DNA from: Escherichia coli
GTDB lineage: Bacteria; Pseudomonadota; Gammaproteobacteria; Enterobacterales; Enterobacteriaceae
NCBI RefSeq assembly: GCF_045037415.1
Contig: NZ_CP173438.1
DNA: 64,000 nt
Strand: one strand, 5' to 3'
Part shown: positions 1 to 64,000 of the stretch, piece by piece
Layout: the number at the start of each line of letters is the position of its first letter
Position numbering within the stretch: the first letter of the stretch is position 1
The notes under the pieces: model-generated
What the model saw: the letters and a program-made list of their open reading frames with translations, nothing else
Database searches by the model: none
What the model was told of the DNA's origin: nothing
Program-made: the position numbers and the translations under genes

Positions 1-6026
<6,026 letters not shown>

Positions 6027-7676
6027 GTGAACTGGTACAGAATCGTCTGGCTATTGGCGTTGGTAACTCTGCCAACGCTTGCGGAGGAGACGCCGTTACA
6101 GCTGGCGCTGCGTGGTGCGCAGCACGATCAACTGTATCAGCTGTCGTCATCAGGCGTGACCAAAGTCTCGGTATTACCTGACACGCTCACCACGCCATTA
6201 GGGAGTTTGTGGAAACTGTATGTTTACGCCTGGCTGGAGGATACCCATCAACCGGAGCAGCCATACCAGTGTCGCGGCAACTCCCCGGAAGAGGTTTATT
6301 GTTGTCAGGCTGGGGAGAGCATAACGCGCGATTCCGCGCTGGTACGTTCCTGTGGACTCTATTTTGCGCCGCAGCGGTTGCATATTGGCGCAGATATGTG
6401 GGGGCAATACTGGCAACAGCGTCAGGCACCTGCGTGGTTAGCGTCTCTTACTACACTGAAGCCAGAAACCTCGGTAACGGTTAAATCGCTGCTTGATTCA
6501 TTAGCGACGTTACCTGCGCAAAACAAAGCTCAGGAAGTCTTACTGGATGTGGTGCTGGACGAGGCGAAAATCGGTGTCGCATCCATGCTCGGTAGTCGGG
6601 TACGGGTGAAAACCTGGAGCTGGTTTGCCGATGATAAACAGGAAATCCGTCAGGGTGGTTTTGCTGGCTGGTTAACCGATGGTACACCGCTGTGGGTTAC
6701 TGGCAGTGGCACCAGCAAAACGGTACTGACCCGTTATGCGACGGCGCTTAATCGGGTTTTGCCAGTGCCGACGCAAGTTGCCAGTGGGCAATGTGTGCTG
6801 GTGGATCTGTTTGCTCGTTATCCGCTGAAGAAAGTTACTGAGGAAAAGAGTACGACGGCAGTCAAACTAGGCGTGCTCAATGGGCGCTATCGTGTGACGT
6901 TTGCCAATGGTAACCACATGACATTTGTCAGCCACGGTGAGACAACGTTACTGACGGTAAAGGGCAAACTGAAATTACAGTCGCATCTCGATCGTGAAGA
7001 GTACGTTGCCAGAGTTCTGGATCGCGAGGCGAAAAGTACGCCTCCTGAGGCAGCGAAAGCCATGACCGTGGCGATTCGCACGTTTTTACAGCAAAACGCC
7101 GATCGGGAAGGCGATTGCCTGACCATCCCGGACAGCAGCGCTACGCAGCGTGTTTCTGCTTCGCCAGCTACCACGGGGGCGCGAACGATGACCGCCTGGA
7201 CGCAGGATCTCATCTATGCGGGCGATCCGGTTCATTATCATGGCAGTCGCGCTACCGAAGGGACGCTTTCCTGGCGGCACGCTACTGCCCAGGCGGGGCA
7301 GGGAGAGCGTTATGATCAGATACTCGCGTTTGCTTATCCCGACAACAGCCTTAGCCGCTGGGGAGCGCCACGCTCAACCTGCCAGTTATTACCCAAAGCG
7401 AAAGCCTGGCTGGCGAAAAAAATGCCGCAGTGGCGGCGTATATTACAAGGTGAGACGGGATACAACGAACCAGACGTGTTTGCGGTCTGTCGTTTAGTCT
7501 CAGGTTTCCCCTATACCGATCGGCAGCAGAAACGGCTGTTTATTCGTAATTTCTTTACGCTTCAGGATCGGCTGGATTTAACCCATGAGTATCTGCACCT
7601 GGCCTTTGATGGTTATCCCACCGGGCTTGATGAGAACTATATCGAAACGCTGACCCGACAATTATTAATGGACTAA
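6027..7676 (+). CDS. yfaQ: DUF2300-family secreted protein YfaQ
   Basis: 549-aa ORF; GTG start immediately after the yfaS stop; signal peptide MNWYRIVWLLALVTLPTLA; conserved position in the A2M cluster. Confidence 0.85.
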   Translation: MNWYRIVWLLALVTLPTLAEETPLQLALRGAQHDQLYQLSSSGVTKVSVLPDTLTTPLGSLWKLYVYAWLEDTHQPEQPYQCRGNSPEEVYCCQAGESITRDSALVRSCGLYFAPQRLHIGADMWGQYWQQRQAPAWLASLTTLKPETSVTVKSLLDSLATLPAQNKAQEVLLDVVLDEAKIGVASMLGSRVRVKTWSWFADDKQEIRQGGFAGWLTDGTPLWVTGSGTSKTVLTRYATALNRVLPVPTQVASGQCVLVDLFARYPLKKVTEEKSTTAVKLGVLNGRYRVTFANGNHMTFVSHGETTLLTVKGKLKLQSHLDREEYVARVLDREAKSTPPEAAKAMTVAIRTFLQQNADREGDCLTIPDSSATQRVSASPATTGARTMTAWTQDLIYAGDPVHYHGSRATEGTLSWRHATAQAGQGERYDQILAFAYPDNSLSRWGAPRSTCQLLPKAKAWLAKKMPQWRRILQGETGYNEPDVFAVCRLVSGFPYTDRQQKRLFIRNFFTLQDRLDLTHEYLHLAFDGYPTGLDENYIETLTRQLLMD

Positions 7677-7680
7677 TGCT

Positions 7681-8457
7681 ATGCGAAAGATTTTTCTTCC
7701 GTTGTTACTGGTGGCGCTTTCGCCTGTCGCTCACAGTGAAGGTGTGCAGGAAGTCGAGATTGATGCACCGCTCTCTGGCTGGCATCCGGCAGAGGGCGAA
7801 GATGCCAGTTTTTCACAAACGATCAATTACCCGGCGTCGTCCGTCAACATGGCAGATGATCAAAATATCTCAGCGCAGATCCGCGGCAAAATAAAGAATT
7901 ATGCTGCGGCGGGTAAAGTTCAGCAGGGCCGGCTGGTGGTCAACGGTGCCAGTATGCCGCAGAGAATTGAATCAGATGGTTCTTTTGCACGCCCTTATAT
8001 TTTCACTGAAGGCAGCAACAGCGTGCAGGTCATCAGCCCAGATGGGCAAAGCCGACAAAAAATGCAGTTTTACTCAACGCCGGGTGCTGGGGCGATTCGC
8101 GCGCGTTTACGGCTGGTTCTCTCCTGGGATACGGACAATACCGACCTCGATCTTCATGTCGTTACGCCTGACGGTGAACATGCCTGGTACGGTAACACAG
8201 TGCTGAAAAACAGTGGCGCACTGGATATGGATGTCACGACAGGGTACGGACCCGAGATTTTCGCCATGCCAGCGCCAGTTCACGGCCGTTATCAGGTGTA
8301 TATCAACTACTTCGGCGGGCGCAGTGAAACGGAATTAACTACGGCCCAACTGACGCTGATCACCGATGAAGGGTCGGTCAATGAGAAACAGGAAACTTTT
8401 ATTGTACCGATGCGTAATGCTGGCGAGCTGACGCTGGTGAAAAGTTTTGACTGGTGA
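7681..8457 (+). CDS. yfaP: DUF2135-family secreted protein YfaP
   Basis: 258-aa ORF, 4 nt after yfaQ; signal peptide MRKIFLPLLLVALSPVAHS; last gene of the cluster. Confidence 0.85.
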   Translation: MRKIFLPLLLVALSPVAHSEGVQEVEIDAPLSGWHPAEGEDASFSQTINYPASSVNMADDQNISAQIRGKIKNYAAAGKVQQGRLVVNGASMPQRIESDGSFARPYIFTEGSNSVQVISPDGQSRQKMQFYSTPGAGAIRARLRLVLSWDTDNTDLDLHVVTPDGEHAWYGNTVLKNSGALDMDVTTGYGPEIFAMPAPVHGRYQVYINYFGGRSETELTTAQLTLITDEGSVNEKQETFIVPMRNAGELTLVKSFDW

Positions 8458-8492
8458 TTAATGGGGTAACCTTCGCCGTCGATGTTCAAGAA

Positions 8493-8525
8493 AACGCCCG
8501 ATAACTTTCGCTATCGGGCGTTTTT
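8493..8525. terminator. Bidirectional rho-independent terminator between yfaP and atoB
   Basis: Hairpin ACGCCCGATA...TATCGGGCGT followed by TTTTT; sits between convergent gene ends. Confidence 0.6.
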
Positions 8526-8530
8526 ATTGG

Positions 8531-9715
8531 TTAATTCAACCGCTCAATCACCATCGCAATTCCCTGGCCGCCACCAATGCATAGTGTTGCCAGCCCCAGC
8601 GTTTTATCGCGTGCCTGCATTGCATGTAATAGTGTGACCAGAATACGAGCACCACTGGCACCGATAGGATGTCCGAGCGCGATGGCCCCGCCGTTGACAT
8701 TCACTTTCTCAGGATCAAAGCCCAGGGTTTTCCCAACGGCAAGGAACTGTGCAGCAAATGCTTCATTAGCCTCAATGAGATCAATATCCGCCAGTTGCAG
8801 CCCCGCCAGTTGTAACGCTTTTTGCGTAGCAGGTACTGGCCCCATACCCATCAATGCGGGGGGCACGCCACCGCTGGCATAACTTTTAATGCGTGCCAGG
8901 GGATTCAGGCCTGCTGCCAGCGCCGCAGATTCTTCCATAATCACCAGAGCGGCAGCACCGTCGTTAATACCTGACGCGTTCCCGGCGGTGACTGTTCCTG
9001 CTTTATCGAAGGCCGGGCGCAATGCGCCTAACGCTTCAGCCGTAGAATCCGCTTTCGGGAATTCGTCTTGACTGAAGACGAAGGTTTTCTTCCGGGTGAC
9101 AACATTTACCGGGACGATTTCGGCTGTAAAAGCACCGGACTCAATTGCGGCTGCCGCTTTACGCTGTGAATGTAGCGCCAGTTCATCCTGCATTTCACGG
9201 GTAATTCCGTACTCTTTAGCCACGTTTTCGGCGGTAATCCCCATATGATAACCATGGGTGGCGCACATCAGGCCATCGCGCAGGATTACGTCATAAACCT
9301 GTCCGTCTCCAAGACGATAACCAGAGCGTGCTTTTGCATCGAGTAAGTAGGGCGCTAAACTCATATTTTCCATACCCCCCGCCACAATGCTCTGTGCCTG
9401 ACCTGCCTGAATCGCCTGTGCAGCAAGCGCCACGCTTTTCAGACCTGAACCGCACACTTTGTTGACCGTGAATCCGCACACCGTTTCAGCTAGTCCGCTT
9501 TTTAGCAGCGCCTGACGTGCCGGATTTTGCCCCAGTCCGGCTTGCAACACGTTACCCATAATCACTTCATCAACGTGTAGTGAATCGATTTTTGCACGTT
9601 CAATGGCGGCTTTAATTACTGTCGCCCCCAGGTCGATGGCGCTGGTGGAAGCGAGTGAACCGTTAAAACTACCGATAGCAGTACGTACCGCACTGACGAT
9701 GACACAATTTTTCAT
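8531..9715 (-). CDS. atoB: acetyl-CoA acetyltransferase (thiolase II)
   Basis: 394-aa ORF; N-terminus [21 protein letters not shown] and thiolase-like sequence throughout; ato operon synteny. Confidence 0.95.
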
Positions 9716-9745
9716 TTTATATTCCTTCTGTCTGTAGGGTTGCCG

Positions 9746-11068
9746 TCAGAACAGCGTTAAACCAATGACGAAAATGACGCCGGAGAAGAGCAGGGCAGTG
9801 ATGCAATAGCCCATGATGTCGCGGACACCGAGTCCGGCGATTGCCAGTGCTGGCAGCGCCCAGAACGGTTGTGCCATGTTCATCCATTGCTCGCCGTAGG
9901 CGATCGCCATTACCGATTTACCGAGATCAGCGCCCAGCGCCTGGGCTGCGGGCATCACGAACGGCCCCTGAATAACCCAGTGCCCGCCGCCAGACGGAAC
10001 GGCGAAGTTAATCAGTGCAGAACTAAAAAAGGTCATGACCGGGAAGGTGTCTTTGTTCGCAACATTGATGAAGAATTCGGTAATGAGTCCGCCCAGACCG
10101 GAGTGCTCCATCATCAGTTGGATCCCCGCGTAGAAGGGGAATTGCACCAGAATACCGGCGGTACTGCGTGCTGCCGCGCTGATAGCACGCATATAAGCCA
10201 TTGGCGTTTTATGTAGCAGCAGACCCGCAATCATAAACATCAGGTTGACGGTATTGATGGTGATGTTGAAGCCATGTTCGCTGAAGTACATCGCCAGGTA
10301 AGCGATACCGAGTGCGCCGATGATCAACGTCAGAATGCGGCTTTCTTCCAGTCGCTCGGACGGTGGAGCATCTTTCGGTAGTTGCTTTTGAAAATCAGCC
10401 TCTTCCATGAGTAGTTTCGGATCGATACTCACCACGTCAGACGGTTTTGGCATCATCATGCGGGTGATAAATGGCATCACCACAATCAACGCCACAGTGA
10501 TGAAAATATTAAAACCACTGAACAGAGTATCGCCCACCGGGATCAGCCCAGCGATATGCTCAACCGGGTTGCCCGGTGTTGCAGCCAACAGAGGCATTGA
10601 GCCAGAGAAGCCGCCACCCCAGGTGAGAAAACCAATGTAGGCGCAGGCAATGAGCAACGGATAATCAGAACCGGGTACTCGCCGGGCGACTTCACGGGCG
10701 AACATTGCACCGACAACCAAACCAAATCCCCAGTTGATGACACAAGCGACTGAACCGAAGAAAGTAACCAGCATGACGCCCTGTACGGGCGTCTTTGCGG
10801 CGGAGGCGGCAGTACGCAGCAAACTTTTCACCGGAGCGGAGCTGGCAAGGGCATGACCGGTAACGATGATAAGCGCCATCTGCATACCAAACGCCAGCAA
10901 GTTCCAGAAACCGTCACCCCACATTTTCACCATGCTGATCGGCGTTTGTGGTGTTAACCAAAGCGCGATCACGAATGTTAGCAATGTCAGCAACATGGCA
11001 AAGATCAGTGGATCGGGAAGCCACCGGCTGACAAAACGCGTCATAAAACGCGATATGCGACCAATCAT
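9746..11068 (-). CDS. atoE: short-chain fatty acid transporter
   Basis: 440-aa hydrophobic multi-pass membrane ORF between atoA and atoB. Confidence 0.9.
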   Translation of the reverse strand: MIGRISRFMTRFVSRWLPDPLIFAMLLTLLTFVIALWLTPQTPISMVKMWGDGFWNLLAFGMQMALIIVTGHALASSAPVKSLLRTAASAAKTPVQGVMLVTFFGSVACVINWGFGLVVGAMFAREVARRVPGSDYPLLIACAYIGFLTWGGGFSGSMPLLAATPGNPVEHIAGLIPVGDTLFSGFNIFITVALIVVMPFITRMMMPKPSDVVSIDPKLLMEEADFQKQLPKDAPPSERLEESRILTLIIGALGIAYLAMYFSEHGFNITINTVNLMFMIAGLLLHKTPMAYMRAISAAARSTAGILVQFPFYAGIQLMMEHSGLGGLITEFFINVANKDTFPVMTFFSSALINFAVPSGGGHWVIQGPFVMPAAQALGADLGKSVMAIAYGEQWMNMAQPFWALPALAIAGLGVRDIMGYCITALLFSGVIFVIGLTLF

Positions 11069-11715
11069 AAATCACCCCGTTGCGTATTCAGATCGGCAGC
11101 TACTTCAAACCGAGCTTCTGTTTTGGCACGCACGGTGGCTAAATCACACCCGTCGGCAATTTCGGTGAGCCACATTTTGCCGTCAATAAAACGAAAGACA
11201 GCCAGTTCAGTAACCAGCATATGCACCGCATGTTGCGCAGTGAGTGGCATGGTGCAGCGGCGCAAAATTTTTGCTGAACCATCTTTGGCGCAATGTTCCA
11301 TGGCGATGATCACTTTGCGTGACCCGGTCACCAGATCCATCGCGCCACCCATACCGGGCACCATTTTCCCAGGCACTACCCAGTTCGCGAGGTTTGCTTC
11401 TTCGTCTACTTGCAAACCGCCGAGCACGCAGGCATCAATATGACCGCCACGGATTAGCGCAAATGACATGGCGCTATCAAACATGGCTGCACCGGGTAAA
11501 ATGCCGCACGGTTGTCCGCCAGCATTCACCAGATCTGGATGCGCTGTTGTGACCGGGCCTAAACCGAGGAAGCCGTTTTCCGATTGCAGAGTGATATGAA
11601 TACCCTCCGGTAAATAATTGGCGACCATTGTGGGTAAACCGATCCCTAAGTTAACGATGTCACCATCACGAAGCTCTTGCGCCACACGGCGCGCAATACG
11701 TTGTTTCGCATCCAT
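11065..11715 (-). CDS. atoA: acetate CoA-transferase beta subunit
   Basis: 216-aa ORF; overlaps the atoE start by 4 nt; CoA-transferase family. Confidence 0.95.
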   Translation of the reverse strand: MDAKQRIARRVAQELRDGDIVNLGIGLPTMVANYLPEGIHITLQSENGFLGLGPVTTAHPDLVNAGGQPCGILPGAAMFDSAMSFALIRGGHIDACVLGGLQVDEEANLANWVVPGKMVPGMGGAMDLVTGSRKVIIAMEHCAKDGSAKILRRCTMPLTAQHAVHMLVTELAVFRFIDGKMWLTEIADGCDLATVRAKTEARFEVAADLNTQRGDL

Positions 11716-12377
11716 TATTTGCTCTCCTGTGAAACGATGATGTGGTCGATAACGGCACCAGGGGTGACAATATGGTCAGGTTGCAGCTCGCCGGTTTCGA
11801 CCAGTTCATCCGGCTCTACCAGCGTGATATCAGCCGCAAGGGCTATCAGGGGGTTAAAGTTGCGGGCGCTAAGGTGATAGGTCAGGTTGCCAAGTGTGTC
11901 GCAACGATGAGCGCGAATTAGCGCCAGGTCGGCGCGCAGCGGGCGTTCGAGCAGCCAGGTTTTACCGTCGAGTGTCAGTGTCTGTTTGCCTTCCTCTACG
12001 ACGGTGCCGACACCAGTTGGGGTGAGAAAACCACCAAGTCCAGCTCCGCCACAGCGAATTTGCTCGATTAGCGTACCTTGCGGCACCAGAACGACGTCCA
12101 TCTCACCAGATATCATGCGCCGACCTGTTTCCGGGTTGGTGCCGATATGTGAAGCAATCACTTTGCGGACTCGACCATTGACGATGAGCGGACCGATGCC
12201 GGTATCAACAAACGCGGTATCATTGGCTATCAATGTCAGGTCGCGAACACCAGATTCCAGTAATGCTTCAACCAGGCGGGATGGAGTGCCAATCCCCATA
12301 AATCCGCCCACCATGATGGTCATGCCGTCACGAAAGAAGCCGGTGGCGTCTTGTAATGTCATCAATTTTGTTTTCAT
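11715..12377 (-). CDS. atoD: acetate CoA-transferase alpha subunit
   Basis: 220-aa ORF; first gene of atoDAEB; overlaps atoA by 1 nt. Confidence 0.95.
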
Positions 12378-12421
12378 TTTTTATCCCTCTTGCATACACC
12401 GTTGTGGGTACAGTCAGGGAA

Positions 12422-12437
12422 TAGCAAGGGGAGTGCC
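12422..12437 (-). promoter_or_regulatory. Candidate sigma-54 (-24/-12) promoter of atoDAEB
   Basis: Minus strand reads TGGCAC-N5-TTGCT (plus strand AGCAA-GGGGA-GTGCCA), about 45 nt upstream of the atoD start; fits the AtoC (sigma-54 activator) regulon. Confidence 0.55.
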
Positions 12438-12520
12438 AGAATGAGATTATTGAATGTTGTTATTTAACTAATTGAATAGAAAAGGATAAATTAGATGGGG
12501 GTTCATAAGGAGAATGAGCG

Positions 12521-12563
12521 GCTATGCAGAAAATTGCGCACTGTGCAAATTTCTGCATAGCAA
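12521..12563. promoter_or_regulatory. AtoC upstream activating site (inverted repeat)
   Basis: Near-perfect palindrome GCTATGCAGAAAATTGCGCA / CTGTGCAAATTTCTGCATAGC upstream of the sigma-54 promoter, between atoC and atoD. Confidence 0.65.
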
Positions 12564-12572
12564 GTTTTGGCA

Positions 12573-13958
12573 TTATACATCCGCCGGATCGATACCGTAT
12601 TCCTGGAGTTTATACATCAATGCACGGCGACTGATGCCCAGCATTAAAGCAGTGCGGGTTCGGTTTCCTTCTTGTTGTTCCAGCACTTCCATAATGATGC
12701 GTTTTTCGACGCGTTTAATTTCCTCTTTTAAATTACGCTCACCGACAGGGGCTGTTTTTGCTTCACCAGCATTACAGACTGGCTGACGAATCTGCGGCGG
12801 AAGATCCTCAGAAAAAATGATCGGGCCTGAATTCATCACGACGGCGCGTTCAATAACGTTGGAAAGCTCTCGAATATTTCCCGGCCATGACCAGGCGGTA
12901 AGCAGTGACATTGCCATCGGATCGATGTCGATAATATCGCGCTGATTCTCACTACTGAATTTTTGCAAAAAGTGATTAGCTAACAGGGAAATATCTTCCC
13001 GGCGATCGCGCAGAGGCGGCAGTATTAAATGAATAACGTTAAGGCGATAAAAGAGATCTTCACGGAAGGTGCCTTCTTTCACCATTGCCTGCAAGTCGCG
13101 GTTGGTGGCAGCAATGACGCGGATATCAACTTTTATGGTCTGATGGCCGCCAATCCGTTCAAATTCCCGTTCCTGCAGAATGCGTAGTAATTTGGCTTGC
13201 AGTACCAGCGGCATTTCGCCAATTTCGTCGAGGAGCAGAGTACCTTCGTTGGCACGTTCAAATAATCCCTGACGCAAGGTTTGTGCACCAGTAAATGCAC
13301 CTTTTTCATGACCAAACAGTTCACTTTCGAGCAACGATTCCGGCAGTGCCGCGCAGTTGACTTTAATGAACGGCCCCTTTGCCCGCCGCGAATTGTAGTG
13401 AATCGCTCTGGCAATCAACTCTTTCCCGGTGCCGCTTTCACCGCTAATCAAGACGCTGGCCTGAGAAAGGGCAATTTTGGCGGTGTCTTTGCAGATGTCC
13501 ATCATCGCCGGGCTGTTGGTGAGAATGTGCCCCCATTGCCAGCTGGTGCTCAGTGCCTGGTGCAGATGACGGATCTCTTTTTTCATTGACTGGAGTTGTA
13601 AAGCGCGCTGAACGATTAAATTCAACTCATCGAGATCAAACGGTTTGATAACATAGTCGAAGGCTCCGCAGCGTAGTGCTTCGACGGCGGTTTCCACTTC
13701 AGCATAGGCCGTCATCAGAATAACGGGTGTCCGGGTCTCATGGCTGCGCATCTCCTTTAGTGCCTTGATGCCGTCCATCTCTGGCATGCGGATATCCATC
13801 AACACCACGTCAGGGTGAATATCGGCAAACAGGTGTAATGCTGTGCGCCCGTTGTTCGCACAATGTGTTTCGAATCCTTGTAGTGCAAAAGCGGTGCTCA
13901 GCATACGGCGAACATTATCTTCATCATCCACAATAAGGATGCGATTAATAGCAGTCAT
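12573..13958 (-). CDS. atoC: sigma-54-dependent response regulator AtoC
   Basis: 461-aa ORF; receiver domain (IVDDEDNVR...), AAA+ sigma-54 activator motifs (GESGTGKE, GAFTGA), C-terminal helix-turn-helix. Confidence 0.95.
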   Translation of the reverse strand: MTAINRILIVDDEDNVRRMLSTAFALQGFETHCANNGRTALHLFADIHPDVVLMDIRMPEMDGIKALKEMRSHETRTPVILMTAYAEVETAVEALRCGAFDYVIKPFDLDELNLIVQRALQLQSMKKEIRHLHQALSTSWQWGHILTNSPAMMDICKDTAKIALSQASVLISGESGTGKELIARAIHYNSRRAKGPFIKVNCAALPESLLESELFGHEKGAFTGAQTLRQGLFERANEGTLLLDEIGEMPLVLQAKLLRILQEREFERIGGHQTIKVDIRVIAATNRDLQAMVKEGTFREDLFYRLNVIHLILPPLRDRREDISLLANHFLQKFSSENQRDIIDIDPMAMSLLTAWSWPGNIRELSNVIERAVVMNSGPIIFSEDLPPQIRQPVCNAGEAKTAPVGERNLKEEIKRVEKRIIMEVLEQQEGNRTRTALMLGISRRALMYKLQEYGIDPADV

Positions 13959-15781
13959 ACAGTCTGATTTCCCTGCGGGTTGATCGGTAAAATAAGCGTG
14001 AAGGTTGCGCCGTAGCCCGGCAAACTGGCGACGCGAATATCACCCTGATGGGCATTAATGATGCGTTGACTTAACGCCAGACCAAGCCCGGTTCCTGAGG
14101 CTTTGGTAGTGAAAAAGGGATCGAAGATCTTTTTTTGCAGCGAGAGATCAATGCCACTGCCGTTGTCCTCTATCGAAATGGCCTGTTGCGAGTCGCTATA
14201 CTGCCAGGTTCGAATGCGAATTTTCCCTCGTGCACTGATAGCCTGGACGGCATTGATCAGGATATTCAGTAGTACCTGTTTGAGCAGTTCACGATCGGCG
14301 TTAATCGGGCTTAATTCATTATCCAGTTCGCTTATGAAGTCGACCCGCGCTTGTACGCCGGCGGTTTGTACCAGTACCAGAGTTTCTTCAACCAATGCAT
14401 TGAGGCTGACTTGTTGCCATTGACTGTGGCGTGGGCGTGAAAATTCGAGCAATTGCTGAATAACTTTGTTAATTGAATCGATTTCTTTGAGTACTACGGA
14501 CAGATATTCCTGATGTATTGGGTCACGGGTTTGTTGGCGCAAGATCTGTACATAACCACGAATAGCCGTTAGCGGATTACGTACTTCATGCGCCACGCCA
14601 GCCATCAGCTCACCCAGTGTGGCGAGGCGTTCTGCTTGCGCCATGCGGCGCTGGGTTTCTTTGCGGGCAGTTAAATCAGAGAAAATCACCAAAGCACCTA
14701 TCATTTCACCGTGCGTGTTATGAATACGACTGGTCGTGACACTGAGTTCAATGGTGCGGTCACGGCCTGGAAAACTGATCTCCAGTGCAACATGTTCGGT
14801 GCCATGTTCCAGCGTATCCAGTACGGGACTGTAGAACTGAGTATTGTCGAACAACATGGAGTAAGGCTGCCCTACCAGTTCATGACGTTGATAGCCAGTG
14901 ATGACTTCTGCTGCTGGGTTCATGGTGGTTACATCACCCTGGCGGTCAATGGCAATGACGCCATCGGCAGCGTTTTCAATAATCAGATCGTTAAGTGTTC
15001 GCGTTTCACGCAGTGCCTGGGCGAGGTTGTTAACACTCTGACTGATTTGCCCCATTTCACCGGGCAATTGTGGTAATCGAGTGGGAATATTTTGAGCCAG
15101 AGTCGAGAGGCCATCGGTGATGATATCTATATTGGCGCTCAGGCGACGGGAGAAAAGGACAATCAACAGCAGGCTTATCAGCAAACCGGCGGTGAGCACA
15201 ATGATAATCCTCACATCCATTTTCCAGGCCTGGCGGCGAATATCTTCGGTTAATTCATTGGCCCAGATATAGCCGAGGATTTCACCATTACGCTCAATGG
15301 GAATCATTGAATTCAAAATATCGCCGCGCACCTGCCTGCCTGAATAAACCAAAGGGGTATTTGTACGCATGACTTCGCGACCAGGGTGATCTGCGGCAAT
15401 GGTAACGCCCACATTATTCTGATATAGCGCTGAAGGCGCGTAGGTGATTATCGCATCCAGCGTTTTGTTGTAATAACCAGCGCCGATGCCAGGGAAGGCG
15501 TGAGTGATATTTTCGGTAATGGGGGCAAGTTCTGCATTTAATGCGCGGATACGCTCCTCACGCGGTAAGTCGATGTAGAGATCGTAGCGATTGCCTAGCG
15601 CCTGATTAAGCAGGTTGACCACGGCAGAAAGTTTTTTCTCTTTTTCAGATAAGACTGCTGAACGTCCTTCCGTTTCTACGATATAACCAATAGTAAGCGT
15701 TGGGACAATGACCATCAGGATTGCCATCAGGATCATTTGATTGCGTAAGCGGCGTGGATAAATCCACTTCATATAATGCAT
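13955..15781 (-). CDS. atoS: sensor histidine kinase AtoS
   Basis: ORF 13955..15793; likely start at 15781 (MHYMKWIYP..., 608 aa); H-box and ATPase motifs; overlaps atoC by 4 nt. Confidence 0.9.
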   Translation of the reverse strand: MHYMKWIYPRRLRNQMILMAILMVIVPTLTIGYIVETEGRSAVLSEKEKKLSAVVNLLNQALGNRYDLYIDLPREERIRALNAELAPITENITHAFPGIGAGYYNKTLDAIITYAPSALYQNNVGVTIAADHPGREVMRTNTPLVYSGRQVRGDILNSMIPIERNGEILGYIWANELTEDIRRQAWKMDVRIIIVLTAGLLISLLLIVLFSRRLSANIDIITDGLSTLAQNIPTRLPQLPGEMGQISQSVNNLAQALRETRTLNDLIIENAADGVIAIDRQGDVTTMNPAAEVITGYQRHELVGQPYSMLFDNTQFYSPVLDTLEHGTEHVALEISFPGRDRTIELSVTTSRIHNTHGEMIGALVIFSDLTARKETQRRMAQAERLATLGELMAGVAHEVRNPLTAIRGYVQILRQQTRDPIHQEYLSVVLKEIDSINKVIQQLLEFSRPRHSQWQQVSLNALVEETLVLVQTAGVQARVDFISELDNELSPINADRELLKQVLLNILINAVQAISARGKIRIRTWQYSDSQQAISIEDNGSGIDLSLQKKIFDPFFTTKASGTGLGLALSQRIINAHQGDIRVASLPGYGATFTLILPINPQGNQTV

Positions 15782-15947
15782 GCTGAAATCCACTAGTCTT
15801 GTCCGGTATATGACGATTATCAGAGGTTAAGGTGATGATTTCTCGGCGGTGTATCATATTCCAGAGAAGAGAGAACATTGCGGTAACACGCTTTTACCGC
15901 TACCTTAACCACACTCCATCGGTCACCTGAGGCGGAGCTTCGCCCCT

Positions 15948-18797
15948 TTGAAATACCTTGCTTCTTTTCGTACAACCCTGAAAGCCTCGCGCTACATGTT
16001 CAGAGCATTGGCGTTAGTGCTCTGGCTGTTGATTGCTTTTTCATCCGTTTTTTACATCGTTAATGCGTTACATCAGCGAGAATCGGAAATTCGTCAGGAA
16101 TTTAATCTGAGTTCCGATCAGGCTCAGCGCTTTATTCAACGCACCTCTGATGTGATGAAAGAGCTGAAGTACATAGCTGAAAATCGCTTATCGGCAGAAA
16201 ACGGTGTGCTTTCCCCGCGTGGACGAGAAACGCAGACGGATGTGCCTGCGTTTGAACCGCTGTTTGCTGACTCTGATTGTTCCGCAATGAGTAACACCTG
16301 GCGAGGTTCTCTGGAGTCATTGGCGTGGTTTATGCGCTACTGGCGCGATAATTTTTCTGCGGCTTACGATCTAAACCGGGTATTTTTAATCGGCAGCGAT
16401 AACCTCTGCATGGCCAATTTCGGTCTGCGTGATATGCCAGTGGAACGCGATACCGCGCTAAAAGCTTTGCATGAACGCATTAATAAATATCGAAATGCAC
16501 CACAAGATGATAGTGGCAGTAACCTCTACTGGATCAGCGAAGGTCCGCGCCCTGGCGTCGGGTATTTTTACGCCTTGACGCCAGTTTATCTGGCGAACCG
16601 GTTGCAGGCGCTTTTGGGTGTCGAGCAAACCATCCGGATGGAGAACTTTTTCTTACCTGGTACGTTGCCGATGGGGGTTACCATTCTTGATGAAAATGGT
16701 CATACCCTGATTTCGCTTACCGGACCAGAAAGCAAAATTAAGGGCGATCCTCGCTGGATGCAGGAACGCTCCTGGTTTGGCTATACGGAAGGGTTCCGGG
16801 AACTGGTGCTGAAGAAAAATCTGCCACCCTCATCGCTAAGCATCGTTTATTCAGTGCCAGTTGATAAGGTGCTGGAACGCATTCGCATGTTGATCCTTAA
16901 CGCAATTTTGCTGAATGTGCTTGCCGGAGCTGCATTGTTTACTCTCGCGCGGATGTACGAGCGGCGTATTTTCATTCCGGCGGAAAGCGACGCCCTGCGA
17001 CTGGAAGAACATGAGCAGTTTAATCGCAAGATTGTCGCCTCCGCGCCAGTGGGTATCTGCATTTTGCGTACCGCTGATGGCGTCAATATTTTAAGTAACG
17101 AACTGGCGCATACTTATCTCAATATGCTTACGCATGAGGACCGCCAACGGCTGACACAAATTATCTGTGGGCAGCAGGTCAATTTTGTTGATGTCCTGAC
17201 CAGCAACAATACCAATCTGCAAATCAGCTTCGTCCATTCGCGCTATCGTAATGAAAACGTGGCCATTTGTGTGCTGGTGGATGTTTCTTCGCGCGTGAAG
17301 ATGGAAGAGTCGTTGCAGGAGATGGCACAAGCAGCGGAACAGGCGAGCCAGTCAAAATCGATGTTCCTGGCCACCGTCAGTCATGAGCTGCGAACGCCGC
17401 TGTATGGCATTATCGGTAACCTGGATCTGTTGCAAACCAAAGAGTTACCGAAAGGCGTCGATCGTCTGGTGACGGCAATGAACAACTCTTCCAGCCTGTT
17501 GTTGAAAATTATCAGCGATATTCTCGATTTCTCGAAAATTGAATCAGAACAGTTGAAGATCGAACCGCGTGAGTTTTCACCGCGTGAAGTGATGAACCAC
17601 ATCACCGCCAACTATTTACCGCTGGTGGTACGCAAGCAGTTAGGCTTGTACTGCTTTATTGAACCGGATGTGCCAGTGGCCTTAAATGGCGACCCGATGC
17701 GTTTACAGCAGGTCATCTCCAACCTGTTGAGTAACGCCATAAAATTCACCGATACCGGCTGTATAGTTTTGCATGTTCGCGCTGATGGCGATTATCTCTC
17801 TATCCGTGTTCGCGATACCGGCGTGGGGATACCGGCGAAAGAAGTGGTGCGCTTGTTTGATCCCTTCTTCCAGGTCGGAACGGGCGTACAGCGTAACTTC
17901 CAGGGGACTGGTCTGGGTCTGGCGATTTGTGAAAAACTGATCAGCATGATGGACGGCGACATCTCGGTAGATTCAGAACCGGGAATGGGCAGCCAGTTTA
18001 CCGTGCGTATTCCGTTATACGGCGCTCAGTACCCGCAGAAAAAAGGTGTGGAAGGGTTGAGTGGTAAACGCTGCTGGCTGGCGGTCCGCAATGCGTCGCT
18101 CTGTCAGTTCCTGGAAACCAGTTTGCAGCGCAGCGGCATCGTCGTTACAACATACGAAGGGCAGGAACCGACTCCCGAAGATGTGTTAATTACTGACGAG
18201 GTAGTGAACAAAAAATGGCAGGGCAGAGCGGTAGTGACCTTCTGTCGTCGCCATATTGGTATTCCGCTGGAGAAAGCGCCAGGGGAGTGGGTACATAGTG
18301 TGGCTGCTCCGCATGAGCTACCGGCATTGTTGGCGCGTATTTATTTGATCGAGATGGAGAGCGACGATCCTGCTAACGCTCTGCCGTCGACGGACAAAGC
18401 GGTCAGCGATAATGACGATATGATGATTCTGGTCGTGGATGATCATCCGATTAACCGGCGTCTGCTGGCAGATCAGTTGGGATCGTTGGGCTATCAATGT
18501 AAAACCGCGAATGATGGCGTCGATGCGCTTAATGTACTTAACAAGAATCATATTGATATCGTGCTTAGCGACGTCAATATGCCAAATATGGATGGTTACC
18601 GCTTGACGCAACGCATTCGTCAGTTGGGACTGACGTTGCCGGTAATCGGAGTAACTGCTAATGCGTTGGCTGAAGAGAAGCAGCGGTGTCTGGAGTCCGG
18701 TATGGACAGCTGCCTGTCGAAGCCGGTAACGCTGGATGTGATAAAACAGACGCTGACGGTATATGCCGAGAGGGTCAGGAAATCGCGGGAATCGTAG
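15948..18797 (+). CDS. rcsC: hybrid sensor histidine kinase RcsC
   Basis: 949-aa ORF, TTG start; N-terminus MKYLASFRTTLK; histidine kinase plus C-terminal receiver domain (ILVVDDHPINRRL). Confidence 0.95.
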   Translation: MKYLASFRTTLKASRYMFRALALVLWLLIAFSSVFYIVNALHQRESEIRQEFNLSSDQAQRFIQRTSDVMKELKYIAENRLSAENGVLSPRGRETQTDVPAFEPLFADSDCSAMSNTWRGSLESLAWFMRYWRDNFSAAYDLNRVFLIGSDNLCMANFGLRDMPVERDTALKALHERINKYRNAPQDDSGSNLYWISEGPRPGVGYFYALTPVYLANRLQALLGVEQTIRMENFFLPGTLPMGVTILDENGHTLISLTGPESKIKGDPRWMQERSWFGYTEGFRELVLKKNLPPSSLSIVYSVPVDKVLERIRMLILNAILLNVLAGAALFTLARMYERRIFIPAESDALRLEEHEQFNRKIVASAPVGICILRTADGVNILSNELAHTYLNMLTHEDRQRLTQIICGQQVNFVDVLTSNNTNLQISFVHSRYRNENVAICVLVDVSSRVKMEESLQEMAQAAEQASQSKSMFLATVSHELRTPLYGIIGNLDLLQTKELPKGVDRLVTAMNNSSSLLLKIISDILDFSKIESEQLKIEPREFSPREVMNHITANYLPLVVRKQLGLYCFIEPDVPVALNGDPMRLQQVISNLLSNAIKFTDTGCIVLHVRADGDYLSIRVRDTGVGIPAKEVVRLFDPFFQVGTGVQRNFQGTGLGLAICEKLISMMDGDISVDSEPGMGSQFTVRIPLYGAQYPQKKGVEGLSGKRCWLAVRNASLCQFLETSLQRSGIVVTTYEGQEPTPEDVLITDEVVNKKWQGRAVVTFCRRHIGIPLEKAPGEWVHSVAAPHELPALLARIYLIEMESDDPANALPSTDKAVSDNDDMMILVVDDHPINRRLLADQLGSLGYQCKTANDGVDALNVLNKNHIDIVLSDVNMPNMDGYRLTQRIRQLGLTLPVIGVTANALAEEKQRCLESGMDSCLSKPVTLDVIKQTLTVYAERVRKSRES

Positions 18798-18995
18798 GAC
18801 GGATAAGGTGTTTATGCCGCATCTGGCATTCAGTGCAAATGCCAGATGCGACGCTGACGCGTCTTATCTGGCCTACTTTAATGTAATCTGTTGAAATAAT
18901 GGGAATCGTAGGACGGATAAGGCGTTTACGCCGCATCCGGCAATCCGTGCAAATGCCAGATAAGACACTGACGCGTCTTATCTGGCCTACAGGTG
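18786..18995. repeat. REP/BIME tandem (two ~100-bp units)
   Basis: Two near-identical units each starting GGGAATCGTAGGACGGATAAGG and containing palindromic GCCGGATG / GCCAGATAAGACGCGTCAG REP motifs; the first unit overlaps the last codons of rcsC. Confidence 0.7.
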
Positions 18996-18996
18996 A

Positions 18997-19647
18997 TTAG
19001 TCTTTATCTGCCGGACTCAACGTCACAGAAGAGAGATAATTCAGCAGAGCAATATCGTTCTCGACACCCAGCTTCATCATCGCAGATTTCTTCTGGCTAC
19101 TGATGGTTTTAATACTGCGGTTCAGCTTTTTAGCGATCTCGGTCACCAGGAAGCCTTCCGCAAACAGGCGCAGAACTTCACTCTCTTTTGGCGAGAGACG
19201 CTTGTCACCGTAACCACCAGCACTGATTTTTTCCAACAGGCGAGAAACGCTTTCCGGGGTAAATTTCTTCCCTTTCTGCAGCGCGGCGAGAGCCTTCGGC
19301 AAATCGGTCGGTGCACCTTGTTTCAGCACGATCCCTTCGATATCCAGATCCAATACCGCACTAAGAATCGCCGGGTTGTTGTTCATGGTCAGAACAATGA
19401 TCGACAGGCTTGGGAAATGGCGCTTGATGTACTTGATTAAGGTAATGCCATCACCGTACTTATCGCCAGGCATGGAGAGATCGGTAATCAACACATGCGC
19501 ATCCAGTTTCGGCAGATTGTTGATCAGTGCTGTAGAGTCTTCAAATTCGCCGACAACATTCACCCACTCAATTTGCTCAAGTGATTTGCGAATACCGAAC
19601 AAGACTATCGGATGGTCATCGGCAATAATTACGTTCATATTGTTCAT
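18997..19647 (-). CDS. rcsB: response regulator RcsB
   Basis: ORF track 18997..19692; native start MNNMNVIIADDH at 19647 (216 aa); LuxR-type helix-turn-helix at the C-terminus. Confidence 0.95.
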   Translation of the reverse strand: MNNMNVIIADDHPIVLFGIRKSLEQIEWVNVVGEFEDSTALINNLPKLDAHVLITDLSMPGDKYGDGITLIKYIKRHFPSLSIIVLTMNNNPAILSAVLDLDIEGIVLKQGAPTDLPKALAALQKGKKFTPESVSRLLEKISAGGYGDKRLSPKESEVLRLFAEGFLVTEIAKKLNRSIKTISSQKKSAMMKLGVENDIALLNYLSSVTLSPADKD

Positions 19648-19663
19648 GTAATAGGCTACCTTG

Positions 19664-22336
19664 CTACAGCAAGCTCTTGACATAACTGTCAATGTCGCTG
19701 ATGTATTTTTCTATTCCTGGAACATCCTTCTCACGAATCAGATGTTCCAGCGTTTCACATAACTGCTTGCCGGGTACCAGATTTAGCATGGCAAATACGC
19801 CTTTAAGACGATGAGCCGTTTGGGCTAACGCAGCAAAGTCGCTGGTTGCTGCTTCAGTATATAGCCTCTTAACATCATCCGGTACTGTGTCTACAAAGAG
19901 CGCATAATAGCCGCTGGCATGGAGTTGCGCATTTTCATCTCCGCCCAGAGGCGATTCTGTCACCTCTTCCTGCGCCAGTTGCACTTCAATTAATTGTAAG
20001 ACCGCTTCCTGCATAGCGTTGCTCATATTGAAATTGACGCACAATTGACCAGGCCCAATTTCCCGTACGCCAGACTCATCATCGCTTAAAAGCAAGCCAG
20101 AGGCAGTAAGATTAGACGGATTATCCGTTAAAAAGATATCATAATCTTGACTAATTAATCTTTCATCGGGTGTGATACAGGTTGCACCCCAATTTTCTAA
20201 CTGGCGAGTGACAATATTCCGAATTTCTGCCGAAGTAACATCCACCATTACGCAGACATCATCCAGTAATCGCTCTTCTTCCTCTTCAACTTCCGGGTCA
20301 GCTGCGAGCATTTTGATATGCACAGAGTAGCGTGTACCAAGCCCATCCCGCGTTTTGATGTTTAAATGACCGCCCAGTTTACGCGCCAGTTGATCGCTCA
20401 GCCAGAATGCCAGCGGGTCCGCCTTGCCATAGCGATCGTTTTGGGTCTGGTTGATAAACGGGAAGTGCAAATTATCCATTTCATGAATGCTTACGCCTTC
20501 TCCAGTGTCCAGAATGCGGAACGTCAGGCGGTCTTCGGAGGACTCATCCTGATCAACCTCAAGGGTGATTTTTCCTAATTGCGTTGAGGTCACGGCATAT
20601 TGCATCAGTAGCAGCAAAATACGTCGTAAGGCATCGCGATCGCCGCGGCGCATATCGTGTGCTTTCAGATGATTGTTAATCAGCAGTTGCAGACCTTTAC
20701 GCTTGATGGCAGGCAACACTGAAGGCACTACTTCATCAATTAAATCCTGCACGGAGAACAGCTCCGTCTCACTTTTCCAGCTATCGTCCGCAAGCATGTT
20801 CGCTAACTGTATTTCATCGACCAGTCGCACCAGCACATCAGCCTGATTCGCCAGTTGTTTGCCTTCCGGGGCGTTGAGTTTAGCCGCGCTCTCCGCCAGG
20901 GACTGTGCGGGTTCTTTCAGCGCATCGCCAATGTTTTTCATAAAGGTCATCCGCCCCTGCTGGTTTTTCTCATACAGACGCTGCGCCTGCTTGAGTTTCT
21001 TGTTTACCAGCACTTCGCGATCCTGATCGCGAATAATGAAAATTTGTGTGCGCGGCGCAACCTGGCTGCGGAACATGCGGATCTCATACAGCTCGTTATT
21101 GATCGTCGCCTGAATAATCCCCTGATGCTGTTCCGCCATGGTGGTGATGTTTTGCAGATTCAAATGCGGCAGCAAATGATCGGCAATTTTGTTACTTATG
21201 ACTGTGCGGTTTGATTCCTGATCGTGAACCAGCAGGCCGAGCGGCAGCAGTGAGACTATCTCTTCATTAATTGCCCGTAAAATGCGCAATTCGTTATTGA
21301 CCGCCGTGCTGGGGACGCTTTCTGTACTGCGGCTGGAGAAATGGCGGAATGTGGTATAGCCAAATAACGCCAGCGCCAGCAAACCGATGTTCAGCAGCAG
21401 TGGCAGCAGAATGTTTTGCAACGTATCCAGCAGTAAGGTGCCGTAAGGAACCTGCCAGACCAGGCGCATATCGGTAGAGTTGAGTGCCGAGGAGATTTCA
21501 ATCTTCGTACTGTTAAAGTGGATACTGACGCTATCCGTCCCTTCTTTCTCATTTTCATTGTTTCCCGTTGCCGTCGCGTCTGGCTCAAGGCGGAAACTGT
21601 CCAGCGGCATACCCGGTGGGATCAAATCATTAATCGGCAGATCAAAAGCCACGACCGTTGCCAGATGTCCCGGCTGGTTGAACGTGGTACGCAAGGTAAA
21701 GTAATGACCGTTCTGCCAGGCCAGGCGGCGCATGTTAGAAAAACTTTCGCGTTCATCGAGGGCGTTGGCCTGTTGCAACATCTCTGCACGACGTGAATCA
21801 ACAATGTCGCTGACGGTCGATTCTTTAAATCCGGAGGTGAGATCTTTGAGGGGCAGGGTTGAGATCAGCACCAGACTGTTATCCTGACCATTCAGGTAAT
21901 ACATCGACCACGGTACATTTTCTGCGCCCCACAATGTGTCCAGATAGGTGGACATCCGTTGAGTCATCTCAAGCGTTGAGTTGTCGTGAGAGCCAAAGAT
22001 TAACGCTTCCGTTTTGCGGCGTGGTTTCTCCAGATAGTAGACATCCTGTTTCAGGCGCGTCTCTTGTAAACCTTCGCCGGAGGAGGGGGAGGTCGTCGCG
22101 GCAATGTTGTCGTAGATCTGCCAGGTCACGTAACGCCAGGTATCGACGCGCTTTTGGATTGCGTGGGTAATGTCGACAATCTGGTAACTTTTATCTTTCA
22201 GCCAGGCGTTAACGGCGCTTTGTACCATTACACCCATCGTCACCAGTAACACAATGATCAACAGTAAAAAGAAGCGGGTAATGCTCCCCGGTAGGAGTGA
22301 AAAGCGGGTCGTGGCCGTTGTCTCTTTCTGACGCAT
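19664..22336 (-). CDS. rcsD: phosphotransfer intermediate protein RcsD
   Basis: 890-aa ORF; N-terminus MRQKETTATTRFSLLPGS; membrane-anchored, histidine-kinase-like with a C-terminal Hpt domain; upstream of rcsB. Confidence 0.95.
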   Translation of the reverse strand: MRQKETTATTRFSLLPGSITRFFLLLIIVLLVTMGVMVQSAVNAWLKDKSYQIVDITHAIQKRVDTWRYVTWQIYDNIAATTSPSSGEGLQETRLKQDVYYLEKPRRKTEALIFGSHDNSTLEMTQRMSTYLDTLWGAENVPWSMYYLNGQDNSLVLISTLPLKDLTSGFKESTVSDIVDSRRAEMLQQANALDERESFSNMRRLAWQNGHYFTLRTTFNQPGHLATVVAFDLPINDLIPPGMPLDSFRLEPDATATGNNENEKEGTDSVSIHFNSTKIEISSALNSTDMRLVWQVPYGTLLLDTLQNILLPLLLNIGLLALALFGYTTFRHFSSRSTESVPSTAVNNELRILRAINEEIVSLLPLGLLVHDQESNRTVISNKIADHLLPHLNLQNITTMAEQHQGIIQATINNELYEIRMFRSQVAPRTQIFIIRDQDREVLVNKKLKQAQRLYEKNQQGRMTFMKNIGDALKEPAQSLAESAAKLNAPEGKQLANQADVLVRLVDEIQLANMLADDSWKSETELFSVQDLIDEVVPSVLPAIKRKGLQLLINNHLKAHDMRRGDRDALRRILLLLMQYAVTSTQLGKITLEVDQDESSEDRLTFRILDTGEGVSIHEMDNLHFPFINQTQNDRYGKADPLAFWLSDQLARKLGGHLNIKTRDGLGTRYSVHIKMLAADPEVEEEEERLLDDVCVMVDVTSAEIRNIVTRQLENWGATCITPDERLISQDYDIFLTDNPSNLTASGLLLSDDESGVREIGPGQLCVNFNMSNAMQEAVLQLIEVQLAQEEVTESPLGGDENAQLHASGYYALFVDTVPDDVKRLYTEAATSDFAALAQTAHRLKGVFAMLNLVPGKQLCETLEHLIREKDVPGIEKYISDIDSYVKSLL

Positions 22337-22647
22337 TCGTGTTTATGACCTGTTAAAACTTCGCGAAGTGATAGGGCAGTATAAAGGGTACAGTGTGAAA
22401 TTCCAGACTCTTACCTGATTGATGATTCTCTATTCTCCAGTGATATTTATCATCCGGCATTGGGGGAAATAGATGTACAAGCGCCATTTTGCTGTACAAA
22501 TAACCTACAAAAAGCCCAACGAAATTAATTGCAAATAAACGAAGATTGCTGGAAATTATGCTGATGTTAATTATTTGTGAAATAGTTAACAAGCGTTATA
22601 GTTTTTCTGTGGTAGCACAGAATAATGAAAAGTGTGTAAAGAAGGGT

Positions 22648-22740
22648 AAAAAAAACCGGATGCGAGGCATCCGGTTGAAATAGGGGTAAACAGACATTCA
22701 GAAATGAATGACGGTAATAAATAAAGTTAATGATGATAGC
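22648..22740 (-). ncRNA. micF: MicF antisense small RNA
   Basis: Minus strand reads GCTATCATCATTAACTTTATTTATTACCGTCATTCATTTCTGAATGTCTGTTTACCCCTATTTCAACCGGATGCCTCGCATCCGGTTTTTTTT, i.e. the micF sequence with its intrinsic terminator; divergent from ompC. Confidence 0.85.
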
Positions 22741-22894
22741 GGGAGATATTCTAGTTGCGAGTGAAGGTTTTGTTTTGACATTCAGTGCTGTCAAATACTT
22801 AAGAATAAGTTATTGATTTTAACCTTGAATTAATATTGCTTGATGTTAGGTGCTTATTTTGCCATTCCGCAATAATCTTAAAAAGTTCCCTTGT

Positions 22895-22996
22895 ATTTAC
22901 ATTTTGAAACATCTATAGCGATAAATGAAACATCTTAAAAGTTTTAGTATCATATTCGTGTTGGATTATTCTGCATTTTTGGGGAGAATGGACTTG
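22895..22996 (+). promoter_or_regulatory. ompC promoter with OmpR binding boxes
   Basis: TTTACATTTTGAAACATCTA-type OmpR boxes followed by a GAGAAT -10 element about 80 nt upstream of the ompC ATG. Confidence 0.6.
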
Positions 22997-23059
22997 CCGA
23001 CTGATTAATGAGGGTTAATCAGTATGCAGTGGCATAAAAAAGCAAATAAAGGCATATAA

Positions 23060-24196
<1,137 letters not shown>

Positions 24197-24213
24197 TCTC
24201 GATTGATATCGAA

Positions 24214-24238
24214 CAAAGGGCCTGCGGGCCCTTTTTTC
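24214..24238 (+). terminator. ompC rho-independent terminator
   Basis: GGGCCTGCGGGCCC hairpin followed by TTTTTT. Confidence 0.75.
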
Positions 24239-24307
24239 ATTGTTTTCAGCGTACAAACACAGTTTTTTGGTGTACTCTTGCGACCGTTCGCATGAGGATA
24301 ATCACGT

Positions 24308-25363
24308 ATGGAAATAAGCTTTACCCGCGTGGCACTGCTGGCTGCCGCGCTCTTCTTTGTTGGTTGCGATCAAAAACCACAACCCGCCAAAACCCACGCT
24401 ACTGAAGTTACCGTTCTTGAAGGCAAAACCATGGGTACCTTCTGGCGTGCCAGCATCCCGGGCATTGACGCCAAACGCAGTGCCGAACTTAAAGAAAAGA
24501 TTCAGACCCAGCTGGACGCTGACGATCAGCTGCTTTCGACCTATAAAAAAGATTCCGCGCTGATGCGCTTTAACGACTCGCAAAGTTTGTCGCCGTGGCC
24601 GGTAAGTGAAGCGATGGCCGATATCGTCACCACCTCGCTGCGCATTGGCGCAAGGACCGATGGTGCGATGGATATAACCATCGGGCCGCTGGTGAATCTG
24701 TGGGGCTTTGGCCCGGAACAACAACCGGTTCAAATTCCGAGCCAGGAACAGATCGATGCGATGAAAGCCAAAACCGGCTTACAGCACCTGACGGTCATTA
24801 ATCAGTCGCATCAGCAATATCTGCAAAAAGACCTGCCGGATTTATATGTCGATCTCTCCACCGTCGGCGAAGGTTATGCGGCGGATCACCTGGCACGCTT
24901 GATGGAGCAGGAAGGGATTTCCCGCTATCTGGTGTCGGTGGGCGGCGCGCTGAACAGCCGTGGTATGAACGGTGCAGGCCAACCGTGGCGGGTAGCGATT
25001 CAAAAACCAACCGATAAAGAAAACGCGGTTCAGGCCGTGGTGGATATCAACGGTCATGGTATTAGCACCTCTGGCAGCTACCGTAACTATTACGAACTGG
25101 ACGGCAAACGTCTTTCTCATGTTATCGATCCGCAAACCGGGCGTCCTATCGAACACAATCTGGTATCCGTGACGGTGATTGCCCCGACGGCGCTGGAGGC
25201 CGATGCCTGGGATACTGGCTTGATGGTACTCGGACCGGAGAAAGCCAAAGAGGTTGTTCGCCGGGAAGGACTGGCGGTCTACATGATCACCAAAGAGGGC
25301 GATAATTTTAAAGCCTGGATGTCGCCGCAGTTTAAAAGCTTCCTTATCAGCGAAAAAAATTAA
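24308..25363 (+). CDS. apbE: FAD:protein FMN transferase (lipoprotein ApbE)
   Basis: 351-aa ORF; signal peptide with lipobox FVGC; ApbE-family sequence. Confidence 0.9.
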   Translation: MEISFTRVALLAAALFFVGCDQKPQPAKTHATEVTVLEGKTMGTFWRASIPGIDAKRSAELKEKIQTQLDADDQLLSTYKKDSALMRFNDSQSLSPWPVSEAMADIVTTSLRIGARTDGAMDITIGPLVNLWGFGPEQQPVQIPSQEQIDAMKAKTGLQHLTVINQSHQQYLQKDLPDLYVDLSTVGEGYAADHLARLMEQEGISRYLVSVGGALNSRGMNGAGQPWRVAIQKPTDKENAVQAVVDINGHGISTSGSYRNYYELDGKRLSHVIDPQTGRPIEHNLVSVTVIAPTALEADAWDTGLMVLGPEKAKEVVRREGLAVYMITKEGDNFKAWMSPQFKSFLISEKN

Positions 25364-25436
25364 AGCGCAAGATTGTTGGTTTTTGTGCGATGGTGACCGG
25401 GCAGACTAAAGGCTATCCTTAACCAGAGAGCTGATT

Positions 25437-26501
25437 ATGAAATACGCCATACGCTTAACTGACGATCAACGCTGGCAATCTGTCTTAGCCCGCGACTCGA
25501 ATGCCGACGGCGAATTCGTTTTCGCCGTGCGCACCACGGGTATCTTTTGCCGTCCGTCTTGCCGAGCCAGACATGCCTTGCGGGAAAATGTCTCCTTCTA
25601 CGCAAATGCCAGCGAGGCGCTTGCCGCTGGCTTTCGTCCCTGCAAACGTTGTCAGCCAGACAAAGCCAATCCCCTGCAACATCGCCTTGATAAAATTACC
25701 CACGCCTGCCGACTTCTGGAACAGGAAACGCCTGTAACGCTGGAAGCCTTAGCCGACCAGGTGGCGATGAGTCCATTTCATTTGCATCGGTTGTTTAAAG
25801 CGACTACCGGAATGACGCCTAAAGCCTGGCAACAGGCCTGGCGCGCTCGCCGTTTGCGCGAATTGCTGGCGAAAGGGGAGAGCGTGACTACATCTATTCT
25901 TAACGCCGGATTCCCCGACAGCAGCAGTTACTACCGCAAAGCCGACGAAACGCTGGGCATGACGGCTAAACAATTCCGTCACGGTGGCGAAAATCTGGCG
26001 GTGCGTTACGCGCTGGCTGATTGTGAGCTGGGCCGTTGCCTGGTGGCAGAAAGTGAGCGGGGGATTTGCGCGATATTACTGGGCGATGATGACGCGACAC
26101 TAATCAGCGAGTTACAGCAGATGTTTCCCGCTGCCGACAGCGCGCCTGCTGATCTGACGTTTCAGCAACATGTGCGTGAAGTGATCGCCAGCCTCAATCA
26201 ACGCGATACGCCGCTGACGTTACCGCTGGACATTCGCGGCACTGCTTTTCAGCAACAAGTCTGGCAGGCACTGCGCACGATACCTTGCGGTGAAACCGTC
26301 AGTTATCAGCAACTGGCTAACGCCATCGGCAAACCGAAAGCGGTACGGGCTGTTGCCAGCGCCTGTGCCGCCAACAAGCTAGCTATCGTTATACCCTGTC
26401 ATCGGGTAGTACGCGGTGATGGATCGCTTTCAGGTTACCGCTGGGGCGTGTCGCGTAAAGCGCAACTGCTACGCCGCGAAGCTGAAAATGAGGAGAGGTA
26501 A
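25437..26501 (+). CDS. ada: bifunctional transcriptional activator / O6-methylguanine-DNA methyltransferase Ada
   Basis: 354-aa ORF; N-terminal Cys cluster (CRPSCRAR...CKRCQP), AraC-type helix-turn-helix, C-terminal PCHRV active site. Confidence 0.95.
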   Translation: MKYAIRLTDDQRWQSVLARDSNADGEFVFAVRTTGIFCRPSCRARHALRENVSFYANASEALAAGFRPCKRCQPDKANPLQHRLDKITHACRLLEQETPVTLEALADQVAMSPFHLHRLFKATTGMTPKAWQQAWRARRLRELLAKGESVTTSILNAGFPDSSSYYRKADETLGMTAKQFRHGGENLAVRYALADCELGRCLVAESERGICAILLGDDDATLISELQQMFPAADSAPADLTFQQHVREVIASLNQRDTPLTLPLDIRGTAFQQQVWQALRTIPCGETVSYQQLANAIGKPKAVRAVASACAANKLAIVIPCHRVVRGDGSLSGYRWGVSRKAQLLRREAENEER

Positions 26502-27151
26502 TGTTGGATCTGTTTGCCGATGCTGAACCGTGGCAAGAACCACTGGCGGCTGGAGCGGTGATTTTGCACCGTTTTGCTTTTAACGCTGCGGAGCAACTGA
26601 TCCGCGATATTAATGACGTTGCCAGCCAGTCGCCGTTTCGCCAGATGGTCACTCCAGGCGGATATACCATGTCGGTGGCGATGACCAACTGTGGGCATCT
26701 GGGCTGGACGACCCATCGGCAAGGTTATCTCTATTCGCCCATTGATCCGCAAACAAATAAACCGTGGCCCGCCATGCCGCAGAGTTTTCATCATTTATGT
26801 CAACGTGCGGCTACGGCAGCGGGCTATCCAGATTTCCAGCCAGATGCCTGTTTGATCAACCGCTACGTTCCTGGCGCGAAACTGTCGCTGCATCAGGATA
26901 AAGACGAACCGGATCTGCGCGCGCCAATTGTTTCTGTTTCTCTGGGCTTACCCGCGATTTTTCAATTTGGCGGCCTGAAACGAAATGATCCGCTCAAACG
27001 TTTGTTGTTGGAACATGGCGATGTGGTGGTATGGGGTGGTGAGTCGCGGCTGTTTTATCATGGCATTCAACCGTTGAAAGTGGGGGGGCATCCACTCACC
27101 ACCGACTGCCGCTACAACCTGACATTCCGTCAGGCAGGTAAAAAAGAATAA
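26501..27151 (+). CDS. alkB: alpha-ketoglutarate-dependent dioxygenase AlkB (DNA repair)
   Basis: 216-aa ORF; start overlaps the ada stop (TAATG); 2OG-Fe(II) oxygenase family. Confidence 0.95.
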   Translation: MLDLFADAEPWQEPLAAGAVILHRFAFNAAEQLIRDINDVASQSPFRQMVTPGGYTMSVAMTNCGHLGWTTHRQGYLYSPIDPQTNKPWPAMPQSFHHLCQRAATAAGYPDFQPDACLINRYVPGAKLSLHQDKDEPDLRAPIVSVSLGLPAIFQFGGLKRNDPLKRLLLEHGDVVVWGGESRLFYHGIQPLKVGGHPLTTDCRYNLTFRQAGKKE

Positions 27152-27226
27152 AAATAAGAATTATTATTGCTGTGCGCACGAAGATGTTTAAACTGCGGGC
27201 TGTAATTCATTGTCCGGGTTTTCTGC

Positions 27227-28870
27227 ATGGAACTTCTTGTACTTGTCTGGCGGCAGTATCGCTGGCCATTTATCAGTGTGATGGCGCTAAGCCTCGCCAG
27301 TGCGGCATTAGGCATTGGCTTAATTGCTTTTATCAATCAGCGCCTTATCGAAACGGCGGATACCAGTCTGCTGGTATTGCCGGAGTTTCTGGGGTTATTG
27401 CTGCTGTTGATGGCAGTCACTCTCGGATCGCAACTGGCGCTCACCACTTTGGGGCATCACTTCGTTTACCGACTGCGTAGTGAATTTATCAAGCGGATTC
27501 TGGATACCCATGTCGAGCGCATTGAACAACTTGGTAGCGCCTCGTTGCTGGCGGGGTTAACCAGCGATGTGCGCAATATCACCATTGCTTTTGTGCGTCT
27601 GCCGGAACTGGTGCAGGGGATCATTCTCACTATCGGTTCAGCGGCGTATTTGTGGATGCTGTCGGGCAAAATGTTGCTGGTAACGGCTATCTGGATGGCA
27701 GTCACCATCTGGGGTGGTTTTATACTGGTGGCGCGGGTGTACAAACATATGGCGACCCTGCGTGAAACCGAAGATAAGCTGTACACGGATTTTCAAACCG
27801 TACTCGAAGGGCGCAAAGAGCTGACTCTGAACCGTGAACGCGCCGAGTATGTGTTTAACAACCTCTACATTCCTGATGCGCAAGAGTATCGCCATCATAT
27901 TATCCGCGCAGACACCTTCCATCTTAGTGCCGTGAACTGGTCAAACATCATGATGCTGGGCGCAATCGGCCTGGTGTTCTGGATGGCGAACAGTCTCGGT
28001 TGGGCTGATACCAACGTTGCCGCGACCTATTCGTTGACGTTGTTATTCCTGCGTACGCCGCTGCTTTCGGCGGTTGGCGCGTTGCCGACGCTACTGACGG
28101 CGCAGGTGGCGTTTAATAAGCTGAACAAATTCGCGCTCGCGCCTTTCAAAGCAGAGTTTCCGCGCCCGCAGGCGTTTCCCAACTGGCAAACGCTGGAGCT
28201 GCGTAACGTGACGTTTAGCTATCAGGATAACGCGTTTTCCGTTGGTCCAATTAATCTCACCATTAAACGTGGCGAGCTGCTGTTTCTGATTGGTGGCAAC
28301 GGTAGTGGAAAATCGACGCTGGCGATGTTGCTGACGGGCTTGTACCAGCCACAAAATGGCGAAATCTTGCTGGATGGCAAACCTGTCAGCGGCGAACAAC
28401 CGGAAGATTATCGAAAACTGTTTTCGGCAGTGTTTACCGATGTCTGGCTGTTTGATCAACTGCTGGGGCCGGAGGGGCAACCCGCTAACCCGCAACTGGT
28501 TGAGAAGTGGCTGGCGCAGCTGAAAATGGCTCATAAGCTTGAGTTAAGCAACGGGCGTATTGTTAACCTGAAGTTATCAAAAGGGCAGAAAAAACGCGTG
28601 GCGCTGTTGCTGGCGCTGGCAGAAGAACGCGATATTATCCTGCTGGATGAATGGGCGGCGGATCAGGATCCACACTTCCGTCGTGAGTTTTATCAGGTGC
28701 TGCTGCCGCTGATGCAGGAGATGGGTAAAACTATTTTCGCCATCAGTCATGATGATCATTACTTTATCCACGCCGACCGCCTGCTGGAAATGCGCAACGG
28801 GCAACTTAGCGAGCTGACAGGCGAAGAGCGCGATGCTGCTTCGCGTGATGCCGTTGCCCGGACAGCATAA
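27227..28870 (+). CDS. yojI: ABC transporter (fused permease/ATPase), microcin J25 efflux
   Basis: 547-aa ORF; N-terminal transmembrane region then Walker A (GGNGSGKST) and ABC signature. Confidence 0.9.
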
Positions 28871-29075
28871 TATTACGACGCTGACCTGGCGGACTGCTGC
28901 CGCCAGGTCAATATTCTAAAAATACCTTCGTTTCTAATAACCCTATAATTAATCAACGAAATTATAATGTTTCTAAAATTAGAATATAATTTATAAACAT
29001 TATTTAAATGTTGTTACTTAAGTGTTACCGTTGATGCCGCGCAAATCTCACCTGCAATAAAGCGACTAAAAGTAA

Positions 29076-30734
<1,659 letters not shown>

Positions 30735-30735
30735 T

Positions 30736-30862
30736 GATGTGCCACATCCGGCATGGTTTGCCGGATGTGGCGTATGCTGATAAGACGCTTCAGCGTCGCA
30801 TCAGGCAACCGGCTCGGGCGTTAGATGTCGGATGCGGCGTAACCGCCTTATTCGGCCTACAG
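30736..30862. repeat. REP elements (BIME) between mqo and eco
   Basis: Imperfect palindromic units GCCGGATGTGGCGT...GATAAGACGC...GCATCAGGC / GTCGGATGCGGCGTAA... Confidence 0.65.
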
Positions 30863-30883
30863 GTTGCAGCACTTCAAAGCAGT

Positions 30884-31372
30884 TTAGCGAACAACCGCGT
30901 TGTCAATTTTCTCTTCCGCCTTCCAGACACGGTACTTCACATCCACATTGTCTGGCGTATACACCACGATCGGCAGCTTGCTGTTGTAACGCAGCATTCC
31001 AGCATCGCCCAGATACGCGGTGACAAATTTCTTCTCTTTCTTGCCATCCGGGCAGGCCATCATCGTGGAAACCGGCGAGCTAACTTTATCAAAGACATAA
31101 TAATCATAGCCCCAGCCTTCCAGCGTTTTGCTTTCCAGCTTCCCGCCGAGACGATGCAAATTGCAGTCGACTTCCAGCGTCTGACCGATTAACAGTTCTA
31201 CTTTCAGGGTAGATTCATCTTCTTGCGGAGTTAACTGAATCACCTGACGCTTCATGCCTTTTTCAGCTTGTGGATAAGGCGCGATTTTTTCCAGTGGCTG
31301 GACGCTCTCTGCCGCCCAGGCGGAAGTGGTGGCGAAAGCGGCAAACAATACTGCAGGTAGAATGGTCTTCAT
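30884..31372 (-). CDS. eco: ecotin (periplasmic serine protease inhibitor)
   Basis: ORF track 30884..31393; native start [20 protein letters not shown] at 31372 (162 aa). Confidence 0.95.
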
Positions 31373-31554
31373 TTTTTTGCTTTCCTTCTTCATTTATAGG
31401 TTTTCACCGATGATGTCGCTGAAGGTTAACATATTCATCAGATTTATTAATTTGCTTTATGAATAACTTAAAGAACATTCAGATAATTTTACCTGCTCTT
31501 TTAGTGTTAAATTCTGATGAGAAAACAAACCAGCAGAAATATCTCTGGCGAATT

Positions 31555-31582
31555 AATCGCTATATAAATATGTTTATAACCA
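31555..31582 (+). promoter_or_regulatory. Candidate ModE binding site upstream of napF
   Basis: ATCGCTATATAAATATGTTTATAACC (TATAT-N-TAYAT type), centred about 134 nt upstream of the inferred napF transcription start. Confidence 0.45.
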
Positions 31583-31631
31583 TTTGAAATGTGAGCAAAA
31601 GCCCGTTTTTGCCACGCTTCCCGCCACTCTT

Positions 31632-31666
31632 TTGATCCTGCTACAGGTTTTACCCCGATCGGGGTA
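31632..31666 (+). promoter_or_regulatory. napF promoter: FNR half-site plus NarP/NarL 7-2-7 site
   Basis: TTGAT-cctg-CTACA (FNR-like, left half exact) centred 20 bp upstream of the perfect palindrome TACCCCG-AT-CGGGGTA; spacing matches the -64.5/-44.5 arrangement described for napF. Confidence 0.55.
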
Positions 31667-31779
31667 TGCATCTTTGACACATCCTTTAATATCTTAGCGG
31701 CTATAAAAATGGCTTATTAATTATGCGGTTTATTTGGTCGCTCTCAATTTTCAGAGCGCGTTAATGATGGAAGGTCAAT

Positions 31780-32274
31780 GTGAAGATTGATGCATCCCGT
31801 CGGGGCATACTCACTGGTCGCTGGCGCAAAGCCAGTAACGGTATCCGTCCGCCCTGGTCCGGTGATGAATCTCATTTTCTGACCCATTGCACCCGCTGCG
31901 ACGCCTGTATTAATGCTTGTGAAAACAACATTCTGCAACGCGGCGCGGGTAGCTATCCGAGCGTTAATTTCAAAAATAACGAGTGCAGCTTCTGTTACGC
32001 CTGCGCGCAGGCTTGCCCCGAATCGCTATTTTCTCCGCGCCACACCAGGGCCTGGGATTTGCAGTTCACCATTGGGGACGCGTGCCTGGCGTATCAGTCA
32101 GTTGAATGCCGCCGCTGTCAGGATAGCTGTGAGCCAATGGCAATTATCTTTCGCCCGACGCTCTCCGGGATCTACCAGCCGCAACTTAATAGCCAACTTT
32201 GCAACGGATGTGGAGCATGTGCAGCCAGCTGTCCGGTATCAGCCATAACTGCGGAGTATCTCCATGCACACTAA
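31780..32274 (+). CDS. napF: ferredoxin-type protein NapF
   Basis: 164-aa ORF with several CxxCxxCxxxCP 4Fe-4S motifs; first gene of the nap operon. Confidence 0.9.
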   Translation: MKIDASRRGILTGRWRKASNGIRPPWSGDESHFLTHCTRCDACINACENNILQRGAGSYPSVNFKNNECSFCYACAQACPESLFSPRHTRAWDLQFTIGDACLAYQSVECRRCQDSCEPMAIIFRPTLSGIYQPQLNSQLCNGCGACAASCPVSAITAEYLHAH

Positions 32275-32527
32275 CTGGCAAGTTTGCAGCCTGGTCGTGC
32301 AGGCCAAAAGCGAACGAATTTCAGACATCAGCACCCAACTGAACGCCTTTACCGGCTGTGAAGTTGCTGTCAGCGACGCGCCGAGCGGTCAGTTGATTGT
32401 GGTGGTGGAAGCAGAAGACAGCGAAACGCTGATCCAAACCATTGAGTCAGTACGCAACGTAGAGGGCGTGCTGGCGGTGTCGCTGGTTTATCACCAGCAG
32501 GAAGAGCAAGGTGAGGAAACACCATGA
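32264..32527 (+). CDS. napD: NapA chaperone NapD
   Basis: 87-aa ORF overlapping napF by 11 nt; its stop overlaps the native napA ATG (ATGA at 32524-32527). Confidence 0.9.
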   Translation: MHTNWQVCSLVVQAKSERISDISTQLNAFTGCEVAVSDAPSGQLIVVVEAEDSETLIQTIESVRNVEGVLAVSLVYHQQEEQGEETP

Positions 32528-32563
32528 AACTCAGTCGTCGTAGCTTTATGAAAGCTAACGCCG

Positions 32564-35011
32564 TTGCGGCCGCTGCGGCGGCTGCCGGTTCTCAGCGTGC
32601 CGGGCGTTGCCCGCGCCGTTGTTGGTCAGCAGGAAGCCATTAAATGGGATAAAGCGCCGTGCCGTTTCTGCGGTACGGGTTGCGGCGTTCTGGTCGGAAC
32701 GCAGCAGGGGCGTGTGGTGGCTTGTCAGGGCGACCCGGACGCACCGGTTAACCGTGGCCTGAACTGCATTAAGGGCTATTTCCTGCCCAAAATCATGTAC
32801 GGTAAAGACCGTTTGACGCAGCCGCTGCTGCGTATGAAAAACGGTAAATATGATAAAGAAGGCGAATTTACCCCAATCACCTGGGATCAGGCCTTCGATG
32901 TGATGGAAGAGAAATTCAAAACCGCCCTGAAAGAAAAAGGGCCGGAATCGATCGGTATGTTCGGTTCTGGTCAGTGGACTATCTGGGAAGGTTATGCCGC
33001 GTCCAAGCTGTTTAAAGCGGGCTTCCGTTCGAACAACATCGACCCGAACGCGCGTCACTGTATGGCGTCGGCAGTAGTTGGCTTTATGCGTACCTTTGGT
33101 ATGGATGAGCCGATGGGCTGCTATGACGACATCGAGCAGGCTGACGCGTTTGTGCTGTGGGGCGCAAACATGGCGGAGATGCACCCGATCCTCTGGTCGC
33201 GCATCACTAACCGTCGTCTCTCTAACCAGAACGTTACCGTGGCGGTGCTTTCTACCTACCAGCATCGTAGCTTCGAGCTGGCGGATAACGGCATCATCTT
33301 TACGCCGCAATCTGACCTGGTGATCCTGAACTATATCGCCAACTATATCATTCAAAACAATGCGATAAATCAGGACTTCTTCAGCAAACACGTTAACCTG
33401 CGCAAAGGGGCGACGGACATCGGCTACGGTTTACGTCCGACCCATCCGCTGGAAAAAGCAGCGAAGAATCCGGGTTCTGACGCCTCCGAACCGATGAGCT
33501 TTGAAGATTACAAAGCCTTCGTTGCTGAATATACGCTGGAAAAAACCGCCGAAATGACCGGCGTGCCGAAAGACCAGTTAGAACAACTGGCGCAGCTGTA
33601 TGCCGATCCGAACAAGAAAGTCATCTCCTACTGGACGATGGGCTTCAACCAGCATACCCGTGGTGTGTGGGCCAACAACCTGGTCTACAACCTGCACCTG
33701 CTGACCGGCAAAATTTCCCAGCCGGGTTGCGGTCCGTTCTCCCTGACCGGGCAGCCTTCCGCGTGTGGTACTGCGCGTGAAGTGGGCACCTTTGCTCACC
33801 GTCTGCCTGCGGACATGGTGGTGACTAACGAGAAACATCGTGATATTTGCGAGAAGAAGTGGAATATCCCGAGTGGCACCATTCCGGCGAAAATCGGTCT
33901 GCACGCGGTGGCACAAGACCGTGCGCTGAAAGACGGCAAACTGAATGTTTACTGGACCATGTGTACCAATAACATGCAGGCCGGACCGAACATTAATGAA
34001 GAGCGTATGCCGGGCTGGCGCGATCCGCGCAACTTTATCATCGTTTCCGATCCATATCCGACGGTCAGTGCGCTGGCAGCGGACTTGATCCTGCCGACCG
34101 CAATGTGGGTAGAGAAAGAGGGGGCTTACGGTAATGCCGAACGCCGTACTCAGTTCTGGCGTCAGCAGGTACAGGCACCGGGTGAAGCAAAATCGGATCT
34201 CTGGCAGTTAGTTCAGTTCTCCCGTCGCTTCAAAACTGAAGAAGTGTGGCCGGAAGAGCTGCTGGCTAAGAAACCGGAACTGCGTGGCAAAACGCTGTAT
34301 GAGGTTCTGTATGCCACTCCGGAAGTGAGCAAATTCCCGGTATCCGAACTGGCGGAAGATCAGCTGAACGACGAATCTCGCGAGCTGGGCTTCTATCTGC
34401 AAAAAGGGTTGTTCGAAGAGTACGCATGGTTTGGTCGCGGTCACGGTCACGATCTCGCGCCGTTCGATGATTACCACAAAGCACGCGGTCTGCGCTGGCC
34501 GGTGGTGAACGGTAAAGAAACGCAGTGGCGTTACAGCGAAGGTAACGACCCGTACGTGAAAGCGGGCGAAGGCTACAAGTTCTACGGTAAACCGGATGGC
34601 AAAGCGGTGATCTTCGCGCTGCCGTTCGAACCTGCGGCGGAAGCGCCGGATGAAGAGTACGACCTGTGGCTCTCTACCGGACGCGTCCTGGAGCACTGGC
34701 ATACCGGCAGTATGACTCGCCGTGTACCGGAACTGCACCGCGCCTTCCCGGAAGCGGTTCTGTTTATTCACCCGCTGGATGCGAAAGCGCGCGATCTGCG
34801 CCGTGGCGACAAAGTGAAAGTGGTTTCTCGCCGTGGCGAAGTGATCTCGATTGTCGAAACGCGCGGTCGTAACCGTCCGCCGCAGGGCCTGGTGTACATG
34901 CCGTTCTTCGACGCCGCACAGCTGGTTAACAAACTGACGCTGGATGCGACCGATCCGCTCTCGAAAGAGACGGACTTCAAGAAGTGCGCGGTCAAACTGG
35001 AGAAGGTGTAA
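32564..35011 (+). CDS. napA: periplasmic nitrate reductase catalytic subunit NapA; Tat signal region frameshifted as given
   Basis: 815-aa ORF from TTG 32564 carries the 4Fe-4S motif CRFCGTGC and the molybdopterin domain; the native ATG at 32524 encodes the twin-arginine signal [22 protein letters not shown] in a different frame that stops at about 32641. Confidence 0.85.
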
Positions 35012-35017
35012 GCCATT

Positions 35018-35713
35018 ATGTCCCGGTCAGCGAAACCTCAAAATGGTCGCCGCCGCTTTCTGCGCGATGTCGTTCGCACAGCAGGCGGGCTGGCTGCCGT
35101 GGGTGTGGCGCTGGGGTTACAACAGCAAACCGCACGCGCATCTGGTGTGCGGTTGCGCCCGCCCGGAGCCATAAACGAGAACGCCTTTGCCAGTGCCTGT
35201 GTGCGTTGCGGTCAGTGTGTTCAGGCTTGCCCTTACGACACCTTAAAACTGGCGACGCTGGCCTCTGGTCTGTCGGCGGGCACGCCATATTTTGTCGCAC
35301 GGGATATTCCTTGCGAAATGTGTGAGGACATTCCGTGCGCCAAAGTGTGCCCGAGCGGTGCGCTGGATCGTGAGATCGAATCGATCGACGACGCGCGGAT
35401 GGGGCTGGCGGTACTGGTGGACCAGGAAAACTGTCTCAACTTTCAGGGGCTGCGCTGCGATGTTTGTTATCGCGAATGCCCGAAAATTGATGAGGCCATC
35501 ACCCTGGAGCTGGAGCGCAACACGCGAACCGGTAAGCACGCCCGCTTTCTGCCGACGGTTCACAGCGACGCCTGTACCGGCTGCGGTAAGTGCGAAAAAG
35601 TGTGCGTGCTGGAACAACCGGCAATCAAGGTGTTACCGCTGTCACTGGCGAAAGGGGAGTTAGGTCACCATTACCGCTTCGGCTGGCTGGAGGGGAACAA
35701 TGGCAAATCGTAA
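35018..35713 (+). CDS. napG: ferredoxin-type protein NapG
   Basis: 231-aa ORF; Tat-like signal (RRRFLRDV); four Cys clusters. Confidence 0.9.
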
Positions 35714-36563
35714 ACGTGACGCCGGGCGCGAGGCGCTGGAGAAAAAAGGCTGGTGGCGCAGTCACCGTTGGTTAGTGTTACGTCGCCTTTGTCAGTTCTT
35801 CGTGCTGGGGATGTTTTTGAGCGGTCCGTGGTTTGGTGTGTGGATCTTGCACGGCAACTACAGCAGTAGCCTGTTATTCGACACCGTTCCACTGACCGAT
35901 CCGCTGATGACACTGCAAAGTCTTGCCAGCGGTCATCTGCCTGCCACGGTAGCGCTGACTGGTGCGGTGATTATCACCGTGCTCTACGCCCTGGCAGGAA
36001 AGCGATTATTTTGCAGCTGGGTCTGCCCGCTGAACCCGATTACCGACTTAGCAAATTGGTTACGCAGACGATTTGACCTCAATCAGTCTGCGACGATCCC
36101 TCGCCACATTCGCTACGTGCTGTTGGTGATCATTCTGGTGGGATCGGCCTTAACTGGCACGCTCATCTGGGAATGGATCAACCCCGTTTCCCTGATGGGG
36201 CGTAGCCTGGTAATGGGCTTCGGCAGCGGCGCGCTGCTTATTCTCGCGCTGTTTTTATTTGATCTACTGGTCGTTGAACACGGCTGGTGCGGGCACATTT
36301 GTCCGGTTGGTGCACTGTATGGCGTGCTGGGTAGCAAAGGTGTGATTACCGTTGCGGCCACCGATCGGCAGAAATGTAACCGCTGTATGGATTGTTTTCA
36401 TGTTTGCCCGGAACCGCATGTGCTACGTGCCCCGGTGCTGGATGAACAAAGCCCGGTGCAGGTCACCAGCCGCGATTGCATGACGTGCGGTCGCTGCGTG
36501 GATGTCTGTTCTGAGGATGTATTTACAATAACTACACGATGGAGTTCGGGAGCGAAATCATGA
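35700..36563 (+). CDS. napH: membrane-bound ferredoxin-type protein NapH
   Basis: 287-aa ORF; transmembrane segments plus CxxCxxC motifs; overlaps napG by 14 nt. Confidence 0.9.
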
Positions 36564-37009
36564 AAAGCCATGACCTGAAGAAAGCGCTGTGTCAATGGAC
36601 GGCGATGCTGGCCCTGGTGGTAAGCGGCGCGGTTTGGGCGGCTAATGGCGTCGATTTTAGCCAGTCGCCGGAAGTATCCGGGACGCAGGAAGGGGCCATT
36701 CGGATGCCAAAAGAGCAGGATCGGATGCCGCTGAACTATGTGAATCAGCCGCCAATGATCCCGCATAGCGTTGAAGGTTATCAGGTAACGACCAATACCA
36801 ACCGCTGCTTGCAGTGCCACGGTGTCGAAAGTTATCGCACCACTGGCGCGCCGCGCATTAGTCCTACTCACTTTATGGACAGCGACGGCAAAGTGGGCGC
36901 GGAAGTGGCTCCGCGTCGTTATTTCTGTCTGCAATGTCACGTACCGCAGGCCGATACCGCGCCAATCGTGGGGAATACCTTTACCCCGTCAAAAGGTTAC
37001 GGGAAATAA
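36560..37009 (+). CDS. napB: diheme cytochrome c NapB
   Basis: ORF track 36539..37009; native start MKSHDLKK at 36560 (149 aa); two CxxCH motifs (CLQCH twice). Confidence 0.9.
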   Translation: MKSHDLKKALCQWTAMLALVVSGAVWAANGVDFSQSPEVSGTQEGAIRMPKEQDRMPLNYVNQPPMIPHSVEGYQVTTNTNRCLQCHGVESYRTTGAPRISPTHFMDSDGKVGAEVAPRRYFCLQCHVPQADTAPIVGNTFTPSKGYGK

Positions 37010-37018
37010 GAGGTTATT

Positions 37019-37621
37019 ATGGGAAATTCTGACCGTAAGCCTGGTCTGATTAAGCGCCTGTGGAAATGGTGGCGTACCCCCAGCCGTCTGGCGCTGGGGA
37101 CGCTGCTGTTGATCGGTTTTGTCGGTGGCATCGTCTTCTGGGGCGGCTTTAACACCGGGATGGAAAAAGCCAATACCGAAGAGTTCTGCATTAGCTGCCA
37201 CGAAATGCGTAACACGGTGTATCAGGAATACATGGATTCCGTGCACTACAACAACCGTAGCGGCGTCCGTGCGACCTGTCCGGATTGTCACGTTCCGCAC
37301 GAGTTTGTGCCAAAGATGATACGCAAGCTCAAAGCAAGTAAAGAGCTGTATGGTAAAATTTTTGGCGTTATTGACACGCCGCAGAAATTTGAAGCTCATC
37401 GCCTGACGATGGCACAGAATGAGTGGCGGCGCATGAAGGACAACAACTCGCAGGAGTGCCGTAACTGTCACAACTTCGAGTATATGGATACAACCGCCCA
37501 GAAATCGGTTGCCGCGAAGATGCATGACCAGGCGGTGAAAGATGGGCAAACCTGTATTGATTGCCATAAAGGGATAGCGCACAAGCTGCCCGACATGCGT
37601 GAAGTCGAGCCAGGTTTTTAA
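37019..37621 (+). CDS. napC: tetraheme cytochrome c NapC (quinol dehydrogenase)
   Basis: 200-aa ORF; N-terminal membrane anchor; four CxxCH motifs (CISCH, CPDCH, CRNCH, CIDCH). Confidence 0.95.
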   Translation: MGNSDRKPGLIKRLWKWWRTPSRLALGTLLLIGFVGGIVFWGGFNTGMEKANTEEFCISCHEMRNTVYQEYMDSVHYNNRSGVRATCPDCHVPHEFVPKMIRKLKASKELYGKIFGVIDTPQKFEAHRLTMAQNEWRRMKDNNSQECRNCHNFEYMDTTAQKSVAAKMHDQAVKDGQTCIDCHKGIAHKLPDMREVEPGF

Positions 37622-37633
37622 CAGGGTTATTGC

Positions 37634-38257
37634 GTGAGTATGCTTGAAGCCAGAGAGTTACTTTGCGAGCGGGATGAACGAACCTTATTTAGTGGTTTAT
37701 CATTTACGCTGAACGCAGGAGAGTGGGTACAAATCACCGGTAGCAACGGCGCGGGGAAGACAACGCTTCTCCGTTTGCTGACGGGGTTGTCTCGCCCTGA
37801 TGCAGGCGAGGTTCTCTGGCAAGGGCAGCCCTTGCATCAGGTACGCGACAGCTACCATCAAAACCTGTTATGGATAGGCCATCAGCCGGGGATCAAAACC
37901 CGGCTGACGGCGTTAGAAAATCTGCACTTTTATCATCGCGATGGCGATACCGCACAATGTCTGGAAGCCCTGGCGCAGGCCGGGCTTGCCGGATTCGAAG
38001 ATATTCCGGTAAATCAACTTTCTGCCGGGCAACAACGCCGCGTCGCTTTAGCGCGTCTGTGGCTGACCCGTGCCACGTTATGGATCCTCGACGAGCCTTT
38101 TACCGCGATTGACGTTAATGGCGTCGATCGTCTGACCCAGCGTATGGCGCAGCATACGGAGCAGGGGGGGATTGTGATTCTGACTACCCACCAGCCGCTC
38201 AACGTTGCTGAAAGTAAAATTCGCCGCATTTCACTGACGCAAACGAGGGCCGCATGA
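37634..38257 (+). CDS. ccmA: heme exporter ATP-binding protein CcmA
   Basis: 207-aa ORF, GTG start; Walker [10 protein letters not shown]; ABC signature LSAGQQRR. Confidence 0.95.
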
Positions 38258-38916
38258 TGTTCTGGCGCATTTTCCGTCTTGAGCTGCGCGTAGCGTTTCG
38301 CCACAGCGCCGAAATCGCCAACCCGCTGTGGTTCTTCCTGATTGTCATTACCCTTTTTCCGCTCAGTATCGGTCCGGAGCCGCAACTGCTGGCGCGTATT
38401 GCGCCGGGTATTATCTGGGTTGCCGCGCTGCTTTCATCCTTGCTGGCACTCGAGCGACTGTTCCGTGACGATTTGCAGGACGGCAGTCTTGAACAATTGA
38501 TGTTGTTGCCGTTACCCTTGCCCGCCGTTGTGCTGGCGAAGGTGATGGCGCACTGGATGGTAACCGGTCTGCCGTTACTCATCCTTTCGCCCCTGGTAGC
38601 AATGCTACTGGGAATGGATGTTTATGGCTGGCAAGTGATGGCGTTAACGCTACTGCTGGGAACCCCTACGCTTGGCTTTCTTGGTGCGCCGGGCGTGGCG
38701 CTGACAGTGGGACTTAAGCGCGGTGGTGTGCTGCTCAGCATACTGGTGTTACCGCTGACTATCCCATTACTCATCTTTGCCACCGCCGCGATGGACGCGG
38801 CTTCTATGCATTTGCCCGTTGATGGGTATCTGGCAATTTTAGGCGCGTTGCTGGCAGGCACCGCGACATTAAGTCCTTTTGCGACGGCGGCAGCGTTACG
38901 AATCAGCATTCAATAA
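38254..38916 (+). CDS. ccmB: heme exporter membrane protein CcmB
   Basis: 220-aa hydrophobic ORF overlapping ccmA by 4 nt. Confidence 0.95.
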
Positions 38917-38957
38917 CGCTGGATTACTGATTTTTGTTCGAGTCTGGTATCGAAACT

Positions 38958-39695
38958 ATGTGGAAAACACTGCATCAACTGGCGATCCCACCACGGCTGT
39001 ATCAAATCTGTGGCTGGTTTATACCGTGGCTGGCAATTGCCAGTGTGGTCGTGCTTACCGTCGGCTGGATCTGGGGGTTCGGCTTTGCTCCGGCTGATTA
39101 TCAGCAGGGAAATAGCTACCGCATTATCTACCTGCATGTGCCTGCGGCGATCTGGTCGATGGGCATTTATGCATCAATGGCGGTGGCGGCGTTTATTGGC
39201 CTTGTCTGGCAGATGAAAATGGCCAACCTGGCGGTGGCGGCGATGGCCCCCATTGGTGCCGTGTTTACCTTTATTGCCCTGGTTACCGGCTCTGCATGGG
39301 GAAAACCGATGTGGGGCACCTGGTGGGTATGGGATGCACGTCTGACTTCTGAACTGGTGCTGCTGTTTCTGTATGTTGGTGTCATTGCCCTGTGGCACGC
39401 CTTCGACGACCGTCGTCTGGCTGGGCGTGCGGCAGGTATCCTGGTGCTGATTGGCGTGGTGAATCTGCCGATTATTCATTACTCCGTAGAGTGGTGGAAC
39501 ACCCTGCATCAGGGATCAACGCGAATGCAGCAAAGTATCGATCCGGCGATGCGTTCGCCGCTGCGCTGGTCGATTTTGGGCTTCCTGCTCCTGTCTGCCA
39601 CGCTGACGCTGATGCGGATGCGTAATTTGATTTTGCTGATGGAAAAACGCCGTCCGTGGGTGAGTGAACTGATACTGAAAAGAGGCCGTAAATGA
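38958..39695 (+). CDS. ccmC: heme exporter protein CcmC
   Basis: ORF track 38934..39695; native start MWKTLHQL at 38958 (245 aa); WGxxWxWD tryptophan-rich motif (WGTWWVWD). Confidence 0.95.
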   Translation: MWKTLHQLAIPPRLYQICGWFIPWLAIASVVVLTVGWIWGFGFAPADYQQGNSYRIIYLHVPAAIWSMGIYASMAVAAFIGLVWQMKMANLAVAAMAPIGAVFTFIALVTGSAWGKPMWGTWWVWDARLTSELVLLFLYVGVIALWHAFDDRRLAGRAAGILVLIGVVNLPIIHYSVEWWNTLHQGSTRMQQSIDPAMRSPLRWSILGFLLLSATLTLMRMRNLILLMEKRRPWVSELILKRGRK

Positions 39696-39901
39696 CCCCT
39701 GCATTTGCTTCCTGGAATGAATTTTTCGCAATGGGCGGTTACGCCTTTTTTGTCTGGCTGGCGGTGGTGATGACCGTTATTCCGCTGGTGGTTTTAGTCG
39801 TGCACTCGGTGATGCAACATCGCGCAATTCTGCGTGGCGTGGCGCAACAGCGGGCGCGTGAGGCGCGTTTACGTGCTGCGCAACAGCAGGAGGCTGCATG
39901 A
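39692..39901 (+). CDS. ccmD: heme exporter protein CcmD
   Basis: 69-aa single-pass membrane ORF; 4-nt overlaps on both sides. Confidence 0.9.
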
Positions 39902-40377
39902 ATATTCGCCGTAAAAACCGCTTGTGGATTGCCTGTGCCGTGCTGGCGGGGCTGGCGCTGACTATCGGTCTGGTGCTATATGCGCTGCGCTCGAATATCG
40001 ATCTCTTTTATACGCCGGGGGAGATTCTCTACGGCAAGCGTGAAACTCAGCAGATGCCGGAAGTCGGTCAGCGTCTGCGCGTTGGCGGGATGGTGATGCC
40101 GGGGAGTGTGCAGCGCGATCCCAATTCGCTAAAAGTAACTTTCACCATTTACGACGCTGAAGGTTCAGTAGATGTCTCTTACGAAGGCATTTTGCCGGAT
40201 CTGTTCCGTGAAGGGCAGGGCGTTGTGGTGCAGGGCGAACTGGAAAAAGGCAATCATATCCTCGCGAAAGAAGTGCTGGCGAAACACGATGAAAACTACA
40301 CGCCGCCAGAAGTTGAGAAAGCGATGGAAGCTAACCACCGTCGCCCGGCGAGTGTTTATAAGGACCCAGCATCATGA
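39898..40377 (+). CDS. ccmE: cytochrome c-type biogenesis heme chaperone CcmE
   Basis: 159-aa ORF with N-terminal membrane anchor. Confidence 0.95.
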
Positions 40378-51780: not shown

Positions 51781-52476
51781 ATGCGACTTGATAAATTTAT
51801 CGCACAGCAACTCGGCGTTAGCCGTGCTATTGCCGGGCGTGAAATCCGCGGCAATCGTGTCACCGTCGATGGCGAAATCGTCCGTAATGCAGCGTTCAAA
51901 CTGCTCCCTGAACATGATGTCGCTTACGATGGCAACCCGCTGGCGCAGCAACACGGTCCACGTTACTTCATGCTCAATAAGCCTCAGGGCTATGTTTGCT
52001 CCACGGACGACCCGGATCACCCAACGGTGCTCTATTTTCTTGATGAACCGGTAGCGTGGAAACTGCACGCTGCAGGGCGTCTGGATATCGATACCACCGG
52101 TCTGGTACTAATGACAGATGATGGTCAGTGGTCGCACCGCATTACTTCCCCGCGCCATCATTGCGAGAAGACCTATCTGGTGACGCTGGAATCACCCGTA
52201 GCTGACGATACGGCAGAGCAATTTGCTAAAGGCGTGCAGCTGCATAACGAAAAAGATCTCACTAAGCCGGCGGTGCTGGAAGTGATTACCCCAACGCAGG
52301 TTCGTTTGACCATCAGCGAAGGGCGTTATCATCAGGTGAAACGTATGTTCGCCGCCGTGGGTAACCATGTGGTTGAGCTGCATCGTGAACGTATTGGCGG
52401 TATTACGCTGGATGCTGATTTAGCCCCCGGTGAATATCGTCCGTTAACTGAAGAAGAAATTGCCAGCGTCGTCTAA
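51781..52476 (+). CDS. rsuA: 16S rRNA pseudouridine(516) synthase RsuA
   Basis: ORF track 51685..52476; native start [12 protein letters not shown] at 51781 (231 aa); S4 domain plus pseudouridine synthase motif. Confidence 0.95.
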
Positions 52477-52503
52477 CTTTTCAATGACTTTCAGGAGCCC
52501 GTT

Positions 52504-53694
52504 GTGACCACCCGACAGCATTCGTCGTTTGCTATTGTTTTTATCCTTGGCCTGCTGGCCATGTTGATGCCGCTGTCGATTGATATGTATCTGCCTGCGC
52601 TACCGGTAATTTCAGCGCAGTTTGGTGTACCGGCGGGCAGTACGCAGATGACCCTCAGTACTTATATTCTGGGCTTTGCGTTGGGGCAGTTAATCTACGG
52701 GCCGATGGCAGACAGCTTCGGGCGTAAGCCGGTGGTTCTTGGCGGTACGCTGGTGTTTGCCGCCGCCGCGGTGGCGTGTGCGTTGGCACAAACCATCGAT
52801 CAGCTGATTGTGATGCGTTTCTTCCACGGGCTGGCTGCGGCTGCGGCCAGCGTGGTTATCAACGCTTTGATGCGTGATATCTACCCGAAAGAAGAGTTCT
52901 CACGGATGATGTCGTTTGTCATGCTGGTGACGACCATTGCACCGCTGATGGCACCGATAGTTGGCGGCTGGGTGCTGGTGTGGCTGAGCTGGCATTACAT
53001 CTTCTGGATCCTCGCCGTGGCGGCGATTCTGGCTTCGGCAATGATCTTCTTTCTGATCAAAGAAACCTTACCACCGGAGCGTCGCCAGCCTTTTCACATT
53101 CGTACCACTATTGGTAACTTTGCGGCGCTGTTCCGTCATAAGCGTGTCCTGAGTTATATGCTGGCCAGCGGTTTCAGCTTTGCCGGGATGTTCTCATTCT
53201 TAAGCGCCGGACCGTTTGTCTACATTGAAATCAACCACGTCGCGCCGGAAAACTTTGGTTATTACTTTGCGCTAAACATTCTTTTTCTGTTCGTGATGAC
53301 CATCTTTAACAGCCGCTTCGTCCGCCGTATTGGCGCGTTAAATATGTTCCGCTCGGGGTTGTGGATACAGTTTATTATGGCAGCGTGGATGGTCATCAGT
53401 GCACTGCTGGGGCTGGGATTCTGGTCGCTGGTGGTTGGCGTTGCGGCGTTTGTGGGCTGCGTGTCGATGGTGTCATCCAATGCGATGGCGGTCATTCTTG
53501 ATGAGTTTCCCCATATGGCGGGAACGGCATCTTCGCTGGCAGGAACCTTCCGTTTCGGCATAGGGGCAATTGTTGGCGCATTACTTTCTCTTGCGACCTT
53601 TAACTCTGCATGGCCGATGATTTGGTCAATTGCATTCTGTGCAACCAGCTCCATTCTCTTCTGTCTGTACGCCAGTCGGCCGAAAAAACGGTGA
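52504..53694 (+). CDS. bcr: MFS multidrug efflux transporter Bcr
   Basis: 396-aa 12-transmembrane MFS ORF, GTG start; N-terminus [21 protein letters not shown]. Confidence 0.95.
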
Positions 53695-54027
53695 TCTATT
53701 GCACAACGAGGAAGCTAAAAGGCTTCCTTTGTTGATGCATGTCAACCACAAATCTATCATTCCCCCGATATATGTTTATTTTATGTAAAATCAATTTATG
53801 TAAAAAGTCACATCATTGTAGTTAAAAAGGTTGAGTTAGATCGCAGAAACGGGTACATATAGCCCCGCAAACGTGACCACGCCCGCAGATATTATTTAAA
53901 TCAGAGCCATATAGGCCACGCAGGCGAGGCATCAATCTTTACGATCTGTATAAAGACGGATTGTTGATGATGTGTTAAAATTGATGTAAATAAATTGTGA
54001 AGTAAAATGTACTTCCGGGGAAAATAA

Positions 54028-54372
54028 GTGACTTCATTACAACTCTCAATCGTCCATCGACTGCCGCAGAACTATCGCTGGTCTGCTGGTTTCGCAGGTT
54101 CGAAGGTTGAACCGATTCCGCAAAATGGACCGTGCGGTGACAACAGCCTGGTGGCGCTTAAATTGCTTAGCCCGGATGGTGATAATGCATGGTCGGTGAT
54201 GTACAAACTAAGCCAGGCGTTAAGCGACATCGAAGTTCCATGTTCGGTGCTGGAGTGTGAAGGTGAGCCGTGCCTGTTTGTAAATCGCCAGGACGAATTT
54301 GCTGCAACATGCCGATTGAAAAATTTTGGTGTGGCAATTGCCGAACCCTTTTCAAACTACAATCCTTTTTAA
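54028..54372 (+). CDS. yejG: uncharacterised protein YejG
   Basis: 114-aa ORF, GTG start; stop lies 3 nt from the convergent yejF stop. Confidence 0.8.
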
Positions 54373-54375
54373 GCG

Positions 54376-55965
54376 TCAGCTCAACGCCAGTAGCTGACGC
54401 GTATACTCCTGCTGCGGTGCGGCAAACACGCGCGCGCACGGTCCTTGTTCCACTACTTCCCCTTGTCGCAGTACGATAACCTGATGACATAACGCGCGGA
54501 CAACGTGCAAATCGTGGCTGATAAACAAATAGGCCAGTTGATGCTTTTGTTGCAATGATTTCAATAGCGTCAATATTTGCGCCTGCACCGTTTTGTCGAG
54601 TGATGATGTTGGTTCATCAAGAATGATCAGCGAGGGCTTAAGAATTAACGCCCTGGCAATCGCAATACGTTGCCGCTGACCACCAGAGAACTCCGCCGGA
54701 TAACGGTGGCGTGTTTCAGGATCTAATCCCACTTCATGCATCACGGCTATCACTTGTTGTTCGCGTTGTGCGGCAGAAAGCGTCGGCTGGTGAACCCGTA
54801 AGCCTTCCTCAATAATTTGCAAAACGTTGAGTCGTGGGTTGAGTGAGGAGTTTGGATCCTGAAATACCACCTGAATGCGATGACGAATAGGTAACAGCTG
54901 GCGGCGATTTAAATTTTGCAGTGGCTGACCGTCAAAGACGATGCTGCCATGAGAGTTAATCAGTCGCAGCAGCGCCAGTCCCGTCGTGCTTTTCCCGGAA
55001 CCGGACTCGCCCACTAAACCCAGTGTTTCACCCGCCCGTAGCGTAAAACTGATGTTTTTCACCACCACATTATGATCCACAATGCGCTTCAAAATCCCTT
55101 TGCGAATGGGGAAGGCAACCTGAAGTTGTTCAACATCCAGCAACGTTGAGGCAGGTTCTGGCAATGGCACCGGGTCGCCAGATGGTTCACTGTTGAGTAG
55201 CTTTTGTGTGTAAGGATGAGTGGGTGAGGCAAATAGCGTAGCGGCGTTATTTTTCTCGACACAGCGACCGTTTTGCATTACCGCCACGCGGTGGGCCAGT
55301 TTTCTAACAATGCTGAGGTTATGAGTAATAAACAGCATACCCATATTCAGCTCGCCTTGCAGTTCGCGCAACAGCTGTAAAATCTGCGCCTGGACAGAGA
55401 CGTCCAGCGCGGTGGTTGGTTCATCGGCAATTAATAATTCCGGTCGCGTTAACAGCGCCATCGCAATCATCACCCGCTGGCGTTCGCCGCCGGAGAGCTG
55501 ATGCGGATAATCTGTCAGCCGTTTTGCCGCCTGGCGGATACCGACGCGATCAAGGCAGTTAAGAATTTCGCCACGAGCCGCTTCCCGACGCATCCCGCGG
55601 TGGAGTGAAAGCACTTCATAAAGCTGTTTTTCCAGGGTATGTAATGGATTTAACGACACCATCGGCTCCTGAAAAATCATGGCGATCTTATTACCGCGTA
55701 CACCGCGCAACGTTTGATCGCTGGCATGAAGCAGCGATTCGCCATGAAAACGAATATCGCCGGAGAGATATTCAACCGGCGGGCAAGGGAGCAGGCGTAA
55801 AATTGACAGCGCGGTAACGCTCTTACCTGAACCAGACTCACCTACCAGCGCCAGCGTTTCGCCAGCCTCAATGTGTAGTGACACATCATTCACTACGGTA
55901 CGAACAGTTTGCTGATGGCGAAAACCCACCGACAAATTTTCAATCGCTAACAGAGTTTGCGTCAT
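54376..55965 (-). CDS. yejF: ABC transporter ATP-binding protein YejF (two nucleotide-binding domains)
   Basis: ORF track 54376..56013; native start [15 protein letters not shown] at 55965 (529 aa); two Walker A motifs (GESGSGKS twice). Confidence 0.9.
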
Positions 55966-55966
55966 G

Positions 55967-56992
55967 CTACACCGCCTTATTAGGATCAAATGCGTCGCGG
56001 ACGGCTTCACCAATAAAGATCAGCAAAGACAACAATATCGCCACCGATAAGAAGGCGGTGATCCCAAGCCACGGGGCCTGAAGGTTATTTTTCCCTTGTA
56101 ACAGGAGTTCGCCGAGTGACGGTGAACCGAGCGGCAGACCGAAGCCGAGGAAATCGAGTGAGGTCAGGGTGGTTATCGAACTACATAAAATAAACGGTAA
56201 AAAAGTGAGGGTAGCGACCATGGCATTTGGCAACATATGACGCAGGATGATACTGCGATCGCTGACGCCAAGCGCCTGCGCCGCGCGGATGTAGTCGAAA
56301 TTACGGGTACGTAAAAACTCCGCCCGCACCACGCCGACCAGACTCATCCAGCCAAACAAGACAGTAATTGCCAGCAGCCACCAGAAGTTAGGCTGTACGA
56401 CGCTGGAAAGTAAAATAATCAAAAACAGCGTCGGCATCCCCGACCATACTTCAATAAAACGTTGCCCCCAGAGATCGACTTTACCACCGTAATAGCCTTG
56501 TAGCGCCCCCGCCAGCACACCCATCACGCTGGAGCAGAGGGTCAGCATCAGGCCAAACAGAACTGAGATCCGCGTGCCATAGAGAATGCGCGCCAGCACA
56601 TCGCCGCCATTGGCATCCGTTCCCAGCCAGTTTTGCCGGGAGGGTGGAGAAGGGAAGGGCTTATCGGTAGCAAAGTTGATACTGGTAGCACCAAAGCGAA
56701 TCGGTGCCCACAGTACCCAGCCGTTATTTTCCAGTCGTTGTTTCAGCCACGGGTCCTGATAATCAGCCTGACTTGCCAGCGGGCCGCCAAAATCGCTTTC
56801 GCTGTAGTTTTTCAACAACGGGAAATACCAACTGCCGTCATAACGCACCAGCAACGGTTTATCGTTGGCGATAAGTTCAGAACACAAACTCAAACCAAAC
56901 AAGAGGAGGAAAATCCATAACGACCAGTAGCCGCGACGGTTATGGCGAAAACGCGCCCAACGGGCCTGATTGACGGGGCTGAGTCGCGACAT
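55967..56992 (-). CDS. yejE: ABC transporter permease YejE
   Basis: 341-aa membrane ORF of the oligopeptide-permease family. Confidence 0.9.
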   Translation of the reverse strand: MSRLSPVNQARWARFRHNRRGYWSLWIFLLLFGLSLCSELIANDKPLLVRYDGSWYFPLLKNYSESDFGGPLASQADYQDPWLKQRLENNGWVLWAPIRFGATSINFATDKPFPSPPSRQNWLGTDANGGDVLARILYGTRISVLFGLMLTLCSSVMGVLAGALQGYYGGKVDLWGQRFIEVWSGMPTLFLIILLSSVVQPNFWWLLAITVLFGWMSLVGVVRAEFLRTRNFDYIRAAQALGVSDRSIILRHMLPNAMVATLTFLPFILCSSITTLTSLDFLGFGLPLGSPSLGELLLQGKNNLQAPWLGITAFLSVAILLSLLIFIGEAVRDAFDPNKAV

Positions 56993-58087
56993 TAACGTCC
57001 CTCAAAGTCTATACGCGGATCGACCAGCGTATAGCTGATATCACTGACAATATTCAGCAGCAGGCCAATCAGGGTGAAAATATACAAGGTACCAAACATT
57101 ACAGGATAATCGCGCGAGACGGTCGCTTCGTAGCCCAGTAAGCCAAGACCATTGAGTGAAAACATCACCTCAATCAGCAGCGAGCCGGTAAAAAACATGC
57201 TGATAAACGTCGCCGGAAAACCGGCAATCACCAGCAGCATGGCGTTGCGGAACACATGTTTCCAGAGAATATTTTTTTCACTTACCCCTTTCGCACGTGC
57301 CGTCACCACGTATTGCTTACGCACTTCATCAAGGAATGAGTTTTTTGTCAGCATGGTCAGAGCCGCAAAGCCGCCAATCACTGTCGCCAGCACCGGCAGC
57401 GTGATATGCCACAGATAATCGGTGATTTTCTGATACCACGGCAGCGAATCAAAGTTAGCGGAAACCAGGCCGCGCAGAGGGAACAGATCGAAATAGCTGC
57501 CGCCCGCGAAGAAGACAATCAGCAGGATGGCAAACAAAAAGGCCGGAATGGCGTAGCCGATGATGATAAATGCACTACTCCAGACGTCAAAACGGCTCCC
57601 ATTATAAACAGCTTTGCGAATGCCTAACGGAATCGACACCAGATAGATAATCAGCGTGCTCCACAATCCGAGGGTGATGGAGAACCGGCAGACTGTCTTT
57701 AATCAGCGTCAGCACCGAGGCGCTGCGAAAAAGGCTGTCGCCAAAATCAAAACGGATGTAGTCCCAGAGCATTTTGAAGTAACGTTCGTGGATCGGCTTA
57801 TCGAAACCGTAGCGATGAGTGATCTCGGCGATCACTTCTGGATCTAATCCGCGTCCGCCACGGTAATTACTGTCGCTGATATTGCCGACGCCCGTTTGCG
57901 CATGGCTGGCGCGAACACCTTCACCGCCTGCGCCGGGTAATACTCCGGCATTGCCAAACTCAATGGCGGCGATGGCCTGGTCGACCGGACCGCCAGGCGC
58001 AATTTGCACGATGAAAAAGTTGATAGTGATAATCGCCCATAGCGTTGGGATCACCAGCAACAGACGGCGGATCAGATAAGCGCCCAT
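56992..58087 (-). pseudogene. yejB: ABC transporter permease YejB, interrupted by an apparent +1 frameshift
   Basis: Two ORFs in different frames (57602..58087 N-terminal, 56992..57666 C-terminal) that together give a 364-aa permease; frames meet at about 57680-57686. Confidence 0.8.
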
Positions 58088-59908
58088 CTACTCTCCCTGT
58101 TGTCTGGCTGACGGCAGTTTCGTCGCTTTATTAACGTCATACCACCAGGTATCAATACCCAGGCTGTAAACTGGGCGTACAGCGGGTTGGGAGAATTTAT
58201 CCCACCAGGCGAGACGGTCTTCCGCCATGTACCACATTGGCAGCATGTAATAATTCCACGTTAATACGCGATCCAGTGCTCGTCCCAACGGCAGTAATTT
58301 TTCTTTATTTCCCTGCGCGGCAATAATTTGGTTGATCAGCGAGTCGATAACCGGGCTTTGCACGCCGGGGGCATTATAAGTGGAATTGATATATTCCGAT
58401 GACCAGGAAATCTGTAAATCGGAACTGGGCCACGGCATCGCCCGCCATACGCGCGGCATCATGTCATAGTCGCGACTGCGCATGCGGTTGGTGATTTGCG
58501 AGTTATCCACCTTGCGAATGTCCATGTTGATACCCAGCCGTTGCAGGCTGTGCTGGAACGGCAATACCCACTGACTATTGCTGCTTGCGGGAAGCAATAA
58601 TTCAAAGCTGAGTGGCTGACCTGTTGTGGCATTAACGCGTTGCTGACCCTTCAGCACCCAGCCTGCTTCGTTGAGAAGTTTGTCGGCTTTTAACAGGTTG
58701 TCACGATCGTAGCCATCGCCTTTGGATACCGGCGGCTGGTAGATTTGCGTGAAGACTTCTGGCGGTAGATCTTTTTTCATTGGTGCCAGAAGCACCAGTT
58801 CCGCGGCGTCGGGGTAATTTCTGGCCGCATATTCGGTATTCTGAAAATAACTGTTCGTGCGACTCCAGGTATTGTAAAACAACGCCTTGTTCATCCATTC
58901 AAAGTCAAAGGCGAGAGTGATCGCTTCCCGCACCCGGCGATCGCTGAATACCGGACGTTGGATATTAAACGCCAGCCAGCGCGTATCCTGGGCTGATTCG
59001 TTCTTTTGCTCATCTTTGATGATGTATTTTTTATCGAAATTTTTACCGGTATAGCGCGTGGCCCAGTTTTTGGCGTCGTTTTCCATACGCAAATCAAAGG
59101 CTCCTGCTTTAAACGCTTCAAAGGCGACATTATCATCGAGGTAATAATCGTAGCGAATGGTGTCGAAATTCCAGCGTCCACGGTTTACCGGTAAGTTTGC
59201 TGCCCAGTAATCTTTCACGCGGGAATAGACAATATTTTGCCCCATTTTCCAGGACGTAATGCGGTACGGACCACTGGCAAGCGGAGGCGTGGCGAGCGGG
59301 TCGCTAATTTTGTGATCTTTCCAGTACTTTTCTGGAAATACCGGCAGCGAAAACAGACTCAGCATATCTTCTTTGCCGGGTTTAGCTAACTCAATGCGCA
59401 CGGTTAACGGCGCAATGGCTTTGACGGTGGTGCCTTTGTAGACCAGACGAAATTGCGGCACGCCTTCGGTCATAAATTTTTGAAAAGTAAACTCTACATC
59501 GCGGGCAGTAATGGGCGAACCATCATGAAAACGGGCGCGTGGATTAATAGCGACCTCCACCCAGGAATAATCGTCAGCATAGCGTGCGCTTTCAGCAATC
59601 AGCGGGTAATAACTGCCTGGTTCGTCATCGGAAGTCGTAAATAGCGTGTCGTACAGCTGCTCGGTGCGTGCGCCCGGATTGCCGCGCAGTGCATAGCGGT
59701 TGAAATTATCGAAGGTGCCGAGGGCAGACAACGTTATTTGCCCACCTTTTGGCGCGGCGGGGTTCACATAATCAAAATGGTTGAAATTAAATGCGTACCG
59801 GGGTTCGCCCAGTACTGCAAAGGCATAGCTTTCCTTGATAGCCTGCGCCTGCGCACCAAAGGTGAACAGAGCGATAAACAGCAGCAGTATGCGCACAATC
59901 ATCTGCAA
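58088..59908 (-). CDS. yejA: ABC transporter periplasmic substrate-binding protein YejA
   Basis: 606-aa ORF with signal peptide (ILLLFIALFTFGAQAQA); family 5 solute-binding protein. Confidence 0.9.
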   Translation of the reverse strand: MQMIVRILLLFIALFTFGAQAQAIKESYAFAVLGEPRYAFNFNHFDYVNPAAPKGGQITLSALGTFDNFNRYALRGNPGARTEQLYDTLFTTSDDEPGSYYPLIAESARYADDYSWVEVAINPRARFHDGSPITARDVEFTFQKFMTEGVPQFRLVYKGTTVKAIAPLTVRIELAKPGKEDMLSLFSLPVFPEKYWKDHKISDPLATPPLASGPYRITSWKMGQNIVYSRVKDYWAANLPVNRGRWNFDTIRYDYYLDDNVAFEAFKAGAFDLRMENDAKNWATRYTGKNFDKKYIIKDEQKNESAQDTRWLAFNIQRPVFSDRRVREAITLAFDFEWMNKALFYNTWSRTNSYFQNTEYAARNYPDAAELVLLAPMKKDLPPEVFTQIYQPPVSKGDGYDRDNLLKADKLLNEAGWVLKGQQRVNATTGQPLSFELLLPASSNSQWVLPFQHSLQRLGINMDIRKVDNSQITNRMRSRDYDMMPRVWRAMPWPSSDLQISWSSEYINSTYNAPGVQSPVIDSLINQIIAAQGNKEKLLPLGRALDRVLTWNYYMLPMWYMAEDRLAWWDKFSQPAVRPVYSLGIDTWWYDVNKATKLPSARQQGE

Positions 59909-59983
59909 CGGATTTCCTTTTACTCATCATTAGCCGCAATCCGGCATGCTTTCACTATGAATAATAAGGGACGTAAGCACACC

Positions 59984-61540
59984 TTACCACTGCGGCGTAT
60001 ACGGTTTCTTCAGCCAGCGAACAAAATCGTCCAGCGGTAACGGGCGACTAATCCAGTAGCCTTGCATGAAATTAACGCCGCGTTCGCTTAGCCATCGTGC
60101 CTGTTCTGGCGTTTCGACCCCTTCAGCAACTGTCAGCATATTGAGACGTTTCGCCAGCGTCAGCACCGCGTCAAGTACGGGTGAAGTGATCGTTTCCGTA
60201 CCGATGGCGTTGATAAATCCACGATCAATTTTCAGATAATCGAGCGTAAAACGCTCAAGATAGATAAGCGCGCTGTGCCCGGTGCCGAAGTCATCAATAG
60301 CGATTTCTACGCCGACCGAATGCAGCCAGGCGAAGAGTTGTGTGGCTTCTCGCTCTTTCAGCATATCGCGCTCGGTAATTTCCAGCACAATCTGGAAATG
60401 GTGTGCGGGCAGGGAAGTGAGCAGTTTCTGGATATCCGCTTTAAAGCTTTCGCTGTGCAAGTGGGCCGGCGCAATGTTAATGCCAAATTTGACGCCTACC
60501 GGCAGTACTTTTTCTAATTCTGCGGCATCGCGGGCAATCAACTCAAACAGGTGCTGAGTCAGTGGCACAATCATCTTTTGCGCTTCGGCAAAGTTAATGA
60601 AGGCATCCGGGGGTATTTCTCCTGCTACAGGATGCCGCCAGCGTAGCAGTACTTCCAGGCCCGTTACCCGCAAAGCTTGTGTATCAACCACCGGTTGATA
60701 TACCACGTAAAATTGTTCGCGCTTGATGGCGGTCATGATTTCTCTGCCTGGGCGCATACGCACACTCATCAGGTAATAGCAGAGAAGTCCAACGAAAGTT
60801 CCACTCATGCCACCCAGTAAAAATGCGTACCACACATCGTTCCATGTCCAGTCATCTGCATAAAGCCGAACGGTCAGAGGAATGCCCGCAATTTTAGTTT
60901 CACGGACCGGCATGTCGGTTAATTCATTAACGTTCATCAAACGTGAAGAAAAGGTAGATAGCGCAGTATTACCAATAATGAGGGCGAGGCCATCGTAATC
61001 TTCCTGCCGTGAACTATAAAAGAGTGAAGGCGTCAGGTTGAGATTCAGAGCGGCAAACACGCCGCTATTTTTCAGCAAAGGGTTGCGATACCAGATGACG
61101 ATTGCGGGTTTGTTCGGCACCATCGGCGTGCCGGGTAAGATCGCCATATCGACGTTTTTATTAATGTCGAGCGCCGGAATCAATTCATTGAGTGGAATGT
61201 CCATCTCACCAGTTGCAGATGAACAGAATGTTTTTTTATCTTTTACCAGCACAAACGTACGAACATTCATGCTAAACGCCGCGCGGGCGGTCAGTTCGGG
61301 GTTAGCCTGCTGGCAGGTATCTAAGGTCAGCGGCTGGAGCCGGTCAGTAGTGGATTTAAGGTCGGCAAAATAGGTATCGAGATACTTTTGTACGTCGGTA
61401 ATCAGTGTGTCGTATTTGACTTCGTGCTTATGCCAGGCCACTAAAAACTGAAGGCAGCTCACCAGTATCGCAATCATCACGCCTGCAACAATGCAGGTAA
61501 GCAGGAGCTTACGTCCAGAATTGGGAGCGCGTATAAACAT
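59984..61540 (-). CDS. pdeN: c-di-GMP phosphodiesterase PdeN (Rtn), CSS-motif plus EAL domain
   Basis: 518-aa ORF; N-terminal transmembrane and periplasmic domain, C-terminal EAL domain (EVLLRW..., DDFGTGHS). Confidence 0.9.
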   Translation of the reverse strand: MFIRAPNSGRKLLLTCIVAGVMIAILVSCLQFLVAWHKHEVKYDTLITDVQKYLDTYFADLKSTTDRLQPLTLDTCQQANPELTARAAFSMNVRTFVLVKDKKTFCSSATGEMDIPLNELIPALDINKNVDMAILPGTPMVPNKPAIVIWYRNPLLKNSGVFAALNLNLTPSLFYSSRQEDYDGLALIIGNTALSTFSSRLMNVNELTDMPVRETKIAGIPLTVRLYADDWTWNDVWYAFLLGGMSGTFVGLLCYYLMSVRMRPGREIMTAIKREQFYVVYQPVVDTQALRVTGLEVLLRWRHPVAGEIPPDAFINFAEAQKMIVPLTQHLFELIARDAAELEKVLPVGVKFGINIAPAHLHSESFKADIQKLLTSLPAHHFQIVLEITERDMLKEREATQLFAWLHSVGVEIAIDDFGTGHSALIYLERFTLDYLKIDRGFINAIGTETITSPVLDAVLTLAKRLNMLTVAEGVETPEQARWLSERGVNFMQGYWISRPLPLDDFVRWLKKPYTPQW

Positions 61541-61641
61541 GATTCCGTTAATTTCCTGAAATTACGACAACATTTAAAAGATAACAATGACCGGACTATA
61601 GCCTGGATCAAGACGCGGAAACATCATTTTCTCTGATGAAT

Positions 61642-61675
61642 GAAAACAAAAAAGCACTGCCTAAGCAGTGCTTTC
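61642..61675 (-). terminator. mepS rho-independent terminator
   Basis: Minus strand AAAGCACTGC-TTAG-GCAGTGCTTT followed by TTTTGTTTTC. Confidence 0.75.
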
Positions 61676-61720
61676 AGTTAACTCGTCAGGATAGCCAAGG
61701 GATTGCATCCAAACGGTTTA

Positions 61721-62287
61721 TTAGCTGCGGCTGAGAACCCGGCGTGCTTCGTTGTAACGCTTCTTCCAGTATGGTTCATTCATGCTGGAAATAATAACAC
61801 CACTGCTGGTGGAAGCATGGACAAACTGGTTGTTGCCGATATAAATACCGACATGGCGTCCCGTTGAACCGGCACGGAACAGAACTAAATCACCCGTACG
61901 CAAATTACTGCGGGAAACAGATTTACCCATTTCCTGCTGTTCATAAGTCGAACGCGGAAGTTCTAAGCCAAATTGCTCACGGAATGTACGCTGTACGAAA
62001 CCAGAACAATCGATACCTTTTTTAGTGCTGCCGCCCAGACGATAGCGTACGCCTTTCCAGTCAGCATACTGATCCATAATTCGCGATTTTACGTCGACAT
62101 TACGAACCAGGTTTTCAAATTCATCCTGAGAAGCTTGCAGTGATGATGTTTCACTACCCACTGCACGTGTCTCAGGATGCATATTCTTTGCGGTGTTATT
62201 TGCACTACATGCAGAAAGCAGAACCGCTACTGCAATCGCGGGGATCCCGCGCAAGATATATCTCAAAATCGGTTGAGATTTGACCAT
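61721..62287 (-). CDS. mepS: peptidoglycan DD-endopeptidase / LD-carboxypeptidase MepS (Spr), NlpC/P60 lipoprotein
   Basis: 188-aa ORF; lipobox LSAC; NlpC/P60 catalytic Cys in DCSGFV. Confidence 0.95.
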
Positions 62288-62698
62288 GTTGTTTGTTTTC
62301 CCTTGAAGTCCTTAACGACAAATATCGTTATAAAAAAATGCCAAGCGACACGAGACTAATTACCTGGGCATGTTGAAACAATTCCTTAAGGCCAAATCTG
62401 TGGACTAACGCACAAAATTATATGCTGTGAGGATAATCTACCGCCGAGGCAAAACGAGTTCGAGATTACCCGATTGGTGCGGTCTTGGCGAGCGGTTTTA
62501 CATGATTTTTTATAAGAAAAAGTGATACAGAAAGTTAATCAGCGGGATTGGTCAATTAAAGTACGATTGAGTGAAACGCATGCAATCCATTCATTTACTT
62601 AGAGAATGATTTTTGCGCTCGATGGATGAAAGCAGGAGGCGCATCATCAGGATTATCCTCACTATAAAAATAAACCTGATGATGTTAATTACTGTGAG

Positions 62699-63412
62699 TT
62701 ATTTGTTTTGGAAATGTTTGTTTTTTCCAGGTAGTGATTTGTCAAAAAAGGTGATTAATCGATCACTTAATGGCGTCAGCAACACCCAGGGCAAACCGAT
62801 CAATATCACGGTCATGGAACCGACGATGATGTCAGTAAACCAGTGTGCGCCAATCATTACTCTGGGAAACGCAAAAACCACAAAAATAATAAGGGCGATA
62901 AGGCCAGCAACTTTGCCGAAATAACGCCACATGAATGCCGAAAAAATAAGCAGCATCATACCGTGATCGCCGGGAAAGCTATCTCGTGAGGCATCTTTCG
63001 TGGGAACAGAGAGCAGTTCGCTGACGCGGTTAATATTGGTAAAAGTCAACGTTGGACTGGCCCGTTTTACAGGAATTAATGCCTGACCCAGCTGGTTTAA
63101 TACCACTGCAGTTAATAGCATGACCAGACCAATAATCACGATACGTCGTCTGCCTGGGGCGTTTTCTTTCAGCCAGAAACTCAGCATCAACATTCCCATC
63201 GCCAGCAGTGAACAACCGTCGAAAGCGCGATTGTTGGTCAATGCAACCAGCCACAAAAAGGCCTTACTTTCGACCAGTTTCTGATTAAAGAAATAAAAAA
63301 TATCCGCATCAATCGGCAACCAGAATCCATGATTAATGGGAATATACCAGGAAAGAAACAGCGCGAGGCCGACAATATTCAACAACACTATTTGCGGCAA
63401 ATTTTTAATCAT
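62699..63412 (-). CDS. lpxT: lipid A 1-diphosphate synthase LpxT (undecaprenyl-pyrophosphate phosphotransferase)
   Basis: ORF track 62699..63448; native start MIKNLPQIVLLNIVG at 63412 (237 aa); PAP2-family membrane protein. Confidence 0.9.
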   Translation of the reverse strand: MIKNLPQIVLLNIVGLALFLSWYIPINHGFWLPIDADIFYFFNQKLVESKAFLWLVALTNNRAFDGCSLLAMGMLMLSFWLKENAPGRRRIVIIGLVMLLTAVVLNQLGQALIPVKRASPTLTFTNINRVSELLSVPTKDASRDSFPGDHGMMLLIFSAFMWRYFGKVAGLIALIIFVVFAFPRVMIGAHWFTDIIVGSMTVILIGLPWVLLTPLSDRLITFFDKSLPGKNKHFQNK

Positions 63413-63450
63413 ATTTTCTCTAATTATCTTACTGAAAAACGCAGGCAACC

Positions 63451-64000
63451 TTACGCGGTAGTCGCTAAACGAAGCTTCAACAGCGCGCTCTGCAAGGCAT
63501 TCCAGTCAGCTTCGCTGCTGGAAATCAGCTCAATACGACTGTCCGGTGGCGCAACGTTTTGCGTTTCAATGTGCAGGTCATCGCCCTGACGGTTGATTCG
63601 CACCAGCCCTTCGGGAATACGCAGCACGCCTTTGACGCGTTCCACCGGTGCAAGTCGCGCCCATTCCAGAATACCAATGGTGTCGAATACCGTATCAGCG
63701 TCGAATATCCAGCCACAGGCCTGATGCCCTTGTCCGCTGTTCAGACTGCGACGCCAGCGTTGATGCTCTGGCAGGCTTAACGCTGCTAACCCTTTTTTCA
63801 CGCTATGCTGATGAGAATGCGCGGCGCTGGCGGGCAACTCGGCTAAATTGCGACGCGGCAAATCCAGAAGATGACCGTCAATTTTTCCATGCTCGCTGTG
63901 AATTAATTGCCGATCGCCACCATTTTGCTGCCACCAGCGCTCTAGCGCTTGCTCACTTTCGGGCGTCGCACGGTCGGATTTATTGGCGACAATAATGTCT
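63451..64000 (-). CDS. yeiR: CobW-family zinc-binding GTPase YeiR, C-terminal part (5' end lies outside the window)
   Basis: ORF runs to the window edge on the minus strand; C-terminus ...SEADWNALQSALLKLRLATTA; synteny with lpxT. Confidence 0.75.
   Translation of the reverse strand, partial: DIIVANKSDRATPESEQALERWWQQNGGDRQLIHSEHGKIDGHLLDLPRRNLAELPASAAHSHQHSVKKGLAALSLPEHQRWRRSLNSGQGHQACGWIFDADTVFDTIGILEWARLAPVERVKGVLRIPEGLVRINRQGDDLHIETQNVAPPDSRIELISSSEADWNALQSALLKLRLATTA

Follow-up and report, generated by a model that had tools for sequence, protein, structure and literature searches.

The closest described system is the atoDAEB promoter of Escherichia coli K-12 (atoDp), which occupies the same locus as the region studied here. 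Promoter mutants reportedly show that K-12 atoDAEB depends on sigma-54, with acetoacetate induction lost in an rpoN mutant or when the GG or GC of the -24/-12 element is changed to TT. On the activator side, Pilalis et al. (2011; PMC3118216) list two atoD sites in their Table 5, GCTATGCAGAAATTTGCACA and GCTATGCAGAAAATTGCGCA, which are scored as AtoC-positive in vivo and were verified by ChIP and gel shift (EMSA). The same paper describes the two together as a 40-bp inverted palindrome, verified earlier, that governs AtoC binding as well as inducibility by acetoacetate and is the cognate high-affinity site in gel shifts. On the polymerase side, Bonocora et al. (2015; PMC4591121) place the sigma-54 ChIP-seq site OS21, CTGGCACTCCCCTTGCT, upstream of atoD, with a distance of 35 in their Table 1 and a flag marking it as EcoCyc-confirmed, and Shimada et al. 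(2021; PMC8743547) report an RpoN-holoenzyme genomic SELEX (gSELEX) peak in the spacer between atoC and atoD.

The window, by which we mean the whole 64-kb stretch of E. coli DNA that was analyzed (64,000 nucleotides), carries the same arrangement. Its minus strand between 12378 and 12572 is exactly the 195-bp E. coli atoC-atoD intergenic spacer, bounded by the atoC stop codon (TAA, 12573-12575) and the atoD ATG (12375-12377) and flanked by two minus-strand open reading frames (ORFs) of 461 aa (upstream) and 220 aa (downstream). The intergenic spacer is 100% identical in many RefSeq E. coli chromosomes, where its neighbors are annotated as atoC and atoD, and the gene order rcsC / atoS-atoC-atoD-atoA-atoE-atoB / yfaP-yfaQ is collinear with K-12 MG1655. 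Read in gene direction, the atoC stop codon is followed by 11 nt, a 41-bp palindrome, an 82-nt spacer, a sigma-54 element, and a 45-nt leader (Table 1). A previous sequence-only reading of this DNA had proposed a complete atoDAEB control region with the geometry of an enhancer and a sigma-54 promoter. Both proposals are borne out: the palindrome, the sigma-54 element, and the A+T-rich spacer are all present, and the K-12 AtoC and sigma-54 sites are matched in sequence as well as in position.

Comparison with K-12 atoDp underlines this correspondence. Both intergenic spacers are 195 bp long and differ by single nucleotides at 12 of the 195 positions, with no indel. Nine of the differences fall in the enhancer-promoter spacer, two are next to the atoC stop codon, and the last, a G-to-C change at 12419, lies past the -12 element and ahead of the start site. 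None touches a functional element: K-12 and the window share, letter for letter, the 41-bp palindrome, the Shine-Dalgarno sequence, the IHF-like core, and the -24/-12 element with the sigma-54 17-mer that contains it, and all distances agree. We conclude that 12378-12572 is almost certainly the native control region of E. coli atoDAEB, the operon for acetoacetate and short-chain fatty acid catabolism. It is a well-studied, previously described control region, present here as an allele with neutral-looking spacer polymorphisms. Our own analysis supplies the elements with their uniqueness in the window and K-12 identity, the intact genes, and the conservation pattern, while AtoC binding, sigma-54 binding, and acetoacetate inducibility come from the literature on the identical K-12 sequence.

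The genes on both sides are intact. All six ato ORFs (atoS, atoC, atoD, atoA, atoE, and atoB) are full length and free of internal stops, with 1 to 6 substitutions relative to K-12. AtoC matches the Pfam domains Response_reg, Sigma54_activat (E = 1.8e-75), AAA_lid_14, and HTH_8, and it retains D55, H73, the Walker A motif GESGTGK (173), the GAFTGA sigma-54 contact loop (220), and the helix-turn-helix (HTH); its architecture is that of a complete NtrC-type protein. AtoS contains HAMP, PAS, HisKA, and HATPase_c domains. The mechanically called atoS ORF (13955-15793, minus strand) starts, with a GTG, 12 nt further upstream than the K-12/RefSeq annotation (15781); translation from 15781 yields 608 aa that align with K-12 AtoS over their full length. 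The intact short-chain fatty acid regulon claimed by the sequence-only reading is supported at the gene level, with six full-length ato ORFs and an AtoC of full bEBP architecture. This gene-integrity result covers the six ato genes; rpoN and ihfA/ihfB are located outside the window.

Table 1. Features of the ato locus in the window, in order of position, with the number of variable alignment columns among seven E. coli alleles
Feature	Position	Strand	Details	Variable columns
atoDAEB structural genes	8531-12377	minus		
atoB	8531-9715	minus	5 aa differences vs K-12	
atoE	9746-11068	minus	1 aa difference vs K-12	
atoA	11065-11715	minus	1 aa difference vs K-12	
atoD	11715-12377	minus	1 aa difference vs K-12; Pfam CoA_trans (CoA transferase)	
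atoD 5' leader	12378-12411	minus	Shine-Dalgarno GAGGG at 12385-12389, 7 nt before ATG	
Leader as aligned among alleles	12378-12422			2/45
Predicted start (+1)	12412	minus	12 nt downstream of the -12 GC, counted from its C; atoD ATG 35 nt further on	
Sigma-54 promoter, TGGCAC-N5-TTGCT	12423-12438	minus	TGGCACTCCCCTTGCT; GG 12437/12436 (-25/-24), GC 12425/12424 (-13/-12)	0/16
Enhancer-promoter spacer	12439-12520	minus	82 nt, 70% A+T; most variable part of the region	23/82
IHF-like core	12465-12477	minus	ATTCAATTAGTTA, one mismatch to WATCAANNNNTTR; centered near -59	1/13, in a consensus N position
AtoC enhancer (UAS)	12521-12561		41-bp palindrome, 20+1+20; arms 12521-12540 and 12542-12561, central base 12541	2/41
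Half-site 2	12521-12540		plus-strand read GCTATGCAGAAAATTGCGCA	
Half-site 1	12542-12561		minus-strand read GCTATGCAGAAATTTGCACA	
atoC	12573-13958	minus	response regulator / sigma-54 enhancer-binding protein, 461 aa; 2 aa differences vs K-12	
atoS	13955-15781	minus	sensor histidine kinase, 608 aa when read from the start annotated in K-12; 6 aa differences vs K-12	

The two arms of the palindrome are complementary at 18 of 20 pairs. In gene direction (12561 to 12521) it reads GCTATGCAGAAATTTGCACA, then G, then TGCGCAATTTTCTGCATAGC. Relative to the predicted start site it spans about -149 to -109, with its center approximately 129 bp upstream, and its half-sites lie at -184 to -165 and -163 to -144 from the atoD ATG. 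Both half-sites are letter-identical to the K-12 AtoC sites, suggesting that AtoC would bind the palindrome of the window in an acetoacetate-inducible manner and that induction here would depend on it. The sequence-only reading had recognized a near-perfect 41-bp inverted repeat but carried it 2 nt too far, to 12563; the base pairs 12562/12520 and 12563/12519 are unpaired, so the palindrome stops at 12561. A 90-aa ORF on the plus strand (12514-12786) overlaps the palindrome; it is antisense to atoC and was dismissed as a by-product of the atoC frame.

No other palindrome with arms of 20 nt reaches 18 matches anywhere in the 64-kb window, and a search with the half-sites, allowing up to 3 mismatches, recovers just the two arms (0.08 matches expected by chance). 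This uniqueness bears on whether the palindrome might belong to a dispersed, REP/BIME-like repeat family and lack any specific regulatory function, as REP-derived elements do occur elsewhere in the window (naRNA4 matches, 18797-18987). However, the window contains no second copy of the palindrome even with 3 mismatches, the palindrome has no Rfam match, and a degenerate 33-nt palindrome pattern finds a single place in 100,044 species-representative genomes, namely, the collinear orthologous ato locus of E. coli E69; beyond Escherichia the same scan gives no match. Uniqueness in the window and the single match in the genome collection effectively refute a dispersed repeat, to which we assign a probability close to nil.

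An inverted repeat at this position could also function as RNA. The palindrome might act, mainly or additionally, as a hairpin at the 3' end of the atoSC mRNA, terminating or stabilizing the transcript and insulating atoDAEB from read-through, a proposal that we consider unlikely. Minus-strand RNA from 12580 to 12500 indeed folds into a 16-bp interrupted hairpin (-24.3 kcal/mol, z = -4.05 relative to shuffled sequences) directly past the atoC stop codon. Further, the two natural variants keep or improve the RNA pairing: the change at 12545 (C to U) leaves a G-U pair, and the one at 12533 (U to A) repairs a U-U mismatch. Any DNA palindrome folds as RNA, however, and the same variants fit symmetric protein binding equally well. 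Of the two parts of an intrinsic (Rho-independent) terminator for atoSC, the hairpin is present but the U run is absent, as the stem is followed by CGCUCAUUCUCC. A terminator scan finds no terminator-like site at the palindrome on the minus strand, an Rfam search finds no match at E <= 1 in 12000-13000, and the accessible portion of the supplements to the published E. coli 3'-end map (PMC7815308) has no entries for atoS, atoC, or atoD. AtoC binding at the DNA level, by contrast, is experimentally documented (PMC3118216). The hairpin would be at best a second role of the palindrome and not a replacement for the AtoC enhancer. Dual use of this kind, as a DNA enhancer for atoDAEB and as a 16-bp RNA hairpin that defines or stabilizes the atoSC 3' end, is itself rather doubtful. 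If true, it would shield the sigma-54 promoter against read-through and hold atoDAEB at a low basal level of expression.

Downstream of the enhancer, the promoter sequence in gene direction (12439 to 12423) is cTGGCACtccccTTGCT. It includes a sigma-54 element that matches the consensus at 11 of 11 positions, lies 45 nt before the atoD ATG, and is oriented toward atoD. The element had been correctly identified from sequence, with coordinates that were off by 1 (12422-12437 in place of 12423-12438). This is the only exact TGGCAC-N5-TTGCW match in the 64-kb window, where 0.16 would be expected by chance. When one mismatch is allowed, a second sigma-54-like match appears at 54152, but chance alone would yield approximately 4 matches of this kind, so that only the exact one carries information.

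An expectation of 0.16 exact matches per 64-kb window is not overwhelming as evidence from sequence alone. The element could in principle be a chance match, with atoDAEB transcribed from an unrecognized sigma-70 promoter and AtoC acting as a conventional activator. We regard this as highly improbable on several grounds. The match is correctly oriented, is invariant across the seven alleles, lies approximately 100 bp from the enhancer, and would put +1 at a distance of 35 nt from the start of the only gene downstream. A consensus scan finds no sigma-70-like promoter in 12250-12750, and AtoC carries the GAFTGA loop for contact with sigma-54. The promoter 17-mer is identical to the K-12 ChIP-seq site OS21, a sequence occupied by sigma-54 both in vivo and in vitro (PMC4591121, PMC8743547). 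By virtue of this identity, the promoter in the window is likewise predicted to be occupied by sigma-54.

The -24/-12 convention would place the start of transcription at 12412. An AtoC DNase I footprint is said to extend from -146 to -107, a numbering that implies a +1 at approximately 12414-12415, 2 to 3 nt upstream of the predicted one. The predicted position agrees with the "Distance 35" given for atoD in PMC4591121.

The DNA between the enhancer and the promoter is 70% A+T, compared with 48% for the window, and its atoD-sense strand is 39% T and 30% A. Earlier described as a T-rich stretch, it is better called A+T-rich. The center of the palindrome lies 104.5 bp from the -24 GG, with 82 nt separating the two elements, so the earlier figure of about 100 bp was a fair one. 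A distance of approximately 10 helical turns would fit presentation of AtoC on the same face of the DNA. Within the spacer, an IHF-like core is found 70 bp from the palindrome center and approximately 35 bp from the -24 GG. Induction of atoDAEB reportedly requires IHF. Taken by itself, the match lacks significance, since the motif occurs in the window no more often than chance would give (63 matches, 53 expected); among the seven alleles, the core is kept inside an otherwise variable spacer.

The sequence-only reading had further proposed that the T-rich stretch could bend the DNA. The TTTT run at 12480-12483 is polymorphic among E. coli alleles and is replaced by CTTC in K-12; what is conserved in the spacer is not this run but the block ATTCAATTAGTTAAATAAC. 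As the T run is not conserved, bending is most likely brought about by IHF, at the IHF-like core that the alleles conserve (12465-12477), and not by the T run itself.

To describe natural variation, we aligned seven alleles: those of the window and of K-12, four more from E. coli genomes chosen across the range of identity, and that of strain E69, which came from the pattern scan. The two palindrome variants fall at or beside positions at which the arms already mismatch. E69 (CP089930.1; locus L003, 4320-4555) has the most divergent allele among those aligned. Its palindrome is nearer to perfect, with 19 of 20 arm pairs and the A/T mismatch repaired, and its spacer carries a 1-nt deletion that shifts the enhancer-promoter distance by one base. 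In E. coli CUVM53 (NZ_CP116976.1; locus L004, 2501-2720), a deletion corresponding to approximately 12290-12431 of the window runs from inside the sigma-54 element, after TGGCACTCC, into atoD, taking with it the -12 element, the leader, and the N terminus of AtoD. RefSeq marks this atoD as partial; CUVM53 is a predicted natural knock-out of the atoD promoter.

Across complete E. coli genomes, the control region (12300-12700) is present in 3,924 of 5,426, leaving approximately 28% without it. The spacer is unusually polymorphic, with 1,846 genomes just 90 to 95% identical over 231 bp. A second possibility, weaker than dual use of the palindrome, is that the polymorphic spacer (23 of 82 columns, plus the 1-nt indel in E69) tunes loop geometry and inducibility among E. 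coli lineages.

A few features elsewhere in the window were recorded alongside the ato locus. The one-mismatch sigma-54-like element, TGGCGCTTAAATTGCT, at 54152-54167 (plus strand) lies inside yejG on the sense strand. The text of the sigma-54 ChIP-seq paper PMC4591121 makes no mention of this yejG site, and we set it aside as a sigma-54 site given the number of such matches that chance would produce. The two Rfam matches to naRNA4, a REP-derived, nucleoid-associated RNA, are arranged in tandem at 18797-18873 and 18911-18987 (plus strand), immediately after the rcsC stop codon. Rfam matches at gathering score to the MicF sRNA, a tRNA gene, and the L25 ribosomal-protein leader, listed with 22648-22741, 45979-46052, and 49768-49793 (all minus strand), are ordinary landmarks of this chromosomal region.

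Taken together, classical activation through AtoSC and sigma-54 is the best-supported mechanism for atoDAEB; no sequence feature contradicts it, and we hold it with very high confidence. In this mechanism, the kinase AtoS would sense acetoacetate and phosphorylate AtoC, both proteins being encoded immediately upstream of the operon. Phosphorylated AtoC, an NtrC-type AAA+ enhancer-binding protein, would then oligomerize on the palindrome (12521-12561), centered at about -129, while sigma-54 RNA polymerase waits as a closed complex on TGGCAC-N5-TTGCT (12423-12438). The A+T-rich spacer is predicted to be looped, probably with IHF bound around 12465-12477 (near -59), which would bring AtoC to the polymerase. 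ATP hydrolysis by AtoC would finally open the promoter, with transcription expected to begin near 12412, 35 nt before the atoD ATG.

With intact regulators, intact structural genes, and every known cis element in place, the strain carries an apparently functional AtoSC-atoDAEB system, and its catabolism of acetoacetate and short-chain fatty acids is predicted to be inducible, as in K-12. The significance of these findings lies mainly in annotation. Calls of ato presence and integrity should be of some use in predicting strain phenotypes, since approximately 28% of complete E. coli genomes lack the locus and a deletion has removed the promoter in at least one strain.

Beyond K-12 atoDp, the ato system resembles other promoters served by the NtrC family. 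NtrC-glnAp2, ZraR-zraP, and PrpR-prpBCDE share with ato a set of dyad-symmetric activator sites approximately 100 to 150 bp upstream, a -24/-12 promoter, and DNA looping; for prpBCDE, the looping is IHF-assisted according to the reference list of PMC2965739. AtoC and the NtrC family also have in common an activator built from a REC domain, an AAA+ domain with GAFTGA, and a Fis-type HTH. The ato system differs from these examples in its recognition sequence and in its signal, which is acetoacetate acting via AtoS. Whereas NtrC uses two separated dimer sites, ato has a single enhancer made of two abutting 20-bp half-sites, and, unlike the enhancers of the NtrC-family examples, it is located directly after the stop codon of its own activator gene.

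Follow-up and report, generated by a model that had tools for sequence, protein, structure and literature searches.

REP162, a catalogued Escherichia coli BIME-2 element, is present here as two tandem units that take up the entire space between the convergent genes rcsC and rcsB. Work on REP and BIME sequences at E. coli gene 3' ends goes back to 1984, and the element is of an already known, catalogued kind that matters little beyond its correct annotation. The local details it adds are modest: a stop codon shared with the GTAG of a REP, a duplication that took along the end of rcsC, and the putative replacement of a terminator by an array that exists in 1 to 4 copies. Such details could help in engineering Rcs expression or in comparing it from strain to strain. 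Combining these details, we consider it probable that a REP162 BIME-2 was duplicated together with the end of rcsC, replaced a terminator and sets transcript 3' ends through its Z2 hairpins.

Structure of the array

The window, the whole 64,000-nucleotide stretch of E. coli DNA that was analyzed, matches E. coli genomes at 100% identity, and the RefSeq annotation was read from those matches. A repeat search and alignment revealed a two-copy direct repeat at 18779-18876 and 18893-18990 (98 nt each, 89% identity) with a period of 114 bp from start to start. Each unit consists of an inverted Y-type REP, a 13-nt linker and a Z2-type REP, i.e. one BIME-2 unit. A tandem REP/BIME filling the convergent gap at 18786-18995 had been proposed in an earlier note on this DNA. 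The direct repeat with its four REP palindromes bears out the proposal, and the range was essentially right, as the array spans 18779-18990. Identity between the units is uninterrupted from 18786 (GGGAATCGTAGG), and weaker homology begins at 18779. TRF missed the repeat at its default scoring, probably for want of two complete copies. The name REP162 for the rcsB-rcsC element is given in Table 16 of bioRxiv 10.64898/2026.03.23.713779. The features are as follows.

15948..18797, + strand: rcsC, sensor kinase, 949 aa, from the list of open reading frames; ends ...RKSRES; stop TAG at 18795-18797
18779..18892, + strand: repeat unit 1; last 15 nt of rcsC before GTAG, Y1, S linker, Z2-1 and the first 16 nt of the spacer
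18794..18827, - strand: Y-type REP 1 (Y1), from the tail motif and a naRNA4 match; the + strand reads GTAGG...; holds the rcsC stop; degenerate in this strain
18828..18840, no strand: S-type head-to-head linker 1, 13 nt, ATTCAGTGCAAAT; read from the sequence between the hairpins
18841..18876, + strand: Z2-type REP 1 (Z2-1), strong hairpin, from the inverted repeat, tail motif and folding
18877..18907, no strand: tail-to-tail spacer, 31 nt; its right 15 nt (18893-18907, GAAATAATGGGAATC) are a decayed copy of the end of rcsC
18908..18941, - strand: Y-type REP 2 (Y2), from the tail motif, naRNA4 match and alignment, and folding
18942..18954, no strand: head-to-head linker 2, 13 nt, AATCCGTGCAAAT; between the hairpins of unit 2, from the sequence and the Rfam alignment
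18955..18990, + strand: Z2-type REP 2 (Z2-2), from the inverted repeat and folding
18997..19647, - strand: rcsB, response regulator, 216 aa; stop TAA at 18999-18997, 6 nt from the Z2-2 tail; K-12 length 651 nt

The REP tail motif CTTATCYGGCCTAC occurs six times in the window (0.41 expected), and four of the six copies lie inside the array. Both units match naRNA4 (Rfam RF02564) on the + strand over model positions 1-77, i.e. at full length, unit 1 at 18797-18873 with 66.7 bits and unit 2 at 18911-18987 with 70.0 bits. These scores are above the gathering score of 59.5 bits; those on the - strand (48 and 43 bits) fall under it. RNA folding, named in the earlier note as a check, agrees with a repeat of palindromes: both strands are far more stable than shuffled sequences (z -5.5 and -7.6). 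The Z2 hairpins range from -20 to -27 kcal/mol (z -4.4 to -6.1), with -21.4 and -22.8 kcal/mol for Z2-1 (z about -5) and -20.3 and -27 kcal/mol for Z2-2. The Z2-2 stem is a perfect 12 bp both here and in K-12, as neither strain retains the usual internal mismatch.

In the Gilson/Bachellier classification, BIME-2 elements combine Y and Z2 REPs with a short S linker and occur in tandem copies whose number varies among strains (PMC3333891). The rcsC/rcsB array has the same composition. Its Y (GTAGGnCGGATAAGGCGTTTACGCCGCATCCGGC) and Z2 (GCCnGATGCGACGCT..GCGTCTTATCnGGCCTAC) REPs alternate in orientation, its linkers at 18828-18840 and 18942-18954 are of the 13-nt S type and not the long L type, and its units are in tandem, conserved (89% identity) and variable in number (1-4 units among strains).

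The end of rcsC and the origin of the second unit

The rcsC stop codon TAG (18795-18797) belongs to the conserved GTAG that forms the foot of the first REP. As had been claimed, the repeat starts ahead of this stop: the open reading frame ends at 18797 and the repeat begins at 18779. The 15 coding nucleotides of rcsC before GTAG are identical to the flank of unit 2 at 12 of 15 positions (binomial P about 1.2e-5), and of the 136 GTAG sites that the window contains, no others form such a flank pair. The repeat thus extends 15 nt into rcsC because unit 2 holds a decayed copy of the gene's 3' end, which in turn indicates that the array grew by local duplication. By this alignment, the REP itself does not extend into rcsC; the duplicated segment took along the last 15 nt of the gene.

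The C-terminal RK(S/T)RES of rcsC is also present in genera without a REP at the locus. The rcsC 3' end is cgggagtcgtag in Pseudocitrobacter and tcgcgggaataa in Kluyvera, Erwinia rcsC encodes RKSRES, and there is no REP past the stop in any of the three. An origin of the last rcsC codons from a BIME is ruled out, as the same codons occur in genera that lack a REP here. The comparison indicates that the rcsC codons are older and that unit 2 carries a pseudo-end copied from them. We propose that the segment with the rcsC end was duplicated first and that unequal recombination between the units then gave the 1-, 3- and 4-unit alleles. The 4-unit allele keeps the 114-bp period in register.

The left 16 nt of the spacer showed no similarity above shuffled sequences to the rcsB-proximal flank or to upstream rcsC; on this comparison, they are left unexplained by a simple tandem duplication. 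Tail-to-tail flanking motifs of BIME-2 elements are classed as s, l or r. A BLAST search placed the 31-nt spacer of the rcs array at a single locus per genome, at a sensitivity that would let a 31-nt motif of ~75% identity escape in a 28-Gb database. The common 17-nt spacer, read as its reverse complement, also resembles the end of rcsC, both containing GCGGGAAT. This resemblance is probably a coincidence, since the corresponding side of the spacer adjoins Z2 rather than Y in canonical arrays.

Copy number among strains

Copy number among strains, which the earlier note had suggested comparing, does vary. The array comprises 1, 2, 3 or 4 units across 5,426 complete genomes, with gaps of 85, 199, 313 and 427 bp, respectively, and two units are found in the majority. 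Essentially all 5,426 genomes contain at least one unit, and about 32-39 contain at least three. The spacer junction was found in 4,436 of the 5,426. Alleles with internal deletions of the array exist, and Y1 is decaying in several lineages. In a contig scan, no E. albertii, E. fergusonii or Salmonella was among the matches listed.

Transcript 3' ends

No hairpin with a T-run was found on either strand of the E. coli sequence between 18300 and 19500 (0 sites), i.e. no Rho-independent terminator by this measure, and a looser scan returned only sub-hairpins in which an arm of the REP itself passes for the 'T-run'. In other genera, a relaxed scan found a hairpin with a T-run in 55 of 68 loci, on both strands in 31 of them. 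A recent preprint (bioRxiv 10.64898/2026.03.23.713779) lists two bidirectional-terminator overlap regions here, K-12 2316942-2316985 and 2316832-2316874, equivalent to window positions 18882-18839 over Z2-1 and 18992-18950 over Z2-2. They map exactly onto both Z2 hairpins, in a second-hand record (a supplementary table) where termination and exonucleolytic trimming to a hairpin are indistinguishable.

Since the terminator of other genera is missing in E. coli and the published table lists both Z2 hairpins, the role of the array is most likely to form the 3' ends of both transcripts. The earlier note had listed mRNA stabilization, termination and gyrase or IHF binding as candidate functions; the part concerning terminators and mRNA 3' ends finds support at this locus, with both Z2 hairpins in the table and no intrinsic terminator in the gap, and the part concerning IHF falls (see below). 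We propose that the array replaced a short bidirectional intrinsic terminator like that of other Enterobacterales, and that the stable Z2 hairpins, formed on both strands, would set the 3' ends of the rcsC and rcsD-rcsB transcripts. They could do so through hairpin-dependent termination without a U-tract, possibly with Rho or head-on polymerase collisions, by blocking 3'-to-5' exonucleases, or by both.

The same preprint describes REP325 as a partial terminator and a stabilizer of upstream mRNA, and reports higher expression of convergent gene pairs with REPs (bioRxiv 10.64898/2026.03.23.713779). Rho dependence was not detectable for REP325 fragments of 2-4 hairpins, mRNA half-lives of REP-associated genes were not longer genome-wide, and REP162 is absent from the part of the supplement that contains the Rho-binding table.

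It is possible, though doubtful, that the array is a selfish or neutral passenger that spread via TnpA-REP or recombination and settled in a harmless convergent gap, with the 3' ends being incidental. Variation in copy number and linkers is known for BIME-2 elements (PMC3333891), and here the number is free to range from 1 to 4, with the internal deletions and Y1 decay described above. Because 1-4 copies are tolerated, most of the array is arguably dispensable or neutral. In addition, the same gap in Citrobacter and Enterobacter has REP-like sequences, apparently from independent colonization. However, the E. coli gap has no other recognizable terminator and yet transcript ends map to the Z2 hairpins, and the retention of at least one unit in essentially every genome also argues against a mere passenger.

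Possible effects at the stop codons

REPs within 15 nt of a stop codon are said to slow translation termination, in work by Liang et al. from 2015. The Y1 stem begins at 18798, directly after the rcsC TAG, and the Z2-2 stem 10 nt after the rcsB TAA. As the REP hairpins start 0 nt (rcsC) and about 10 nt (rcsB) past the stops, they could slow translation termination as an effect secondary to 3'-end formation. A stronger proposal, that ribosomes stalled by the REPs lead to mRNA cleavage and tmRNA tagging and so lower RcsC and RcsB, seems unlikely to us. The distances can be read straight from the sequence and Y1 of K-12 is near the consensus, but in this strain the Y1 hairpin alone reaches only -9.3 kcal/mol (z +0.6), no better than shuffled sequences, and the most stable local pairing (18818-18830 with 18838-18850) starts 20 nt past the rcsC stop. 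The weak Y1 makes ribosome stalling at the rcsC stop doubtful in this strain.

Together, copy number (1-4) and the condition of the Y hairpin over the rcsC stop could conceivably form a strain-specific dial on the RcsC:RcsB ratio, a speculation to which we give very little credence. Such a dial would act via termination efficiency, 3'-end stability and stop-codon stalling. If real, it would add to natural variation in Rcs envelope-stress and capsule signaling.

Gyrase, HU and IHF

A role at the DNA level, in which the array manages supercoiling between the convergent units as a BIME-2 gyrase site or as a source of HU-binding naRNA, appears improbable. In a gyrase map (PMC6379681), gyrase binding is a property of the BIME-2 class and cleavage sites are over-represented, mainly in Y REPs, and both rcs units match the naRNA4 family. 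Against this, only a subset of BIME-2 elements is cleaved, and neither rcsC nor rcsB is named in the text supplementary files of that map (PMC6379681). The role of naRNA4 as a nucleoid-associated, HU-binding RNA is disputed: bioRxiv 10.64898/2026.03.23.713779 reports no measurable nucleoid compaction by REP325/naRNA4 and no REP-REP contacts seen.

The IHF site suggested in the earlier note is rejected. IHF binding belongs to BIME-1, with its Z1 REP and long L linker (PMC3333891). The rcsC/rcsB array, a Y/Z2 BIME-2 with 13-nt linkers, contains neither a Z1 REP nor a long head-to-head linker, and its sole match to the IHF core (18884-18896, one mismatch) is at the background rate, with 63 such matches found and 53 expected.

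Comparison with known systems

The closest relative is REP162 of K-12 MG1655, which has the same locus, two units, a 31-nt spacer and a 199-bp gap. The two arrays are distinguished only by point differences: K-12 rcsC ends in RDS (RES here), Y1 of K-12 departs less from the consensus, and the spacer and loops vary at a few bases. The model BIME-2 array, REP325/naRNA4 between yjdM and yjdN, resembles the rcs array in having Y, a short linker, Z2 and a constant spacer in tandem, and both rcs units match the Rfam model that was built on REP325, whose units are 77 nt long. However, REP325 has six units, and its 17-nt spacer (AAATTCCCGCACCCTCC) is shared by many loci, whereas the rcs array has two units and a 31-nt, single-locus spacer unlike this widespread one. 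REP325 also lies between tandem genes; the rcs array is flanked by convergent genes, one of whose stop codons it overlaps.

BIME-1 elements (RIP/RIB; Y, L, Z1 and an IHF site) share with the rcs array the inverted REP pairs at gene 3' ends. They are single-copy, whereas the rcs array is in tandem and without Z1 or the long L linker. The bidirectional intrinsic terminators of other genera are built differently, with an A-run, a hairpin and a T-run; the E. coli hairpins are without flanking A/T runs and are part of a dispersed repeat family. Nevertheless, these terminators lie at exactly the position of the array, and presumably do the same job.

Architecture of the rcsC/rcsB repeat

The 199-bp gap between the convergent rcsC and rcsB genes contains two related repeat units with REP palindromes, as the earlier note had claimed with essentially correct coordinates. 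The repeat search found one pair of 98-nt direct repeats, 89% identical and 114 nt apart from start to start, each copy containing short inverted repeats. A pairwise alignment of the two copies agreed; TRF did not report the rcsC/rcsB repeat. Comparison with the E. coli REP consensus resolves each copy into a Y-type REP, a 13-nt head-to-head linker and a Z2-type REP.

Features in and around the gap
15948-18797, + strand: rcsC open reading frame (ORF list)
18779-18876: first repeat copy
18794-18827: Y1, Y-type REP in the orientation starting GTAGG
18841-18876: Z2-1, Z2-type REP ending GGCCTAC
18877-18907: 31-nt tail-to-tail spacer between the copies
18893-18990: second repeat copy
18908-18941: Y2, Y-type REP in the same orientation
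18955-18990: Z2-2, Z2-type REP ending GGCCTAC
18997, - strand: rcsB 3' end (ORF list)
22648-22741, - strand: MicF sRNA (Rfam RF00033, 116.8 bits)
45979-46052, - strand: tRNA (same search)
49768-49793, - strand: L25 ribosomal-protein leader (same search)

The MicF position is consistent with the E. coli ompC-micF-rcsD-rcsB-rcsC neighbourhood.

A 601-bp region around the array matches several E. coli chromosomes at 100% identity and almost all of 5,426 complete genomes at 95% or more; rcsC and rcsB are annotated beneath the match. K-12 MG1655 has the same two units in a gap of identical size. The element is the already known BIME-2 REP162, an ordinary E. coli intergenic feature.

In the folding check proposed by the earlier note, the region folds far better than shuffled controls on both strands (z -5.5 and -7.6). 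Matches to the REP tail motif are far more frequent in the window than expected, with four of the six in the array; the others, at 30847-30860 and 49363-49376, carry one mismatch each. The last rcsB codons (19004-19017, TTATCTGCCGGACT on the + strand) are 79% identical to the REP tail TTATCTGGCCTACT, probably by chance. In Z2-2, the left arm reads GATAAGAC in the window strain and K-12 in place of the canonical GATGCGAC, which is retained in strains such as ET729. The change removes an internal mismatch and leaves a perfect 12-bp stem; from its sequence, it looks like a quasipalindrome ‘correction’ via template switching. According to PMC3333891, TnpA-REP no longer binds once the mismatch in the stem is lost.

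Overlap with rcsC and origin of the second unit

That the repeat starts before the rcsC stop (18797) had been noted earlier; its start lies at 18779. The stop TAG belongs to the REP, because the conserved tetranucleotide GTAG at the Y1 foot occupies 18794-18797. The 15 nt preceding GTAG are GAAATCGCGGGAATC in unit 1, the rcsC end, and GAAATAATGGGAATC in unit 2. They are identical at 12 of 15 positions (binomial P ~1.2e-5); comparison of the 15-nt flanks of all 136 GTAG sites in the window gave no other such pair.

Which copy is original was judged from rcsC-rcsB junctions at 79 loci of other species, among the matches listed. The rcsC end is cgggagtcgtag in Pseudocitrobacter (RES, TAG stop) and tcgcgggaataa in Kluyvera, and rcsC of Erwinia species encodes RKSRES. 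In none of these is the stop followed by a REP; the end codons are therefore ancestral rcsC and the unit-2 copy is derived. Judging from these sequences, the array must have grown by duplication of a segment carrying the rcsC end rather than by two independent insertions. The pseudo-end is present in every internal unit of the four-unit allele. The repeat overlap with rcsC is explained by the shared GTAG/TAG and the duplicated gene end.

The 16 nt at the left end of the spacer (18877-18892, TTTAATGTAATCTGTT) occur in the genome only at this locus and show no detectable resemblance to the flanks; simple tandem duplication therefore leaves part of the array unexplained. Alternatively, insertion of a 98-nt copy may have taken place 16 nt downstream from unit 1, and inter-repeat recombination may later have produced the one-unit allele. 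The spacer is already present in L005, a locus of a divergent E. coli lineage whose second unit has partly collapsed, so the two-unit state is probably old within the species.

When the 17-nt tail-to-tail spacer common in BIME-2 is reverse-complemented, it reads GGAGGGTGCGGGAATTT before GTAGG, and the rcsC end similarly reads GGAAATCGCGGGAATC before GTAGG (18779-18798), with GCGGGAAT common to both. This spacer occurs in REP325 (L088) and between yaiL-fghA, mhpT-mhpE and yahI-yahG (L094-L096). The likeness could hint at homology-guided BIME capture; it is probably a coincidence, because the matching side adjoins Z2, not Y, in canonical arrays.

Copy number among strains

The strain comparison suggested by the earlier note revealed one to four units.

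Array alleles (units, gap, strains)
1 unit, 85 bp: OkiPb01692
2 units, 199 bp: window, K-12
3 units, 313 bp: M18, 14EC033
4 units, 427 bp: MS 115-1

Of 5,426 genomes, 4,436 have the spacer junction, once in nearly all; a synthetic query of junction, unit and junction has full coverage in about 32-39 genomes, and one-unit alleles make up 5 of 30 evenly spaced rows from the 601-bp region search. From these counts, about four-fifths of genomes have two units, slightly less than one-fifth have one, and less than 1% have three or four. Internal deletions affect unit 2 in two alleles. In L087 (E. coli F9792, O169:H41 strains), 18 bp are deleted across the S linker and Z2 head; in L005 (strain SCPM-O-B-8794), unit 2 is reduced to a single hybrid palindrome. 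These alleles show continuing decay and recombination within the array.

Probable role in transcript-end formation

Most other Enterobacterales have a gap of 30-90 bp with a hairpin between an A-run and a T-run, for instance in Citrobacter sp. FP75, Enterobacter, Pluralibacter and Cedecea. In a permissive scan, a hairpin plus T-run was found on at least one strand in 55 of 68 loci among the matches listed, and on both strands in 31. No site of this kind exists on either strand in E. coli. Both strands of the window give strong Z2 hairpins (-20 to -27 kcal/mol, z -4.4 to -6.1). Folding is weaker for the Y hairpins, and Y1 of the window strain (-9.3 kcal/mol, z +0.6) is not more stable than shuffled sequences.

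A supplementary table of ‘REPs appearing as bidirectional terminators’ has two rcsB/rcsC entries for REP162, at K-12 2316832-2316874 and 2316942-2316985 (bioRxiv 10.64898/2026.03.23.713779). With K-12 position x converted to 2335824 - x, these entries become window 18992-18950 and 18882-18839 and coincide with both Z2 hairpins, not with Y. The screen behind the table is the preprint's reference 47, presumably Ju et al. 2019, a SEnd-seq study. The preprint also reports that REP325 acts as a terminator with partial Rho dependence and stabilises the upstream mRNA, that expression is higher for convergent gene pairs containing a REP, and that bidirectional terminators include 78 REPs; REP162 does not occur in the part of the Rho-binding table examined (bioRxiv 10.64898/2026.03.23.713779).

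Bidirectional transcript-end formation is the best-supported function. We infer that the array would form the 3' ends of both the rcsC and rcsD-rcsB transcripts, through termination or exonuclease arrest, and would have taken over from an ancestral intrinsic terminator, because the terminator of other genera is absent in E. coli, the Z2 hairpins are strong, the published regions fall on them, and the preprint reports such activity for REPs. Among the functions listed in the earlier note, a terminator or 3'-end role is the one with support at this locus.

REP-like palindromes with species-specific sequences are seen in the same gap of other genera (L007, L008 and L071, Citrobacter youngae/werkmanii; L009, Enterobacter asburiae; L014). 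In E. asburiae they adjoin an intrinsic terminator that is still present. Their distribution suggests that the gap was colonised repeatedly and independently.

Other candidate roles

Ribosome stalling and reduced expression are reported for REPs less than 16 nt away from a stop codon (Liang et al. 2015, in the summary given by PMC12306157). Both genes are within this distance: the stem of Y1 begins at 18798, and that of Z2-2 begins 10 nt past the rcsB stop. Translational damping by the array is only a possibility, because Y1 is weak in the window strain and the best local pairing near the rcsC stop (18818-18830 with 18838-18850) begins 20 nt past it. Gyrase cleaves preferentially at a subset of BIME-2 elements; the supplements examined of that study do not mention rcsC or rcsB (PMC6379681). 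The proposal that naRNA4 organises the nucleoid is contradicted by a 2026 preprint (bioRxiv 10.64898/2026.03.23.713779). The IHF site suggested earlier falls away: the single IHF-core-like match, in the spacer at 18884-18896 and with one mismatch, is at background frequency, and the array has neither the Z1 nor the long L linker that the IHF-binding BIME-1 requires.

Comparison with known BIME-2 arrays

The REP/BIME label holds. Both units match Rfam RF02564 (naRNA4) at full length on the + strand, at 18797-18873 (66.7 bits) and 18911-18987 (70 bits), above the gathering score of 59.5. naRNA4 is one unit of REP325, which has six 77-bp repeats, each of Y and Z2 palindromes, with a constant linker and identical spacers (PMC4550694); we read the same architecture directly in K-12. 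BIME-2 elements combine Z2 and Y with a short S linker in tandem copies that are well conserved at each locus and vary in number among strains (PMC3333891). The rcs element agrees with this description, in its composition and in its copy-number behaviour.

Follow-up and report, generated by a model that had tools for sequence, protein, structure and literature searches.

The napF control region of Escherichia coli K-12 (aeg-46.5), worked out by the Stewart and Gunsalus laboratories, reportedly comprises the promoters P1 and P2, an FNR site at −64.5, a NarP/NarL 7-2-7 site at −44.5, a ModE site at −133.5, and an upstream Crp site. In the nirB and nrfA promoters of E. coli, FNR binds at −41.5, and the NarL/NarP 7-2-7 site lies upstream, at −69.5 or −74.5. 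These promoters share with napF the regulators, the 7-2-7 heptamer grammar, and the combined control by anaerobiosis and nitrate/nitrite. In napF, however, the order is inverted, with the response-regulator site proximal (−44.5) and the FNR site distal (−64.5), and NarL antagonizes expression instead of activating it. The ModE site of modA overlaps the promoter and represses, whereas that of napF is located far upstream (−133.5) and acts positively.

In the literature on nap, ModE is described as an activator and IscR as a repressor (Durand and Guillier, PMC8139620). The heptamers of the napF 7-2-7 site are centered at −40 and −49, and TACCCCTAAAGGGGTA represents an engineered high-affinity, or optimal, NarL site (Katsir et al., PMC4549865). 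A napF fusion covering −85 to +19 is NarP-dependent (Brosse et al., PMC9262595). For FNR, a ChIP peak was reported at napF/yojO (2301669–2301675 in U00096.2), with NarL, NarP, IscR, and ModE as co-regulators (Myers et al., PMC3688515). According to the same study, the napF FNR site is weak and depends on NarP as a co-activator, yet is bound in vivo in K-12 (PMC3688515).

Identity and gene context of the locus

The window, i.e. the complete stretch of 64,000 nucleotides analyzed here, shows the gene order yojI-mqo-eco / napFDAGHBC-ccmA-H-narP, which is the same as in K-12 according to the ORF map and the K-12/RefSeq annotation. The control region adjoins napFDAGHBC on its upstream side and is divergent from eco. 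Three genes of this segment are referred to below.

31780..32274, plus strand: napF coding sequence, 164 amino acids, GTG start
32264..32527, plus strand: napD coding sequence, 87 amino acids
43955–44602, minus strand: narP, intact

From position 31573 through the start of napF (to 31800), the alignment with K-12 MG1655 shows 100% identity (99% across 431 bp), and we therefore regard this segment as the same DNA as the experimentally defined napF control region. Inside the aligned stretch, all substitutions relative to K-12 are found at or upstream of 31572. Two of them fall within or beside the ModE site: in its spacer, position 31572 is G, as in E. albertii, instead of the A of K-12, and immediately outside the dyad, position 31555 is T instead of the C of K-12. 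The K-12 region thus differs in these upstream substitutions and in napA, which is frameshifted in the window strain, whereas the sequence from 31573 on, the gene context, and the three sites with their spacings are all shared.

Among 5426 complete E. coli genomes, 5421 contain a match to the napF–eco intergenic region, and in many B2 strains this match is 100% identical. Of 5421 complete E. coli genomes, 4948 carry an exact copy of an 81-bp core (31625–31705). When a 24-kb query was used, many strains were identical or one gap away, including SK1144, 81009, and ZH063, which, along with others, we take to be ST131 strains. The window is E. coli DNA of an ST131-like strain.

Judged from its sequence, the segment 31556–31779 is the control region of the napFDAGHBC operon (periplasmic nitrate reductase) and would work as in K-12, a reading to which we assign a probability of about 0.93. 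The initial annotation had recognized a layout as described for napF and proposed a comparison with the napF promoter of a reference strain. This comparison, with its 100% identity to K-12 MG1655 from 31573, bears the assignment out: the core is letter-for-letter that of K-12, and the geometry agrees with the literature. What is found here is a textbook napF control region that has been fully described before and holds nothing new. Its practical meaning is small and lies mostly in annotation: the strain appears to have retained the usual control of the nap operon by anaerobiosis, nitrate, and molybdate.

Regulatory sites

Four elements precede the promoter. Direct results of this analysis are their sequences and spacing, the identity to K-12, the conservation between species, and the finding that the ModE and NarP sites stand out statistically.

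31556..31583, no strand assigned: ModE operator dyad ATCGCTATATA-N6-TTTATAACCAT, center 31569.5
31587..31608, no strand assigned: CRP-type element AAATGTGA, TGTGA at 31590–31594, degenerate right half, putative center about −105.5
31632..31645, no strand assigned: FNR site TTGAT-cctg-CTACA (TTGATcctgCTACA; TTGATCCTGCTACA), center 31638.5
31651..31666, no strand assigned: NarP/NarL 7-2-7 site TACCCCG-AT-CGGGGTA (TACCCCGATCGGGGTA), perfect 16-bp palindrome, center 31658.5

The ModE site lies far above chance. With up to three mismatches to the ModE consensus, the napF site is the sole match in 64 kb, at 0.10 expected. A matrix trained on the modA, moaA, and dmsA operators of K-12, from which napF was excluded, likewise ranks 31556–31583 first in 64 kb with 21.2 bits, followed by a next-best score of 8.8 bits over a background with a mean of −30 and a standard deviation of 9. 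The dyad pattern itself is general background knowledge; applied to K-12, it gives a single match ahead of modA, of moaA, and of dmsA. All four operators follow the same CGnTATATA-N6-TAYATAnCG with a 6-bp spacer, so that one pattern recovers them all, whereas the right arm of napF (TTTATAACC) is more degenerate than that of the other three. A ModE-like site had initially been placed at 31557..31580. Its presence is confirmed by the proposed matrix scan, in which it comes first in the window (21.2 versus 8.8 bits), but its limits were drawn slightly short, because the full dyad spans 31556–31583. The inner string CGCTATATA-aatatg-TTTATAACC occupies 31558–31581. The center of the dyad is located 89 bp upstream of the center of the palindrome.

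The 7-2-7 palindrome is also well above chance, which depends on how its features are combined. Each heptamer fits the consensus TACYYMT-N2-AKRRGTA in six of seven positions. The number of consensus matches with up to two mismatches (three in the window versus 2.3 expected) is not decisive alone, and neither is the number of perfect palindromes of at least 16 bp (four in the window versus 1.25 expected). By chance, however, the window should contain no more than about 0.002 perfect palindromes whose arms fit TACYYM (1.25 × 1/512). The exact reading of the palindrome at 31651..31666 and its distance to the FNR-like site hold as given in the initial annotation: exactly 20 bp separate the center of the FNR-like site, upstream at 31638.5, from that of the palindrome at 31658.5. 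We also considered the palindrome as an RNA element or terminator and rejected this, because it has no loop and no T-run and no Rfam family was found in 31000–32300 at E ≤ 1.

The initial list of sites lacked the CRP-type TGTGA element. Both TTGAAATGTGAGCAAAAGC, located between the ModE and FNR sites, and AAATGTGAGCAAAAGC (31587–31608) are invariant in Escherichia and Citrobacter. The full CRP consensus gave no match within two mismatches at 31590, where only a half-site is conserved. Stewart and colleagues are said to have reported, in 2009, a Crp site upstream of the napF FNR site, and the element at 31587–31608 probably corresponds to it. For IscR, no site could be placed with confidence using the type-2 motif.

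Conservation between species

To compare species, we scanned one genome from each for NapF. Seven of the loci could be used (E. albertii, E. coli, four Citrobacter, and Leclercia); 13 further hits were distant ferredoxin-like proteins and were left out. We aligned the upstream regions of six loci with the window and K-12, giving eight sequences. From the FNR site to the −10 region, all eight sequences, Leclercia included, align with zero indels, and within Escherichia and Citrobacter the same holds from the ModE dyad to the −10 region. In the upstream flank (31480–31555), merely 6 of 76 columns are invariant.

Of the 16 columns of the NarP site, 13 do not vary across genera. E. albertii carries TACCTCG, and two Citrobacter show a symmetric G-to-A/C-to-T pair. 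In these two Citrobacter, the inner heptamer positions homologous to 31657 and 31660 are both changed, and the resulting 7-2-7 site (TACCCCAATTGGGGTA) is still a perfect palindrome. The 7-2-7 site of C. youngae ATCC 29220 represents a one-sided intermediate of this symmetric change.

The left half of the FNR site, TTGAT, is invariant in all five columns in the seven species-level sequences, and the right half drifts (CTACA, CAACA, CTACT). The ModE dyad is kept in E. albertii and in Citrobacter, where it is nearer to the consensus (CGTTATATA-N6-TATATAAC), and is absent from Leclercia. Leclercia also lacks the TGTGA element and retains the FNR/NarP/−10 core. In the metagenome-assembled genome of Leclercia adecarboxylata that provided this sequence (locus L009, about 1190–1290), the 3′ end of an apparent tRNA gene abuts the napF upstream region.

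The FNR site

The FNR site consists of a perfect left half and a right half that matches in two of five positions, so that 7 of 10 consensus positions are matched in total. At this level of up to three mismatches, the window contains 348 matches to the FNR consensus. On a matrix that we built from 12 ChIP-bound K-12 sites, the site scores 2.5 bits, which is reached by 224 of 63,979 positions (ln p = −5.65, p about 0.004). A PatSer ln p of −5.37 was given for the same FNR peak (Myers et al., PMC3688515). The two independent matrices thus agree that the site at 31632–31645 is not separable from background by its sequence score, and it does not belong to the canonical TTGAT-N4-ATCAA class that scores clearly above genomic background.

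The initial annotation had read string and position of the FNR-like site correctly, and had named a matrix score below background as grounds for dismissing it. Taken literally, the background-level score that we obtained would reject the site. This test is invalid here, because the site is known to be weak and co-activator-dependent and is bound in vivo. Presumably, the coordinate offset between genome versions is +1976 at this locus. With this value, the homologue of 31638.5 lies at about 2301662.5 in K-12, which is 6–12 bp from the center of the ChIP peak. The FNR site is instead supported by the K-12 ChIP peak, by the invariant TTGAT half-site, and by the indel-free 20-bp spacing. In K-12, it is functional but outside the consensus class. 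The site may serve as a calibration case, in that a functional, ChIP-verified FNR site may sit at matrix background, where spacing, conservation, and partner sites inform instead.

FNR might instead act through a downstream 14-mer, TTGGTCGCTCTCAA (31734–31747, center about +38.5), and not through 31632–31645. This 14-mer scores 10.8 bits on the FNR matrix versus 2.5 bits for the upstream site, ranks 11th in the whole window, and has two consensus mismatches versus three. However, conservation of its right half already fails in E. albertii, and Citrobacter and Leclercia have lost the entire site. The center of the K-12 ChIP peak lies about 110 bp from the 14-mer versus 6–12 bp from the upstream FNR site, and a site at +38.5 could allow repression, but not activation. 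The −85 to +19 fusion, which does not include the 14-mer, is still regulated (PMC9262595). This fusion corresponds to 31618–31721 of the window and includes both proximal sites (FNR and 7-2-7). An action of FNR through the downstream 14-mer is accordingly very improbable, and we retain the upstream site at 31632–31645.

Promoter geometry and proposed regulation

The transcription start was placed by setting the heptamer centers (31654 and 31663) at the published positions −49 and −40, which would make A31703 the +1 of P1. Stewart and colleagues (2003) reportedly found two napF starts 3 nt apart.

31700..31703, plus strand: putative starts of transcription at A31703 (P1) and G31700 (P2), from the published −40/−49 positions and the reported 3-nt gap
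31687..31696, plus strand: overlapping −10 elements TAATAT (31687–31692, presumably P2) and TATCTT (31690–31695, presumably P1)
31703..31779, plus strand: predicted napF leader, 77 nt, Shine-Dalgarno sequence GGAAGG at 31769–31774

With +1 at 31703, the 7-2-7 site would be centered at −44.5, the FNR site at −64.5, and the ModE dyad at −133.5. The values of −64.5 and −133.5 are said to be those described by Stewart and colleagues in 2003 and by McNicholas and Gunsalus in 2002, and equal the ones derived from the window. The sequence AATATCTTA, which contains the overlapping −10 hexamers, is invariant in all eight aligned sequences, and so is ATGGAAGG of the napF leader in the cross-species alignment. 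A generic σ70 scan found no −35/−10 pair at P1 or P2; we did not count this against the promoter, because it is expected for an activator-dependent one.

Two further observations concern the napF leader. On the minus strand, a σ70-like match (31720–31747, TTGAGA-16-CATAAT, 10 of 12 positions) points toward yojO/eco. On the plus strand, 31725–31750 contains a weak hairpin followed by a T-run.

For the window strain, protein binding, transcription start, and regulatory outcome are taken over from the K-12 literature, by analogy with which regulation would proceed as follows. Under anaerobiosis, FNR would occupy its weak site at −64.5, and in the presence of nitrate or nitrite phospho-NarP would bind the palindromic 7-2-7 site at −44.5, two helical turns downstream of the FNR site. 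Both proteins would jointly activate the poor-consensus promoter P1, with a start at about 31703. At high nitrate, phospho-NarL would compete for the 7-2-7 site and dampen expression. Molybdate-bound ModE on the −133.5 dyad would raise expression when molybdate is available, and the CRP-type element at about −105.5 would probably add catabolite control.

Overlap with yojO

A small annotated ORF lies across the regulatory sites, and both the conservation and the palindrome could in principle reflect coding constraint on it.

31507–31671, minus strand: yojO, 54 amino acids (b4604 in K-12), overlapping the ModE, CRP-like, FNR, and NarP sites

In the window as well as in K-12, this reading frame is open, and the annotation of K-12 and of many RefSeq genomes lists it, as “protein YojO” or “hypothetical protein.” In E. 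albertii, in four of four Citrobacter, and in Leclercia, however, the homologous frame contains stops, while the regulatory elements are still conserved. The substitutions in the yojO frame show a modest third-position excess, for example 24–25 in Citrobacter versus 13–18 at positions 1 and 2. With the frame broken in every non-E. coli sequence, we rejected coding constraint as the cause of the conservation and give it hardly any probability. Because of these stops, yojO is probably not a real gene, which means for annotation that the ORF recorded over these sites has a reading frame that is not conserved.

The napA frameshift

The second gene downstream of napF is disrupted in the window strain.

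32524..35011, plus strand: napA, with a single-T insertion at 32589/32590 (codon 22/23) that disrupts the gene within the Tat signal peptide

Compared with K-12, napA reads GGTTCTC instead of GGTCTC, so that the reading frame changes at codon 23. Read from the ATG at 32524, the gene runs into a TAA stop at 32641–32643, giving a 39-codon product, and the rest of napA is open in the +1 frame (ORF 32564–35011). In an identical genome, PGAP annotates the identical napA as “frameshifted.” The frameshift had been noted in the initial annotation, and the extra T relative to K-12 together with the PGAP entry establishes it.

Among 5420 complete E. coli genomes, 17 have the additional T. Those of the Esc series and ECKH-100, 16 in total, hardly differ from the window. 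The 17th, strain 98212 (urine, Egypt), has 59 differences in 3 kb (2%) and the same insertion. The insertion is a rare mutation, and we regard it as very recent in the window, given that the 24 kb around it shows no other difference from ST131 genomes in which napA is intact. Next to so recent a frameshift, an intact promoter is to be expected. The earlier statement that regulation looks intact despite the frameshift thus appears true but is uninformative given this recency.

That the sites are decaying relics of a possibly non-functional promoter, from which the napA pseudogene removes selection, would be in line with the frameshift in the window strain, but is scarcely credible, because no decay is seen: the 24 kb around the operon equals ST131 genomes with intact napA bar the single T, and the promoter core is identical to K-12. 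In addition, napGHBC is expressed from the napF promoter, and so is part of ccm.

The insertion in strain 98212 could represent a recurrence, a recombination patch, or an assembly artefact. If the latter two do not apply, this would suggest that Nap has been inactivated repeatedly in human isolates, by a mutational hotspot or by selected loss, which we consider unlikely. In both backgrounds that carry the insertion (the ST131-like clone and 98212), the FNR/NarP/ModE control region is fully intact. Should recurrent loss be true, the promoter might be retained because it also drives napGHBC-ccm.

Other observations in the window

The strongest hits to the FNR matrix in the window (17.8, 14.3, and 14.3 bits) are clustered in the bcr–yejG intergenic region (53732–53994), upstream of yejG. 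A supplementary list of genes with expression values by Myers et al. contains yejG with a value of 4.0 and gives no ChIP peak for it (PMC3688515).

Apart from the 7-2-7 site, perfect palindromes of 16–18 bp are found at three positions. CGATATTCATGAATATCG (41936–41953) is located within ccmF, GTGGATGATCATCCAC (44554–44569) in the 5′ part of narP, and CAGTTTTTAAAAACTG (44829–44844) upstream of narP.

Follow-up and report, generated by a model that had tools for sequence, protein, structure and literature searches.

An apparent napA frameshift in an Escherichia coli ST131 genome is very probably a sequence error at a methylated Eco31I site

Results

The napA gene as read in the window

The stretch of DNA analysed here, 64,000 nt from an Escherichia coli ST131 genome (hereafter the window), contains a napA gene that is broken in two near its 5' end. 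The napA start codon, ATG 32524, overlaps the napD stop codon (ATGA), and the frame that it opens runs through 22 correct signal-peptide codons before shifting at GGT[T]CTC (32587-32593). A further 17 unrelated, out-of-frame residues lead to TAA 32641-32643, giving a product of 39 amino acids (aa). The remainder of NapA lies in the +1 frame, which is open to 35011 and has its earliest possible start at TTG 32564 (815 aa); gene callers in public collections prefer GTG 32597 (804 aa). A previous reading made from the sequence only had described the same arrangement, with an ATG coupled to the napD stop, a stop codon near 32641 and a remainder that could first start at TTG 32564, and our analysis agrees with it on each of these points. 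The Pfam families TAT_signal, Molybdop_Fe4S4, Molybdopterin and Molydop_binding match the two napA pieces, and in the carrier genomes inspected RefSeq/PGAP labels napA a 'frameshifted' pseudogene. The exact 39-aa stub product is also present on NCBI, ENA and Logan contigs. The features to which we refer below are the following.

32524..35011, + strand: napA, 828 codons without the probably spurious T; as written, a 39-aa stub and a remainder of 804 or 815 aa
32524..32643, + strand: 39-aa stub open reading frame, very probably artefactual, with the n- and h-regions of the Tat signal followed by 17 out-of-frame residues
32587..32593, + strand: lesioned Eco31I hexamer GGT[T]CTC in napA; probable true sequence GGTCTC, from alignment to EC958, M217 and ER1709
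32589 or 32590, + strand: extra T within the napA hexamer (GGTCTC to GGTTCTC, scored at 32589 in the comparison of the window with EC958), adjoining the m5C position and opposite the m6A
57680..57686, - strand: second lesioned hexamer, GAG[A]ACC with +A at 57683, equivalent to GGT[T]CTC in the coding direction of yejB, which it 'frameshifts'
46695..46700, - strand: third lesioned hexamer, GAGACC to GAAACC (GGTCTC to GGTTTC, at the m5C position), with G>A at 46697, in yejM
13734..13739, + strand: GGTCTC hexamer, correctly read by alignment to EC958
51632..51637, + strand: GGTCTC hexamer, correctly read by alignment to EC958

Alignment identified the inserted base in napA as a T. EC958 and M217 read GCCGGTCTCAGC where the window reads GCCGGTTCTCAGC; in codons, EC958, M217 (phylogroup-A-like) and ER1709 (K-12-like) have GCC-GGT-CTC-AGC, and the window has GCC-GGT-T-CTC-AGC. 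When one T was removed from the window sequence we obtained a continuous frame of 828 codons, with a product identical to EC958 NapA (WP_000778067.1), which confirms the earlier proposal of a single extra base in GCCGGT[T]CTCAGC. In this repaired product the twin-arginine signal (S-R-R-x-F-x-K) is contiguous with the Mo-bisMGD/[4Fe-4S] enzyme, and the gene sits in a napFDAGHBC operon, identifying it as NapA. We also considered insertion of a C into an ancestral GGTTTC, the form read in Nissle, and rejected this since the ST131 and M217 ancestors read GGTCTC. Alignment to finished E. coli genomes had been proposed as a check on the extra base: between positions 24000 and 44000 (20,001 nt) the window is identical but for one base to at least 40 ST131 genomes (EC958, JJ1886 and others; 20,000 nt), and the extra T is absent from all of these references.

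Differences from reference genomes concentrate in one hexamer

Over its whole length the window aligned to EC958 with five differences in 64,000 nt. Three of the five lie in GGTCTC/GAGACC hexamers, of which EC958 has five in this interval (P = 1.0e-9 for three or more). In addition to the napA insertion these are the insertion in yejB, where deletion of the extra base yields a 364-aa YejB that matches the EC958 protein exactly, and the G>A change in yejM, which is synonymous (Val397). The napA and yejB insertions have a common 11-mer context, CTGCCGGTCTC; if the napA frameshift were real, the window would have to contain another real frameshift, of separate origin, in yejB and within this same context. 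Around the three differences outside the hexamers (108, 3900 and 23247) we found no GATC, CCWGG, CANCATC, AACN4CTTT or RTACN4GTG.

Two further comparisons gave a similar result. In a second region, of 50 kb, the genome Esc20 differs from EC958 at three positions, each of them a C>T that falls on the m5C of a hexamer (P = 5.9e-10), with four of the seven hexamers in the region intact. Over 49.7 kb the genome 98212 differs from M217 at five positions, two of them in hexamers (the napA +T and, between genes, a GAGACC shortened to GAACC), and one of the three hexamers is intact. Differences concentrated in one short motif are a mark of artefact, and such a concentration was seen in all three comparisons (3/5, 3/3 and 2/5); taken together, hexamers account for 8 of the 13 differences (P ~1e-23). 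So large a share within a single methylated 6-bp motif argues against a real frameshift in napA.

Near-identical genomes disagree at the lesioned sites

We counted the napA allele in 5,420 complete E. coli genomes using a 71-nt query that is matched at >=99% only by exact +T carriers. The +T allele is present in 17 genomes, namely 15 'Esc' genomes from one ENA project, ECKH-100 (Taiwan) and 98212 (Egypt), and the site lies in a single continuous napA frame in 5,403. A real, heritable T insertion that inactivates napA in an ST131 subclone could be argued from these counts, as the genomes with the base have at least three submitters and PGAP takes the gene for a pseudogene, and from the occurrence of the exact stub product on Logan and ENA contigs. 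Single-base duplications are also common spontaneously, and T to TT is a perfectly possible mutation of this kind, which counts against reading the base as an artefact. We nonetheless consider a heritable insertion very unlikely, in view of how the lesions are distributed among clone-mates.

The Esc genomes are near-identical (5,156,475-5,156,542 bp), and the lesions do not form nested sets among them. The napA +T is carried by Esc1, 2, 3, 6, 10, 12, 13, 14, 16, 17, 18, 19, 20, 25 and 28 (n = 15), and the yejB +A by a different, overlapping set consisting of Esc1, 2, 4, 6, 7, 13, 14, 16, 19, 20, 25, 26, 27, 29 and 30 (n = 15). Among them the yejM G>A is limited to Esc17 and Esc20; insertion variants occur in Esc4 and Esc13. 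In 11 clone-mates without the +T the napA hexamer reads GGTTTC, which is neither the inserted form nor the ancestral GGTCTC. One of these illustrates the disagreement: across 6,070 nt the C>T is the sole difference between Esc26 and EC958, and a T in place of TC is all that separates Esc26 from the window and from Esc10. Recombination with the Nissle allele was considered as a source of the Esc26 GGTTTC and rejected (61 SNPs vs Nissle, 1 vs EC958).

All four combinations of the napA and yejB lesions exist within the Esc clone, the ancestral state included, and this four-gamete violation is a pattern that single-origin mutations in a clone cannot give. On paper a genuine napA pseudogene would have the same outcome as the window sequence, with a truncated 39-aa product and a remaining open reading frame that lacks the twin-arginine signal. 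It would, however, be expected to have a single origin, to be inherited in a nested manner and to read the same in all clone-mates, whereas the napA lesion is neither nested nor uniformly read. Clonal assemblies that disagree in a non-nested way point instead to an artefact, and here 15 Esc genomes give GGTTCTC for the napA site and 11 give GGTTTC, with the yejB and yejM lesions in other subsets. Because real loss of the motif would end its methylation and so give consistent reads, the alternation between readings suggests that the true sequence is still GGTCTC.

The same lesions recur in unrelated genomes

The genome 98212 belongs to a different clade, and over 6.2 kb only the napA +T sets it apart from its closest relatives (M217, Sanji and others). 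Since 98212 lies outside the ST131 clade and has the same +T, the change would need at least two independent origins if it were real. In this genome fecD is likewise 'frameshifted' by GGT[T]CTC, and deletion of the T restores a FecD of 318 aa. Recurrence in an unrelated genome that shares the methyltransferase is a further mark of artefact, and 98212 carries three such lesions (napA +T, fecD +T and the intergenic GAGACC deletion).

Lesions in the napA, yejB and yejM hexamers were also found in other unrelated recent assemblies (98194, 439, 446, A1.S1.126, C25 and UID strains). The +T form of napA occurs on at least four backgrounds, including 98212 and two further Logan backgrounds, and identical changes in unrelated backgrounds argue against a heritable insertion in one subclone. 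Across independent public runs the napA hexamer shows four distinct 1-nt insertions (GGT[T]CTC, GGT[G]CTC, GGTCT[T]C and GGTCTC[C]). We considered the Logan and ENA contigs with the stub as independent short-read confirmation of the T and set them aside: over 6 kb the ENA contig is riddled with indels (19 gaps), and the napA hexamer carries different insertions in sister contigs.

The lesioned hexamer is the recognition sequence of Eco31I

The lesioned hexamers are exactly the recognition sequence of Eco31I and of the methyltransferases M1.EcoMI and M2.EcoMI, and the lesions lie at the modified positions. The Eco31I system is reportedly the subject of Bitinaite et al. 1992, as cited in Forde et al. 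2015. EC958 encodes a type IIS system identical to Eco31I, with the site GGTCTC/GAGACC (Forde et al., 2015, PMC4659465). M1.EcoMI produces GAG-m6A-CC, M2.EcoMI is predicted to produce GGT-m5C-TC, 100% of GAGACC sites are m6A-methylated in EC958, and Eco31I-type methyltransferases are conserved across ST131 (PMC4659465).

We located the Eco31I genes of EC958 next to mcrBC, at the leuX island; the locus was not found at the start of the EC958 genome nor in the hsd region. Esc20 has an intact Eco31I endonuclease, Esc3 and Esc26 have both methyltransferase genes at 100% identity, and 98212 has all three genes of the system, with identical proteins. The system is found in only 633 of 5,426 genomes (~12% of complete E. 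coli), including ST131 and Nissle 1917. A methylation artefact would require that the motif be methylated and the cognate methyltransferases be present, and the genes are indeed there in EC958, the Esc clone-mates and 98212, with the methylation data coming from EC958. The restriction-modification system would be the cause of the artefact and not a feature at 32582-32593, its own locus lying outside the window.

The identity of the motif also raises a reading in which the hexamer lesions are real and arise by targeted mutagenesis, either through deamination of the Eco31I m5C (C>T) or through error-prone processing at Eco31I sites. A C>T change at a methylated cytosine is the classical product of m5C deamination. 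Moreover, the Eco31I-carrying Nissle/ATCC 25922 lineage has a stable GGTTTC (NapA L23F) at precisely the napA site in many independent assemblies since 2014, so this substitution is found in nature, and the allele may be a genuine case of m5C deamination. Several observations nevertheless make targeted mutagenesis a very improbable source of the lesions. In genomes with only 0-2 other SNPs per 50-64 kb relative to EC958, about one site in two is 'mutated', and mutation would have to be many orders of magnitude faster than at any deamination hotspot known. Insertions of 1 nt are impossible by deamination, and Eco31I cleaves outside its own site, so repair scars would not fall in the hexamer. 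The site-by-site disagreement among clone-mates likewise speaks against it. If it were true, targeted mutagenesis would imply rapid on/off switching of napA, yejB and fecD, and a gradual erosion of restriction sites in Eco31I-positive E. coli.

It is scarcely credible that a programmed +1 ribosomal frameshift decodes napA into a full-length, exported NapA, for although the gene as written resembles the prfB type in having two overlapping open frames that jointly encode one protein, and has nothing else in its favour, the shift is not conserved (the continuous-frame allele of the 5,403 genomes is the norm), inspection of 32564-32643 revealed no stop-poised slippery codon of the prfB type and no upstream Shine-Dalgarno-like stimulator, and yejB and fecD are 'frameshifted' by the same insertion.

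Discussion

Because the lesions are confined to one motif, are inconsistent among clone-mates and recur in Eco31I-positive genomes, and because restriction-modification genes and published methylation data account for the motif, we conclude that the extra T in napA is very probably a systematic error, in the reads or the consensus, at a methylated Eco31I hexamer and not a mutation. Nanopore basecalling or consensus is the most likely source. The sequence-only reading had offered both an assembly error and a real loss of Tat export; hexamer confinement, clone-mate disagreement and recurrence uphold the former, and the latter is very unlikely. Its suggestion that NapA would lose its signal peptide and its recognition by NapD while napGHBC and ccm remained intact follows only if the base is real, which it very probably is not. 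Judging from the aligned genomes, the true sequence at the site appears to be GGTCTC, and in the cell napA most likely reads GGT-CTC (Gly-Leu, codon 23) and encodes an intact, Tat-exported and functional enzyme.

Such an error could arise as follows. The two Eco31I methyltransferases of ST131 would modify every GGTCTC/GAGACC, placing m5C in one strand (GGT-m5C-TC) and m6A in its complement (GAG-m6A-CC). When native DNA is sequenced, presumably by Oxford Nanopore here, the modified bases would disturb the signal, and the m5C position might be called as C, T or both ('TC'). The consensus would then vary between sites and runs, reading GGTCTC, GGTTTC or GGTTCTC. A call of 'TC' at codon 23 of napA would add one base, splitting the gene on paper and leading PGAP to label it 'frameshifted'.

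Errors of a related kind have been reported. Methylation induces purine/pyrimidine ambiguities in R10.4.1 nanopore assemblies, including at a RACC/GGTY motif (Lohde et al., 2024, PMC11610573), and at modified sites errors of this type are specific to one strand (Liu et al., 2024, PMC11610603). They persist into assemblies and falsely separate outbreak isolates (PMC11610573; PMC11610603). The lesions described here resemble them in being confined to a strain-specific methylated motif, with the ambiguity beside the modified base, and in causing replicate genomes of one outbreak clone to disagree, which creates false allelic differences (PMC11610573; PMC11610603). The substitution seen here, GGT-C/T-TC or GA-G/A-ACC, even has the same form as the RACC/GGTY motif. 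Unlike the published cases, however, the lesions affect the Eco31I hexamer, in ST131 as well as in other lineages that carry Eco31I, and besides substitutions they often include an added base in the consensus ('TC' for C), resulting in false frameshifts and PGAP pseudogenes. Published methylation errors are mostly substitutions and not 1-nt insertions (PMC11610573), which counts against our interpretation. Our search of the literature returned no report linking Eco31I sites to nanopore errors, and none describing ECKH-100 or the Esc isolates.

If the T were real, the cell would make a free 39-aa signal stub, and any NapA whose translation restarted at TTG 32564 or GTG 32597 would be devoid of the twin-arginine signal, remain cytoplasmic and be cut off from NapB and NapC. 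Expression of napGHBC-ccm might also be lowered by Rho-dependent polarity, an established principle. With the extra T taken as an artefact, the NapA of this ST131 isolate is most likely normal and exported, and no loss of periplasmic nitrate respiration should be inferred from the sequence.

The napA frameshift is thus very probably not a real biological feature, and its practical relevance is for the quality of databases. Several recent 'complete' RefSeq assemblies appear to misread methylated hexamers in a way that creates false pseudogenes of napA, yejB and fecD. The same misreads would produce false missense alleles and new protein accessions, such as WP_404998493.1 (common to two unrelated genomes), as well as false SNPs and indels between clone-mates. 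Errors at Eco31I sites can therefore mislead surveys of pseudogenes and gene loss, cgMLST or outbreak typing, and pangenome analyses. The napA +T is common to at least three submitters (the Esc series, ECKH-100 and 98212) and to Logan contigs from other runs, a distribution that, taken alone, would resemble independent confirmation.

The same lesion in yejB and other changes at yejM

The hexamer lesion in napA has a counterpart elsewhere in the window, and a further methylated Eco31I site (GGTCTC/GAGACC) is read with a substitution:

57680-57686, minus strand: hexamer lesion GAG[A]ACC in yejB (gene at about 56992-58087)
46695-46700, minus strand: yejM hexamer GAGACC read as GAAACC

The lesion that 'frameshifts' napA does the same to yejB, the gene for a microcin C/peptide ABC transporter permease, and the two lesions have the context CTGCCGGTCTC in common. 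With the extra A removed, YejB is 364 aa long and matches the EC958 protein exactly. Nineteen genomes carry the yejB lesion, a subset that differs from the napA carriers, and PGAP flags yejB of the clone-mate Esc20 as a pseudogene. At yejM, the GAAACC reading is synonymous (Val397) and is found in seven genomes from several lineages. Insertion variants of this hexamer are present in 446, Esc4, and Esc13; such an insertion would give a false truncation of the YejM periplasmic domain.

The window also holds a pseudogene of an ordinary kind:

44922-45844: remnant of the autotransporter gene yejO, between narP and tRNA-Pro

This remnant is frameshifted, truncated, and contains an internal stop. 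Because the EC958 annotation includes the same pseudogene, it is, unlike napA and yejB, a real and ordinary ST131 pseudogene.

Differences outside the hexamers

No RefSeq Esc genome is byte-identical to the window, and comparison with Esc20 gave three differences:

108: C>T in yfaA, window-specific
3900: C>T in an alpha-2-macroglobulin family gene, window-specific
23247: G>A in ompC, Esc20-specific

Each is a transition at CpG, and the known methylation motifs of ST131 cover none of the three positions; these may be real SNPs or errors of another class.

Lesions in other assemblies and in protein databases

Altered hexamers were also found in the unrelated, Eco31I-positive strain 98212, and one altered locus is common to 98212 and Esc20 (coordinates count within each comparison stretch):

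L020 18731-19688: 98212 fecD, annotated 'frameshifted', with GGT[T]CTC
L016 about 37464: 98212 ccmH-narP intergenic GAGACC with one G missing
L019 38596-39600 (Esc20), L021 8748-9752 (98212), and L018 26038-27042 (EC958): DMT transporter permease locus

The 'frameshifted' annotation of fecD results from GGT[T]CTC, and both this and the ccmH-narP lesion appear to have the same cause as those in the window. At the third locus, Esc20 and 98212 have in common WP_404998493.1 ('multidrug DMT transporter permease', a recent RefSeq issue), which at the DNA level differs from its EC958 counterpart, WP_000471145.1, by a hexamer C>T (position 4991554 in EC958). Protein databases are therefore taking in artefactual variants. 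A similar case was noted in Esc20 sgcC (WP_029402181.1).

The napA +T itself is present in a metagenome-assembled E. coli contig (L011; ENA ERZ28760298 contig_6913), which is full of indels, with 19 gaps in 6 kb and with mqo, eco, and napG broken into fragments. Noisy long-read assemblies are thus shown to be one source of the stub peptide found in protein collections.

C>T at napA codon 23

The napA hexamer is also read as GGTTTC, giving L23F within the Tat signal h-region:

L003 (comparison stretch) about 3110: napA codon 23 of Nissle 1917; 57 genomes

L23F is constant in the Nissle 1917/ATCC 25922 lineage, an Eco31I carrier, across many independent assemblies since 2014. In this lineage GGTTTC has the look of a real mutation, in which the methylated cytosine became T and the Eco31I site was lost; in the Esc clone-mates, 98215, 447, C25, and the UID strains, the same reading is probably an artefact.

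Follow-up and report, generated by a model that had tools for sequence, protein, structure and literature searches.

Apparent frameshifts in napA and yejB of an Escherichia coli ST131 sequence lie at Eco31I GGTCTC sites and are probably Nanopore consensus errors

Broken reading frames and differences from EC958

The window analysed here is a 64-kb stretch (64,000 nucleotides) of contig NZ_CP173438.1 from assembly GCF_045037415.1. It was identified as Escherichia coli ST131 (O25b:H4), at 99.99% identity to strain EC958. The features considered, among them atoC, ompC, napA, yejM, radD and yejB, are collected in Table 1. As written, NapA reaches a stop codon after 39 amino acids and YejB after 161, and both genes are labelled "frameshifted" in RefSeq for the matching assemblies. 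Relative to EC958 each carries one surplus T that converts GGTCTC into GGTTCTC. The first-pass annotation had proposed that loss of one base inside GGTTCTC restores either frame, and indeed deletion of the surplus base yields a NapA of 828 and a YejB of 364 amino acids, each identical to the EC958 protein. It had also pointed out that both frameshifts sit in an identical 12-mer. This was borne out, as CTGCCGGTTCTC is present in exactly two copies in the window, in codons 20–23 of napA and codons 133–136 of yejB on the opposite strand, against a mean of 0.01 copies expected from dinucleotide-preserving shuffles of the window.

Alignment of the full 64 kb to EC958 revealed five differences in total (Table 1). 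A single one-base gap separates 25 kb of the window from EC958, JJ1886 and dozens of further ST131 chromosomes, and napA and yejB are intact in all of these reference genomes. Three of the five differences fall within GGTCTC hexamers, in each case at the third or fourth base (T3/C4), and the EC958 counterpart of the window holds only five such hexamers when GGTCTC and GAGACC are counted together. The probability of at least three of five differences falling by chance into these 30 hexamer bases is P ~1e-9. Together with the roughly 0.01 expected occurrences of a second 12-mer copy, this upholds the earlier argument that two independent random indels are very unlikely. Two unrelated indels that happened to strike one 12-mer, or alternatively a programmed or slippage-type frameshift signal, would explain the bare existence of two frameshifts and nothing more. 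At the GGT|TCTC junction there is neither a slippery heptamer nor a simple-repeat tract, only a TT dinucleotide. Furthermore the extra base is not conserved in napA homologues, being absent from napA in 5,403 of 5,420 genomes, as would not be the case for programmed ribosomal frameshifting or phase-variable slippage. The probability of chance indels or a frameshift signal is accordingly considered close to negligible.

The third altered hexamer lies in yejM, at a site that the first-pass annotation did not list. The change is synonymous (GTC to GTT, Val397) and the flank of the hexamer, cgtgGGTCTCttt, is a different one. Because this site is affected despite its other flank, and because all five GGTCTC sites are affected when further assemblies are considered, the unit common to both frameshifts is the hexamer GGTCTC and not the 12-mer. 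The 12-mer consists of GGTCTC, the extra T and five flanking bases that coincidentally match. Its recurrence therefore stands, but the operative motif is the 6-mer. Considered alone, the C to T change in yejM could also be a true SNP that leaves the protein unaltered, GGTTTC being an allele that is naturally common at sites of this kind.

The two remaining differences, at positions 108 and 3900, were compared by eye with the other known methylation motifs of EC958 and found in none, and they were for this reason treated as ordinary SNPs. Many ST131 genomes have one mismatch to positions 1–4200 of the window and no record in the complete-genome collection matches perfectly; probably one of the two is a lineage SNP and the other is private or an error.

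GGTCTC is strongly under-represented in this part of the chromosome, with 5 occurrences in 67 kb (EC958 2,468,000–2,535,000) against about 19 expected from dinucleotide shuffles. Possible reasons for this scarcity are avoidance of restriction sites, deamination of m5C or simply codon usage. A recoded or synthetic genome from which BsaI/Eco31I sites had been engineered out was also considered and rejected: the window is natural ST131 sequence and the hexamer is equally scarce in EC958.

Table 1. Features of the window and its differences from EC958 (window coordinates)
Feature	Position	Strand	Remarks
C to T (difference 1)	108		outside GGTCTC
C to T (difference 2)	3900		outside GGTCTC
Intact GGTCTC in atoC	13734..13739	+	unchanged relative to EC958
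ompC	~23076–24197		intact, identical to EC958
napA coding region	32524..35011	+	apparent frameshift after Gly22; from translation and RefSeq annotation
CTGCCGGTTCTC, first copy	32582–32593	+	napA
GGTTCTC in napA	32587..32593	+	Eco31I site with probably spurious T between T3 and C4 (32589/32590); codons 22–23; EC958 reads GGTCTC
Extra T (difference 3)	32589		napA GGTCTC site
yejO remnant	~44922–45844		autotransporter remnant between narP and tRNA-Pro
GGTTTC in yejM (GAAACC on + strand)	46695..46700	-	Eco31I site with C4 read as T (46697); codon 397
G to A (difference 4)	46697		yejM GGTCTC site
Intact GGTCTC at radD	51632..51637	+	directly upstream of the start codon; unchanged relative to EC958
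yejB coding region	56992..58087	-	apparent frameshift at codon 135; from translation and RefSeq annotation
GGTTCTC in yejB (GAGAACC on + strand)	57680..57686	-	Eco31I site with probably spurious T (57683); codons 134–136; removal restores the frame
CTGCCGGTTCTC, second copy	57680–57691	-	yejB
Extra A (difference 5; extra T on - strand)	57683		yejB GGTCTC site

Variation among the Esc sibling assemblies

The window is most similar to the RefSeq assemblies Esc1–Esc30. In the source publication these are presented as genomes of "escaper" colonies recovered from one conjugation experiment in which the plasmids carried CRISPR, and its Table 2 lists E1 as the recipient for Esc1–3 and Esc14–25 (PMC12774652). 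Its account of the sequencing gives Oxford Nanopore reads and long-read-only assembly with several assemblers followed by an Autocycler consensus; the pipeline description names no short-read or Medaka polishing step (PMC12774652). Native Nanopore data without short-read correction are thus documented for the Esc assemblies, and the same platform is presumed for the window on account of its ST131 identity.

The extra T in napA was found in 15 Esc assemblies and that in yejB in 15, yet both occur together in only nine. The states of the five GGTCTC sites in the window and in four siblings are shown in Table 2. Esc20 is the assembly closest to the window at the three altered motif sites and differs from it at ompC and at positions 108 and 3900. 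Esc4, Esc10 and Esc13 have a 16-bp deletion in ompC in common, which serves as a clone marker. When these three were compared pairwise over 49.7 kb, all differences were confined to the napA, yejM and yejB GGTCTC sites, where napA carries either the extra T or the C to T change and yejM and yejB are either intact or carry the extra T. Assemblies of one clone therefore do not reproduce each other at these bases, with intact, substituted and insertion states all being seen.

Table 2. State of the GGTCTC sites in the window and in four sibling assemblies
Assembly	atoC	napA	yejM	radD	yejB	Other variants
Window	intact	+T	C to T	intact	+T	SNPs 108, 3900
Esc20	intact	+T	C to T	intact	+T	ompC SNP
Esc4	intact	C to T	+T	intact	+T	ompC Δ16
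Esc10	intact	+T	intact	intact	intact	ompC Δ16
Esc13	intact	+T	+T	intact	+T	ompC Δ16

This pattern bears on the possibility that the changes are real mutations at a hypermutable site, by which m5C deamination would yield C to T, or Eco31I-associated damage the one-base insertions, and napA and yejB would truly be inactivated. C to T is the expected product of m5C deamination, and Vsr repair of deaminated m5C is limited to CCWGG contexts. GGTTTC is moreover a frequent natural allele at such positions in other lineages, and the scarcity of GGTCTC noted above points in the same direction. Against this, siblings with no more than an overnight experiment between them show differences at these sites alone, in three states, which would require many independent events at the same base within few generations; real mutations would not produce repeated changes of three forms at one base among such colonies. 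Deamination is also unable to generate the extra T, and an error is present in yejM in two siblings. Real inactivation of the two genes is thus held to be highly improbable. Repeated slippage at the motif, which had been offered in the first-pass annotation as an alternative to a systematic sequencing error, fares no better, since there is no repeat tract and one and the same site appears as a substitution or as an insertion in sibling assemblies.

Neither gene behaves as a genuine pseudogene of the ST131 lineage, the lesions being inconsistent among clone-mates and the reference ST131 genomes intact. Unlike napA and yejB, whose lesions are probably artefactual, yejO has genuinely decayed to a pseudogene in ST131. 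Its remnant carries the annotations frameshifted, internal stop and truncated both in EC958 and in the Esc assemblies, and strain 98212 has an intact yejO of 2.6 kb.

Further variants were observed in the siblings. The ompC deletion of Esc4, Esc10 and Esc13 removes CTACCTGGCTGCTCAG and shifts the reading frame, and a G to A SNP in Esc20 gives a different OmpC protein. Both look like real variants because neither lies at a GGTCTC site, and they suggest that the Esc series is not one uniform background. In Esc20 an inversion of about 8.2 kb, carrying nrdA-nrdB-yfaE-inaA-glpQ-glpT between two copies of IS1, was found relative to EC958 outside the window (Esc20 1,961,299–1,970,985); one of the two IS1 elements truncates yfaL. 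The inversion is a real structural variant adjoining the left end of the window.

The sites were not affected equally. Within the Esc series the tgccGGTCTC flank shared by napA and yejB was the one most often hit, with the 15 assemblies for each gene given above, and insertions elsewhere numbered three at atoC (tccgGGTCTC), two at yejM (cgtgGGTCTC) and none at radD (tcatGGTCTC). Esc20 is correct at two further GGTCTC sites that are preceded by T. In projects other than the Esc series it was atoC that was affected most frequently. The flank thus seems to influence how often errors arise, in a way that varies with the pipeline, and in this small sample it is not the determinant. The CTGCC flank common to the napA and yejB sites may raise the error rate, which lends some substance to the 12-mer as it was originally described.

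Eco31I carriage and a survey of complete genomes

EC958 encodes the methyltransferases M1.EcoMI and M2.EcoMI, which match the Eco31I methyltransferases at 100% identity (Forde et al. 2015, PMC4659465). In that study GAG(m6A)CC sites were 100% methylated in EC958 by SMRT sequencing, and GGT(m5C)TC in ST131 was the predicted product of the partner enzyme (PMC4659465). The modified bases, m6A on the bottom strand opposite T3 and the predicted m5C at C4 of the top strand, are the altered positions; the changes thus lie at or next to the modified base of a motif whose methyltransferase is encoded in the genome. The locus, with genes for the m6A methyltransferase, the m5C methyltransferase and the endonuclease beside McrBC, is at 4,977,699–4,982,256 in EC958, on GI-leuX, outside the window. 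Its presence in the window's own genome is likely given the ST131 identity. Among 5,426 complete E. coli genomes 634 carry it (11.7%).

In order to survey these genomes for the insertion, 41-base probes with the extra T at their centre, one for each of the five GGTCTC sites, were run against all 5,426 with megablast. A genome free of the insertion has no 28-mer in common with any probe and is thus unreportable by this search. The probes matched at 50 places in 32 genomes, and between them these genomes have an insertion at all five sites. These 32 genomes are not independent, as 21 are Esc siblings; the other 11 come from about seven other projects (C25; 98194 and 98212; A1.S1.126; 439, 446, 447 and 463; two UID strains; ECKH-100). 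The insertion at the atoC site was found in C25, 439, 446, 447, UID2309220027, Esc12, Esc14 and Esc25, and that at the radD site in strains 463 and UID2404240032. Strain 98212 is affected even though it is not ST131 and is only 97–98% identical in the region of the window. Judged from accession ranges rather than submission dates, all 32 look recent, and no ST131 genome of an earlier accession range among the 634 Eco31I carriers had the insertion. The latter speaks further against real mutation at these sites.

Carriage of the Eco31I locus was assessed by a set-union count, for which a chimeric query of the 4.56-kb locus and the probes was used. The number of places rose from 676 to 726 upon addition of the probes and the number of records remained at 634, so that all 32 affected genomes carry the locus. 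Set against the 11.7% background this gives P ~4e-9 even when only nine independent groups are counted. Intact 41-mers were found at 17,597 places, spread over 5,424 genomes with K-12 among them. Among genomes with this same context the insertion was thus present in 32 of 634 Eco31I-positive and in none of about 4,790 Eco31I-negative genomes; that is, it is absent where the methyltransferase is lacking.

A corresponding census of the C to T form was uninformative, as GGTTTC is a natural allele and was present in 4,291 genomes. It is found at GGTCTC positions in yejB of K-12 and O157 and in napA of Nissle 1917. A change was scored as an artefact only if it was an insertion, or a substitution on which clone-mates disagreed.

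The survey also weighs on whether a systematic Nanopore or assembler error could arise from the (CTGCC)GGTCTC context alone, irrespective of methylation. The 11 bases of native context that the napA and yejB sites have in common would favour this, as would the finding that sites preceded by C or G are affected and those preceded by T mostly spared. The occurrence of intact 41-mers in 5,424 of 5,426 genomes and the absence of the insertion from all of the roughly 4,790 Eco31I-negative ones, however, indicate that sequence context alone is insufficient. Neither would context alone predict that every affected genome carries a locus found in 11.7% of the collection, or that the changes fall exactly on the two modified positions. 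An error of context without methylation was accordingly rated as very unlikely.

Consensus error at methylated GGTCTC sites

Taken together, the surplus T of both napA and yejB and the yejM C to T change are very probably consensus errors of a Nanopore long-read-only assembly at Eco31I-methylated GGTCTC sites rather than mutations, with both the Nanopore origin and the Eco31I status of the window's assembly taken from its ST131 identity. The napA and yejB genes are almost certainly intact. This agrees with the first-pass suggestion that basecalling or polishing had erred systematically at a motif that may be methylated: the changes lie on the positions modified by Eco31I, they vary at random among clone-mates and they occur exclusively in Eco31I-positive genomes.

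Such errors could come about as follows. The Eco31I methyltransferases would modify two adjacent positions at every GGTCTC, giving m5C at C4 and m6A opposite T3. The doubly modified dinucleotide may then distort the pore signal so that many reads give C4 as T or as TC, leaving a pile-up that is near 50:50 and probably strand-biased. Assemblers and consensus would settle each site by small random margins as GGTCTC, GGTTTC or GGTTCTC, the insertion arising where a T call and a C call are both retained in the consensus. Flanking bases would modulate the error rate, and this would account for both tgccGGTCTC sites being affected.

A further possibility is that GGT(m5C)TC sites are true in vivo mutational hotspots in Eco31I-positive E. 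coli, with the variation among the escapers, the GGTTTC alleles and the scarcity of GGTCTC being in part real erosion of targets driven by restriction-modification. We regard this as a long shot.

Consensus error at methylated sites has practical consequences for public data. The Eco31I GGTCTC motif is of concern in about 12% of the complete E. coli genomes, ST131, Nissle 1917 and ATCC 25922 among them, and recurrent false frameshifts and SNPs in Nanopore-only assemblies are probably already in RefSeq, in at least 32 complete genomes from five sites alone. The PGAP "frameshifted" pseudogene label is found on napA, yejB and yejM in affected complete genomes, in the case of yejM in Esc4 and Esc13, and the artefacts have therefore already propagated into public annotation. 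With three of five GGTCTC sites wrong in the window, each assembly could contain many spurious pseudogenes and false cgMLST alleles genome-wide, and siblings from outbreaks or experimental evolution could appear to differ where they do not. The motif provides a simple screen, namely GGTTCTC or GGTTTC where relatives have GGTCTC, and shows where methylation-aware re-basecalling or polishing should be aimed. In biological terms there is no new feature here; the value is to curators and users of Nanopore-only assemblies of Eco31I-positive E. coli.

One closely related known system is the Eco31I (EcoMI) Type IIS restriction-modification system of ST131 itself. Its recognition sequence GGTCTC and its modified positions coincide with the altered bases and its locus is carried by every affected genome. 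It would be the biological cause of the modification and not of the sequence change.

The principle is the same as in the Nanopore errors seen at Dcm (CCWGG) and Dam (GATC) sites in E. coli, where a methylated motif shifts the pore signal. GGTCTC differs from these as a motif and is lineage-restricted, at 11.7% of complete E. coli genomes, and generic E. coli-trained models may for that reason be less likely to have learned it.

Methylation-induced errors have been described for R10.4.1 data as strain-specific, non-reproducible and often strand-biased C/T and G/A errors, in which small frequency differences determine the assembled base and which PCR or WGA abolishes (Lohde et al. 2024 PMC11610573; Dabernig-Heinz et al. 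2024 PMC11389150; Liu et al. 2024 PMC11610603). The present case is alike in its strain-specific motif and C/T confusion, in being unpredictable between replicate assemblies and in giving rise to false alleles and pseudogenes. It differs from those reports in the precise motif, GGTCTC, with a predicted m5C and an m6A adjacent on opposite strands. It further differs in that a frameshifting one-base insertion is the most visible change, whereas those papers describe mainly substitutions and the insertion is less documented as the dominant form. In the literature searched, no paper linking GGTCTC, GAGACC or Eco31I to Nanopore errors was found, nor anything relevant on the other affected strains. 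The class of error is thus already known, and what is particular here is the Eco31I motif, its neighbouring modifications, one on each strand, and the prominent place of the frameshifting insertion.

Follow-up and report, generated by a model that had tools for sequence, protein, structure and literature searches.

Does the split of yejB into two open reading frames, as recorded for one E. coli chromosome, belong to the organism or only to its sequence record? The stretch analysed, hereafter the window, is 64 kb long, and the first-pass annotation had placed two answers side by side for it: an indel error and an inactivated Yej transporter.

The lineage bears on what may be compared. The window is colinear with ST131-type E. 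coli chromosomes and is ST131-like; an ST410 lineage was considered and rejected, the matching genomes being ST131 references. The closest record found, that of strain Esc20 (NZ_OZ369358.1, 1978506–2042505), differs from it over the 64 kb by 3 substitutions and 0 indels, and on account of these substitutions (C-to-T at 108, C-to-T at 3900 and A-to-G at 23247 in ompC) the window is taken as a sibling of Esc20 and not as that exact record. Relative to strain 98194 there are 59 substitutions and 2 indels between 37465 and 45907 (ccm genes, narP, yejO remnant) with near-identical flanks, a patch suggestive of recombination between ST131 sublineages. The yejO autotransporter remnant itself, at 44922–45844, is annotated as a pseudogene in Esc20 and 98194 (internal stop, C-terminus missing), is intact in strain 98212 (2592 nt), and looks like a genuine, lineage-wide pseudogene.

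A single added base in yejB

That yejB is split at this place into two ORFs in different frames is confirmed in the window sequence, where the features are as follows.

56992–58087, minus strand: yejB coding region, 1096 nt against the normal 1095, with two ORFs
57602–58087, minus strand: N-terminal yejB ORF, 161 aa, ending ...SQSCL and a stop
56992–57666, minus strand: C-terminal yejB ORF, 224 aa, starting MWSTLIIY...
57683–57684, minus strand: TT, of which one T is spurious, the wild type having only one (alignments to SK1144, which is wild type, and to 98194)
57680–57689, minus strand: corrupted Eco31I site and flank in yejB, GCCGGT[T]CTC, wild type GCCGGTCTC (inserted bases are bracketed here and below)
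58088–59902, minus strand: yejA, substrate-binding protein, intact, full-length model match
55967–56992, minus strand: yejE, second permease, intact, full-length model match
54376–55965, minus strand: yejF, ATPase, intact, full-length model match

The three neighbouring genes had been called intact in the earlier description, and their full-length model matches bear this out. Alignment of the window with intact SK1144 reveals a single added T (wild type CTGCCGGTCTCCATC, window CTGCCGGTTCTCCATC), so that the inserted base, earlier bracketed as a C, has to be corrected: the wild type reads GCCGGTCTCC and the window GCCGGT[T]CTCC, with the added base at 57683/57684. When one T is deleted, the product is 364 aa long and identical to the intact SK1144 YejB, annotated as WP_000501604.1, and its junction reads ...DSLPVSITLGLW... 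The expected length of 364 aa is also that of model NF011712 (364 positions), and the junction that had been predicted, DSLPV-SITLGLW, matches the wild-type YejB sequence. In terms of this model (NCBIfam; YejB, microcin C ABC transporter permease), the two pieces cover positions 1–135 with 267 bits, which is below the curated cut-off of 445 bits, and positions 141–364 with 495 bits. PGAP labels yejB a ‘frameshifted’ pseudogene in both Esc20 and 98194, and a literature search on yejB frameshifts found nothing specific.

A functional role for the split, whether by programmed ribosomal frameshifting or through a permease made in two pieces, has in its favour that the ORFs overlap by 65 nt and jointly span nearly all of YejB. 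However, a 71-nt probe matched 5,061 complete E. coli genomes, and in 5,042 of these the gene is uninterrupted, in a single frame; the same count shows that chance ORFs do not account for the split. No stimulating heptamer was recognised by eye at CCGGTTCTC, and inspection by eye of CCGGT(T)CTCC, which has only one T in the wild type, disclosed no slippery heptamer, repeat or homopolymer. The second ORF, moreover, could be translated only from an internal TTG start, and the break is in the region of the first permease-domain helices. A functional frameshift is accordingly highly improbable.

Recurrence within Eco31I sites

The yejB insertion falls within GGTCTC, the recognition site of Eco31I. 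In the ST131 strain EC958 the Eco31I system (RM.EcoMI), termed a short-distance cutter, is on the leuX island, m6A is present on 100% of GAGACC sites, and a partner methyltransferase produces GGT(m5C)TC (PMC4659465); nanopore data detect both marks in the Eco31I-positive E. coli ATCC 25922 (PMC12679398). The extra T adjoins the methylated C and is opposite the methylated A. The first-pass annotation had pointed out neither that the insertion is located inside a methylated Eco31I site nor that the same insertion, within an identical 11-nt context, breaks napA at 32589. The other Eco31I sites of the window, with napA, are listed here.

32524–35011, plus strand: napA, 2488 nt against 2487, with the frameshift in the Tat signal-peptide region
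32584–32593, plus strand: second corrupted Eco31I site (napA), GCCGGT[T]CTC, extra T at 32589/32590
13734–13739, plus strand: intact Eco31I site in GGGTCTC context (atoC), a context control
51632–51637, plus strand: intact Eco31I site in TGGTCTC context, a context control

The napA insertion was found by comparing the whole window with 98194. The napA and yejB sites share the 11-nt context CTGCCGGT|CTC on opposite strands, and they are the only CCGGT(T)CTC sites in the window. PGAP treats napA as a pseudogene in Esc20 and 98212; most probably its frameshift is the same artefact as that of yejB, and the gene is to be treated as intact. A third instance, outside the window, is fecA of Esc20 (‘frameshifted’; extracted locus 27858–30183), where comparison with EC958 reveals +T in TGGCCGGT[T]CTCT (GGCCGGT[T]CTCT).

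With the window standing in for the yej region and ~120 kb of other sequence included, all three of the three GCCGGTCTC sites of Esc20 are hit. Its GGGTCTC and TGGTCTC sites, and three sites in which T or A precedes CCGGTCTC, are intact. The candidate that CCGGTCTC might be the full error motif was rejected on this ground, the three sites preceded by T/A being intact in Esc20 and the three preceded by G all hit. That some Eco31I sites are unaffected means that context dependence must be assumed, which is a point against the explanation preferred below. Strain 98212 has +T at one TCCGGTCTC site as well. A 50-kb neighbouring region, compared between Esc20 and SK1144, has neither GCCGGTCTC sites nor indels; the lack of indels there indicates that the Esc20 assembly is otherwise clean, while on the motif the region is uninformative.

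A carrier from another lineage is strain 98212, which has the napA insertion in a nap region only ~97% identical to that of the window. It differs from Esc20 by three further indels, all of them in Eco31I sites (two changes of GAGACC to GAACC and one +T, at positions 30997, 31076 and 40109 of the extracted locus). Two of these, 79 nt apart, yield a frame-restored variant IS21 transposase with an accession of its own, and a GTPase gene is broken by the remaining one. Near-identical genome pairs were aligned over 186,390 bases with 19 Eco31I sites, and six of the seven indels are in such sites, for which the chance probability is, roughly, 3e-19; the seventh, located at an insertion-sequence boundary and only 3 nt short of where the alignment ends, is an alignment-edge effect. 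The enzymes that methylate the motif are encoded in the genome itself, and the indels recur at copies of the motif and are rare elsewhere.

Eco31I sites also account for two substitutions: in place of GGTCTC, Esc20 fecD has GGTTTC and 98194 atoC has GGGCTC. The former, a C-to-T relative to EC958, is exactly at the m5C position and could be either a base-calling error or a real deamination mutation. The latter, at window positions 13734–13739, gives AtoC a different accession and may be an error of the substitution type at this motif.

A separate matter is how few such sites there are. The window has four Eco31I sites, two intact and two corrupted, against ~33 expected from base composition, and the leuX island has nine in the 34 kb aligned. 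The strong depletion fits restriction-site avoidance in the core genome, and it fits the mobile-element enrichment that has been reported for EC958.

Distribution among genomes and in a protein collection

A search of 5,426 complete genomes, for yejB with the 71-nt probe centred on the site, found the insertion in yejB in 19, in napA in 17 and in fecA in 16, so that few assemblies are affected. The 19 genomes with the yejB +T are 98194, A1.S1.126, 439, 446 and fifteen ‘Esc’ genomes. The Esc assemblies, mostly of 5,156,475–5,156,542 bp, clearly represent one clone, and among them all seven non-empty combinations of the three insertions are present, as set out below in the order yejB/napA/fecA.

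+++ : Esc 1, 13, 19, 20
++- : Esc 2, 6, 14, 16, 25
+-+ : Esc 7, 26, 27, 30
+-- : Esc 4, 29
-++ : Esc 12, 17, 18
-+- : Esc 3, 10, 28
--+ : Esc 9, 11, 15

No pair of the three sites passes the four-gamete test. In 439, 446 and 447, which are sister genomes, the patterns are, respectively, +--, +-+ and --+. Such a mosaic, together with failure of the four-gamete test in a clonal organism, means that the insertions are not inherited; consensus flipping at a difficult site can yield a pattern of this type. Esc10, Esc17 and ECKH-100 have at most one difference from the window over 20 kb, yet their yejB is intact.

The identical +T, found in the 19 complete genomes deposited by at least four independent submitters and annotated by PGAP as a frameshifted pseudogene, is a point against an artefact, and could in principle reflect a real shared allele. 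On such a reading a genuine 1-nt insertion would inactivate YejB in an ST131 sublineage and abolish peptide and microcin C uptake by YejABEF. Loss of yej function confers microcin C resistance, and selection by that route is conceivable. However, the carriers form no clade and near-identical sister assemblies differ; the insertions in yejB, napA and fecA, taken together, violate the four-gamete test in a clonal organism; and the same motif-specific insertion is present in two other, unrelated genes. Among the matches listed, long-established ST131 reference genomes have none of the three insertions, whereas a real ST131 SNP, at window position 6868, is common to 419 genomes that include the long-established ST131 references listed. 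(That SNP, CTAGG/CCAGG at a Dcm site, was itself considered as a methylation error, and rejected as such because it is a real ST131 allele in 419 genomes.)

A further difficulty for inheritance comes from a collection of ~15 billion proteins, in which the exact 161-aa truncated product is encoded on only 22 contigs, against at least 1,000 for the wild type. The 22 comprise fifteen NCBI records of chromosome size and seven short contigs (1–9.5 kb) from one run series, ERR10496792–ERR10499191. The short contigs have homopolymer-type indels breaking neighbouring genes, and several of them are from other lineages, at ~99% identity. In these seven the extra base at the same yejB position is G, not T: GGT[G]CTC and, once, CCAGTGCTC. 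Such variation of the inserted base between data sets is characteristic of an artefact at signal level and not of a mutation. A pseudogene fixed in a lineage would be compatible with a clade and with other markers and would be independent of data set; this insertion is neither, and a real loss of YejB can be accorded only a slight probability.

Somewhat different is the possibility that Eco31I sites are true hotspots for 1-base indels in vivo, by nicking or error-prone repair, with yejB, napA and fecA being switched on and off reversibly. A very high site-specific mutation rate would also give motif specificity and mosaic recurrence. But there is no repeat tract or homopolymer at the site (T to TT only), and Eco31I cleaves outside its site, 1/5 nt downstream, so that it would not insert a base within it. 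Deamination of m5C leads to C-to-T changes and not to insertions, and no known chemistry inserts a base there; nor would a hotspot explain why the inserted base is T or G depending on the data set. The listed Eco31I-positive reference genomes are without any of these insertions, where a real hotspot should have produced some, and it is implausible that one isolate should have lost three useful genes at once. This possibility is rated even lower than that of an inherited loss.

The locus, then, is yejB, broken in the record only: with high confidence, the frameshift is a systematic sequencing or consensus error and not a feature of the organism. As regards the two alternatives with which the analysis began, the indel error is strongly favoured and the evidence is against an inactivated Yej transporter.

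Methylation as the likely cause, and known systems

The error is most likely one of base calling, induced by the double methylation of Eco31I sites that have a particular flank. The Eco31I system, located in EC958, is present in 634 of the 5,426 complete genomes (~12%). Its methylase (m6A and m5C) and nuclease genes are intact in Esc20, which has three proteins with accessions identical to those of EC958, and in strain 98212 the system is likewise intact, its protein accessions being again those of EC958. The platform was probably nanopore. The following course of events may be envisaged. Eco31I (EcoMI) methylates every GGTCTC, so that one strand carries GGT(m5C)TC and its complement GAG(m6A)CC; in the GCCGGTCTC context the doubly modified site may disturb the nanopore signal, in response to which the base caller would add one base beside the modified C. 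If the error were near the consensus threshold, assemblies could differ, some having the correct length at the site and others a wrong one. A literature search for nanopore errors at GGTCTC/GAGACC found none, which counts against this explanation, and one on the accession and strain names of the affected assemblies found nothing.

In the cell, YejB is most probably intact at 364 aa and the YejABEF transporter functional, with napA and fecA intact as well. With the Yej importer most probably unimpaired, no story of resistance or pseudogenisation is warranted. The practical relevance is wider, as the error at Eco31I sites appears to seed false ‘frameshifted’ pseudogenes (yejB, napA, fecA, the IS21 transposase and the GTPase gene) in complete public genomes. 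Carriers of the Eco31I methylation system include ST131, Nissle 1917 and ATCC 25922, and long-read-only assemblies of such strains may be affected, with possible distortion of pseudogene counts, cgMLST distances and SNP or indel calls within outbreaks. A cheap screen is to look for GGT[T/G]CTC where relatives read GGTCTC.

Methylation-induced nanopore errors are documented as lineage-, motif- and strand-specific and as inconsistent between replicates (PMC10687267), and such errors in bacterial genomes are also the subject of two further reports (PMC11610573; PMC11610603). The present case is like these in that it involves one short motif, a lineage-specific methyltransferase, inconsistent replicate assemblies and absence of the error by another assembly route. 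The published errors consulted are mostly substitutions, with GCAGC and GCTGG as the motifs in Listeria (PMC10687267), and this is a further point against the explanation. Unlike them, the error here, at the type IIS motif GGTCTC/GAGACC, consists of a 1-nt insertion (in 98212 of a deletion, too) and depends strongly on the GCCGGTCTC flank, and nanopore is the inferred platform.

The second parallel is with the Eco31I/RM.EcoMI system of ST131 (PMC4659465). Esc20 encodes the same three proteins, and the spurious base is within the recognition site. The system as such is ordinary and already described, and it is of concern here only as the likely cause of the artefact.

Genuine yejABEF loss mutants, known for microcin C resistance, provide the remaining comparison. 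The gene and operon are the same, and a real frameshift at codon 136 would abolish the permease. Unlike in those mutants, the lesion here is in the sequence record, as judged by its distribution, its motif specificity and its dependence on data set.
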